NCBI GenBank assembly: GCA_951406725.2 | Contig: OX597819.1 | Location: 77,500,001-77,564,000, forward strand | Direction: 5' to 3' | Length of the DNA: 64,000 bases | From: Octopus vulgaris | Lineage: Eukaryota | In this document: positions 1-64,000 of the stretch, piece by piece | How positions within the stretch are numbered: position 1 is the first letter of the stretch | How the letters are laid out: the number at the start of each line of letters is the position of its first letter | Program-made: the position numbers and the translations under genes | Notes under the pieces: model-generated | Seen by the model: only the letters and a program-made list of their open reading frames with translations | Told to the model about the DNA's origin: nothing | Database searches by the model: none

Positions 1-297
1 TCTATCGGTCTCTTTTGCCGAACTGCTAAGTAACAGGGACATAAACACACAAGCATCATTTGTCAAGCCATGTTGGGAGGACAAACACAGACACACAAAC
101 ATATACACACACATACATATATATATATACCTACAACGGGCTTCTTTCAGTTTCCATCTATCAAATCCCTTCACAAGGCTTTGGTCGGCCCAAGGCTCTA
201 GTAGAAGACACTTTCCCAAGGTGCCACACAGTGGGTCTGAACCCAGAACCATGTGGTTGGTAAGCAAGCTACTTACCACACAGCCACTCCTGCGCCT
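1..297 (-). mobile_element. tRNA-derived SINE (abundant family, truncated by window edge)
   Basis: Minus strand starts AGGCGCAGGAGTGGCTGTGTGGTAAG (A-box-like) then GGTTCTGGGTTCAGACCC (B-box-like); related copies at ~7160-7325, ~21500-21660, ~42113-42662, ~50213-50560, ~54523-54690, ~62300-62500. Confidence 0.8.
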
Positions 298-419
298 ATT
301 ATGTATATGAGAAAGGAGAGTGAGAAACAGAGAGTAGTGTAGTAAAGTATTCTTTGCTCTTCAGATAGCTACCTGATAAATCTTGGATAGTTTAAATAAT
401 CTATATTTTAGGCAAAATA

Positions 420-985
420 TTGGGTTGTCCAGAAAGTTCGTGCCAATTTATAGTAGCTTACCTTTCGACTTATTTTAGGACATGGTTGACTCCATAAAAT
501 AGGATTTGACTACACCTCCATTTAGAGCACAGTTTAAGCTATCTTTTCATGGAAGAAGGTTTATGTTCCTATAACCTGTGTTAATTCTGTAGCCCTTTAA
601 AATGGAAGATAAGAAAGTTCATTTTTGGCACTTGATGTTTTGGGAACCAGACAAAAATTACTGCAGCTCGGCTGGGATGTGTTACCCCATCTTCCATATT
701 CACCAGATATTACTCCTTCGGATTTCCACTTATTCAGGTCTCTGCAGAATAGTCTTAATGGTAAAAATTTCAATTCCTTTGATGACATAAAAAGATACCT
801 TGATGAATTCTTTGCCATAAAACCACCTCAATTCTGGGAAGAGGGTATTTTCAAGTTAAAGGAAAGATGGAAACACATTGTGCAACAAAATGGTTCATAT
901 TTGGTTGATTAAAAATGTAATGGCAAGTATTTATTGACCTTTTTCTTTCCTTTAAAAATCAGCACGAATTTTCTGGGCAACCCAA
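420..985 (+). mobile_element. Internally deleted mariner (Tc1/mariner) DNA transposon
   Basis: TIRs TTGGGTTGTCCAGAAAGTTCGTGC / GCACGAATTTTCTGGGCAACCCAA flanked by TA; transposase N-terminus (MEDKKVHFWHLM, 602) joined to C-terminus with HLPYSPDITPSDFHLF motif ending at 912. Confidence 0.92.
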
Positions 986-1079
986 TATTAACTTTTCTGA
1001 TGCAAATTTTGATTTTATGCACAAAGAGTTGCAAAATATTTACTTTCATAGGAACATTGAATAAAACAAATTTAGAAAC

Positions 1080-1280
1080 CACTGGTGCACTGCCAGCATG
1101 GTGTCATGTAAAAGCACCAAGTACACTCAGTGGTTGGCATTAGAAAGGGCATCCAGCTGTAGAAACCATGCCAAGTCAGCCTGGAATCTGGTGCAGCTAC
1201 CCAGCCCACCACCTCTGGTCAAACTGTCCAACCCATGTCACCATGGACAAGACATTAAATGATGATGATGGCGATAATGA
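1080..1280 (+). mobile_element. 3' tail of RTE-clade LINE ending in (GAT)n
   Basis: Shares GTGGTTGGCATTAGAAAGGGCATCCAGCTGTAGAAACCATG block and GAT-repeat tail with the RTE fragments at 17597 and 31898. Confidence 0.75.
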
Positions 1281-1536
1281 TCTGAATAGTCAAAAAAAAT
1301 TTTCTAGTGAAAATGAGGTGTCATCATCATTTTACATCCACTTTCCATGATTTGAGAGCAGGATGGACAGGCTGTCATGCTTGGAGTTGTTATCAAGGGC
1401 CACTGCCCCACTGATACATTTTTGGCTTGGTTTCTACAGTTGGGTACCCTTCTTATCACCATCTGTATTACAGAATGCATTGTGGAACCAGCACTAGAAA
1501 TATGTCATGTTGCCATGTTCTCAACAAGACATTTAA

Positions 1537-1709
1537 CCCTTTAGCATTCAGATTATTGTCAAATGTATTGTTTATTTATTCACATTGTTTTGAATTGATT
1601 ATGCATTATCTCACAGCTTTGAATTTTCAATGATGTATCTGTTTATCTTTGAACGATATTGCAGGACAGGTGTGAGAGGCCAGATCTGGCCAGTTTAAAT
1701 GCTAAATGG
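1537..1709. mobile_element. piggyBac-type MITE
   Basis: TTAA on both sides; termini CCCTTTAGCATT / AATGCTAAATGG; related copy at ~34490-34993 interrupted by an RTE tail. Confidence 0.7.
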
Positions 1710-2519
1710 TTAAGGCCTCTCAATTCTACACTTCATCTGCTCATTCACTGACCACTTCAGGGTGTACAAGTAGCATGAGGGATTGCCTTGCACACTGTAA
1801 GAATAAGAGGATATTCACTATTCTAAAACATGTACTACTGCTCAAATCAGTGAGATAAAGATGAATATGAGAAAAAAATGAGGATAGATGGGTGAAAGGA
1901 GCAAAAGTATGATGATAGAAACAGAAATGAGTAGGGTGAAGGTGAGAAAGTGGTAGATAATAATAGAGGAATACAATGATAAGGGAGATAGAGGACAGTA
2001 AATGACCTGAGGGTAAAATGATGACTGGGAGTAGAGAAAGGATGAAGGTTGAGATGTATTGAATGAGGAGATTGAAAATAGGAAAGTTTCATACTATGAA
2101 GACTTGTGGCCTAGTGGTTACAGAGTTGCACTCACAATCATATAATCATGGTTTCAATTTCCAAACAAGTTGGTGCATAGCATTCTTAAGCAAAACACTT
2201 TGATTTCTTTCTATTTCCCATTGCCCCAGTCCACTCAGCTGTAAATGAATTCTAGCAATAGCTGGGAGTTTACTCTGTGATGGATTGGCATCCCATTCAG
2301 AGGGGAGTCTTGCTATTATCAGTCATGTACAGGTTATGAAAACCAGTTATGCCCTGACCAGACAAATCCTAGAATCCATTACAGACCTAGGTCTCATACC
2401 ATTCATTGTTGTATGGATAGCACAATTAATAGAGATGAGACATGGAAAGCAGTGATAGGGAGATGAGAGGGTGTCGAAGATACAAGGAAAGCAGTAGTTA
2501 TAAACTTGACGATAGATAA

Positions 2520-3150
2520 GGGTAAAGACCCCCTTCAGTCATGTTTGATCATGGGATTGCCTCTAGAAAATTCCCCTCCGAGGCAAAAGTTGTGCAAGGA
2601 AAACCAGCAGTCACCCATGCATACCAGTCTTCCATCTCCATGCCATTGCTGTTATCCAAGGGAAAGGCAAGTGATGTCAGAACTCATTTCTGCTGCTTGT
2701 TTGTTGAGCAAAGAAGTCTGAAACGTGGTCCTTTGCTATTTGTAAGACCCGCAGAAGAGAAAGCAGGTCAACCCCCAACACCGAGAGCATTGACGGATGG
2801 ATGAATGTGCATCCAGGCTCAGTGGTTGCATAGGAAGTCGGGGTCAAGAAACAGTGAGAGAAAGTTGGAGCGAAAGAGTACAACAGGAGTCGCTACCACG
2901 CCCTGCCAGAGCCTTGTGGAGCTTTTATGTGTTTTCGTTCAATAAACACACACAACACCCGGTCTGGGAATTGAAACCACAAGTCCGCTACCCTAACCAT
3001 TGTGCCTCCACTGCTACTGCTGAATGAACTGGAGCAACATGAAATAAAATGTCTTGCTCAAGAACAAAACACACCATCTGGTGCAGGAAATGAACTCACT
3101 ACCTCATGATTGAGCCCAATGCTCTAACCACTGAGCCATGTGCCTTCACA
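2520..3150 (-). mobile_element. tRNA-derived SINE with a second SINE nested at ~2698-3011
   Basis: Outer halves match the uninterrupted copy at ~51890-52225; insert resembles the SINE at 43711-44005. Confidence 0.7.
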
Positions 3151-3199
3151 CTATAGATAATACTTATGCATGTCTTCATCACTTACACAATTTTCAATA

Positions 3200-3580
3200 T
3201 TCGATTCACCATGCTTACTCAGGTGTTCAAGTCTTCTATCAACCTGGTTCTTTTGTCACTTCCATAAGCTGCAACATCTTGAGGTCAGTCTTCACTGATT
3301 TGCCTTTCCGTCGCCTTCTTCCACAAGTTCCATTCACAGAGTACTTCTGTGCACAGCTGCATCCATCTTACAAATCACTTACCCATATCAGTGCAGTCTT
3401 CTCTTTTGAGCACATTTCACATGACATCCAGGTTGTCTCTCAACTTATTTGTACTGTTACTCATTCACACTAAATTACACAATCACTGGAACACACTTCA
3501 TTTCTTTTCAGCTGTTACAAATATTCAGCAAATCATCTATGTACAATCTGTCCTTCACCGAGTGAGAAGTTATTTCTAAC
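3200..3580 (-). mobile_element. Degenerate RTE-clade LINE C-terminal fragment
   Basis: Minus-strand translation GTCGRRRRKGKSVKTDLKML resembles the RTE C-terminal GRPRKxW...DL region; similar to the ~32400-32640 region. Confidence 0.55.
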
Positions 3581-5334
3581 AAAACAGAGGTAACAGCTTG
3601 CTGTACATTAACGACCTATCCTACAACCACACCTGCTGATCAGTTAAGTAGTAAAAGCTATTAACTTCTCAAGAACTTTCAATTTGACAGAATCTATTAT
3701 TTGTGAGTTTTTGGTGCTTTTGCTTCATGCGCCTGCTGTATATGTCTGTTTACTCTGCCTGTGACCCACACCTCATGTTCCTTTGGTTTACATAGTGTAT
3801 GATGAAAATGTGTCATAGGCTGAACATCAAAGGAGATAGGACCAATGTAGAAACTGACTAAATCCATTGACTAATACCATGTTATGAGAAAGAAGACTGT
3901 AGCAGTTGCTATATGAAGGGTTAAGCTGCAATAGGTTAAGAATAGAGGTTTACATAAATGCATCTTCAAGCGAATGCCATTCTTAGCATCAACTGTACAA
4001 TACGTATTTGTGTGTGTGTCCACTATTATAAGTAAAATGTTTCTATAACATCTCATTGCTGCTGCTCATGATTCAAGTTTTTGATACTTCTGCAATACTG
4101 AATTTTTTTATCATTCCATCATCTCTGAGGCTAATCAATGCTTCTGTTACTACCTAGAATAATTTCTTGCCATCAAAAGAACTTTTAAGATTTAAGATGT
4201 AAAATTTTCATCTTACATCCATACTAGTATTCTTTCTGTAACTAATATCTAATAAACTTTGCAAAACACATTATTTTCCTTCAAATTATTTAATCTTCAC
4301 CTTGACTTATTGTTTTTTGTCTTTAAAACCAAGTTTAAGATAGATAAATAAAAGCTTTATGCAGATTCTATTTCAGTAAATAACATCCTCTCAAAATAGT
4401 GTAGTTTGCACAATTTAAGATATTTATCTAAGTCAAAAAAGATTTAGATTTAAAATATCAACTGTTTGCAATTTTGTACAGGAATATATATTTTTCTGAA
4501 GTCAAACAAGGAACAGAGGAAAATAGATTCAATAACTAAATTACACATCTGCCTCTGCACAACTTGCTTACATCTAGAAATATACACTTAGACCCAAACG
4601 CACTACAATAGGAGAACAGGTCAGTGGTTGAGACCAGAATCTTACTGTATCCTTGCAGACTGATATTCTGAACAATGTTCTTTACAGAATAAATGGCATG
4701 GCTTTAAAGCTAACAAAAGATAAAATAAAACAAAATCTGGAACCACCATTTTAAGTTATTTCTATGGGTAAACTTTTTAAGAATTCGGAGTTTGAACTTT
4801 TACTTGACTCTGGCTGAATAAAATAACTGTAAATTAAGAGAACTTGTCAAGTTTACAGCTGCTGATGAGTAACCATGGTGAACTGCATGAAAGAAACAGA
4901 TTCATCTTCACAATGTTAACTGATTAAATAAACAATCAATAACTTATATTCTTGTATAGTCACTGATCAAGTGCTGTGTATAGTTAGGTGGCAAAAACTG
5001 TTGCATGGTCTGGTTCACATATCCTTGAAAGTTCTGGTTCATTGAGCTTCTTGATTTCTCTTCTAGTTTTTAGCACATCAATAATATAGTAAAATAATCA
5101 TTGATCAGATGTATTTTGTCCATCCAATAACTTATCAATTTGTCAAAGTAAGCTAAGTGTAAACCCAACCCCATCTGAGTTTCAAATAAAGAGAAACCAT
5201 TTCTTTCTTCAATGATATATGTATGTATTTAACTTGCAACATGACAAAAACCGTTCAATCGTTTTAAAGTATTGTTACCATTTAGGTTTAAGATGGCAAG
5301 TCAAAACCATTGTTTTGTCAATATACAAAGTTAA

Positions 5335-5710
5335 GAAGACAGCAAGCTGGCAAAATAATGTTTTGTAGTATTTCACCTGTCTTTACACTCTGAGTTCAAA
5401 TTCCGCCAAGGTCGACTTTGCCTTTCAGGGTCAATAAATTAAGTACCAGTCATGTACTGAAATCATTCCAATCAGCTGCCCCACCGCCCCAAAAAAATTT
5501 TTCAGGCTTTGTTCCTAGAGTAGAAAAGAATGTTAAGGCAGCAAGCTGGCAGAAACATTAGCACACCGGGCAAAATGCTTTGCGGTATTTCGTCTGTCTT
5601 CAAATTCCGCCGAGGTCAACAAATTAGGTACCAGTTGTGTACTATGGTTGATCTAATCGGCTGGCCCCCTCCTCAAAAATTTCAGACCTTGTGCCTAGAG
5701 TAGAAAACAA
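5335..5710 (+). mobile_element. Two tandem SINE copies (GGCGGCGAGCTGGCAGAA family)
   Basis: Match the full-length copy at 23024-23257 (GTTCAAATTCCGCCGAGGTCGACTTTGCC core); other copies at ~6612-6825, ~35468-35682(-), ~48073-48283, ~51361-51576. Confidence 0.75.
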
Positions 5711-8700
5711 TATGCAATGTTAAGTTACACCCCACTATAATGTTAGTGATATACCAAGTGTTACCTTAATCAAAGACTCAGTTAAAACCCATACACATCA
5801 TCATTTAGAATACGCTTTCCATGGTGGCATGGGTTAGACCAGGGTCTATATAAGATTTGGTGCAGTCCATGGATGTGATATAGTAAATCGAGGGTCCCCA
5901 GTAATTTTTCAGGGTCCATGGAAAATATTGTGCTTCAAATTAGTAAAGTTTGCACAATAAATTGGTTATATGTCCAGAATACATAAAATATTTAAGCAAT
6001 TTTTATAGAATCCTAATATTTAATTATGAAAATACAATAGGATTTTTTAAACATTGAATGGTTAAGGGGGTCCACTCAAATAAAATGGGTATCAAGAGTC
6101 CATAGGTAAAAAATGGTTGAGAACACCTTGATTAGACAGTTTGACCAAAACTAGAAAACTTTACCAGGTTCTGGTCTGATTTGGCTTACAGCTGGGTGCC
6201 CTTCCTAACTCCAACCACTTCACAGTGTAGCGGGTGCCTTTTACATGTCACTGGCCATGACTATGATTTCACGTAGCCTGACAAGTTTTCTCAAGCACAG
6301 TGAATGTCTCGATCAGTGATGCAGCACTTGACAATCATGCTTCACCACTTCATCCCATGTCTTCCTGGCTCAACCTCTTCCACAGAGATCAACACTTTGA
6401 ATAGCTTCATGTTTAACAAACATTTACTGTAGTCAAGTATATATATACATTTGTGTATATGTGTTTGTATATACCATTTGAACATCTATATTTCTATACT
6501 TGCATGAATCAGGTAAAATTTGCTGAGTTAGATTCTTCTATGGCCTGATGCCCTTCCTGTTGACAACCCTCACTAGATTCAAAACAAGATAACATTTCCT
6601 CGTATGACATAGGGCGGCAAGCTGGCAGAATCATTAGCACACCACGCAAAATGTTTAGCAGCATTTCATGTTTTTATGTTGTGTTCAAATTCCACAAAAG
6701 CCGACTTAGCCTTTAATCCTTTTGAGGTTGATAAAATAAATACCAGTTGAACACTGGTGTCAATGTGTAATTGATTTATCCCCTACTCCAATATTGCTGG
6801 CCTTGTGTCAAAATCTGAAAGCAATATTTCCCCCATGACCAGATATGTTCCCATGTACAATTGAAAAACAAATGATACAACTTGTATGACTGATATTCAT
6901 TCACAATTATCACACTATATCAAGATGTCCACATGTCCATGATAGCATAAAGTCAGATGGAATTCACTGAAGCAAATCTTCTACAGCAGGATGCTCTTCC
7001 CATCTTCAACCATCACCTGTTTCCCCTTGGTTAGACACATTTTCACAGAAGACTGAAAATAAATGCTGCTACCTATATGCCAGTGATACTAACTACCACC
7101 TGAAGTCAAGACAAGGATAGATAGACAGACACATATATATACTAGAGAGACATAGATAGATATTCCCACACACAAGTTTTCTTCTAGTTTCCATCTACCA
7201 AATCCATTCACGAAGCTTTGGTCAACCAAGGGATAGAGTCGAAGACACTTGCTCATGCCATATAATAGGACCGAACATGAAACCATGTGGTTGGGAAGTG
7301 AGCTTCTCAACTAGTTATGCTAGTGCCTTCTTTCTGTCACTTTTTTCATATATATATATATAAAAATTCCTTCAAATTGATGTAAAGCGTTTTAAAAACA
7401 CCCACCATTTCTGTGAGATTTATTAAAATATTTACTATTACACTAATGAAACCATGACTAAATAGCTAAGTCTTATAAGGTACATCAAGTATGAGGAAAA
7501 TCTTTTAGTATGCAGAACAAAATGTAATTTCGCCAAAGCTAAAAAAAAACACTATCCCTTCTAAAATAATCGCGAATTTAAACTGGTTCAATAAAACTGT
7601 TCCGTTTTTTTAATTATCAACATATGAATGCGATGTTTTTTTAGAACACAATTTAACATGCGGTTCTTAACCAAATTGGCTTCATGATTTGTGTCTCATT
7701 GAATCTAATTACAGGTAATGTATGTGTTGTAATGATTAGCATGTTTGCAGGTGTGTGGCCAGATAGATGTTGAAACAAGCAGCAGCATTCTAAAAGTAAT
7801 TTTTGATTTATTTTAAATAAATATGAAACTTGCGTGTGTCCATTTTTTTTTTTAAACCAATTATTGTGAGGAAAGACTTCAATAATACTATTGTAAAATG
7901 AAACACATTTATTTGAAGCTATCACTGGCTGTTACTATATACAATCTATTAGGCAACAAAAGATCTTTTGTTACCTGAAAGACTGCATATTAGAAATTGG
8001 AGTAGCAATAGAGTGAATTGCCAACTTTGTTGAATAAACGCAATATACTGTTTTTTTTTTGTTTTTTGCTGGTATGTGTATGTATGTATGTATATAGACA
8101 CACATATGTGCAGTTGTGTTTGCAAGTTGCCCTAGTGGTGGTTTCTCCAACGATTTGTAGCACTTTTCTTTAACTCATTTAGATCTTGTTCCAAAGTATT
8201 AGTTTTTTCTTGTACATTATTATTTCATCAGCGCTTTAATGCCCATTTCCCATGCTCGCATGAGTCAGGTGGAATTGAGGTAGATTTTCTCCAACCAGGT
8301 ACCCACCCTGTCACCAACCTTACCCTTTCTCCAAGTAAGGTAATATTTCCCTGTGGCTGTACATGTCTTCACAGAAGACTATAAACAATCAGCATTGCTT
8401 GTATGATAGTGATGCTTGTTTACCATCATGATGTCAAAGACAAATGACACTCACACACACACAAAATGATTCTTTCAGTTTCCATTTACCAAATCCACTC
8501 AAAACGTTTTGGTTAGCACAGGGCTAGCAGAGAAAATACCTGCCTGACACCACATGGTTAGGAAGCAAGTTTCTCAACCACATGGCAATGCTTGTGCCTA
8601 TACAAAATCAAAGATTAAATGGCATTTTAAAATTTCAGTTACCACACTAATGGCAATTCTTCATCACTATTTCATTGTTATCAGTAAATCAATTTGTCTG

Positions 8701-11700
8701 CATTTGTTAAAACTCAGAGAGACCCATATTGAGTGGACTTATGACTAAAAGTGTTCTGTGACCATGTATCCCAATTACTACCATCAGGTAATATGCATCT
8801 AGAACCACATCATCTAAAATGTACTTCCTTTTAAGATGAAAGGATCTGAGGGAGATCTGCTTACTAATTTTAGCATATACAATGAAAGGTACATGGTAAA
8901 TAATAAATTATTTATTAATTAAAAAACTAATTCTCTCTAATTTCATTACTTATTTCTTCCTCTATTGCCAACACTGTCCTCAATGCTTGAATGAAGTTTA
9001 CCAGAGCAATTAAGGATTTTAAAAACTGATGGAAAATACATTTTAACATCAAAAGGAGTTTGATGTTAGCGAGACATCAACTATGTGTAGACCTGTCCTG
9101 CTAGAAATAGAAAGAAAATTTCCCTTAAATCATACCCCACAGCCTTAAAAAAGAAAAGGACACTTTGAATAATGTAGTTATAGATACACTGCGAATGACT
9201 ACAAGACAGGCCGGTTACTGATGAAATGCCTTTGTTCATTGAGCTGATCAGTCGCCGTTAACAAAGTTAAAGAATATGGCTGTTAGATTTGATTTTGTGA
9301 TATGGAAGCTTGTAAATGAAACACGAATTAAAGAGAAGAAATATGTATAATCTAAATGTATAGGTGTGTATCTTAGACTTGATAGCTACTAAATTTCAAA
9401 CAGTAAAATGCCAATGCAATATTAAGCTGAAATAGCTTTGTTTGTTCACTTTATATATCTGGTTTTTTCATGCTAGAATAGGTTCGACGAAGACTTTTTA
9501 CAGCATTTCATTTGGATGTCTTTGCTGTTGCCAATCTCTGTTTTTTCAAGTGGGTTTATTTTTTTATTCTGCTAGTCTTTGAAAATGCAGAGCAAGATGT
9601 GTTACCAGGGAAAATATACATTGTGGCATTGCTTCATTCAGGTGGTAACAAAGAAAACTGTGAAACGCCAACATTCATGCATGCACACCCAACTCATATA
9701 AGACTTCCATACCAATTTCCACCCACAAAGCATCAGTTGATCTGAGATTTATAGTATAAGGCACTTGTCTAGGGTGCTACACAGTGAAGTGCAACACAAA
9801 ACCAAGTGGTTATGCAGTTTATGAAGCAAGCTTCATATCCATAAAGCCATAGCTTACGCAGATATTACTAAATAGTTAAATCATTAAATAGGAATTCTTT
9901 TTAATAAAAATTGTTTCCATTACATTCAGCTTCACTATCTTCAGTAGCTCAATCCAGATAACACCTTAGCTTTTCATAAATGAATCAGAAATGCTTTGCT
10001 TTTTCACTAATATTACTTTTAGAAGGTGCCAGTATTAATGTTGCATAGCTTCATGATGAAGTGGTTCCTGTGTTAGTCTCAGTCATCCTTAACTAATCTA
10101 GGTGATAAGCAATTATAATACAACAGTGATTTATGACTGCAATTGTATGCCTGTTGAGTTAGAAGAAATATTCTAAATAACAAGACTTAGTTTAGGTACA
10201 ACACTGTAAAGTAAAAAAAAAAAAAAAAGAAGATAAAGACCTGAAACAGTGCTGTGTTCTTGACTCAATCTATCAAGGCAAAAACATTGTTATCATCCTT
10301 ATTACATGGTGACTGCTTGTTGATACAATATCCTTCTATATGTAAAGAAAAAGGAAAGATATCACTGTGATTCCTCAAATGTATAAATTCGACACCTTGT
10401 CTCGTGATAGCATGGGAAAACTATCATGAAAAGTAACAGTAATACAATGCATTCAAGATATGTAGCTTTCCTAACTAATAAATTTCAATATTTTCTTTGG
10501 ACTTTGAAGGATTAATCTTTCAAATATTAACGATCCAATCATAAAAAGGAGTTACAGAAGACATCATATCCAATTAGCTCAATCATACAACATAGGAAGT
10601 CAAATTTTGAATAACTCTATATAAATATGTCTATCATGAAAGTCTTTTAGGTTTTCAAATATTAAACGTGTTTATCTGATGCTTCACCTGCAGAATACAA
10701 TATATGTATATCTAACATCATAAGCTTTAGTACCATTAATTTATTTGATGTTAAGTTATGGGTTGTAGAAAAATCCAAATATAGTGTCAAGGTAGTAAGG
10801 CGCAATCACTAAAAGTTGATGAATCAAATATTACTACAAACTGGTGCTACTTTGAACACAGTGGTCTCTTCTGAAATTGGTTAAAAAGAAAAGTTCATTT
10901 CACTGATTCTTTCAGGCGACCACACTGAGATGAACTCTATTGCTAAATTAATTATATCAAATGTAAACGGGGGGAATTTTAAACAAATACAATGATGCAA
11001 ACTCAACAACACTGAATGGAGACACATTATAGTGTAACAATAAATGTAAAATTGAAGATAAAAATTCATATCTTTTTCACTGCTTCATTGTTCTCAGCTC
11101 AAATACTGTTGGAATCAACTTTATTTTTCCAAGTACACCTAACTTCCAAAAACAGAATCTTAGTCCATGAAAGAAATCCTTCTTTGTAACAGCAATCATA
11201 GGCTGCATTATTAACACTGTATTCCATTTAAATCGTAACAAACAGGGGTTGATGCACTTAAACTGGTCCATCAGATGGTCAGAATAAATTGCTTTAATTA
11301 TTTAGCTCATAATTCAGGTATCCTGCTACTGCCTTTCCACTGTCATGTAAGACTGATTCAATTTTCATATAATATCAACCGCTGCTTGAGTAAGTAAAAT
11401 CATCTTTAAACTTTGATAAGAAACTGACCCATGTCCTAAAAATTCACTTTTAAATCAAGTAAAAAAATAAATTAAGATGATAAATGATTGCCTGAATTGA
11501 TAAGCTCAAATTTTCAGATTGTTTGTTGAAGCGTAGTAAAATAATATTAATCATTTTAGTAAAAGTTTGATATATTCCTCTTTTAACTAAGTACAAGGTC
11601 ACCTCCTGTTTTGTTTTGTTTTTTTTTTCTTTGGTAGAAGGAAGCTAACTGATCCTGGATGGATGTACCAGTGGGATTTGATTTTGAAAGCACAAAGCAC

Positions 11701-14433
11701 CAAACATCGTAAAGTATCTTGTCAGCATTCTACTGACCTCACTAACAAGTTATGATAATGTAAATCTTATAACGGAACAACATGAGGCTAAGAATTGAGA
11801 AATGTGTCACAGACTCAATCTGCAAACTTCCAGCATTCAAAGGATTAAAAATTTAGTTCAACATACCTCATGCAGTAGTTTTAGGTGGTTTTTCTCCACA
11901 GAAGTGTCACTTTATTGACATTTAGTTAATTTCTTAAAAAAAAAAAAAATCTTCGTGGCGGGATGTGAATGAACAAGCTTATGGCACAAAATAATATAGG
12001 TTACAGGCCATAACCCTGAAATTTGTAGGTTTTAAATGTAAGGAAGGTACAAGCAAAAATTATGTGAGGTGCACCTCAGTGGGATACTTTTCGATTTGAA
12101 GCATGTTGAAAAGAAAATAATTTTAATATTGTTTGAAAACTTGAATGAAGACAAGCTTCGTTGGTGTTGTTGAAATTTGTCCACAATGATGATGACTGCA
12201 TATTAGCTGTCCATATGGTGTACTCAATTTGTCATTTTTATCAGACTGATCAAATTTTTGTCCAGTTATAGAGTAGAGAAGGAGTTTCTAAAATGCTCAC
12301 TAACAAATTATCGGTCAATATCAACCTTCACTGAACCTAATAATGCAAAGATAATTAAAGATTTCTGTGAAATTTGAGTTAAGTAAAAATTCTACCAACA
12401 TTTCAAACTGGAACCGCATGAAACATCTAAAGCCTTTACTGTAACCAATACTTTTGTCCTTTGGTGCGAATCTCAATCATTCAATTTATTCTAAACTATA
12501 CACAATTTTTTCTTTTGTTACTAAATTCTTAAATCATAATATAACTCTGAGTTGTTACAATGAGACTGACTAAATTCTTAAACTGTAATCTGAGTTGTTA
12601 CAATGAGCTGTAAGTATAAGGTTTTCTAAATGCTTCATTACGGAATTTCTTTAATTACAGCTACAAAATACATATGATAAATGTTTTTAATATAACTAAA
12701 TTCCTAAGTACAAAACTTTAGTGATAAGTTTAAATTCTTTCTAAACATCCTTCATCTTAAATAAATATCATTAGATAGCTCCAAATGATCAGCGCTCCAC
12801 TTTCCTAAAAACGATAGCTAGTTTTCAAGTTTAAATAACACACAGTGATTTGTACACTAACTTGTCATTCACTGTACTGATTATTTATTAAAAACTCCTA
12901 GACTGATAACATAACTGCAATGGACTATTTACAATGCTATTTGTATCAATGATAACCATTAAGGTTTGGCTATGTATATCAATAAGTGACTTCAGTTTCA
13001 AAAATGAATGCACTAAATATTTTGTTTTCTTGGTAGAAGAAAAAAGTCAAACTTGAAATTAAGGAACTTTACCCAGTAATGCATATGCAATAAGGTTCAG
13101 TTGAAGCAAGGTGCAAGTGTTAAAGTATTGGAAACTCCTTGTGTTAACAAAAGAACAGTGTGTGTTGCAACCAATATATATAGATATATATATATATACA
13201 TGTATTATCGACATCATTGGAAAGTTAAAATAGTTCGAAAACCAGTTCTGTCAAACTGATGTCATCCAATGACTAACAATTCAATAACAAGGAAGGACAA
13301 TTTAATTTGAAATCCATACATGGAAATTACCTAAATTCTAAGTCATTGACCTTATAGCTGTACAGGGTATCTCTCTATAGACTATATATTGTTCAATTTT
13401 TTTAATTTTTCACAACATTTAGACATTGTGTGCTTTAATTCTTCTGTTCATAAACTTCATACATGATTGACGAACTTTATATCAATAAAATGAAGGGTGA
13501 AGTATGTTGTAGTAGTAGTAATAGTAGTAAAGGTGAGGGAGCAGAGAATGTGAATGAAGTAAAGTAAAAGTTGCCTTCTTTAATTAAAAGGTATTTCTTA
13601 TCAATGCTAATCATTAACTAAGTTCTAGCTTCTGATTGTTTAACTATTTATTTTTTACTTCCCAAGTAGTTTACTGCCAAGTGGCTTGCTGTAGAATTTT
13701 GCATGATTATTTTATTGAAAATCATTTCAAAATATTTCAGTGAAAGAGAAAAAGGAAGAAATTTTAGTTCTTTTGGGATGAAAACACCAACTGAGACAGA
13801 CTACTATTAATACTGGCAAATGGAGAGCCTATGACAGCTATATATGAAGACAACAAAGTAGAACAGCTTAACATTTACACTTAAATAGAAAAGCTATGTA
13901 AGATTTTTCTCGAGCTTTTCTGAATTTAAGGATGGAAAGATATTTTACAGCATTGGGTTTGTTTTGCTTTTTAATGAGTAATATTTTCTCAAGGTAGTAA
14001 AATCTTTATCCCAGGTGTGAGAACTATTCTTATATAATTTCTGTGATTGAACTGAACATTAGCTGTGATGCAGTCACTTGTTCATTCAGTGACTTGACTT
14101 ATAGAAACAAATCTCTTGTGCTATAATACAGCCTTATGAAATAACAACAACAAAAAGAAAAAAGAAATAAATGATCTAACCTTAGATACAGGAGAAATAT
14201 CAAAATTGACTATTGATAACTAATACCAAACTTATCTAAAGAAATTGAAATATCTCACCATATTCTTTTTATGTGGCAACTGTTAGAATTCTATTTCTGT
14301 TTTTTTAAAAACAATGGGGTTACAAAAGAAATCTTACCTTTTGTAGATGGCTCTATGTGAAAGTTCAAAACAAAAATATAAATGGGAAAATTAAATTAAA
14401 AAAAAAAATAATGGAAGAACTGAAATGACAATT

Positions 14434-16686
14434 TCAGAATCTAGGAGGATTTGGTGGAGGCAAATGACTTCCTTGAAAGCTTTGAGAAGCATTTAAATGA
14501 TTTTCTGTGCCCAGCATAAATCCTGGTAGGCCTTGTAATGGGGCCTGTGTAGGTGGAGGTAACTGCCACATATTACAAGGTGGCATTTGAGTGAAGAAAT
14601 TTGGATACTGGTTTGTATTAAAATTTGGTGGTGGACAATCATTTTTTGAATTATAAAGATAGGATGTCTGGCCTTCTTTCCCAGACACATTTCCAGCAAC
14701 CGTATCAGAGGAATATGTTGGTAGGGAACTAGAACTGCCTCTGTTATTCCACTCAGGTTTTGTATTGTAAGTTGCTTGCCAGTTATTTGAACTTGCCTGC
14801 CCTCCATACTGGCTGGCATTGGTTCCTGTTTTATCAAACATTTTGTCTTGTATGGTTTCCCTATTATTTGGTGGTAAACTGGGTGTGGAAGAACTGGTTG
14901 GAACAGCAGCGGCTTTATCTGGCAACACTTCATTCCTGGCCAAGGTTTCGGTGGCAGATATTGATGGAGGGGGATAGGATATATAATTCCTATCCTGACT
15001 AAACCGAAGATCACAGTCCTTTACAGCTGGAAACGCAATATTATCAGGTGTAGCATCATTGTAAACAGACTTATTACTGACAATTGATGATTGTGATGAT
15101 TGCTGAAGAGTTTGATTAATCTGTTGTGGGGTTTGAGACTGGCAGCTGACTGAAGTAGGGTATTCATATGAAAAGCCAGATGCCTTGTCTTTAGAAAGAG
15201 AATTTACATTTGAAGAATAATCCATTTTTCGCGTTTGGAAAGTGTTACCTCCAACAGACTCGCTTGAGGATTCTCTCTTATAAAAGACAGTATTATAATT
15301 AGAACCCTGTACAGAAGTTCTGATGTCAGTATTTTGTGGTTCATGATATTCTCTGTTCTTATGTGGCTCGACATAGCTTTTAGGAGTTGTAGACGTAAAC
15401 TGGCTGCCATACACACTAGAACCTAATTGTTGAGTCGGCTGATAAGCAGAATCATAGCTTAATGGATTTGAAGAATTAGCAGACGATGTCTGCCATTGTT
15501 GAGGATTACTAATAGAACTGTTATTTGCAAAATTTGATGGTTGTTTGACAGCAGATTTAGAAAGATCTGTGGAGACATTAGTTTGGTTGTTGAGAGAGGA
15601 AGGACCTTGATTACTCAAAGACGAAGAAGGGACTCTATAATCAACATCACAAGTTCCAAAAAGGTCATTGAAGTCATTTCCACTGGATTTGTTTGTTTCT
15701 TTGAAAGGTTCAACAATGTTGCTAGAATTAAAACCAAATGGTTGTTCCTTGTTTACGGAAGCAGTACTTGGTGGCAAATTTGAACCAGATTGGTATGTGA
15801 CACCAGGAGTTTGATTTTCAACAGCAAAAGCAGCCTCCTTGCCTTCAGTGTTTTGTCTGTATGTGTATGGCTTATCATAAGATTGATTGTCTTGCTTTTC
15901 AGCATTAAATGAATGATGATCGTCATGATCATATTTGTTCTGAGACCAATCTCTTTTCTGATACTTGTCACTATCATAAGACCGTTCCCTAGATCGACGC
16001 CTGTCTCGATATTTACTTCTATATGAGTCTCGATACCTATCTCGAGATCTGTCCCTACTGTAGTATCTCTCTCGAGAACTATCCCTGCTACGATACCTAT
16101 CACGAGACCTGTACCTATCATGTCTCTTATCTCTTTCTCTTGACCTATCTCTGCCATGTCTATCTCGAGATCTATTTCTACCTCGATATCTATCCCTAGA
16201 TTTGCTCCTTCTACTGTGATCATCCCAAGACCTGTCTCTGCCTCGAGGCTTATCCCTAGAAGTATTCGCATCCCGTGACTTATCATCTGACTTAGCCCCA
16301 TAATTTGAAGTAACTTTATTTTGGCTATCGTGGCCCTGAGAGCCATAATTCTGAGTTTGAGAGGAACTACTATTAGGATTGTGTTCAGAAATCTGTTGCA
16401 GGTTTCCATCACTGTTGTTATGCTTGTCTCTGACATCAGTTTTCTCACTGCCACAATTGTTCCTATTATTGACATCTTTCTCAATTGGTTCTTGTTTCAC
16501 AACTTGGCTTAAATCTTTCCCACAGTGTGTTCCTGTTGCTAAACCAATGGTGTCTGTCTGACTTTTGTCTACCCCACTTTCGACTTTGACCCCTTCAGGG
16601 TTATTAGCCACCACTGGTTGGACTGAAGCAGCAGTAACAGCTGCTGTAAATACTGCAGCACTGGAATCAGATACTTTCCTCTGACC
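14434..16686 (-). CDS. HNRNPUL1: hnRNP U-like protein, coding exon 11 (terminal, 2253 bp; RS/RD-rich and low-complexity tail)
   Basis: Open for 750 codons; acceptor ttttcag|GGT in phase 0 matching the exon 10 donor; stop TGA at 14434-14436. Confidence 0.85.
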   Translation of the reverse strand, partial: GQRKVSDSSAAVFTAAVTAASVQPVVANNPEGVKVESGVDKSQTDTIGLATGTHCGKDLSQVVKQEPIEKDVNNRNNCGSEKTDVRDKHNNSDGNLQQISEHNPNSSSSQTQNYGSQGHDSQNKVTSNYGAKSDDKSRDANTSRDKPRGRDRSWDDHSRRSKSRDRYRGRNRSRDRHGRDRSRERDKRHDRYRSRDRYRSRDSSRERYYSRDRSRDRYRDSYRSKYRDRRRSRERSYDSDKYQKRDWSQNKYDHDDHHSFNAEKQDNQSYDKPYTYRQNTEGKEAAFAVENQTPGVTYQSGSNLPPSTASVNKEQPFGFNSSNIVEPFKETNKSSGNDFNDLFGTCDVDYRVPSSSLSNQGPSSLNNQTNVSTDLSKSAVKQPSNFANNSSISNPQQWQTSSANSSNPLSYDSAYQPTQQLGSSVYGSQFTSTTPKSYVEPHKNREYHEPQNTDIRTSVQGSNYNTVFYKRESSSESVGGNTFQTRKMDYSSNVNSLSKDKASGFSYEYPTSVSCQSQTPQQINQTLQQSSQSSIVSNKSVYNDATPDNIAFPAVKDCDLRFSQDRNYISYPPPSISATETLARNEVLPDKAAAVPTSSSTPSLPPNNRETIQDKMFDKTGTNASQYGGQASSNNWQATYNTKPEWNNRGSSSSLPTYSSDTVAGNVSGKEGQTSYLYNSKNDCPPPNFNTNQYPNFFTQMPPCNMWQLPPPTQAPLQGLPGFMLGTENHLNASQSFQGSHLPPPNPPRF

Positions 16687-17596
16687 CTGAAAAGTTTAAC
16701 AGTTCTTATCAGGGAGAATTGTATAAAAATAAAAGAAAACAATGTAAAAACAACAACAAACAAAAAATATTAAAAAAATACTGACAGAAGCACCTAAATA
16801 AAGGCTTCGTAATTATCAAACAAAATATTAAAATGGGTTTTCTTTTTGCAAAGAACAAATATAGAATCATGAGGGATTATCTTTTTTAGTTTCCCCCTTA
16901 TCAATCAATCTTTACAACTTTGCAAATAAGAAAACTTACCTTATGATACCACACCCAAACCAAAGATTTATCTAAATACAGTTATAAACATCATCAATGA
17001 TGTGTCACAAACCAAAATGACAAAAATAATCTATGAAATATTGAAGGAGAGTCAATGCATACAAGAAAGATAAACAACTGTTGAAATGCATGCTGACATA
17101 CACACATACAACTAAAATAAATTACATAGCTTAATCAAGCTAAATATCCTATCTAAAGATGAGAGAAATGTTCTCAAATATTTCAAATTCTTAAATATTT
17201 CGCAGCCGATTTTTAAATTCAATAAATACTGAATAAATTCTTTGCAGCATGTAGAATTCAAAACCACTTCAGAAATCATAACAAAAAGGTGTGTCATTAG
17301 CTGCTCCTCTTCAATTTTATGGAAAAAAACAAAGATAATTATCTATCAGCTGCACATCTTTGGCATAAGGCTAAAACTTTGTTTACTTAGTATGAAGTTA
17401 AAGAGAAGGAAATCTACACAGAAATTCATATGCAGCAAAACTTATACGAAACAAGGGAGAAGAGTTCAAGTATTGTTCTGCTTGTGTTAACAAAAGAACA
17501 GAGTATTTTGAAACCAACAAAGAAGGTGCATTATAAACAACTTATAAGGAGGCAAAATAGATAAACAGATCGAGTTTCAAATTTTGGCACAAGGCC

Positions 17597-18219
17597 CTAA
17601 GACGTAGACACAGGAAAACCTGGGATGAGGTGGTAAAGAACGACCTTCAAACTTTAGGTCTCACCGAGGAAATGACCAGAGACCGAGACCTTTGGAAGTA
17701 TGCTGTGCATGGGAAGACCTGGCAGGACAAGTGAGACCATAACCCGTGGCCTCTACCTGGGACGTAGCCAGCCCACTTATGCATACCTTTCCTTCTTGTG
17801 ACACAAACCCTACTTGTGAAGACCTGTTGAGGCAAGTGAAAATCAAAATCTTTCAACATCAATGGAAATTGTAGCTGAGATACCAGTGCCGGTAGCACGT
17901 AAGAGAACCATCCGAACGTGGCCGTTGCCAGCGCCGCCCCGACTGGCGGCATGTAAAAAGCACCATCCGATCGTGGCCGTTGCCAGCCTCGTCTGGCCCC
18001 CGTGCCGGTGGCACGTAAAGAGCACCATCCAATCGTGGCCGTTTGCCAGCCTCGTCTGGCACTTGTGCACGTGGCACATAAAAAGCACCCACTACACTCT
18101 CGGAGTGGTTGGCGTTAGGAAGGGCATCCAGCTGTAGAAACACTGCCAGATCAGACTGGGCCTGGCGAAGTCTTCTGGCTTCCCAGACCCCAGTTGAACC
18201 GTCCAACCCATGCTAGCAT
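17597..18219 (+). mobile_element. RTE-clade LINE 3' fragment
   Basis: Encodes RKTWDEVVKNDLQTLGLTEEMTRDRDLWKYAV (RTE ORF C-terminus) followed by a 3' UTR with internal subrepeats. Confidence 0.85.
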
Positions 18220-18588
18220 GATGCCCTTCCTAACACCAACCACTCCGTTAGTGTAGTGGGTGCTTTTTACATGCCATCTGCACAGGTGCCAGACGAGACT
18301 GGCAACGGCCACAATCGGATGGTGCTTTTTACGTGCCACCGGCACGGAGGCCAGTCGGGGCGGCGCTGGCAACGGCCACGTTCGGATGGTTCTCTTACGT
18401 GCCACCGGCACTGGTATCACAGCTACAATTTCCATTGATGTTGAACGATTTCGATTTTGATTTTCACTTGCCTCAACAGGTCTTCACAAGTAGGGTTTGT
18501 GTCACAAGAAGGAAAGGTATGCATAAGTGGGCTGGCTACGTTCCAGGTAGAGGCCAAGGGTTATGGTCTCACTTGTCCTGCCGGGTCT
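18220..18588 (-). mobile_element. RTE-clade LINE 3' fragment, inverted relative to 17597-18219
   Basis: Reverse complement of ~17721-18128 with scattered substitutions and indels. Confidence 0.85.
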
Positions 18589-19744
18589 TATGGCTGCTTT
18601 TACATGGTACGATATGGGCACTTTTATGTGGCACTGCACGATGATACAATGAAACTATTTCATATCTTTTATCTTTTACTTGTTTAAGTCACTAGACTGT
18701 GGCCATGCTGGGGCACTGCATTAAAATACTTTTAACTGGATGGATTAACCACAGTACTTATTTTTTTTTAAACCTGGTACTTATTCAATTGGTCTCTTTT
18801 GTTGAACTACATTTCATAATTTAAAGCATTTTTTTTTTAATTGAAACTCGCTAACAAGTGACAAGCAACCATCAGCAAGACTTCAAGTAAACACTTTTTA
18901 GTGGGTGAGAGTTAGAAAAAGAAGGGAGAAAAAAAAGGAAATTTAACGAGGGGCTTCCTAAAACAAGTCAGAAAAATGATCAGCAGAAGATAAAAAAAAA
19001 AAAATCATGTTAATCTGGAAAATAAAACAATGAGTTCTCTAAGACAGATGTTCGAGGTAACTACTACAGAAAGAAACACTTCAAACAGGAAGGGACAGCA
19101 ACATTGATAGGATGAGAATAAGAAAACCAAGTCGCTCTTCTTAATCTTAAAAGGAGGTACAAGAGAAGAAAATTGGGTAGAACAACCAAGAAAGTATTTA
19201 TAGAATAGTCAAACTAAGTTATAAATTACTCTTTCGAGACTGTTACTTCACTCAAATACATGCTCATCAGTTAGGCTTAACCCAATACAAAAACACATTT
19301 CAGATTTTAATTAGTCATTGTATTATAGTTCTTACATTATCAGTAGAGTCATATGTAAATTTAGAAGTATAAAGCAAAGATGCTGACTGAACTGGTATGA
19401 AATCTACACTATCAAACACTTAACTGTGCACCACAGAAACAACAACACGCTCGTATTTCCATGAAACCAAAATTGGACAGAATGAACACTGAAAAATATT
19501 TCCTAAAATTCTTCTTTTTTTTTTCTTATTTTCCTTTAAATCTAAACAATGTAAAGGTGGTTCTAGCTATTGTCATGAGAAGAAAAAAGAGTACAGTAGG
19601 ATAGGAAGAAGCTGGATGCATAATAATAAGTACTGATCTGCCACCAGTGATAAAGTTGACCTTGGAGATTCCAACCCAGACCTTTGTGGTCAGTATTCTC
19701 CTATACATTGTCTAATTACAATATTTTTCATTATCATTATATAA

Positions 19745-19964
19745 CCCTTTTGTTACTGTATTTATTTTGAGATGCTCTGTGTTTCTTTGAATTACTTTAA
19801 ATATAACAAAGAATTTAGTAAAATAACTTAGTTATCATTCAACTAGTGTTAGGAACATAAATTGTGACTAAGGTTTGGTGGAAGATTTTAATTCAAAACT
19901 TATAAAAACAAGACATTTGTACTCAGAGCCAGAGCCGGTCTCAGCCGGGTTGGTAACAAAAGGG
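19745..19964. mobile_element. piggyBac-type MITE
   Basis: TIRs CCCTTTTGTTAC / GTAACAAAAGGG; flanks ATAA and TTAA. Confidence 0.8.
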
Positions 19965-21134
19965 TTAACGTCCATTTTCCATGCTGGCATGAGTTAGACG
20001 ATTTGACAGGAGCTAGCAAACAAGAGGAGTGCACCAAGCTCTACTCTCAGCTTTGGATTAGTTTCTATGGCTGGATGCCCTTCTTAACACCAACCCCTTT
20101 ATAGAGTGTACAGGGTGTTTTTTTATGCAGCACCAGTGACATCAAGTAACTTTCAGAACAAAACCCCCTAATCAAAGATGGGAAGTGGTATGGAGGGAGA
20201 CGGTTTTGTGCCCAGTTATAAGAACTTAAATTTTATTCAGTATCAGATAATTGTTTAGTATATGTCTATATCTGTTTTACCAAGACCATTTTGAGGAAAA
20301 CTGAAGTCAATCAACAATAGTTTATCTCACAGAGGTGATGACAAGTAACCAAGACCTTTGGCGATATGCCGTGCTTGAGAAGACCCATCAAGCCAAGTGA
20401 GATTGTAGTCATGGCTGATGCTGGTGTCATGTATCTGGCACCTGTGCCAGTGACACGTGAAGAGCACCTTTAGAATGTTGGACCCCATGGAGGCCCAACA
20501 ATGCGGTCATGGCCAATGCTGATGCCATCTAACTGGTACTGATGGCACATAAAATGCACCCATTACACTCTTGAAATGGTTGGTATTAAGAAGGGCATCA
20601 AGCTGTAGAAACCATATCAAATCAGACTGGGACTTGGTGCAACTCTCTGGCCTACCAGTTTCAGTCAAACTGTCTAACCCATGCAAGCATGGAAAGCAGA
20701 TACTAAATGATGATGATGAAGAATTACCATATTTTTCATCCATTTTCCATATTGTCTTAGGTTGAATGATTTGACAGAAGCTGGTAAGCTAGAGCACTAC
20801 AACCAAGTTCTACTGTCAGCTATGTGTTTACTAATACATTTACTTACATCTTTCATTCCACCATACTGGAATTGGTTACAAGTGTAACCAGAACCTTAGG
20901 TAACCAGTTTTTGCATAAGAATTTTATCAAATCACTTTGTATAGTAAATGAGTATTTAGACAACAGCTGAACCTTAAGTTGGCTAATGAACATTCCAGTT
21001 ATTTCTAATGTCCAAAATACAAACTTCTATAAACACCTGTGTAAAAAATTATATCACAACACACACACACACACATGCACTTCTACAGGTAAAACAAAAT
21101 GTAACAAAAGGAGAAAAAATAATAAAGAACTTAC

Positions 21135-21261
21135 TGGAAATGAATAAGCAAAGTTTGAACTTGAATATGAAGATGTGGAAGTATTTTGATGCTTTTGGGC
21201 TGTATCATGGCGAAAAACCAGTTGTTTGGGAGGTCGTTTTTCAATACCTTCCTTTCTGTAG
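21135..21261 (-). CDS. HNRNPUL1: hnRNP U-like protein, coding exon 10
   Basis: ccag|C acceptor and CCA|gtaagt donor; YRKEG motif follows the P-loop domain as in hnRNP U/UL1. Confidence 0.85.
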
Positions 21262-22315
21262 CTGGAAATATGAAACATCAAAGATAATTACCCACTCAAA
21301 CACAAATCTTGTAAAATTAAAATAAAGATTTTGGTTGTTGTTCCCTTGTTTTTGATTTGAGAAATTCAGGTCACTTTCAAATCAAGATTATTTTTTGGTG
21401 AAACACCAATGTTATCTAAATTAGTTATTTACTAGTCATTTTGAAGGCAAAAATACAAACAAAGATACACACGCACAGATATATATACATATATTATATA
21501 TATATGACAGGCTTCTTTCAGTTTCTGCCTACCAAATCCACTCAAGGTTTTGGGTGCCTTAGGGATATAGAAGACATTTGCCCAAGCTGCTGCACAATGG
21601 GAACTGAATGAGAGGCCACATATTTGGGAGACAAGATTCTTAACCACATAGCTGTGCCTACACTTTCTTGAGGCAAACTATTGGAAATCGCTTTTAATTT
21701 TTTTAGACAGGTGAGAAAACACAATGGGATTTTCATTAAAATGTTGACTTATCTAGATTATTATTTGATTAAAAAAATTCAGCAATGAGTACAAGTAAAA
21801 AAAAAATGTCTCCAATCATCATCATCATCATCGTTTAACATCTGCTTTCCATGTTGGCATGGTTGGGTGGCTTTACAGGAGCTGGCCAGGCAGAAGAAAT
21901 GCACCCGACTTCTGTCTGATTTAGCACCCAACAGAGTGGACTGAATGCTTTTTACATGCACCAGCACAAGCAAGGTCAGTTTTCGCATGGTTTTTACAGC
22001 TGGATGCCTTTCCAAATGCTAACCACTTTACAGTGTAGACTGGATGCTTTATACATGGCACCAGCACTGACTGGGTCACCAAATAGCTTGCAAGACAAAG
22101 ATCCTTTGAGAGGGGAAGGGTCATTGGAGGAGGTGGTCTTGTGTCAGGTGAAAGGTTTGAGTCTGACATAGAGACAGAAACAGGTATCTTGCTAAAGAGG
22201 AGGTACATGGTTACCTCCTCTACATGCAAGCATAGAAAACAAATGGCTGTAATATGAAAAACCAAGCTGTAAGAACAGAGATATATGAATAGATTAAAAG
22301 TGTAATATATCCTAC

Positions 22316-22445
22316 CCATCCACAAGAGTTGAAGCTGATAATCTAGGTAACTCCACAAACTCAATTAAATTCAACGGATCGTCCTCATCAGGCAAAGTGA
22401 AATTGGCTTTCATTTCCAAGACAGCTTCTACTGGAACATGTTTAC
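22316..22445 (-). CDS. HNRNPUL1: hnRNP U-like protein, coding exon 9
   Basis: [19 protein letters not shown]...IEFVEL matches the family motif [19 protein letters not shown]; GT-AG, phases 1/2. Confidence 0.95.
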
Positions 22446-23023
22446 CTAGAGTAAGAGAAACGGGAGAGAAAAAAAAAAAGCAAATGCAAAACAAAAAAAG
22501 ATTTGGAGACATTTTAGCAACATTTTGGTTGATGATAAAGCATCATGTTTAGGATAGTATGAGATGTTCCAGCCTTGCACATGAAGGGCAGTGGATGTAA
22601 TTATTAGTGGATTTCCAGAATTAGCTAGAAAACATAATTTACTGATATTCAAGAATTTCCTTATCAAAGCAATTTCACAAATCCGATAGTATTAAAACAA
22701 GTTATAAAATGCTTAAAAGTTTTGTTGTTCTTTTAAAATTATGACTAGCATGTTTACAATATACTCTATTACAGTCTTGAGTACCCTTAATTTAATCCTT
22801 ACTATGCAGACAATGGTGTAAAAGTTGATAATGACCAACAAACTAGAAATATATTTAGCTTCATAGTCTCAATTCAAACCCCGTTGTATGGTTAACTCCC
22901 GAGCAAGAAACACATAAGTACTTCCATCTTGAGGTCTAAAAAACCTGTAGCCCCCACATAAAAAGGACAAAAAATCTAAAAATACCCAAAACTTTTATGG
23001 TTAAAACATTGATATAATGTTGA

Positions 23024-23257
23024 TAAGGCGGCGAGCTGGCAGAAACGTTAGCACGCCGGGCAAAATGTGTAGCCATATTTCATCTGCCGTTACGTTCTGA
23101 GTTCAAATTCCGCTGAGGTCGACTTTGCCTTTCATCCTTTCGGGGTCAATAAATTAAGTACCAGTTACGCACTGGGGTCGATGTAATCAACTTAATCCGT
23201 TTGTCTGTCCTTGTTTGTCCCCTCTATGTTTAGCCCCTTGTGGGTAGTAAAGAAACA
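23024..23257 (+). mobile_element. Full-length SINE with 13-bp target site duplication
   Basis: GATATAATGTTGA at 23011-23023 and 23258-23270. Confidence 0.9.
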
Positions 23258-23387
23258 GATATAATGTTGAAAGTAATGTAATATACTGATATATATTCAT
23301 ATGTTCATATTTGCAGGGGAGTGGATTATAAAATGAAATTATTAACAAAATGTAAAGCTAGTAAATGAAGCATGAAATAAATATTAC

Positions 23388-23552
23388 CATCTTCAACAGT
23401 GCGTTTTAGTGACCTACGTTCAAATTCATCATCTTCAGGTACAATGACCCAAGCACGTCTGAAGAACCCTTCAAAAAATCTCAATTTCCTTTTACGTGCA
23501 GAAGGATATACATTAGTTTGGTCAAGAATGTAATTTCTTCTCTTTCGAGAGG
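23388..23552 (-). CDS. HNRNPUL1: hnRNP U-like protein, coding exon 8 (Walker B region)
   Basis: [23 protein letters not shown]...; GT-AG, phases 1/1. Confidence 0.95.
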
Positions 23553-24028
23553 CTAATCATGCAAGAAAAAGCAAAGAAATTATTACATTTATTTATTGAC
23601 ATATCAAGTAATTTCATTTCAGTACAAAATAAAATACAGAATAACAGACTCACACATACAGAGGAATTCTTTAAAAGCCATCTAGGCAGTATAATGAAGC
23701 ATCTCTCTTCCAAAGGTAGATTACTTTATGACAAAAACTATGCTAAGTTCTCTTGTCTCCCTACAATTGTTTTCACTGGAAAACTTACCCAACAAGGAGG
23801 TTGCGGGGCCAAAATAATTTTCCCTAAAGATATCTTAGCATAAAGCAATGGCTCTAGTTAAAAGTATTAATCTTATAAGGCAAGCTTGGCTAAATAGTCA
23901 AGAAGTTTGCTTCCCAAGCACATGGTCTCAGGTTCAGTCGTAATACATGGAACTTTGAGCAAATGTCTTCTACTTAGCCCTGAGCCTTGAAAGTAAATTT
24001 GGTACAGAGAAAAATGAAAGAAAGCTTG

Positions 24029-24063
<35 letters not shown>

Positions 24064-24718
24064 GTATTGTTCCATGATGGTAAGATCAACAAAAAAAGTA
24101 CTTCATCTGGTGAGAGAAATATTATTTAATAGACACAATACATGTTTTTATGTGCTACTAATAGTTTCTTATGCTGAGAACATGCCAAATAATGAATTAT
24201 AACATGTGTAACATCCCAATAGTCATCAGGTGCAAACCACAACTAAAGATTGAACAATAGAAGAAACATGGAAAGCTAAGAAGGAAGTATATACAAAGTG
24301 TGAAAAGTTATAGACACATGCGCATGTGTGTGTTTTGTTGTCTCAATATCATACAATAGTAGTAAAATGAGTATTACCATCATACAAGCAACATCCTTCG
24401 TTTCCAGACTTACATGAAACAGTGATAAGAAAGGTATCCAGTCATAGAAAATTTGCCTCAACAAGTTACATCTGACCCATGCAAGCATGGAAAAGTGGAT
24501 GTTAAGAAACAGTGAAGGGGAAGATAATTACTGGTACATTTCAAACCACAAAATGAATGACAGCACAAATTAATGCTGGTAAGATGTCTCAGATGTCACA
24601 AACATTACACTAGCAAAAAAGAGAGCAATAACCAGCATTTAGGTATAGCATAAAGAATTACTTCAAATGATGATGATGATGATTGTAAATTAAACCAAAG
24701 AGAAGCACAAACTCTCAC

Positions 24719-24935
24719 CTATTTCAAACAACCTGTTCAAACATTTTGATGATTTCTGAATCAAAACTTCCCAACGACCATGGTAGTTATTTTTTCTTGC
24801 AAGACCCATTACACGCATTTTATCAATGAGCGTGTCTGTTCCAATAATATTATATCTTTTATCTGGGAAGTTCTTCTGTTTCAGAATGCCTAATGTGGTC
24901 TTACCAGCACCAGGCAGACCGACAATCATATTCAT
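24719..24935 (-). CDS. HNRNPUL1: hnRNP U-like protein, coding exon 7 (Walker A)
   Basis: MIVGLPGAGKTT...YNIIGTDTLIDKMRVMGL...GRWEVLIQ...CLNRLFEI; GT-AG, phases 0/1. Confidence 0.96.
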
Positions 24936-25189
24936 CTAGAATAAATTTAAAATAAATGATCAAAAATACACATAACAAAATACACAAAACAAAAAGAACA
25001 GCTAAAAATAAAACACTTTAACACTACATAATTGTATTTTACAGCAGGTTGTCGGATACTAATTTCTTCAATTAACTATAAGGTCCAAAACATGTACAAA
25101 AGGAGTATGCATGTGAGGAGTTGTATAAGTCTATTGTTCATGAAGCAAGCTACGAAGTTCTCACATTCTCTTGATTTCCTGTAATTCAG

Positions 25190-26130
25190 ACCACCTCTTG
25201 GTCACAGCAGACAGAATGAGAAAGGTGTTGCCCTGGAGGATGGCAAGGGAGATGCAATGGAACAGGGCTTGCACTTGAGAAAAGTTATCTCCGCCTCAAC
25301 AGCAGTGAAAAAAGATATGATCGGGGTACTGAGAATGTTGAAGTTCTCTGCTGTGACAGGCTCAACCATAAACCTGTCAGAGATCAACTGATACTTTGAC
25401 AGTTTGCTTTTCACAGCCTGACGAGCAGCAGAGCCTGGGCTGGAGGCTAAACACACCAAGTTGCCACTGGAGGTGTCACAGAATGTGGCATCCTAGATGA
25501 GAGGCCTACCACTATGGAATGGGAAAATTGTTATACCATCAGGCCTTTTATTGTCCCCTCAGTCTAGCCCCAGTGGCTTGAGCTGGGAAGGGAAGCCTGC
25601 AGTATCTAGGCCATGCTTTACGATTTTAAGGACAACATGATGTGGAAGGCAGTTGATTTTTGTTTAGGACAGAGTTTTCCTGAATCTGAAGAAAACAAAA
25701 ATAGGACACAGGATTCCAGCCAAATTTCAACTGGGAATATATATATGAAAAAAATTAAATACAACTTGCTTTTCTCAGCTTGATGAGCAGCAAAGTCTGG
25801 GTTGGTGGATGAACACACCAAGTTGCCACTGGAGGTGTCACAGAATGTGGCATCCTAGATTAGGGGCCTATCACCATGGGATGGGAAAATTGTTATACCC
25901 TCAAGACTTTTACTGTCCCCTTAGTATAACCCAGCTGGCTCAAGCTGGGAGCAGAAGCTGCAGTATCTAGGCCATGCTTTATGATTTTGTTAAGGGCAGC
26001 ATAGCATGGAAGGCAGCTGACTTTTGTTTAGTACAGAATTTTCCTGATTCTGAAGAATCAACGAAAATCTGATAGAACACAGGATTCCAGCCAAATTTCA
26101 ACTATGAATATATAGATGAAGAAAATTGAA
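25190..26130 (-). mobile_element. Degenerate CRE-clade (restriction-like endonuclease) non-LTR retrotransposon with an internal ~362-bp tandem duplication
   Basis: Minus strand gives KRPDGITIFPFHSGRPLI*DATFCDT...GSAARQAVKSKLSKY...EPVTAE and ISLAILQGN; repeat units start at 25404 and 25766. Confidence 0.75.
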
Positions 26131-26740
26131 AACTATACATTGTTGACATCATAAGAATTTTCTCAACTCTTGAGAGAACATGAAATAGTTCTCTTTGAAA
26201 TATTTTTAAGAATACACATCAAACAATAAATAACAGCATGTAAAAATTGGGTTGAGAAACCCTTTTGGATAGTAAAAATCAAAAGCTACTCTTTATCCTT
26301 CAATTTTTTTATACAAAACTTTGCAAGAAGGTTGTCAAATATAGATCATCTTTTAACTTTTTTGATACCAACTTGCCTGAAACTGCCCCTGGTTCTAGGA
26401 AACAAACTTCCTGTTTTAAAGAGATCAAAATTAAAATCTTTCAAAAGTTCATATTAATATGTTTCAAACACCAGCTTAATAACTACAAAATTATTTTACT
26501 AAATTCATTTTTTTTAAAATTAACTGAAAAGAAGGCAGACTATTTTGATAGAAATATGGTAATGAAAGGGTTAAAAATTTACAAACAACTATAGTGTTAT
26601 TCATGTGCAAGCAATTTTCACAAGCTATGTGAAAACTTGATACTGTTCATAGTAATTAGCAAGAAACTGTAGACTATTACAATACCAATAACCACAACTG
26701 CTTCCATAAAACTAGATAAATGTAGGCTAAAGATATTTAC

Positions 26741-26870
26741 CTCACAATCAGCTTTTTTACAAGGTCCAGTAAGTCCCCGTACACGGTCTGCTAAAGGAAC
26801 ATGGTCTATGTAGACAAAACCAGGTGGCGGAGAAAACCATGGATCAGTCTGACCAAAATTAACCTTGAAT
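26741..26870 (-). CDS. HNRNPUL1: hnRNP U-like protein, coding exon 6
   Basis: FKVNFGQTDPWFSPPPGFVYIDHVPLADRVRG...KKADCE; GT-AG, phases 2/0. Confidence 0.95.
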
Positions 26871-27839
26871 CTTAAAAATGGAAAAAAAAAAAAAAATAGA
26901 CAGACAGTAATGGTGCTATCTTTCATAGCAAAATAGCAATTTCTAGCTTAGACACAAGGCTACACATTTTAAAGAACTGGCAGTTAAAATGAAGCCAGTG
27001 AATTATTGGTACATATTCTATTGCCTCTGGAAATATGAAATGCAAAGTTCAATCATAGATCATTTGAACTCAGAGCATAAGGCAGTTTTGCCAAATATTT
27101 TACAGATTCTGTCAGTTAACCCTTTAACAATTCATTCTCTTTCATCATAATATGTAAGGATAAAATGTTGTACATAATACTTAAGTCAGTCTGGATCATT
27201 AACAGTGGTCACAACACTAAGAGTGATGAGTGACATTATTACAGTTATTAAAGTGAGGTGTTAGATTTGCATGGCATAAGAGAGCAGCAAGTTCAAATGG
27301 AGTAGGGTTCATGAACAGAAATGATGAGAATGAATGAAGAAATCATCATTTAACACTGGTTTTCCAATGCTGGCATGGGTTGGGCAGTTTGACAAACCAT
27401 AGAGCTGCACAGGGATCCAATTGTCTGTTTTGACATAGTTTCTATGGCTTGATGCCCTTCCTAATACCAACCACTTCACAGAGTGTACTGGGTACTTTTT
27501 ACATGGCACCAGCATGGGCCAGGAATTTACAATAAACTCAGAACATAGTGACTGGTGAAATACCGGTAAGCATTTCATAAAGCATGCTAACGATTCTGCA
27601 AGCTTGCCGTTGCCACCGCCACCATGAGAACTGGATTTTTGGTTAAGGTAGTTGATACACCTCACAATGTCTTCATAAAAAAGTGTTAAAAAAATAAATT
27701 ATTTCCAAACCCCATTTCCAGTTATAGGAAGAATACCAAAAAATTAAAAGATTTTACTGTCAGGATGAAACACTGAGTCTTACAAAGGAGATGAGTAAAG
27801 GCTGAGATATCTGTGCCTTGCTATACTCAAGAAACAGAA

Positions 27840-28148
27840 TTGATACTGGTGCCACATAAAAGACACTGATGCTAGTGCCATGTTAAAAAGCACCGGTGCT
27901 GGTACCACGTTAAAAGCACCGGTGCTGGTGCCACGTTAATAGACTAGTGCTGGTGCTACCATGATAAAAGCAACAGTGCTGGTGCCACATAAAAGCTCTG
28001 TCGAGTGGTTGGCATTAGGAAGGGCATCGAGCTGTAGAAACCATGCCAGAACAGACAATGGAGCCTAGTACAGCCCCAGGTCTTACCATCTCTGGTTAAA
28101 CCATCTAACTCATGCCAGCATGGAAAATGGACATATGATGATGATGAT
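27840..28148 (+). mobile_element. RTE 3' tail with ~27-bp tandem subrepeats
   Basis: Repeated GCTGGTGCCACRTWAAAGCAC-like units, then the family core and (GAT)n. Confidence 0.75.
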
Positions 28149-28311
28149 TAGGGCATAATAAATTGAGATTACAAACAAAAGTTATTATAGTAAAGTGTAT
28201 TCATTAAGTTCACTACAAACTACCAGTTCAATAAAACAACAATATAAAATATTTAATTACAAGTTAATAATAACTAAAAGCAACTAGAGAAAAATAAAAA
28301 TTAAAACTTAC

Positions 28312-28561
28312 CGGCAATTTTTTGTAAGAACATGAGGAAATAAAGCTTTAGATTTTACACCCACAGGATAACCGTGCAAGACTTTGGCATTTCCAAACCA
28401 ACGGCCGTTTTTGGTGAAAGAAATTGTCGGTGGGTGAGATTGCAAATCTAGCAGTGATCCAATAACATCACCCACACCAAAACGTTCACCATAGTTGGAG
28501 AAATTCAAGTTCACAGAAAATTTGCCAGTACCTCCATAACCATAGGATTCCATAGATTCTC
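28312..28561 (-). CDS. HNRNPUL1: hnRNP U-like protein, coding exon 5 (SPRY)
   Basis: SYGYGGTGKFSVN...YGERFGVGDVIG...FTKNG...LFPHVLTKNC; GT-AG, phases 1/2. Confidence 0.96.
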
Positions 28562-28965
28562 CTACACATGAAGAAAATTGGGAGAAACATGAAAACAATT
28601 ACCAAAACTGTAGGGATTTCTTTTTCTTTTTTGTTCACTTTGCGGGAAAAGTGTCACACAACTGGTACTTAAAAGAACCCATAACACTCTTGGAGTGGTT
28701 GACATTAGGAAGGAATCTGTTATATGCTAACAGTTGAAAATTCAAATTTTAAAAGAACTCCAAAAATTTGTGAATATACAAATTTTCATTTAAACTGAAT
28801 TCAAAGTAATACCAAAACTTTGTGAATCTAAAAAAACTAGCTTAAAAGTCTGAATGGAGTACAGCTTCTAAGCTAGTTACTAATAGAAATCATACACTTC
28901 CACTAACACCCACCAACTCCATGGAACCCCACCCCTTGTGTACTCACAATGCTTCTAAGGTGATG

Positions 28966-29380
28966 GGATCTTTTCGGTTTGAACGGCATTTTTTAACATA
29001 ATTTCTAGGTAACTAAAAAATTTTAAACTTTGTATACTGGTAGAATGTGTTTATAAAACATCTTTTTCTCTTGGCTTTATTGAGAAAATTCTATAGTTTG
29101 TAAGATATTTGTTTTTTTTTTTTTCCTTCAATTTCTGCAATTTCAACCAATCGATGATTTCCATTGAGGTAAAAAACATTCTGTGCTGTATGAATATGTC
29201 CCTCGTTTAAGAAACAGATTGGGTTTATTTACATTTGTGAAGAAAAAAAAGATACCCTTCCCCTCACCCCTAACCCTAAAACAGATTGAAATGCAATAGA
29301 TCGATACTAGGGTCATAATTATGGGTGACAATTTCATATGAGACCGCTAGAAAAAACTGCTGTTCAAACCGAAAAAATCC
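28966..29380. mobile_element. Non-autonomous DNA transposon, GG..CC termini, 8-bp TSD (Merlin- or MULE-like)
   Basis: TIRs GGATCTTTTCGGTTTGAACGGCA / TGCTGTTCAAACCGAAAAAATCC; AGGTGATG at 28958-28965 and 29381-29388. Confidence 0.85.
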
Positions 29381-29524
29381 AGGTGATGCCACCACTCAGG
29401 TTAAAAATCACTGTCTTTTCTCCCAAGCTGTTACATTTTAGTGCCTTGAGGACAGCCACAGAGAGAGAGAAACACACATACAACCAATCTCCTAATACAC
29501 AACATATAATGAGTATCAACTCAC

Positions 29525-29645
29525 CTAGCTGGAAGCAACAGCTATCAATAGACCAACCAATTCTTACTATATGGGGATCAGTTTCTTTATGGTTGTCACC
29601 AAAATTTACAGGAAGGTGTTCAGTTATGTGAACTTCAAAGAAAAC
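29525..29645 (-). CDS. HNRNPUL1: hnRNP U-like protein, coding exon 4 (SPRY)
   Basis: VFFEVHITEHL...DPHIVRIGWSIDSCCFQLG; GT-AG, phases 0/1. Confidence 0.96.
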
Positions 29646-30810
29646 CTGCAAGGATTATGCACACACAAAAGATAAGCTGTAAAGTATAAGGCTGAATTGG
29701 AAAAAAACAGTGAGAGAGAGGAAAAGATAGAATGTGAGGAGAAATGAAAGAAAATAAAGCTCTACAACAGAGAGGCAGAATTAGAGAGATGATAAATTAA
29801 CAGTGATAAAGAGAATGAGCAAATGATAAAGAGAATGATAGATACAGAAAGAAAAATTCAGAGACATTGAGAAATAAAGAGGAGTGGAGGTACTATTTGA
29901 CTGAAGGAAAAACAGAAAAAACAATACAGTTACAGGGTTAAAATAGCCTATTTAGTCTAGCAGATAACTGCTCAATAACTGATTTATTTTATACAGTATA
30001 ACTAATTACAGGAAACATTATCTATCATAGTAGAATAGAATTGGTTAGAAAAAAAAAACACATTCTAGGAATTGCTTCCAATCTATTTCCTATCTATAGC
30101 ATTTTACGAAGCTAGAAAAATCTCACTTCATAAAATATTTAATTTATATACTACAGCTTATGTCATGCTGAAGATTTCTAAAAGGAATGAAATAGTGTTA
30201 CATATAATTACCAGTGACTAGAAATTTTAAATACTTCATAAGTAACAAAAGAAAAAAAAACGTACACTTTCTGCATGTGATGGTGCATGGCCAAGTAGTT
30301 AGGATGCTGCACTCATGATCGCCAGGTTGATTCCCAGAGCAGGCGACACATTATGATCTTAAGCAAAACACATCATTTCACATTGCTCTAGTGCTGTGTG
30401 GGGACTGGCATGTCAAAGAATAGACCCAACGTTTTCTGCGTGTCATAAGAGGCAACTAAAAGAGGTTATGGTAGAATTTGCACTCCGACCTGGTAAAACA
30501 AGAACCATGGGTTGGGTAGAGGTAATCGCCTATGTGGTGCAAAGGTGTCATCTTCCAGTAGGGAATCACCAACAAATGATGAATGCAAGGACACACTGTC
30601 ACAGGGCATTCTCCCATACTACTACTACTATTCTCTACAGCTTTTTCCTTATTCCCTAGTTTCAAATTCAAACTTGTAATTGCACCAAATATTATGAATA
30701 AAGGATTATCTCTTTTGTATTAAGAGTTCAGTAATGGACTCTTGCTAGTTCATAGCATTCTGAAAACTATATTATTCATAAGGAGCTAATGAAAATATAA
30801 AGATTTGAAC

Positions 30811-30898
30811 CTTTCCACGAGTAACACCATAAGTTGCACGAGCTCCAGCCCAACAGAAACAGAAACCTTCAGGATTAGTTAATGCAGTTCCACCATAG
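30811..30898 (-). CDS. HNRNPUL1: hnRNP U-like protein, coding exon 3 (SPRY start)
   Basis: YGGTALTNPEGFCFCWAGARATYGVTRGK; acceptor ttgcag, weak donor gttcaa; phases 2/0. Confidence 0.93.
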
Positions 30899-31897
30899 CT
30901 GCAAGATAACAAAATAAAAACTATATTGTAAAAACATTAAATTTACAAATAATGTACATTGTCTCTAAATAATTCACACAAAAATATACATTATTTGTAG
31001 ACAATTCACACAGTAATAAACATTACTAAATTACCATATTTACTGGAACTCTTACATAAGATGCAACCCTATTTGTGGAAAAAGCAAATTTAGTGTTTCA
31101 TCAAAGATTTTAAAGTGAGGCTTTGTAGGGGGAAATATGCATGTAAATAATAGGAATAAAGTATAAAACCATAAATTTATCATAAACTAAGATATATAAC
31201 TACTATATTTTAACTTCATCTTATTTCAGATCAACTCTATAGCTATCTCTATTGTCATACAGGATGTTAAAATAGTATTTCTAGCTGTGATGTCTATGTA
31301 ACCATGATCATCCACTAATTGCAAATAGCTAACAGGTGAGTGAACAGTTAAAATTGCTTTCATTTTTCTAAAAGAATATTTAATTTAGATAATTAATAAA
31401 GGTTTCTTAAAGATAAAGTCACTAAATAATCTGAGACAAAGGCATAAAATGATGATGTGACTTTCCCATATAAGTGCCAACACACTGCAAGTAATTTTTC
31501 GTAAATTTGTACTGAGAGTCCATGATAATTTGGCTTTTTTTTTTTTTCAATATTTTATTATTAGTAGTAGTATTTTGCTCATCTAGATCCCTAGTTTATG
31601 GTGCTCAGTCTCTTATCCATACTATGGTTATTTTAGACACGGCAATTTTTGGATACATTTGAAAAAAAAGAAAATATATGTTTTATATACCAGTAAATAC
31701 AATATATAAGACAGCTTATATGCAACTTACCATAATGACTTGAATGTCCACATATAACTAGGTTAACTACACCATTATCATATAAATTTAACTAAATAAC
31801 TGTCACATTATAAAGCTTCTATCTTATGTGAAAAAGACAATTACAAAGGATGAGAAGTCTGTCTATAGTCTATATATAATGAAGTGGAAGAAAGTTA

Positions 31898-33335
31898 CAT
31901 CACCATCACCGTTGTCGTTTAACATCTGATTTCCATGCTGGCATCAGTTGGACGGTTTGACTGAGAACTGGCAAGCTGAGAGGATGCACCAGGCTCCAAT
32001 CTGATTTGGCATGGTTTCTACAGCTGGATGCCCTTCCTAACACCAACTACTCCAAGAGTGTAGTGGGTGCTTTTTATATGCCACCAGCACTGGCATCACC
32101 CACACTCGAATGTTGCTTTTTATGTGCCACCAGCACAGGTGCCAGTCAGGCAGCACTGACATCAGCCACGCTTGAATGGTGTCTTTTGTGTGCCACTGGC
32201 ATGGGTGCCAGTCAGGCAACATTGGCATCGGCCATGACTACAATTTCACGCGCTTCAACAGGTCTTCACAAGCACAGCGTATCAGCCAACAATTGAAGGG
32301 TGCTTTTAAATGGACCAGTTATGCAACACTGGCATTGGCTATGACTACAATCTCACTTGGCTTGCCAGGTCTTCTCAAGCATGGCATATCTCCAAATGTC
32401 TCAGTCACTTGTCATTGCCTAAGTGAGGCCCAACATTTGAAGATCGTGCTTCGCCACCTCATCCCATGTCTTCCTGGGGCAACTTCTTCCACAGGTTCCT
32501 TCCACGGTTAGGGTGTGACATTTCACACAGTTATCCTCATCCATATGCAACACATGACCATACTAGCACAGTAGTTTCTCTTGCACACCATATCTGATGC
32601 TTCTTATGTCCAACTTAAGTCTCAGGATGCTTACACTGTTGTGTATGCATATTGACATGATACATCCAGCGGAGCATACTAGTTTCATTTCTTTCATGTC
32701 TACACATGTCTTCAGCAATCACAGCCCATGTTTCACTGCCATGTAGCATGGCTGTTTGCACACAGGCATCATACAGTCTACCTTTCACTCTGAGCGAGGT
32801 CCTTTGTTACCAGCAGAGGTAGGAACTCTCTGAAATTTGCCTCGCCTATTCTTATTCTAGCAGCTACGCTCTCACAACATCCACCCCTGCAACTGACTTG
32901 GTCACCTAGTTAACAAAAGCTATCAACTACTTCTAGTTTTACCCCCTGGTATGTAATGGAATTTGTTTTCTGTACATTTTTGGTGTTTATGGCACCTGTG
33001 CATCTTTCACACACAAAAACTATATTCCCAGTTAACCTTCATTAGATATTGCTGCACCTATTAAGTGTCCATAGCTTACACAGGGTACATCTTATGGAGT
33101 TTCTACCTATGTCTTTTCTACGGATCAAGCAGGGCCATCTACCTGAAGGGATTTGTGATGTGTCCACCTTCTTACTTACTAAGACTTTGGCTTTTGCTAA
33201 GTTAACTCTAAGATCTTTCGATTCTAGACCTGGCTTCTACACCCGAAACTTCTCTAGTTCAGGTAGTGACTCAGGTATTAGAGCAAGGTCATCAGCATAG
33301 GGGAACTCCCAGAGGCACTCTGTTTTGAATTCCTG
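31898..33335 (-). mobile_element. 5'-truncated, degenerate RTE-clade LINE
   Basis: YADDLAL reverse-transcriptase motif at ~33280-33300, Cys-rich insert, RTE C-terminus, 3' UTR subrepeats and GAT-like tail. Confidence 0.85.
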
Positions 33336-33458
33336 GTACATGTTAATGTATTAAACAATATTACCCTTACTACTATTCTTGGAAGTACATTAAATTATTA
33401 TTTAACATTTTAAACAAGCACATCAAGAAAAGCATTTAAAAAAGAAAAAAAACTTTAC

Positions 33459-33590
33459 CCATCAAGATCTATAAGCAGGTTGAGATCTGAGTTATAATGG
33501 TCCAGTACTGTGAAAGAATGGTCTACATTGATTTCTTCCACATTTTGTTCTGGATCAGTCTTCACACCCCAACCATGTCCATTATAATTT
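33459..33590 (-). CDS. HNRNPUL1: hnRNP U-like protein, coding exon 2
   Basis: ...TVLDHYNSDLNLLIDLDG corresponds to the family motif LDTYNCDLHF; GT-AG, phases 2/2. Confidence 0.9.
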
Positions 33591-34203
33591 CTGAAGTAAA
33601 AAACAAACAAAAAAAAAGTGTAGACATGTTCATAATTATCAGCTCATTTGCTGAATAGAGAAAACTAAAATCTTATTCACAATTGATTCTTGTTCATCCA
33701 ACAGAAAAAAGTAACTATTTACTCATTCAAGTCCATTCATTCTTTATTGATTTATATTTTCAACTAAGTTAATCTTTTCCTTTTCCATTTTCTAATCTTA
33801 TGTAAATTTCAAAAGCTATCTTAAATTTTGTGCAAAAGGAAAGTATCAAAAAGCAATTTTCTCAAAACTGTTCCAACATGGTTTAAAGAAGCTCATGAAA
33901 ACTCAAACTGCTACATCAGGTAAAAAGCTGATTTGATGATCTACACGAATGTCTCTCTTCCTCTTTTAGTTAATGTAGCATTTCCAGTTCTCCTATTTCA
34001 TAATCATCCACTATTTTCAGAGGAAAAGATAAATGAGACTTATGATCATGTCAAAAAATAAACTGCATCTTCATTCCACACTTGTCACTGAACAACTCTG
34101 TTTCTATGAGATTTCAGATAACATCACAATCAGACAACAATATAGAATTTTTACTGTTAATAAATAAGATATATGTTTGTTTTAAAAGTGAAAACTAGCT
34201 TAC

Positions 34204-34403
34204 CGATCTTTATTATCAAATGGAATTTTTTGTTGACCAAAGCCATGTTGATTTTCAAACGGAGGTCTGTTCCTGTTAAAATTCAAGCCAGGAGGTTGGC
34301 CAGTAGAATATGAATATGCCGAACTGATGGTGTTATTCCGATTATTGTTGGCTTCATTGCCATTGAGCATGGAAATTAAACTGTAAGCAGAATACTGATT
34401 CAT
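34204..34403 (-). CDS. HNRNPUL1: hnRNP U-like protein, probable first coding exon
   Basis: ttgcag|ATATG acceptor at 34405, ATG at 34403, donor CG|gtaagc in phase 2; N/Q/G-rich peptide; start codon inferred. Confidence 0.75.
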
Positions 34404-35889
34404 ATCTGCAACAAAAATATTAGAAGCTATGTTGAAGAGGTAATCAAATATATTTCTGGTTCAAATTACTTCCATATTCATTATCTGTTAACTCTTCTGC
34501 ATTGAAACCAGCCATATCATGCCCAAATAGTCTACCGATTTTTGTGTTGAAACTGACCAGATCAAGCCTTTGACAATTACCTTGCAATGTCATTCTAAAA
34601 GCAAACACATCACTGAAACCTCAAACCTACAAGATAGTATATGATTAATTTCAAAACAATGTGAATAAATAAGCAAGTGACTAAGATCTTTGGCAATATG
34701 CTGGGCTTGAGAAAATACGTGAAGACAAGTGAACCGTAGTCGTGGCCATGTAAATGGCACCCAGGAAATCGTAGTTATGGCTATTGCCAGTGTTATGTAA
34801 ATGGCACCCATGCCCGTGGCACGTAAAAAGCACCCATTACACTCATGGAGTGGTTGGTGTTGGGATAGAAAGTATGCCAAAATCAGACTGGAAGTTAGTG
34901 CAGCTCTCCGGCTTACCAATGCCAGCATGGAAAATGAACATTAAACGATGATGATGACACATTTGACAGAGAAATATGAATGCTAAAGGTTAATGGTTAG
35001 ATTAGGGCACTAAATTATTAGTTTGTGCATTTACAAACAAGGATTTGTTTCCATGCATACATGTCTGTGTGTAATAGTCTAAGCATCATTATTTGTGCTT
35101 ATGTAAATATACAATGTTCAGTTTATTTAATTTTTCCCAAACAACAAAGATGTAAATATCACAGAAGTCAATTACAGCAACATATCAATGCATTAAAGAT
35201 ATAGCTGTCCAATGCTTGAAAGTGAATTCCCACCTCTCTAACAAAGAACAGTGACATTTTACGTATACGTCATGAGAAAACTATGAATGAAAGTAGGTCA
35301 AAATTTGCAAGGTTAAAATAACAAAGCAAATACAAAAATAGAATATGCATTCTAGAAACTAGACTACCATACTTTTTATTCTACTGTGGACTGAATTATA
35401 TCTATGGGAAATAAAGTCAAGAAAGTCAAAATAAACAGTGATCTATAAAAAAAAAAAGCATACAAAATATTGGTTTCAAATTTTGGCACAAGGCCAGCAA
35501 TTTTGGGGGAAGGAGTACGTCAATTACATCAACCTAAGCGCTCAACTAGTACATATTTTATAAATCCCAGGACAAAAGGCAAAGTCAATTTCAACAGAAT
35601 TTGAACTCAGAACGTGAAGATAGATGAAATGCCACTAAGCATTTTGCCCAGCGTTCTCATGAGTCTGCCAATTGCCATCTTCATAATAATACTTCATACA
35701 GAACATTAAAATTTTTTTAAAAAGCACAGAGGTGGATGTTATTTAACTGCTTAATATTCAACTGAGGTGGCATCAACAAGTTCCCCAACTATTTCTATAG
35801 CATGCCAACAGATGGCAGCACAAGATTGCATGCGCAGTGAGAACTAGCAGTGACCTTTATGAGGTAGTGTGCCAAGTGACATTGCTGTG

Positions 35890-36510
35890 TTTACTTCACA
35901 ACTTGTGAAATTTGTGTTTTTGTGATCACATGTATGCTGTAGTCTGCAATTTTGTCATGTAAAGAAAGTTGGAACAAAGAGCCAACGTGAAATTTTGCTT
36001 TAAACTTAGGAAGTCTACTACATAGACATTGAGCATACTTTGGCAAGCCTAGTGACAAGGTAATAGGATGTACATGATGTCTCAAGTGGCATAGGCACTT
36101 CAAAAGACAATGAGTGATCTGGAAGACCTACCATGAGTATCACCCGTTGAAAACTGGTATTGTACATTGAGAATTAATCCCCCCGACGGCCAGATCGTCA
36201 GTCGAGAGTTTTATTGCGAGGTTTTAAAATGTTTGAGGGAGGACATTCGGTGAAAGCTACCAGATCTGTGGAGCAGGAAGAATTGGATTCTTCATGACAA
36301 CAATGAACCCTATCACTGAGTTTCTCACCAAAAACAATATGGTATTGCTTCCACACTCACTCTATTCGCCTGCAGGCTTCCATCTCTTCCCCAAAATGAA
36401 AATGCAGCTCAAAGGTCACCGTTTCACCACTGTTGTTAAGATCCAAAGCAAATCACAGAGTGTCCTCGACTCACAGAAAACTTCCAAGCCAGATTCCAAA
36501 AATGGTAGGA
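35890..36510 (+). mobile_element. Degenerate mariner transposase relic
   Basis: Fragments FYCEVLKCLREDI, WILHDN, LLPHSLYSP...FHLFPKMKMQLKGHRF with stops and frameshifts. Confidence 0.8.
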
Positions 36511-39500
36511 ATACACACATATATATGCGTGTATACGTCTTTTTCTACAACTGCCCCCCACCAACACTTGACAATCAGTGCTGGTTTGTTTACATCCTGT
36601 AACTTAGCTATTCAGCAAAAGAAACCAAAAGAATAAGTACTAAACTTAATTGTTCAACTAAACACTTCAAGGTGGTGGCCCAGCATGGATGTGGTCCAAG
36701 TAAGAAAAAAATCAGTTTTTGTAGAAAAGTTTGAAAATTTTAAATGCTTGCAATGCATACAACCATCTGATCCACATTAAGTTCCTAGAAAAATATTCTC
36801 TAGTAATGACCTTATATCACTCTCCCAAAATTTCCATTTGTAGATCACTAAATTCTTTCAAACCATTAATGTTTTAAGTTATTCTGATAGCAATCTCTCA
36901 GCTTTTGATTATATCACCTCATATTTTCACTCTCCCACACATGTATTATAAAGGCTTGGAATATAGTGTCTTACAGCTCTGCCAGTAAAAGCTTACCCAA
37001 CACTTCACAGAGTTCATATAATGAATTAATATTCTATTTCAGGGCCTAATGATGCTTAGAAAAATATTTTTATTTATAATTTAATTTTTGGCATGGTTGA
37101 ACAGCTTGACAGGAACTGGCATGGTCAAGGTCTGCACCAGGTTCTATAGTCAGTTTTGGCATGGCTTCTATGGCTGAATGCCCTTCCTAATGCCAACCAC
37201 TTTGCAGAGTGTACTGGATGCTTTTTACATGGTACCATCACTTGTGATTTTGTTTATATGGTACTTGCACCAATGCTTTTTATGCACTGGTACTGGTGCC
37301 ACATTAAAAAACACCCAGAACACTCTGTAAAGTGTCTGGTGTTAGGAAGGGTCTCCAGCAGTAGAAACCAGACTATAGAACCTGGTACAGTCCTTGGCCT
37401 TGCTAGTTCCTATCCAGCCACCCAACTCAAGCCAGCATGGAAAACAGATGTTAAATGATGAGGATGCTGATGCTGCACTGTTTAGCTTAAAAACTCTGAA
37501 CCCAATCACAGCATCATAACTAAATCTAGTTTCTTTAAATTTCCACCATACTGCTTCTTAAAATTCCATATAAAGTAAAGCAGTGTTTGTGAATGTCTTT
37601 AATGCAGTGATTCTGACAGATTTATACAACACCAACATTTCTGCCTAAACATGAAAACAAATTTCAATGCTTGCAAAGATTCCCTACCAATATATTCAAC
37701 AGGGTACATGAGGATTTTTCTAGAATTCCCAAATCTCTTTGCTATAACAACCAGCTCAAGTTCTGGTCTCATATATTCCAAGATACAGTTCCATCTATTG
37801 AGAAAAAAAAAATCACTGCTTCTATTGCATATTCTAAATTATAGGCCCTCAACCATGTTGGTGAATTCTCAGAACAAACAAAAATTACTTTAATACTATG
37901 CGTTATACCATTCTGAGTCTTCATATGATGTCAGCATGCACACTATCAGAAATAATGTTCATCTTCTATCACTCAATCCCTAGTCAGAAATTTCATTTTC
38001 TTATATTTTTGTTACCAAACCAATTAATCTACTTTTTAATTAAAGTCTAACTGAAAACAGTTTTCTCTTTAATTCTCTTCCAATGTTCTTTCCATGACTT
38101 TGGTTGTTAGCATTGCAGTGCAACCTGAACTTGACTTTTAATCTTCAGTTTCAGGTTCAAGGTTTCATATTTGGAAAAGGGTCAATTGCTATATTCTTTT
38201 CCTTGCAGCAACACTGAAATACTGTCTCGAACAGAACCCCAGTATATCTTTTAAGTGTGATATTTATTCTGTCATTTCTTTTGCTGGACTGCTAAGTTAC
38301 ATAAACAAAATCCAATACTATTTGTCAACACACATGCACACTATATATATATACATATACACAGGTTTCCAAAGTTTCCTTCCACAAAATTCACATACAA
38401 AACATTGTCAACCCAGGGCTGAAGAAAATATTTACTCCACATGATCCATATTCCAAAACATTCACTCTCTTTGATGTTATGTGACTTCAACATCTACATT
38501 GAAAAGATTCAAATAATCAAATATCTTTTTTTGGAGAATTTCTTTGGACATCTCTACCTGCAAATATCATTCACCTGGAAACATTAGTTACCCATGCACC
38601 AACAGCCTCTCCCACCAGAAATCTACTCAATATCAATATGACAAAGATGGCAGCTAACCCTGACAATTGATTTTAGAGTCTTTGCAATCAAAATTGGCAG
38701 AGTGTAGTCATTTTTTTGTACAGATCAAAATAAACAAAATGTAAAGCTCTCTGTCTAAACACAAAGCTGAAAAATATTCAGATAACTAAAGAATACCTTC
38801 TCTTCCAAACTCAATTTGTATCTTTGCATCAAATATTCTATTCATCTACATTCTGCTACTCACCCATTTTGTGTGTGTGTGTATGCATTATATCACCTGC
38901 TATAAAAAAAATTATATTGAACAGTAAGAAGTTACATTCCTTGCTCTTTTAGCCACACTTCTTAATTCAAAATATTAGCTATGAACTTTTTGTGTTTTCA
39001 GAGGAAAATGCAGTGTGTATGGTCTTCACACAGCTTCTATAACACATCACTAACATAGAAAATGCTTCATTATATATTCTGCTTTAGAATGGTTGAATTA
39101 GTGAAGACAGTAAAAAACAAAACTAAATTCCATCATTTTTTATCTATGGACCCTTTTGATTACTATTTTATTCTGGTGAACCCCATAGCCATTCCATGTT
39201 TAAAAACTAGTTTTACAGATACTTCTTTTCAAGATTCCTATTTTGTTTTTCACAAATTAATTTGTGGGCTGAACTATGTATGTAAAATGGTAGAGAAAGA
39301 AACCTGTATCTTGCAATACTTAAATTTAAAGCAAAATTTTTTCAGTAGCCCTTAAAATACTATTGTGGATCCCAAATTTACTATTTTGTTGCGTAGACCC
39401 CACCCAAATTCTTATATGGACCCTCAGAGGTCATGTGGGAACCCAATTGAGAACCACTGTTCAATATGAACGAGTTTTCATACTAAAAGGATTGGAGTTC

Positions 39501-40145
39501 AAATACCACAAGAATAGGCTTCATCTCTATACGCAGTAATGTTACTAGTAGCATTCGATGGTCAATATTTGCTTTCTTCTTATAAGAGTACCTAAAAAGA
39601 AACATTATCTTTAGATTTATGTTGCAATCGTAAGTGGTGACATTTCTGTACTTGGATTTTGTTTTCTATATGGCGCGAAAAGAGAGAAAATGTGAAATAA
39701 ATTACTTGGTTTTCTTCTATCCTTCTGTTCGTAATGATGTTTAGTAGTGATCAAAGTCCAAATTTACAAAACAAACATTTGTGTACACCATAGTGCTTGC
39801 CAGTGAAAGAGAATCTAGCAATTTATTTCCCAATATAAAACTTTTTAAATCAGTTTTATGCTGAGTTTGGTAAATATGAAACACACAGAAACAAAATGGA
39901 AAAAAAAATGGGAATAAACATCAAACTATTTATATACATTTGATATTATTTCAGAGAGAAATCTCGAAAAAGAAAAGTTTGCTGAACAGCTCTGTCTCGA
40001 AGTCCCGAGCGGTGTGGGAGAGAGAAAAAAGTTAAGGAAATGAGAAGGGGCAAAATGTAAACAAACATTTTAATTTTCGAGGGAAAAGAAATATAGAGAA
40101 TTTCGTTGTTAATTGAAGACTAAAATAGAGAAAAAAAAATACTAC

Positions 40146-40248
40146 CCTCGGGCAGTTCGCAAACTTAAAGGCTTTCTTGGACCTTCTGGCTACTAACCTG
40201 AGTACTGAGGCAAGGATTGAAACGAGAACGTTTAATACGCTCGAACTG
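40146..40248 (-). other. Possible non-coding 5' UTR exon of the hnRNP U-like gene
   Basis: ttatttctag acceptor, gtagta donor, CpG-richer than flanks; no transcript evidence. Confidence 0.3.
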
Positions 40249-41199
40249 CTAGAAATAATAGTAAAACCTCCCTCAAAATTGTAAAGAAAAAAAAAAGACA
40301 TTGGATAATTCAACCCAAGATGCACATTGACTTAAAAAGAAAAAGGCGATTGAAACTTGAAAGATTTTGATTACAGTTCAGCTTGAGCAGGGTTGACCTG
40401 GAGCTAAACAAGGTTCAGCCAGATAAAACCGTTATTTATCTGTGCACAGCTTTCGATAATTGAAAAAAAAAATCACTGGCTAGATAACTATTAGAAAATT
40501 ATTTCAACAAAAACACGTTTATGTTGTATAAAGGTTACATTTTTAAAAAAATTATGAGAATTTTGCGCATAAATTCATGGAGACATACAAGGATAAACCA
40601 GAAATTTATATCAGTGACTGACCTAATAAATGATGAACAGTGTTAAAGGTTTTTATTCCTTAGAAGAAGGAAGGAGAAATAATATAATGCAAAGATAACA
40701 AAGAAGTTAAAATTTACCAAAATTTAATAATAGAAAAAGAGTTGATTTGATTACCTCGTAATTAAAATGAAAAAAACAGCTAGGATAAACAAAATAAAAA
40801 TGCCCGATTGGAAACGAAAATAATTTTTCCAGGTTACAATATACCAGGTTACAAAGCCACCAGAACCCCGAATAAGTATGTGTGTATGTTTGAGTACATG
40901 CTTGAGTTACTCCGAAAATATTACAAGTAAACATGTGATAGACAAGATAAAATTGTGGACGGAAGACATCGCGGAGGGGAAGAAAAAAAAAAGCTTTTGA
41001 TTTAATAGCAAGTAAGACAGGGGGTTAAAATTAAATTCACAAATACAAAAAGATGTGTACATGAACTATAAAAGAAGCACGCTGAAGTACTCCTAATAGC
41101 TTTACAATTATATAAAAATAAATTAGTTGTAAGAGGATATTTTTTACCGTTTTCTAATAATTTTAAATCATGTCTTCTGTAGCAGCTTGTTACTGAACA

Positions 41200-41500
41200 A
41201 GAGGCGCCATCTACAACATTTAGGGACGGCTTCTTTAACTGAACTGACTGCTGCTGATTATTATTATTTACAAGCAACTATCATTAAAAAGAAAAAACAT
41301 CTTATAAGAATTTCTGTATTAATTTTAATATAAATAATGTAAAAAAAAATACTGCTCTGCTGAAAATAGTAAAAAAAAAAATATTAATTCAAATTATAAA
41401 AATTTAATCGATTATCAGGAAAGGCAAAAAAACTAACCGGTCCCGACGACGTGTTGCACGGTTATCTTACGGAAAAGCACGAATAACTTTTGCTAGAGCT
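41200..41500 (-). promoter_or_regulatory. Probable promoter / first exon region of the hnRNP U-like gene
   Basis: Local CpG enrichment, donor-like CCG|gttagt at 41438, YY1-like AGATGGCGCC at 41203-41212. Confidence 0.4.
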
Positions 41501-42192
41501 GAATGGTTGTTTGATATTGTTTAATCTGGAAGCTTTTTCAGTTTATTTTTTAAATATATTTGCTTTTCAATTAATTAAACTATTTCAATATTATCGTTAC
41601 CAAATATATTAACTCACAACTGACAATGAAATATATGCTACGTAATGAAATATAATCAAGAATCGGGTTTAAAAAAAAGACAAACTTTTTGTGTACTAAA
41701 GAGGTGTGGCTTATCAAAAAGGAAATAAAATGGGTCTATTCTATAAATAAATGTGCTGAATAAACAGTGGAACTTTGTTAATCCGTATTAAACGGGAGAG
41801 GGTTTGTTTGAGCCGATTGTCCGTGTTAACCGATGGTGAGGAGAGTTAATATTGTGATATATGCATTGATGAACACGGTACACAATAGCAAAATTATAGA
41901 AAATACTGTAAACATGATATAACAATTATAAATAGACAATAATATAACAAATATAAATAGACAATTCTTCATAGTAGTTCTTCGTGGGATTAGGCCACCT
42001 AAAATAAAGAACTATGCACTGCATGGTCTCATTCTCAATGTTTTACCAAAGACACTGAGTCCAGTAAAATATATTCTGCACATTGTGAGGTTCTTAGTTA
42101 AGCATAAAACATGAATCTTTTTATCTTGTATTTTACTTGTTTTAGTCATTGGACTACAGCCGTACAAGTGTACCGTCTTGAAGAGTTTAGTC

Positions 42193-42340
42193 CAGTCATG
42201 AGCAATATGCAACCCTCAGGATTTTCTGAATGGCACACCTAACGATAAATTACCTTAGCTTTTTTTTCAGGGGTGCGACTCGATGGTTAATGGGTCATGT
42301 TCCATGCAGACTGCTTCTCGAAGGAGGTTGCCCATGCCTG
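42193..42340. mobile_element. hAT-type MITE inserted in a SINE
   Basis: Termini CAGTCATGAGCAA / TTGCCCATGCCTG; imperfect 8-bp flanks GTTTAGTC / ATTTATTC. Confidence 0.55.
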
Positions 42341-43413
42341 ATTTATTCTCACAAATAGACCCCAATGCTTAATTTTTTAAAGTTCGGTATTTATTTTATA
42401 GGTCTTATTTGCCAAGCAGCTAATTTGCAGGGACGTAAACAAACTAACACCAGCAGTCAAGCAATGAAGCAATAGAAAGAAGACAAACACACACACATAT
42501 TCGACAGGCTTCTACAGTTTCCGTCTACCAAATTCATACACAACGCTTTGATCGGCTAGGGGCTACTGTAGAAGACATTTGCCCAAGGTGTTGTACGATT
42601 GAACTAAACCCGAAACTACATCATTGCAAAGCGAGCTTCTTAATCATACAGCCATGCCTGCAGCTTTATACTTCATAAAATATCTAATATTACAGTATGC
42701 TAAAATTTTATATATTAATACAATATTTTAGTTAATTTGATTTTCCTGCTACGCGGTAGATTAGTTTTGTTGTGGTGGAAATTGGGAGTAGAGGTCCTAA
42801 CTTGTCATGAGTTTATAGAGTTAGGATGTTCAACCGGCCCTTGCTTCCACTCGAAGAAGAGAGTGAGAAGGGACTGGGTTAGCGATATGTAAGTTATCAA
42901 TATCATCAACAGACATAGGACGAATTAGCTTGAAGATTAAGTTGAGTTTCAGTTTGGAGTAGAAGGTTTGGTAACCCCAAAACACTGAGAATTTGCATCC
43001 AGGTTGCTGCATTTGATGCAAAAACAACTAAATAACACGAACGCGATTCACTCAATTAAGGAACCGACTACTAAGATATCTGGTAAAACAGGATCTCATT
43101 AGACAATTTCATCTTTGGTACGCTTTTTCTGATAAGGACATCAGCTATATATTAAGCGCATTTTAGGCACTAGCCGGCAGCGTCCATAAGACATTAGTAG
43201 CATACGCTTGAACCGGCCAGCTGCGAATCAAGACCAATGGATGGTGAGGCGATAACCACTAAACCACTGAGTTGCTAGAATCACACGATGACGGTACAAT
43301 CATATAGGAGCCAAAATTCTGTTAGACTTTCAACGGCCAGAGAAAGTTCAAAAGGTCAGTTCGTTCTCATTAAGTAAATGGTGAAAGAAGAAAACAAAAT
43401 GCTGATTTTTCTA

Positions 43414-43655
43414 CGACTAAAAATTCTTCAAGGTGTGCCCCAGCATGGCCGATGTGTAATGACTGCAACAAGTAAAAACAAAATAAATTCTGGCGTTGAT
43501 ACATTCGACTAAAAATTCTTCAAGGTGGTGCTCCAGCATGGCCGAAGTGTGATAACTGCTGCAACAAGTAAAAATAATATTTTTAAAAACTGGTGTCGAT
43601 ACGTTCAACTAAAAATTCTTCAAGGCAGTGTCCCAGTATGGCTAAAGTAAAAGGT
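43414..43655 (+). repeat. Three tandem ~95-bp copies of a SINE 3' segment
   Basis: ACTAAAAATTCTTCAAGG...CCAGCATGGCC unit repeated three times. Confidence 0.8.
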
Positions 43656-43710
43656 GAAAAAACACCCGAAAAATATAACCGTGGGGCTTTTGTCCTACAC
43701 TCATATATCA

Positions 43711-44005
43711 CGTGACCGACCAGGCTATCAGATGTTGCTACACATCGCTGGTCACAATGCGCTTCGCATTGTTTTAGCCTTCAAATGACGCCACCCCGCT
43801 GGCTAAGCGAGCAGGCCAACAGAAGAAAGACTGAAAATTGTGGCGAAAGAGTACAGCAGGGATCGCCACCACCCCCTGCTAGAGCCTCGCGGAACTTTAG
43901 ATGTTTTCGCTCAATAAACACTCACAATACCCAGTCTGGAAATCGAAACCGCGATCCTACGCCCGCGACTCCGCTGCTCTAACCACTGGGCCATTGCGCC
44001 TCCAC
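43711..44005 (-). mobile_element. Full-length tRNA-derived SINE with 14-bp TSD
   Basis: A box TGGCCCAGTGG, B box GGTTTCGATTTCC; ACACTCATATATCA at 43697-43710 and 44006-44019. Confidence 0.9.
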
Positions 44006-44019
44006 ACACTCATATATCA

Positions 44020-44243
44020 AAAATGAGGAAGGCTGGTTAATGGGATTACCTTAGGTTTCTCGTCCATAAAGGGTTAGTTTTATGGCATATCGTCAGATCC
44101 CCAAACTAGTTGACCCGGAGGAAAGTTTTTGAAGAGGTCATGGGCCAAAAGGCTTTGGGATCTGACGATACGCCATAAAGCTAAACCCTTTATGGACAGG
44201 AAACCTAAGGTAATCCCAGAGACCAGCCTTCCCCACTTTAATA
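44020..44243. mobile_element. Hairpin MITE with ~80-bp inverted arms
   Basis: GGGATTACCTTAGGTTTC...TATCGTCAGATCCC is mirrored by GGGATCTGACGATA...GAAACCTAAGGTAATCCC. Confidence 0.8.
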
Positions 44244-44347
44244 CTTTAATGTACACTGCTCTACATCTTAGAGCGTGCTTTTTCTTTCGGATTTATGTTT
44301 TCTACAAACGATATATATATATAGAGAGAGAGAGAGAGGGGGGGAGA

Positions 44348-45369
44348 ATTTCTTTATTCACCATAAGGTTGAGAAAAAGAGGGGACAGACAAAACAAACG
44401 TTGGGCTCAGGGTATCGTATGAGACGAAACATATGAATAAACAAACAATTAAAATCTATACAATTAAATGAGAATGAGTGATTAACAAAAAATGAAGCGG
44501 AGGACGCGGTTGACCCCACAAACCACATACTCACACTGAAGACTTTGCTTTCTCCTTTTTTACATTCTCGTTTAAACATTCTTTCACTCGCAACATACTT
44601 CCATCTTTTATGAAACACACTTTGCGACAGGCATTTTTTCTCCAGCCTTATGTTCTGTTTCATGTGGAAAACGAAAAAGTTGATTAGCTCGAGACTGGAG
44701 ATAAACATGCCTGTTGCAATTCCTTTCACTCTCGTCTTCCATACTACTTCTTTCACCACAGCAACTACCGAGAGAAAACAGGCTTGCTCCTCCCTATTCA
44801 GGGAGGTCGGCGGAACGATCTTAATTACAGATTCACTCGACAGTTGTACTCTTCTCGAATGCGACAGCAAGTGTTCGACATAAGCCCAGAGTTCAGTCAC
44901 CTTGGGGCATTGCACAATCGCGTGCAGGACAGTTTCACTGTCCCTCTCGCATCTTGCACAAACCGGCGAAGGTGCACACCCATGTCTAAAGAGCTTATCT
45001 CGAACCGGTAAAGCTCCTCTGTAACATTGCCAGGCCAGGGACTTTTAGTAATTATCCATAGGCCCCGGACCGAATGTTCTTTGGAACAGGCTGGCCAGTT
45101 GATCTTCGTCGAAGCCTAGGGTTCATCCCAGGACATCGTCACACTTAAACTCTACTAACCCTCTATAGACGAACGAGGTAGTACCCCCGCCACCGGCGTT
45201 GTCCGACTGGGAGAGAAGCACGAGTGCCTGATGACACTCTACATGCCACACGCCCAACCTCGGTCTACACTTAATCCATGGGTTCAGTTTGGTAAACGAT
45301 GTGAACTGTGGAAATAACAGCTTGACGAACGGAGACCACACCTGCTTACCGTCCAGGTAAAGCCAGAGG
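44348..45369 (-). mobile_element. 5'-truncated Tx1/L1-clade LINE (same family as 57860-61057)
   Basis: Reverse complement of ~60028-61057 with high similarity; both flanks are TC-rich on the element strand. Confidence 0.93.
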
Positions 45370-45993
45370 AAAGAGGTGAGAGAGACAGGTAGACAGACAG
45401 ACGGGGAAGCACAGGTAGGGAGGAAGATCTGCATATAATGCATATATTTTTATTTTGGTTTTAGGAAAAAAATTATGAAGAAATATATATATCTGTCTCA
45501 ACAAGAGTTATATATTACAAGATGTAACAGTCTATATTACATGGTATAACCGTATTACAAGATATAACAGTCAAGATAATCATTTTAAAATAATTAATTT
45601 CCGGTTATTGTTTCATTTCATCTAATCGATAGCCAAGTCATTTTCGTACATTCCCATTATTTTAATTGATATCTTGTCTTTCTTTAATTGACGTCGTTTT
45701 AGTAAAAGATTACTCTATTGCTCTTTCTCTCTCTCTCTCTCTTCTTTTTTACTTTGTTTATATGTATGTGAGTTCGTTATAATATAATTCTTTCTGACAT
45801 TTTGATAATAATAAAATTTGTTTCTTATGTAGATGGTTTCATGATAATGTAATGTATATATTTTATATATATATATAACAAGTACTTTGTAGAGAGCTGC
45901 ATGACAGCGTATTAAGCGGCCTTAACTCGCTTTCGTAAGCGGCCAGCTATAGTGAGTGTGTTTTGGTTGAGTTTTTCCCGACCAAGGACAAAC

Positions 45994-46122
45994 ATGCCGT
46001 TTCGAGAAGAAGACTGGCTTCCCAGTCACGAAGAGCTAGATGTACCAGAATTGCAGCTCACTTCATCCGTACTACGAGCTGGTTCATTGTATTATGGTAA
46101 ATACTGTGACTACCAGTGCAAA
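45994..46122 (+). CDS. NDUFA8: NADH dehydrogenase [ubiquinone] 1 alpha subcomplex subunit 8, exon 1
   Basis: MPFREEDWLPSHEELDVPELQLTSSVLRAGSLYYGKYCDYQCK; donor AAA|gtaagt, phase 0. Confidence 0.95.
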
Positions 46123-47506
46123 GTAAGTACTTATACCTTTACTGTGTGCAAGGTTATGCAAAGGGTGACTTAAATATTTTTAGTCGGTTCACCTTGTTCG
46201 TTTTTCATGTATTTAGCTCAGTGCATACTGAGATCTCCTTTTATCCATCATCCATTCAGAATAAAGTATATTATAGTTCTGAGTCCTTGCATTATTACGT
46301 TTTCAGATTGAAGGGGAAATATCCATAACAAGTATCGCCCTAATGATAGTATTATGCTTGTATTTTAACTCTATTGTTGTTTTGCTCAGCCCCAGGCCAG
46401 TCCTGAACGAGTAGATGAGCGACTATATAGCGGCCCCATCAGTTGCTCCTGTATCTTCGAGTATTTTTCTGGTTAAAATTGTAATAGAAATCACATAATT
46501 GCAATATATAGAAATCACATAATTGCAATATATCATTGTCCTTTTCATCTCAACGCACTCATCATTATTTGTTCCCTTTTTTTCACGCCGGTATGGGTTT
46601 GTACGAGTCTTCTGAAATAGTGGTTTACGGAAGGATACCTTTTTTGTTGCCAACCATGTCAGTTGCTTCTTTACGACAGACAATATCAGAATGAGAAATA
46701 CAACGCTATAACTGTGTGTCGGTTGTTTCGATTAAAAACGTGGATTCAGGTCCTAAGAACAGACACACCTACTACGGTGTGGTGGTTTGTTTGTGTGTCA
46801 ACAAGGGAATTATGCCAGGGAGTGCAGGCTGCTGATAGGGCCTCAAACGCTAGACAAGTTAAAGGATAGAGAGTAGGCTAATGTGGATCACTTCTCAAAG
46901 GTAAAAATTTGCTTGTTTAGGCCCAACGCTCTTCCCTAAAAAAAAGCACAAAGTTACAAAAGTATCATTGATAATTCAAAACCAACAGGGACTGGGAGAG
47001 AACGGCCTGGAATTGAGAACAGCAGAAAAAAGTTGTCACTGGTCTACATACATTCATGCATACAGATATATGTGCAGGCAATAGAAGATGTAAAACTGAC
47101 TAACAGTTCTGTGGATTAAAGTATATTTTAAGTAAGGAGATAAAATAGAGGAGAGTTAAATTGGTAAATACATGATCAACAATTTGTTTACATTAGCAAA
47201 GAGTGGGAATTTCGTTGCAGTCACTTAAACTGCTATAAAATAGCAACCAAATCTCTCTCAAATAATCCCTTACTATCTTAGAACACACTGGATAATATAG
47301 CCCTAAGTACTATGGCTGTTAAGAAAATAAAAAGACAGAGTGTTCATTATCGAAGTATCTTTGATTTGTTGGTGTATTAGATCAGGCCTCTTGGATCTAT
47401 TTAGTCTGAGCAACTCTAAATTAGGAGTATCTTTTGGCAATCATTCTCTTGTTTGTGATTCTTGCTATAAATAGTCAACCATATCTATTTGCCTTTTTTT
47501 TTCCAG

Positions 47507-47682
47507 GAATTCATGCTGTGTAGAGATGAGACAAATGACCCTAGGCGTTGTTTAAATGAAGGCAAAGAAGTTACACGTTGTGGTTTTGAGTTCTTTAGTA
47601 AAGTGAAAACTCATTGCCCTGATCAGTTTTATGATTACTGGCAGTGTGTTGATCATTCAGGAAATGACATGAACTTTCAGAA
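47507..47682 (+). CDS. NDUFA8: NDUFA8 exon 2
   Basis: EFMLCRDETNDPRRCLNEGKEVTRC...CPDQFYDYWQCVD (CX9C motifs); GT-AG, phases 0/2. Confidence 0.96.
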
Positions 47683-48324
47683 GTATGTATTTCGTTTTTT
47701 TACCCACTACCTCCTGTTTTTCTGTTTTATTTTTCTGCACCACCTGTTCTGGTACAGAATGAATATAATTAAAACTAGTAAAAAATTCTTGAATCTTGAA
47801 GTGTTCCAACCACATATTATATGAAGTGATTTTAAATTGGTATCATCTAATTTTTACAACTGGTTGAACAAAGCTTGATTATGCATCTGGAAGCATCTTT
47901 CTAGTACTAACCTGTCATATTTGAAGTAAGAAAGAAACTTGTTTTATCAGCCCCACAGATTGAGTTATGTGCCTTATTCAGAGAACAGTGCAATATCTGT
48001 AGTATCATTTCAGCCCCTGTTCAGTAGTTCTGTATATTAAACTTGCAGCCATTACTATTTAATGGAAGATTAAGGCTGGCAGAATCATTAGCTTGCCTGG
48101 CAAAATGCTTTGTGACATTTTGTCTGTCTTTACATTCTGAATTCAAATTCTGCTGAGGTCAACTTTGCTTTTCATCCTTTTGGGGTCGATGAAATAAGTA
48201 CCAGTTGAGCACTGGGGTCTATGTAATTGAGTATTCCACTCCCCCAATATTTCAGGCCTTGTGCCTTTAGCAGACAGGATTATTTAACACTTTAGTATTT
48301 AAACTGGCCATATCCAGCCGAAAC

Positions 48325-48450
48325 ACAGTGATCCCTCATTTATCATGGTAGATTGGTTCCAAGACCGGCCGCAATAACTGAATTTCCGCAAAGTAGGGAC
48401 ACCATATTTACAGTATTTATTTAACATGTATTTGGACTTTTAAAACCCTC
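48325..48450. mobile_element. Tigger/pogo-like terminal fragment
   Basis: CAGTGATCCCTCATTTATCATGG...TTCCAAGACC resembles Tigger-type ends; no partner end seen. Confidence 0.4.
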
Positions 48451-48624
48451 GTAACAGGTGTTTTGGGTCCTTTATTGCAAGTAGCTGTTATAGAAATAGC
48501 AGCCAAGTCTTTAGTGCTGAGATATGTTAAATGCACTCAGAAAAATTTTTGTAATAGTATTCCCTTAGGGGCAATCTTTTGCTTTGACTCTCAGAACTGT
48601 CATCTGGATCAGTTGGTTTTGTTT

Positions 48625-49012
48625 GTTAATTTCCGTAAAAAGTTTTTAACTATTTACTTTTGTTTTAAAGTGGAAGAGAGGAGATAGTGAAAGATGTAAG
48701 AATGTGTATATGAAATGGACGTGTGAGAAAGAGAGAGTCACTTACACATACATGAGAATACACATGTTCACTCTCTCTCTCACACATACACACATACACA
48801 TCAAAAAGATGTATGCATATGTATTGATATATGTACATATACATAACACACTCCTTCACTGACTCTCTCTTTTCTTATCACTCATTCTCTTTCTTTTTCC
48901 TATCACTCTCTCTCTCTCTTTCGCACACACACGTCCATTTCATATACATGTACAAACATCTTCACTTTAAAACAAAAGTAAATAAATAAAAAAAATTTTT
49001 ATGGAAATTAAC
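48625..49012. repeat. Foldback inverted repeat in NDUFA8 intron 2
   Basis: Arms ~48625-48740 and ~48905-49012, e.g. TGTATATGAAATGGACGTGTG / CACACGTCCATTTCATATACA. Confidence 0.75.
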
Positions 49013-49513
49013 GACTTGAAAATAATTTAAAAAAAACATTAAAATATTGGTTGTTTAAAGAAAGCTAAAATAGAAAGAGTTACTGTTCAAATAACTTACA
49101 TTTTTGAAATCACATTCAGTTAATATTTCTAAATGATTAAAATATTCTGTACATCAAAAGTCAACATTTTCTTTTTCTTAGAGAGCACGAAGACTATGTA
49201 TGTGTATATGTCACAGATAGAAGACGTGTGTTTGTGTTCATTGACACACCATGACATTCATTATATGTGTGTTGACATCATGAAGGCCATGTTTTTTTTC
49301 CATCAAGAAATAACAAACAAAAATTGTGATTACTCATTTTCATTAATGAATAGGGGTCCAAATGTCACAAAAATTTGTACTGCTCTGCTGAAGGTAAGTA
49401 TGAAAATAAATGTGCGAAAAAAATTAAGATGAAATATACTATTTCTGAGATATTTCAGGTACAAACAAACATCTCTAGAGTTTCAGTATTATTAAAATAC
49501 ACACGCACACACT

Positions 49514-49563
<50 letters not shown>

Positions 49564-49632
49564 TAAATTAGAGACAAAACCACTATTATTGTAAATTTGG
49601 ATTTATTCCCTAATATTTATTATATATCTATA

Positions 49633-49671
<39 letters not shown>

Positions 49672-49795
49672 GAATTTTAGATAGATAGAACAACATAGTA
49701 AACTTAGTTGGCATATACTATTTTCCAGTTTTAAAATTGTCATGAAATGAGATATTCTTGTTTAATTTACCAAAATGTTCTTTGATCTTCTCCAG

Positions 49796-50000
49796 CTGTC
49801 GCAAGACACAGAACGTGTTTGATGAATGCGTCAAAGAGAAACTAGGAATTGAACGCCCTTATGTTGGTTACTTCTCTAAAATTCGCCTGCATGACACACA
49901 GCGTCCGAGGTTTCAACTGCCACCACACAAGTTACCAGAGAAAATTCCTGAACCTCCAAACACTGACACTGCACCTCTACCTAACAGAATTTTAGATTAA
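49796..50000 (+). CDS. NDUFA8: NDUFA8 exon 3 (terminal)
   Basis: CRKTQNVFDECVKEKLGIERPYVGYFSKIRLHDTQRP; acceptor tctccag, phase 2; TAA ends at 50000; total 169 aa. Confidence 0.95.
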
Positions 50001-50126
50001 CCCTGGCCAATCACTAGATATTTAAACTTATTACTTTGGAAATCAGAATATACCAAGGTTGTACTTTTAGAAGCAGATTTTTTAGTCTGTCCGTCAGGCT
50101 TTAAAACCTTGTAATTCTTCTGCTAC

Positions 50127-50132
50127 AATAAA
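50127..50132 (+). terminator. Probable NDUFA8 polyadenylation signal
   Basis: AATAAA ~127 nt after the stop, followed by T/GT-rich sequence. Confidence 0.7.
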
Positions 50133-50566
50133 CAAACATTTCCATATTTTATTTTCTTTGTTATATTGTTATGTTTTGTCATTATTTTTTTATGCTTTTC
50201 ATTATTTAATATCTTTTATCTTTTACTTGTTTCAATCATTGCAGCCATGCATTTTTAGTTGAATGAATCAATCCCAGTACTTATTTTTTTCTAAGCTTGA
50301 TACTTATTCTATCAGCCTATTTTGCTGAACTGCTAAGTTACAGGGACATAAACACATCAACAGCAGTTGTCAAGCAGTGATGGGGGGACAGGGACAAATA
50401 CTGTCACAACGGGCTTCTTTCAATTTCTGTCTACCAAATTCACTTATAAGGCTTTGGTCAGCCTGAGGCTATAGTATAAGTCACTTGCCCTAGGTACCAC
50501 TCAGTAGGACTGAACCCAGAACCATGTGGTTGGTAAGAAAGCTACTTACCACGCAGCCATTCTAAG

Positions 50567-50597
<31 letters not shown>

Positions 50598-53500
50598 TAT
50601 ATGTATGTATGTATACTCACACTCACCACACATATATATACAGGTATATCCAATACCATACAACATAAATTCTCAACTTATTAAAACTACTTTTGCCTTT
50701 AAAAGATGGATCCCAGTTACAGATAGCAATGAAGACAAAGTCCATATGATGAAGCAAAGGGGTATGAGCTCAAGAATCAATAATTACCCAAAGTTGCCAT
50801 GCAATTACGACAAAGAACACGCTTGTTGTTTAAATATATGAAGATAATGATGGACATGTGTTTCTACCTCAATAGGAGTTATCAGCTAATAATTTTCGTA
50901 CTCTATCTCTAGCAACCAAGAGACATTGACATATACAAAAAGTGTGGAACAGACCCTGAAATATTTTGTTGGGTGGAGAGGTCACACATTAAGAAACCCA
51001 TCACCCTGCATAACTTGTCAGGCTCTGATGAAGAACCCACAAAGGATGTAGAAGAGTGGGTGCCCTAAAAATAGCTGTGAGCTTGATACTGAGAAGGAGC
51101 TGAGAGTGCAAGAATCCAACTGAAGAGAAGCAGAAAAGGCAGCCTAAAGTTGAGAGTAGCTGGTGAAAATTCACTGATGGCTTATGTTCCGCTGGAATTG
51201 AAGGGCTTAAGAAGCTATAACTAAACTAAGCTTAGATCACTTTATGTTCACTTAGAGGAACCAATTTAGTCTCTGCATGATACTTTCTGATCTTCTGGAA
51301 GTGTATTTTTCACAGGATGTATTTATCTTTTTCTATTTATATATCACCTCTAATATTTTCAGGCAGTGAGTTGGCAGGCTTGTTTGCCCACTGGGAAAAT
51401 GCTTAGCATCATTTCGACTGTCACTACATTCTGAGTTCAAATTACGTCAAGGCTGACTTTGCCCTTCTTCCCTTTCGGGGTCAATAAAATAAGTACCAGT
51501 AGAGCACTGGGTCCGATATAATTAACTTACTCCTGCCCCCAAAATTGTTGGCCTTGTGCCAAAATTTGAAACCAATTTCTGTCAACTACTGTAGACACAC
51601 TGTTTATAAGTTTGTTGTTTATAGTATTTGATACTTTATTAGTTTTTATATTAAGACAGGTGTTCTTTTTTCTTTTTTATCGGTGAGTCAATGATGGACT
51701 GTACTTGTAATATAGAAGTTCAGTGGTTGCAATAGAAAGGCTCATTGACTGTGATATAAAATGCACCATGACGGTAATATATGCAGGTCAGTGGTTATGA
51801 TATACAGGCATGGTGACTGTTATGACGCAGTGGCTGTGTTACATGGACACAGCGATTACAGTATAGAAGCATAGAGGTTAAAGTAAAAGTTGGTCTAAAG
51901 ATCTCCTTCAGTCATGAATGACCATGGGATTGCACCTAGAAAGTTACCCTCCGCGGCACAAATACAGCCAAAGTATTTTATGGAAGACCAGCAGTTGCTC
52001 ATGCATACCAACCTTCCTTCTGCATACCACTGATGTTACCCAAAGGAAATGCAAAGACTGATGCAGCTTGGCACCAGTGACATCGCAACTCATTTCTACA
52101 GCTGAGTGAAGTGGTGCAACGTGTAAATAAAGTGTCTTGCTCAGGAACACAACACACAGTCCAGTCCTGGAATCGAACTCACTACCACATGATTGTGAGC
52201 CTTATGCTCTAACCACTGAGCCATAATGGTACATATTTACAACTTGGAGAACTGAACACCTGTTAATATCAAAAAGCAGTGGTAATACAGTACCAACAGG
52301 CAGCTAGCTATTCGACAAGACCAGCAACGATTCCCATCAGCGATTTCTTTGATTAGGCTCTGCACAAGATTGTATTTTTATACGGGAAATATATTGTCAA
52401 ATTATTAAATATCAATAAATTAGTGGTTTTTATTTAAACGTCCGTAAAGGAAAGACAGGAAAATTCAAGCAGAATAAAAACTACGAGAGAGAGATAGACT
52501 ATAGAAATATCAAAACTATATTGGAAATCTACACTGGAAATTCCAAAACTATGTTGGGAGGTTAAAATTTAGAGCGATTGCCTTTTTTTTACCTTTTCTT
52601 TCTTTGAAGGGAGGTTACTCTGTATCACACTCACGATTTAGTTACGGGAGAGAACTCTGTATGTTTATATTCTGTATTTGATAATTTAAAGAGGCGCAGT
52701 ACATATAAGTATCCAACTTTTGGCAGGCCCTTCCTTGAACCTCCGCTTGCCTGACTCTTTTTCTCGAGCCGCTAAGTTACGTTGCATGAAGACACAACAT
52801 AAAAGGAGACGAACAGAGACAGACATACATACGAACTTCCATACAGTTTCTGTCAACTAAATTCCACTTGTAGGTAATGGCCCAATGTTTTTTATTGATG
52901 AATTCAGAAGTAGTGACCATGAAGATGAATAGGAGGCGCACAAATTGCTAGGGTTAATAATATGAAGATGGTTTAAAACTTGTCTAACAAAAAGGAATGA
53001 TATGGATGCAAAAATATGTTCAGTCTTCTCATTCATAAGGAGTGGGAATGGGTATAGTAATTTTCTCTAGGAATACAAGGATACAATATAAGACAATTGC
53101 CCGAGGTACTGTGCTGTGAAATTGAACTGGGTACCACATTGCTGAGAAGCAAAATTCTTAACCATACAACTATGTTTTTTCCATTTTGTTTATCACGGTA
53201 TCACGGTATTGATTACACTATCAAATGTTATACATCGCTGGTTACAATACGCTTTGCTGTTTTAACTGTTACTGTTTTAGGTGAACACGCCAACACACCC
53301 CCTGATCAGAAGACTGTTACGTAGCAGGGTTAACCTATTACAAATAAGTGGACTGGAGCAAGGTGCAATGAAGTATTTTGCTCAAGAACACAATGCGCCA
53401 CCCGGTCCTGGAATCGAAACCGTAATCTAGCAATCGTGAGTGCAACAGCCTAACCAGAAGGCCACGTGCCTTCATTAGTTTGTTCATAATAATTACATAT

Positions 53501-55608
53501 AATTCTATTCAATGTTGTTTCACTGTTAAAAAGTAAAAAGGAAGGAAAGGGGTTTATGGAACACAGGAGTCAATGTAGTAGTTGTATTTTCTATTTATAT
53601 TACCGTATATACTGGCGGATAGGTCCTCCTTTATTCACCAAAAATTTCGATTAAAAATCAGGGGTTCGACCTATCCACTCAACCTCACAGGCATCTGAAG
53701 TAGATGGCTGATGAACAAATGAAAAGAATGTTTAACAGTGATGATGATGAAGAATTTATGAGTTTCAATCCTGATTGAGTTTAATAGCTAAACCTAAATG
53801 AATAAACACTTCTCTTATGTAAAATTTTTTCCCTGTTCTTTTTGTAATTCTTGACGTTTTTCTAGTCAATTTGATACTTTTACTCTTCTGCTTGTTTCAG
53901 TCATTTGATTGTGGCCATGCTGGAGCACCACCTTTTAGTCTAAGAAATCAACCCTTGGACTTACTCTTTGTAAGCTACGGGGATGTAAACACACTAATAT
54001 CGGTTGTCAAGCGATTGTGGCGAGGACAAACAAACACAGAAAACACACACACATAAATACACACACACACACACACACACGTTTTATTTTTATGTTTGTT
54101 TCTGTTGTTTGCTTAGTATTTGGGTTTATTTTTTGATTTGATTGAATCTTGGTTGTTTTTTTTGTTGGTCAGTTATTTTTAGCGTTTTGACAGAAAAAAG
54201 TCATTCTAAAATTGTTTTTTTAAACATTTTCTAATGGAATTCCCCTGTTTCTTTCCCCATTAAAACAACCAGTTGCTTACACAGCTGGCATATACCATTT
54301 CGCTAGCAACAAAGGCAGTACAGGATGACAGTCAGCCAAAATTTTCGGTATGTTGTCTCTCTTCTTTCACCTCTTTGTAGGGTTAATAATCTTAATCTTT
54401 AGTTACAGTTTCTCATTCAAACTACATAATAGGCAGAATTGTCGGATTAAGACTGTAGGATGTTTTGACGGAGATTTGGCTGGTATTTCTACCAGGTCTA
54501 GATACCATGTGTAGTCTTATAAGAGGCGCAGGAGTGGCTGTGTGGTAAGTAGCTTGCTAACCAACCACATGGTTCCGGGTTCAGTCCCACTGCGTGGCAT
54601 CTTGGGCAAGTGTCTTGGGTCGATTTGCTCGACTAAAGGCGGTGCTCCAGCATGGCCGCAGTCAAATGACTGAAACAAGTAAAAAGAGTAAAAAGAGAGA
54701 GAAAAAGAGAGAGTATGGTATAAAACTACAAAACAAAATATATTTACAAGACATTAAAAAACTTTATAAGAGGTGTTGAAAGTGTCGTCCTTCATTTTCA
54801 ACTTTTTTACTGCCGTGTGAGCACTTCCTAGGCTGACTTCCGCAGGATGAAAGAAATTCACTGCGGAGATACTTTTTGAACACCCTGCATGTGGTGGTTA
54901 AATGGGAATCAGGTTAAATTAATGTAGTTCACTCATATATTTGAACTTTTCATGACATAGAAAAGATTAAGAATCAATTTATCACTGACAAAGCAAAAGG
55001 TCATACGGCTAGGGAGAATTTACAGATTCAGTTTCGAATATCAGGTAGAGCCAAGCGAGGTCTCACCCCCACCCCCCGCCATATATTTTAGAGATGTAAT
55101 GACCTGATTTGATCAGAGATCGTGCATTGAATCTAAAACAATTACAGCAGGTTAGATGTATTTAGCCTTTGTAATGGAACTGTGAGTAACCAGGTCACAA
55201 GCAAAAATGTTGACTCCAGCTGGATCTAGTTGGTTTGGACAATAAATGCTTATGTACAGTTAACAATTCTAGTATATTTTTGAACGATTATATAATGTCC
55301 TTAATATGTTAACACACACAAACTCTTTCTCTCTCTCTCTCTCACTTTCACACATACACACACACACATACACATACACACACGTGAGTGTATTTATAAA
55401 CTCACACGCATTCATGCGTGTGTGAGTTTATAAAGTCTAATTTTTCGTGAAAGAACAGGATGAAAAATATCAATGATTTTAGTTTTCTGACTCCGTGAGT
55501 GTAACTCTGTGAGTGTTTTGGGTGCTCTTTTCGTGCCACCGGCACAGGGGCCAGAGACGTCTGGCAGCGGGCATGATCGGTTGGTGCATTTTACGTGCCA
55601 CCGGCACT

Positions 55609-55850
<242 letters not shown>

Positions 55851-56086
55851 AGATAAGAAAATGGAGAAATACATCTAAATCAAATATCAATTACCGAATT
55901 GATTGCATCGCAATCATTAACATTTATGTATTAACTTTGTTGGGTACTTCACTAGCAGTATATTGGATATACATTATCCCATAGAGTGTTGCATTTACAA
56001 CCCCTATCTCAATTTGTATATATATATTGATTCGCTAGCACGCATATTTTTTTCTCTCCTTCTTTCTGTGTTTTTTTCTCTGTGTA

Positions 56087-56124
56087 TCTTTCTGTTGAAG
56101 AGCGTAGGCTCGAAACGTTAAAGA
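56087..56124 (+). ncRNA. Variant minimal type I hammerhead-like motif (Penelope-like terminal repeat)
   Basis: TCTTT-CTGTTGA-A-GAGC gtag GCTC-GAAACGTT-AAAGA: stems I and II pair, stem III palindromic, core differs from CUGANGA; duplicate at 63586-63623. Confidence 0.55.
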
Positions 56125-56252
56125 CTTGTTTCATTTATATTTCCTGAGCGCCATACTAATACAATTGTTTGTTTGTATTCCACCTGCCTTCGTCTTTTGT
56201 TTATTTCCGTAAACCTGCCTTCGTCTTTTGTCTATTTTCATAAAGCTTCCCG

Positions 56253-56802
<550 letters not shown>

Positions 56803-56915
56803 TACACCATCTAGAAAGTTACATATAATAGAAATATCAAAATTAAAATAACAATAATATACCGAAGATTAAGTGAATTGCAAGATGATAATAAAAACGT
56901 ATATATTTGGTAGAA

Positions 56916-57019
56916 TAACGACACGTGTTTCGTGGCTATATTTAAGAAATAGTTATAGTAAAAAAATTAATAGTAGTAGTAAAATCAGTTCGATATAAAT
57001 ATAGCCACTCATCAGGTTA
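56916..57019 (-). ncRNA. Type I hammerhead ribozyme
   Basis: UAAC-CUGAUGA-GUGGCUAUAUUUA[loop]UAAAUAUAGCCAC-GAAACACGUGUC^GUUA: full canonical core, 4-bp stem I, 13-bp stem II, palindromic stem III, GUC cleavage triplet. Confidence 0.85.
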
Positions 57020-57144
57020 AAAATATTTTTGTTATTATAATTTTAATATTTTTATTATATGTAATTTTCTAGATGGTGTAATTTAATTGTTCATTTTGAA
57101 TTGATAAAAGGTGTTTTTCCTTGTTTTGTTTTTGTTTCCGTATT

Positions 57145-57185
<41 letters not shown>

Positions 57186-57200
57186 TATATACATAGATAC

Positions 57201-57246
<46 letters not shown>

Positions 57247-57252
<6 letters not shown>

Positions 57253-57507
57253 CCGGTGGCACGTATAAACGCACAATCCGATCGTGGCCGTTTGCCAGCC
57301 TCATCTGGCACCTGTGCCGGTGGCACATAAAAAACACCCACTTCACTCACGGAGTGGTTGGTGTTAGGAAGGGCATCCAGCTGTAGAAACACTACCAGAT
57401 CAGACTGGACCTGGTGCAGCCTTCTGGCTTCCCGGACCCCAGTTGAACCGTCCAACCCATGCTAGCATGGAAAGCGGACGTTAAACGATGATGATGATGA
57501 TGATGAT
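57247..57507 (+). mobile_element. RTE 3' tail inserted in (TA)n
   Basis: Close match to ~18000-18219; ends in (GAT)n. Confidence 0.85.
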
Positions 57508-57533
57508 ATATACATACATATATACATACATAT

Positions 57534-57599
<66 letters not shown>

Positions 57600-57804
57600 G
57601 TATGTATGTATATATGTATGTATATATCATCATCATCATCATCATCGTTTAACGTCCGCTTTCCATGCTAGCATGGGTTGGACGGTTATACATATTGTAT
57701 AACGTTGACTCCAATTGGATCGAGTTGGTTTGGCCAATAAATGCTCATGTGCAGTGAACAATTCTAGTATATTTTTGAATAATGTCCTTTATATGTAAAC
57801 ACAC

Positions 57805-61166
<3,362 letters not shown>

Positions 61167-61515
61167 CGCACACACACACACATGTGAGTGTATTTGTAAA
61201 CACGTACGCATTTATAAAGTCTGACAAGTTCAGATATTATTTCGTTCCGATTAAATTAAACATTGGTTGACAATATTGTTTTAATTTTTCCTGAAAGAAC
61301 AGGATAAAAAAATATCAACAACTTTAATTTTCTGTATATATAAATTATATAAATATCAATTTTATTGTATAACATCTGCCGCACTCAAACATACATTTAT
61401 ATAAATTTTCGTATCGACTGAATAATTTTTTTTCGGCGTTCCGAGTTTTATAATAAACGTGACAAAGTTCACTTTCTTTGAAGTGTAATAGCGCCAGTGT
61501 GAGTAAGAAATCAAA

Positions 61516-61686
61516 ATGTTTTTGAACTTAGTTCAAAAAGCCTTGTTAGTAAGTGAAAGAAAGGGTCTTTCCTTTTCTGTTTCTCGGCTGTTTAAAAGTA
61601 GGGCATTTATCCGGAGACAATCTTCTCTGGCCGCCGTGGAACTTTATACGGACGATCATAAACAAATCCGAGATTCTTTAAACAAG
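61516..61686 (+). CDS. First exon of a mitochondrial protein, probably an acyl-CoA dehydrogenase
   Basis: ATG in AAAATG context, Arg/Ser/Leu-rich presequence, LYTDDHKQIRDSLNK resembling the ACAD N-terminal helix, strong donor AAG|gtaagt, CpG-richer upstream region; no further exons seen. Confidence 0.6.
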
Positions 61687-62606
61687 GTAAGTTGTTTATT
61701 TTTGATGGTGTGCTTGTTGTTATCACCTGTTTACTCTATTACGTACTTACTAAATCTTATCGAATGCACATTACAGAATCGACTGAGAATCGGTTGTTTC
61801 GAGCACCTTTTGCCTCTGCCCCAGATCTATAGGTGTGCTCGTACTGGGGACAGCTGACGGTGTGTAGTGGTAAAATGTGAATCTGGTGAACTGATGCGAT
61901 AGGAATGTGGATGCCTTTGAAGTAAACAAATGAATGACATCTAGTTACAATAATTTATTCACTGGACTTAATTTGTCGTTGGTACACATAATTCTTCACT
62001 GCATGCATATGTTTACAACTGCTACTAGTTGCTAGAAATAGAAACAGGGTACATCTGTGGAAGTGATATGTCAGAAATGGATATATTTGTGTGTGTGTGT
62101 TTACACACACACACGGTCTCTGCGGTCTACTAAAACCTTGTCTGTGTCGTAGACCTTTCTCTTGTCTGTCCCTCAGCTGACCACCGTATTTATACCAAAA
62201 TGTTCGGATTTGGGGTCTTCCGCATTTTAAATTCTCGGGTAAAGGACTGTGTACCGGTAATCTAATTGATAAATCAACTCAACAGAAGAAAAAAAAATTG
62301 TAGGCGCAGGCGTGGCTAGACGCAGGCGTGGCTAGGTGCAAGTGTGACTGTGTGGTAAGAAGCTTGCTTCCCAGCCACATGGTTCTAGGATCAGTCCCAC
62401 TGCAAGGTACTTTGGGCAAGTGTCCCCTACTATAGCTTCAGGCTGTCCAAAGCCTTGTGAGAGGATTTGGTAGACGGAAACTGAAAGAACCCCATTGTGT
62501 GTGTATGTGTGTATAACTTTCATGAAAATGGATTTTTTAAAATGAAATTCTCTACAAATATACCTCGGACTATGTAGATTCCGAGAACATAGGAAGTTTG
62601 GGGGAA

Positions 62607-62706
62607 NNNNNNNNNNNNNNNNNNNNNNNNNNNNNNNNNNNNNNNNNNNNNNNNNNNNNNNNNNNNNNNNNNNNNNNNNNNNNNNNNNNNNNNNNNNNNN
62701 NNNNNN
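62607..62706. other. Assembly gap (100 N)
   Basis: Run of n characters. Confidence 1.

Positions 62707-64000
<1,294 letters not shown>

Follow-up and report, generated by a model that had tools for sequence, protein, structure and literature searches.

Within a 64,000-nucleotide stretch of Octopus vulgaris DNA (the window), a hammerhead ribozyme motif lies between the arms of an inverted repeat that is itself bordered by runs of (TA)n. What kind of genetic element presents a ribozyme motif in this setting? A sequence-only reading of the locus had proposed a ~350-bp unit that moves as a non-autonomous retroelement of its own. From our analysis of the window and of related copies elsewhere in the genome, we conclude with high confidence that the window copy is instead what remains of a Penelope-like element (PLE) of ~5.9 kb with Hydra-clade protein motifs, namely its 5′-truncated, decaying 3′ end, a pseudo-LTR that includes a type I hammerhead motif, and that the inverted repeat reflects a further piece of that same end in the opposite orientation, likely joined at insertion.

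The hammerhead resides on the minus strand at positions 57019-56916, and a motif reading of the window reveals that its core is intact. The 5′ strand of stem I (UAAC, 57019-57016) is followed by the CUGAUGA core box (57015-57009), a 13-bp helix II (57008-56996 paired with 56944-56932, with a 51-nt loop between the strands), GAA (56931-56929), the palindromic stem III ACACGUGU (56928-56921), C17 (56920) and the 3′ strand of stem I (56919-56916), such that cleavage is predicted to occur between 56920 and 56919. The full core, the 4-bp stem I, the palindromic stem III and the cleavage point are all located where the sequence-only reading had placed them. All components that define type I hammerheads (CUGANGA, GAAA, UH and three helices) are present, with helix III forming merely 2 bp in the folded monomer and 8 bp in the predicted dimer (56921..56928, minus strand). 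A type I descriptor matches this one site in 64 kb and yields 0 matches in 60 locally shuffled windows, and the fold of the window hammerhead has a z value of -2.74.

The large loop that had been described for helix II has a different character. The 13 base pairs and the 51 nucleotides are indeed found, but the apparent loop holds a decayed extension of the helix, whose 9 bp remain intact in sister copies and are disrupted in the window by three substitutions (56988, 56952 and 56951). Predicted folding energies are -24.1 kcal/mol in sister copies with the intact extension versus -16.4 kcal/mol in the window. An Rfam search of 56805-57148 returned no match at E≤10, and a search of 55000-59000 returned only microsatellite-driven miRNA matches below the gathering score; the long helix II is probably the reason that Rfam misses this hammerhead.

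The arms that enclose the motif lie where the sequence-only reading placed them (56801-56860 and 57023-57082) and agree with each other at 55 of 60 positions, but their limits and origins differ from what a simple inverted repeat would suggest. The inverted piece really spans 96 nt (57023..57118, plus strand), of which the right arm represents only the first 60, and it carries the 3′ end of the family, inverted, at the 5′ junction. The remainder of the element (56801..57025, minus strand), as defined by alignments with genome copies, is a 5′-truncated direct copy of the family's 3′ pseudo-LTR that starts 10 nt above the hammerhead core and that has lost ~40-50 nt of the usual 3′ end. The left arm (56801..56860, plus strand) is ordinary pseudo-LTR sequence located 3′ of the ribozyme and is no terminal repeat. 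A view of the junction reveals that the direct and inverted pieces share a 3-nt overlap (57023-57025). Outside the inverted piece are 31 nt specific to the window copy (57119..57149, plus strand), which have a single genome match at ≤1 mismatch, are missing from a local duplicate (L002) and have an unexplained origin. Runs of (TA)n do lie on either side as proposed: a (TA)n-rich microsatellite at 56254..56802 on the 3′ side of the element and a (TA)n microsatellite at 57150..57249 on the 5′ side. A target-site duplication is not discernible inside the microsatellite at the window copy, and no tandem array was seen at the window.

Several other features of the window were noted. The local duplicate belongs to a tandem segmental duplication (55280-60500 versus 62707 to past the window end; L002 and L033) with a period of ~7.45 kb and 92-95% identity, which carries a second copy of the hammerhead element whose junction is rearranged differently. 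A second TA-flanked, high-copy repeat (55850-56254, plus strand) includes a hammerhead-like minimal motif near 56086-56132, with a core that varies where canonical hammerheads have a fixed A. This repeat gave 2383 first-look candidates, with most scored copies matching at 95-97% over the last 240 nt, and is probably the end of another PLE family. Just downstream of the element (57799-60838, plus strand) is a frameshifted, LINE-like endonuclease/RT pair of open reading frames (ORFs) encoding 581 and 460 amino acids, which may be of the Tx1/L1-like family. A 753-amino-acid open frame with an Arg/Ser/Asp-rich repeat region (14434-16695, minus strand) probably represents a large host-gene exon.

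The sequence-only reading called for a genome search for further copies, and this search established that the window sequence belongs to a dispersed family. Among 2.8 Gb in 227 contigs, 2330 first-look candidates were found and 40 were scored, most of which match only query positions 126-350 (window 57025-56801) with 92-95% identity. Moreover, a 23-nt stretch across the core has 267 exact matches in the genome versus 0 for a reversed control. The extent of family sequence above the ribozyme was determined for 30 copies. The shortest has 10 nt and the longest 1510 nt or more, the copies share no start point, and half of them (15) retain less than 170 nt. Such frequent 5′ truncation is a hallmark of PLEs. 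Query positions 33-128 match the opposite strand of other copies at their 3′ end, and therefore the right arm corresponds to the family's 3′ end in inverted orientation. An upstream inverted 3′ end is present at 7 of 30 loci in one set, where it begins between 108 and 867 nt above the core, and at 9 of 25 loci in a second set, with lengths that differ. Some copies thus have an inverted, 5′-truncated piece at their 5′ junction, as is also characteristic of PLEs.

The left arm proves equally uninformative as an element boundary, since family sequence runs on past its position in 28 of 30 copies. The first TA run below the core begins at +220 in the window and +212 in the local duplicate, whereas in the remaining 28 it begins between +257 and +272, and hence the left arm looks terminal only because these two copies have lost ~40-50 nt. 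The 8% difference between the arms fits the 5-8% difference between copies, which indicates that the insertion is not recent. These observations bear on the idea that the locus is a DNA transposon of the MITE type, in which the 60-bp arms would be terminal inverted repeats, with a TA target and a hammerhead inside by chance. The 55 of 60 identical arm positions and the TA flanks are what such an element would exhibit, but in other copies neither arm lies at an end, the right arm is part of 96 nt of inverted family sequence, and the sequence is linked to an RT ORF (see below). We consider this explanation to have almost no chance of being correct, and a transposon with terminal inverted repeats was rejected on the copy survey, where fixed-end repeats were not found in all copies.

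On their 3′ side, copies end either at an internal (TA)n located ~260 nt below the core or ~85 nt further, at the start of the 5′ UTR of the next unit. This tail of ~85 nt follows the internal TA run in 18 of 30 copies, and the same sequence precedes the ORF of a long copy on contig C1, as expected for the optional tail of PLEs and indicative of a tandem pseudo-LTR arrangement. Of nine tail-bearing copies displayed, eight stop at a TA run at a point where the element otherwise continues, which is consistent with the insertion of Hydra elements into (TA)n. Because 18 of 30 copies continue past the TA run located ~260 nt below the core, the TA flanks there may be borne by the element itself.

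Long copies reveal what lies upstream. On the same strand as the hammerhead they carry an ORF with an RT, a CxCX5C linker and a GIY-YIG-type endonuclease, which ends ~2.85 kb upstream. A copy on C13 includes, in one contiguous stretch and in this order, an inverted 3′ end, RT, linker, endonuclease, a 2846-nt AT-rich UTR and the hammerhead region. Its RT matches protein P0001 at 82-88%, its endonuclease matches P0002 at 79%, and its hammerhead region matches the window at 91%. Among six stretches examined, copies on C2, C4 and C7 also join the endonuclease to the hammerhead, a C1 copy (70.76 Mb) has lost its 3′ end, and one stretch contains an inverted hammerhead only. Motifs and BLAST matches indicate that the long copies have the single ORF with RT and C-terminal GIY-YIG that typifies such PLEs. 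The relation to Penelope elements, the PLE pseudo-LTR type of the hammerhead and the Penelope kind of inversion given in the sequence-only reading are borne out, and the GIY-YIG/RT partner that it advised searching for is present in cis.

The window-family ORFs in these long copies are broken by stops and frameshifts, and an intact one was found in none of 18 long copies (some of 12 belong to sister subfamilies). Searches for intact ORFs scored 97 of 12941 and 40 of 1595 candidates, and from this small share of candidates the window family looks dead. In none of the 18 long copies does a hammerhead of the window family itself immediately precede the ORF, such that only the tail links the two ends, although a hammerhead does occupy this position in sister subfamilies (L114 and L116).

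With the coding linkage established, the original proposal of a small retrozyme- or SINE-like ribozyme retroelement, derived from a PLE pseudo-LTR and mobile as its own unit, can be weighed. Half of the 30 copies are short (<170 nt above the ribozyme), retrozymes have been proposed to derive from PLE pseudo-LTRs (bioRxiv 10.64898/2026.07.22.740005), one locus pair (L119/L123) has two hammerhead-bearing ends in direct tandem 411 nt apart, and protein could come in trans from an intact sister family. However, the copies share no 5′ boundary, the arm is absent from 23 of 30 copies, and the outermost 31 nt of the supposed unit are unique in the genome, while its 3′ end is attached to the RT/endonuclease ORF in long copies. 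Furthermore, the window has a single hammerhead motif rather than the head-to-tail array of hammerhead monomers that characterizes retrozymes, and short copies are expected given 5′ truncation and a short search query. Contigs from four sequencing runs presumed to be RNA span most of the sequence in short pieces, which do not inform on transcript ends, strand or level and carry no weight for either reading. We therefore judge a unit with its own termini to be very unlikely, and the reading as a stand-alone retrozyme was rejected on the copy survey. The tandem ends at L119 and L123 (oriented positions 6782/7193 and 6800/7211) have a retrozyme-like size, and their motifs are decayed.

The truncated end of a coding PLE thus remains our preferred interpretation, and the encoded proteins allow its clade to be assessed. 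Hydra-clade elements are C-terminal endonuclease-bearing (EN+) PLEs that are diagnosed by DKT, a CxCX5C linker, CxxC and CxH around conserved E and N residues, and the lack of CCHH (Craig et al., 2021, PMC8557442). DKT is present in place of DKG in P0001, P0003 and the protein of a sister family (family C), the CxCX5C linker precedes the endonuclease in P0002 and P0003, and CxxC and CxH surround the conserved E and N with no CCHH when the sequences are read by eye. The hammerhead, which is canonical and lies on the sense strand near the 3′ end, is likewise typical of Hydra elements. The N-terminal position occupied by RWK in most database relatives is KWK in the window family and in another sister family (family B) and RWR in family C. 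A Pfam search of four proteins (P0001, P0002, P0003 and that of family C) detects neither an RT nor a GIY-YIG family, and the domains are accordingly assigned from motifs and pairwise similarity. Both P0001 and P0002 match P0011 at 36% (E 2e-68 and 2e-27, respectively), and P0011 resembles the printed Hydra-2_Amil by eye; P0003 has 40 database relatives, P0011 among them, of which 39 have 31-42% identity. The window family thus matches the Hydra-clade motifs, with similarity to P0011 serving as a sequence-based proxy. Neptune, Nematis and Naiad were put aside given the linker type, absence of CCHH and domain order.

With regard to the suggestion that the family might be undescribed in this lineage, the clade has been published with an octopus member (PMC8557442); the particular family was not found in the literature searched, and repeat libraries such as Repbase or Dfam may hold it. 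The main text of an octopus repeat annotation (PMC13282606) does not contain the terms ‘Hydra’, ‘hammerhead’ or ‘ribozyme’, and its repeat library may likewise list the family.

Sister families provide a view of less decayed elements. Family B (L092-L101 and L108-L111; e.g. G000:C7:50720500-50730499) has intact Hydra-type ORFs of 821-862 amino acids, and several of its copies are 96-99% identical over 5-7 kb with a pseudo-LTR-ORF-pseudo-LTR layout. Its compact hammerhead occurs twice, ~270 nt ahead of the start codon and ~3.5 kb past the stop. From these sequences, family B is young and probably recently active. Family C (L102-L106) has a 955-amino-acid ORF with ~50% identity to P0001 and a hammerhead with a long helix II and a palindromic stem III. 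The pseudo-LTR hammerhead flanks the ORF on both sides in both families, whose ribozymes were found with a looser scanner after a stricter first scanner had missed them. In sister subfamily A′, only ~0.6 kb separates the endonuclease from the ribozyme, and hence the long 3′ UTR of the window family looks like a later expansion. Upstream of the hammerhead at L014 and L019, the long UTR contains degenerate internal duplications of several hundred nucleotides and internal TA runs; such sequences suggest that the UTR may have grown by duplication.

Comparison of ribozymes within the window family reveals decay rather than conservation. The alignment comprises 55 rows chosen from top hits, and is therefore biased towards intact copies, with one place counted twice. 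The core is intact in 46 rows, and the core together with stems I, II and III is intact in 24, including the window copy. Substitution rates are 0.029 for the core, 0.027-0.032 for the stems and 0.038 for the loop; stem III changes at 0.061, dominated by CpG decay. None of the 55 rows has a compensatory pair change, and this absence of two-sided changes, together with the similar rates in core, stems and loop, indicates neutral decay within the family. An RNA that self-cleaves or forms a hairpin and that has been retained by the host for its function could account for the intact core and stems of the window copy, yet such intactness is common at this divergence and the rates given above are alike in core, stems and loop. 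In addition, the helix II extension has decayed in the window, the local duplicate carries one further stem II change, and stem I is absent from the predicted fold of the whole unit. Retention by the host is therefore highly improbable, and the lone window copy most likely has no function.

Between families the pattern is different. Core columns are invariant in six sequences representing the window family and three sister families, whereas stem I changes on both sides: UAAC/GUUA in the window family and CCAC/GUGG in family B, with AGAC/GUCU in 16 of 20 A′ rows. Stem III occurs as five different self-complementary octamers, namely ACACGUGU in the window family, ACGUACGU in 8 of 19 rows of subfamily A″, ACGUGCGU, which includes two G-U pairs, in 7 of 20 A′ rows, and ACAAUUGU and ACAGCUGU among further sister-family forms. 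Consequently, the compensatory stem changes that the sequence-only reading expected among homologous copies are found in stems I and III across families only, where the sequence comparison supports the type I hammerhead structure. Helix II has 13 + 9 bp in undecayed copies of the window family, 25-37 predicted pairs in A′ and A″, and ~33 in family C. It has only 5 in the young family B, and so great length is not required.

Given these data, a plausible path can be outlined for the origin of the window copy as a truncated PLE end. The GIY-YIG endonuclease of the element would nick an AT-rich or (TA)n site, and target-primed reverse transcription would begin inside the RNA, at the internal TA run downstream of an uncut hammerhead. 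Early arrest of reverse transcription 10 nt above the ribozyme would leave the short direct piece, and the inverted piece might derive from a second cDNA primed off the other strand or from a template switch at the 3-nt overlap. In full-length tandem elements, a two-copy (dimeric) hammerhead formed through the self-complementary stem III could trim multimeric transcripts, and such dimeric cleavage would be relevant only to those tandem units.

The role of hammerheads in PLEs, the origin of the inversions and the targeting of (TA)n are called open questions in the relevant studies (PMC8557442; PMC11167929; PMC4209133). An invariant core combined with five stem III sequences in related Hydra-type families of one genome provides comparative support for the published idea of two-copy cleavage. 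A young family with intact ORFs and nearly identical pseudo-LTR-ORF-pseudo-LTR copies represents a workable test system, and this intact sister family could be used to examine all three questions. A more speculative scenario, which we regard as unlikely, is that a cephalopod branch of the Hydra clade combines very long helices II (22 to 37 pairs of different sequence in four families) with an obligate-dimer stem III, and that tandem pseudo-LTR ends such as the 411-nt dimer at L119 and L123 are cut to unit RNAs that the intact sister family re-mobilizes in trans, thereby forming an intermediate between PLEs and retrozymes.

Metazoan PLE pseudo-LTR hammerheads (Cervera and de la Peña, 2014, PMC4209133) are mostly single motifs in truncated PLEs, sometimes occur as opposite-strand pairs, and cleave poorly as monomers and weakly as dimers. 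The octopus ribozymes share with them the type I topology, a short helix I, a large helix II and a small palindromic helix III that is predicted to act as a dimer. However, helix II is far longer here (22 bp for the window family, 25-37 predicted pairs for two of its sisters), no extra unpaired base is present between positions 9 and 10.1, and stem III has 8 nt rather than the minimal 4-nt form. For an anole PLE, in vitro work has shown that reverse transcription is initiated within the RNA, that the main template is uncut RNA and that cleavage requires the protein (Frangieh et al., 2024, PMC11167929). As in Poseidon PAc of Anolis, the optional tail corresponds to the start of the next unit and copies include an uncut hammerhead. 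PAc belongs to another clade, and the tail here extends ~85 nt beyond the internal (TA)n; the ribozyme here also lies several hundred nucleotides above the start codon, whereas that of PAc overlaps it.

Non-LTR retrozymes (PMC7229834; bioRxiv 10.64898/2026.07.22.740005) resemble the window copy in their type I hammerhead with a weak palindromic helix III and in being AT-rich, non-coding repeats of a few hundred nucleotides. They are head-to-tail arrays of 150-450-nt monomers that give rise to circular RNAs, whereas the window copy represents just one end, truncated, of a coding element. The closest agreement is with the Hydra clade (PMC8557442), whose members Hydra-1_Obim, Hydra-2_Amil and Penelope-13_HM exhibit the same single RT and C-terminal GIY-YIG-type ORF with DKT and CxCX5C, the sense-strand type I hammerhead near the 3′ end and the (TA)n context. 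PLE insertions are described there as 5′-truncated and in part tandem, with a tail and an inverted 5′ copy in many cases, and Penelope-13_HM shares with the window family an inverted, 5′-truncated copy at its 5′ end. Hydra-1_Obim, which is from an octopus, has another hammerhead and a protein that by eye is clearly homologous but divergent, and so represents a different family. The window-family protein further differs from those of the clade in having KWK for RWK and Asn-rich inserts in its ORF. Published Hydra hammerheads have a helix II of 3-7 bp with 3-10-nt loops, versus 13 + 9 bp in the window family, and the elements are ‘generally <3 kb’, which we take as a description of the clade rather than its definition, versus ~5.9 kb with 2.85 kb from stop codon to ribozyme. 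The window copy is accordingly an ordinary relic of a known kind of element, in a family made modestly unusual by a helix II of at least 22 bp and a long 3′ UTR.
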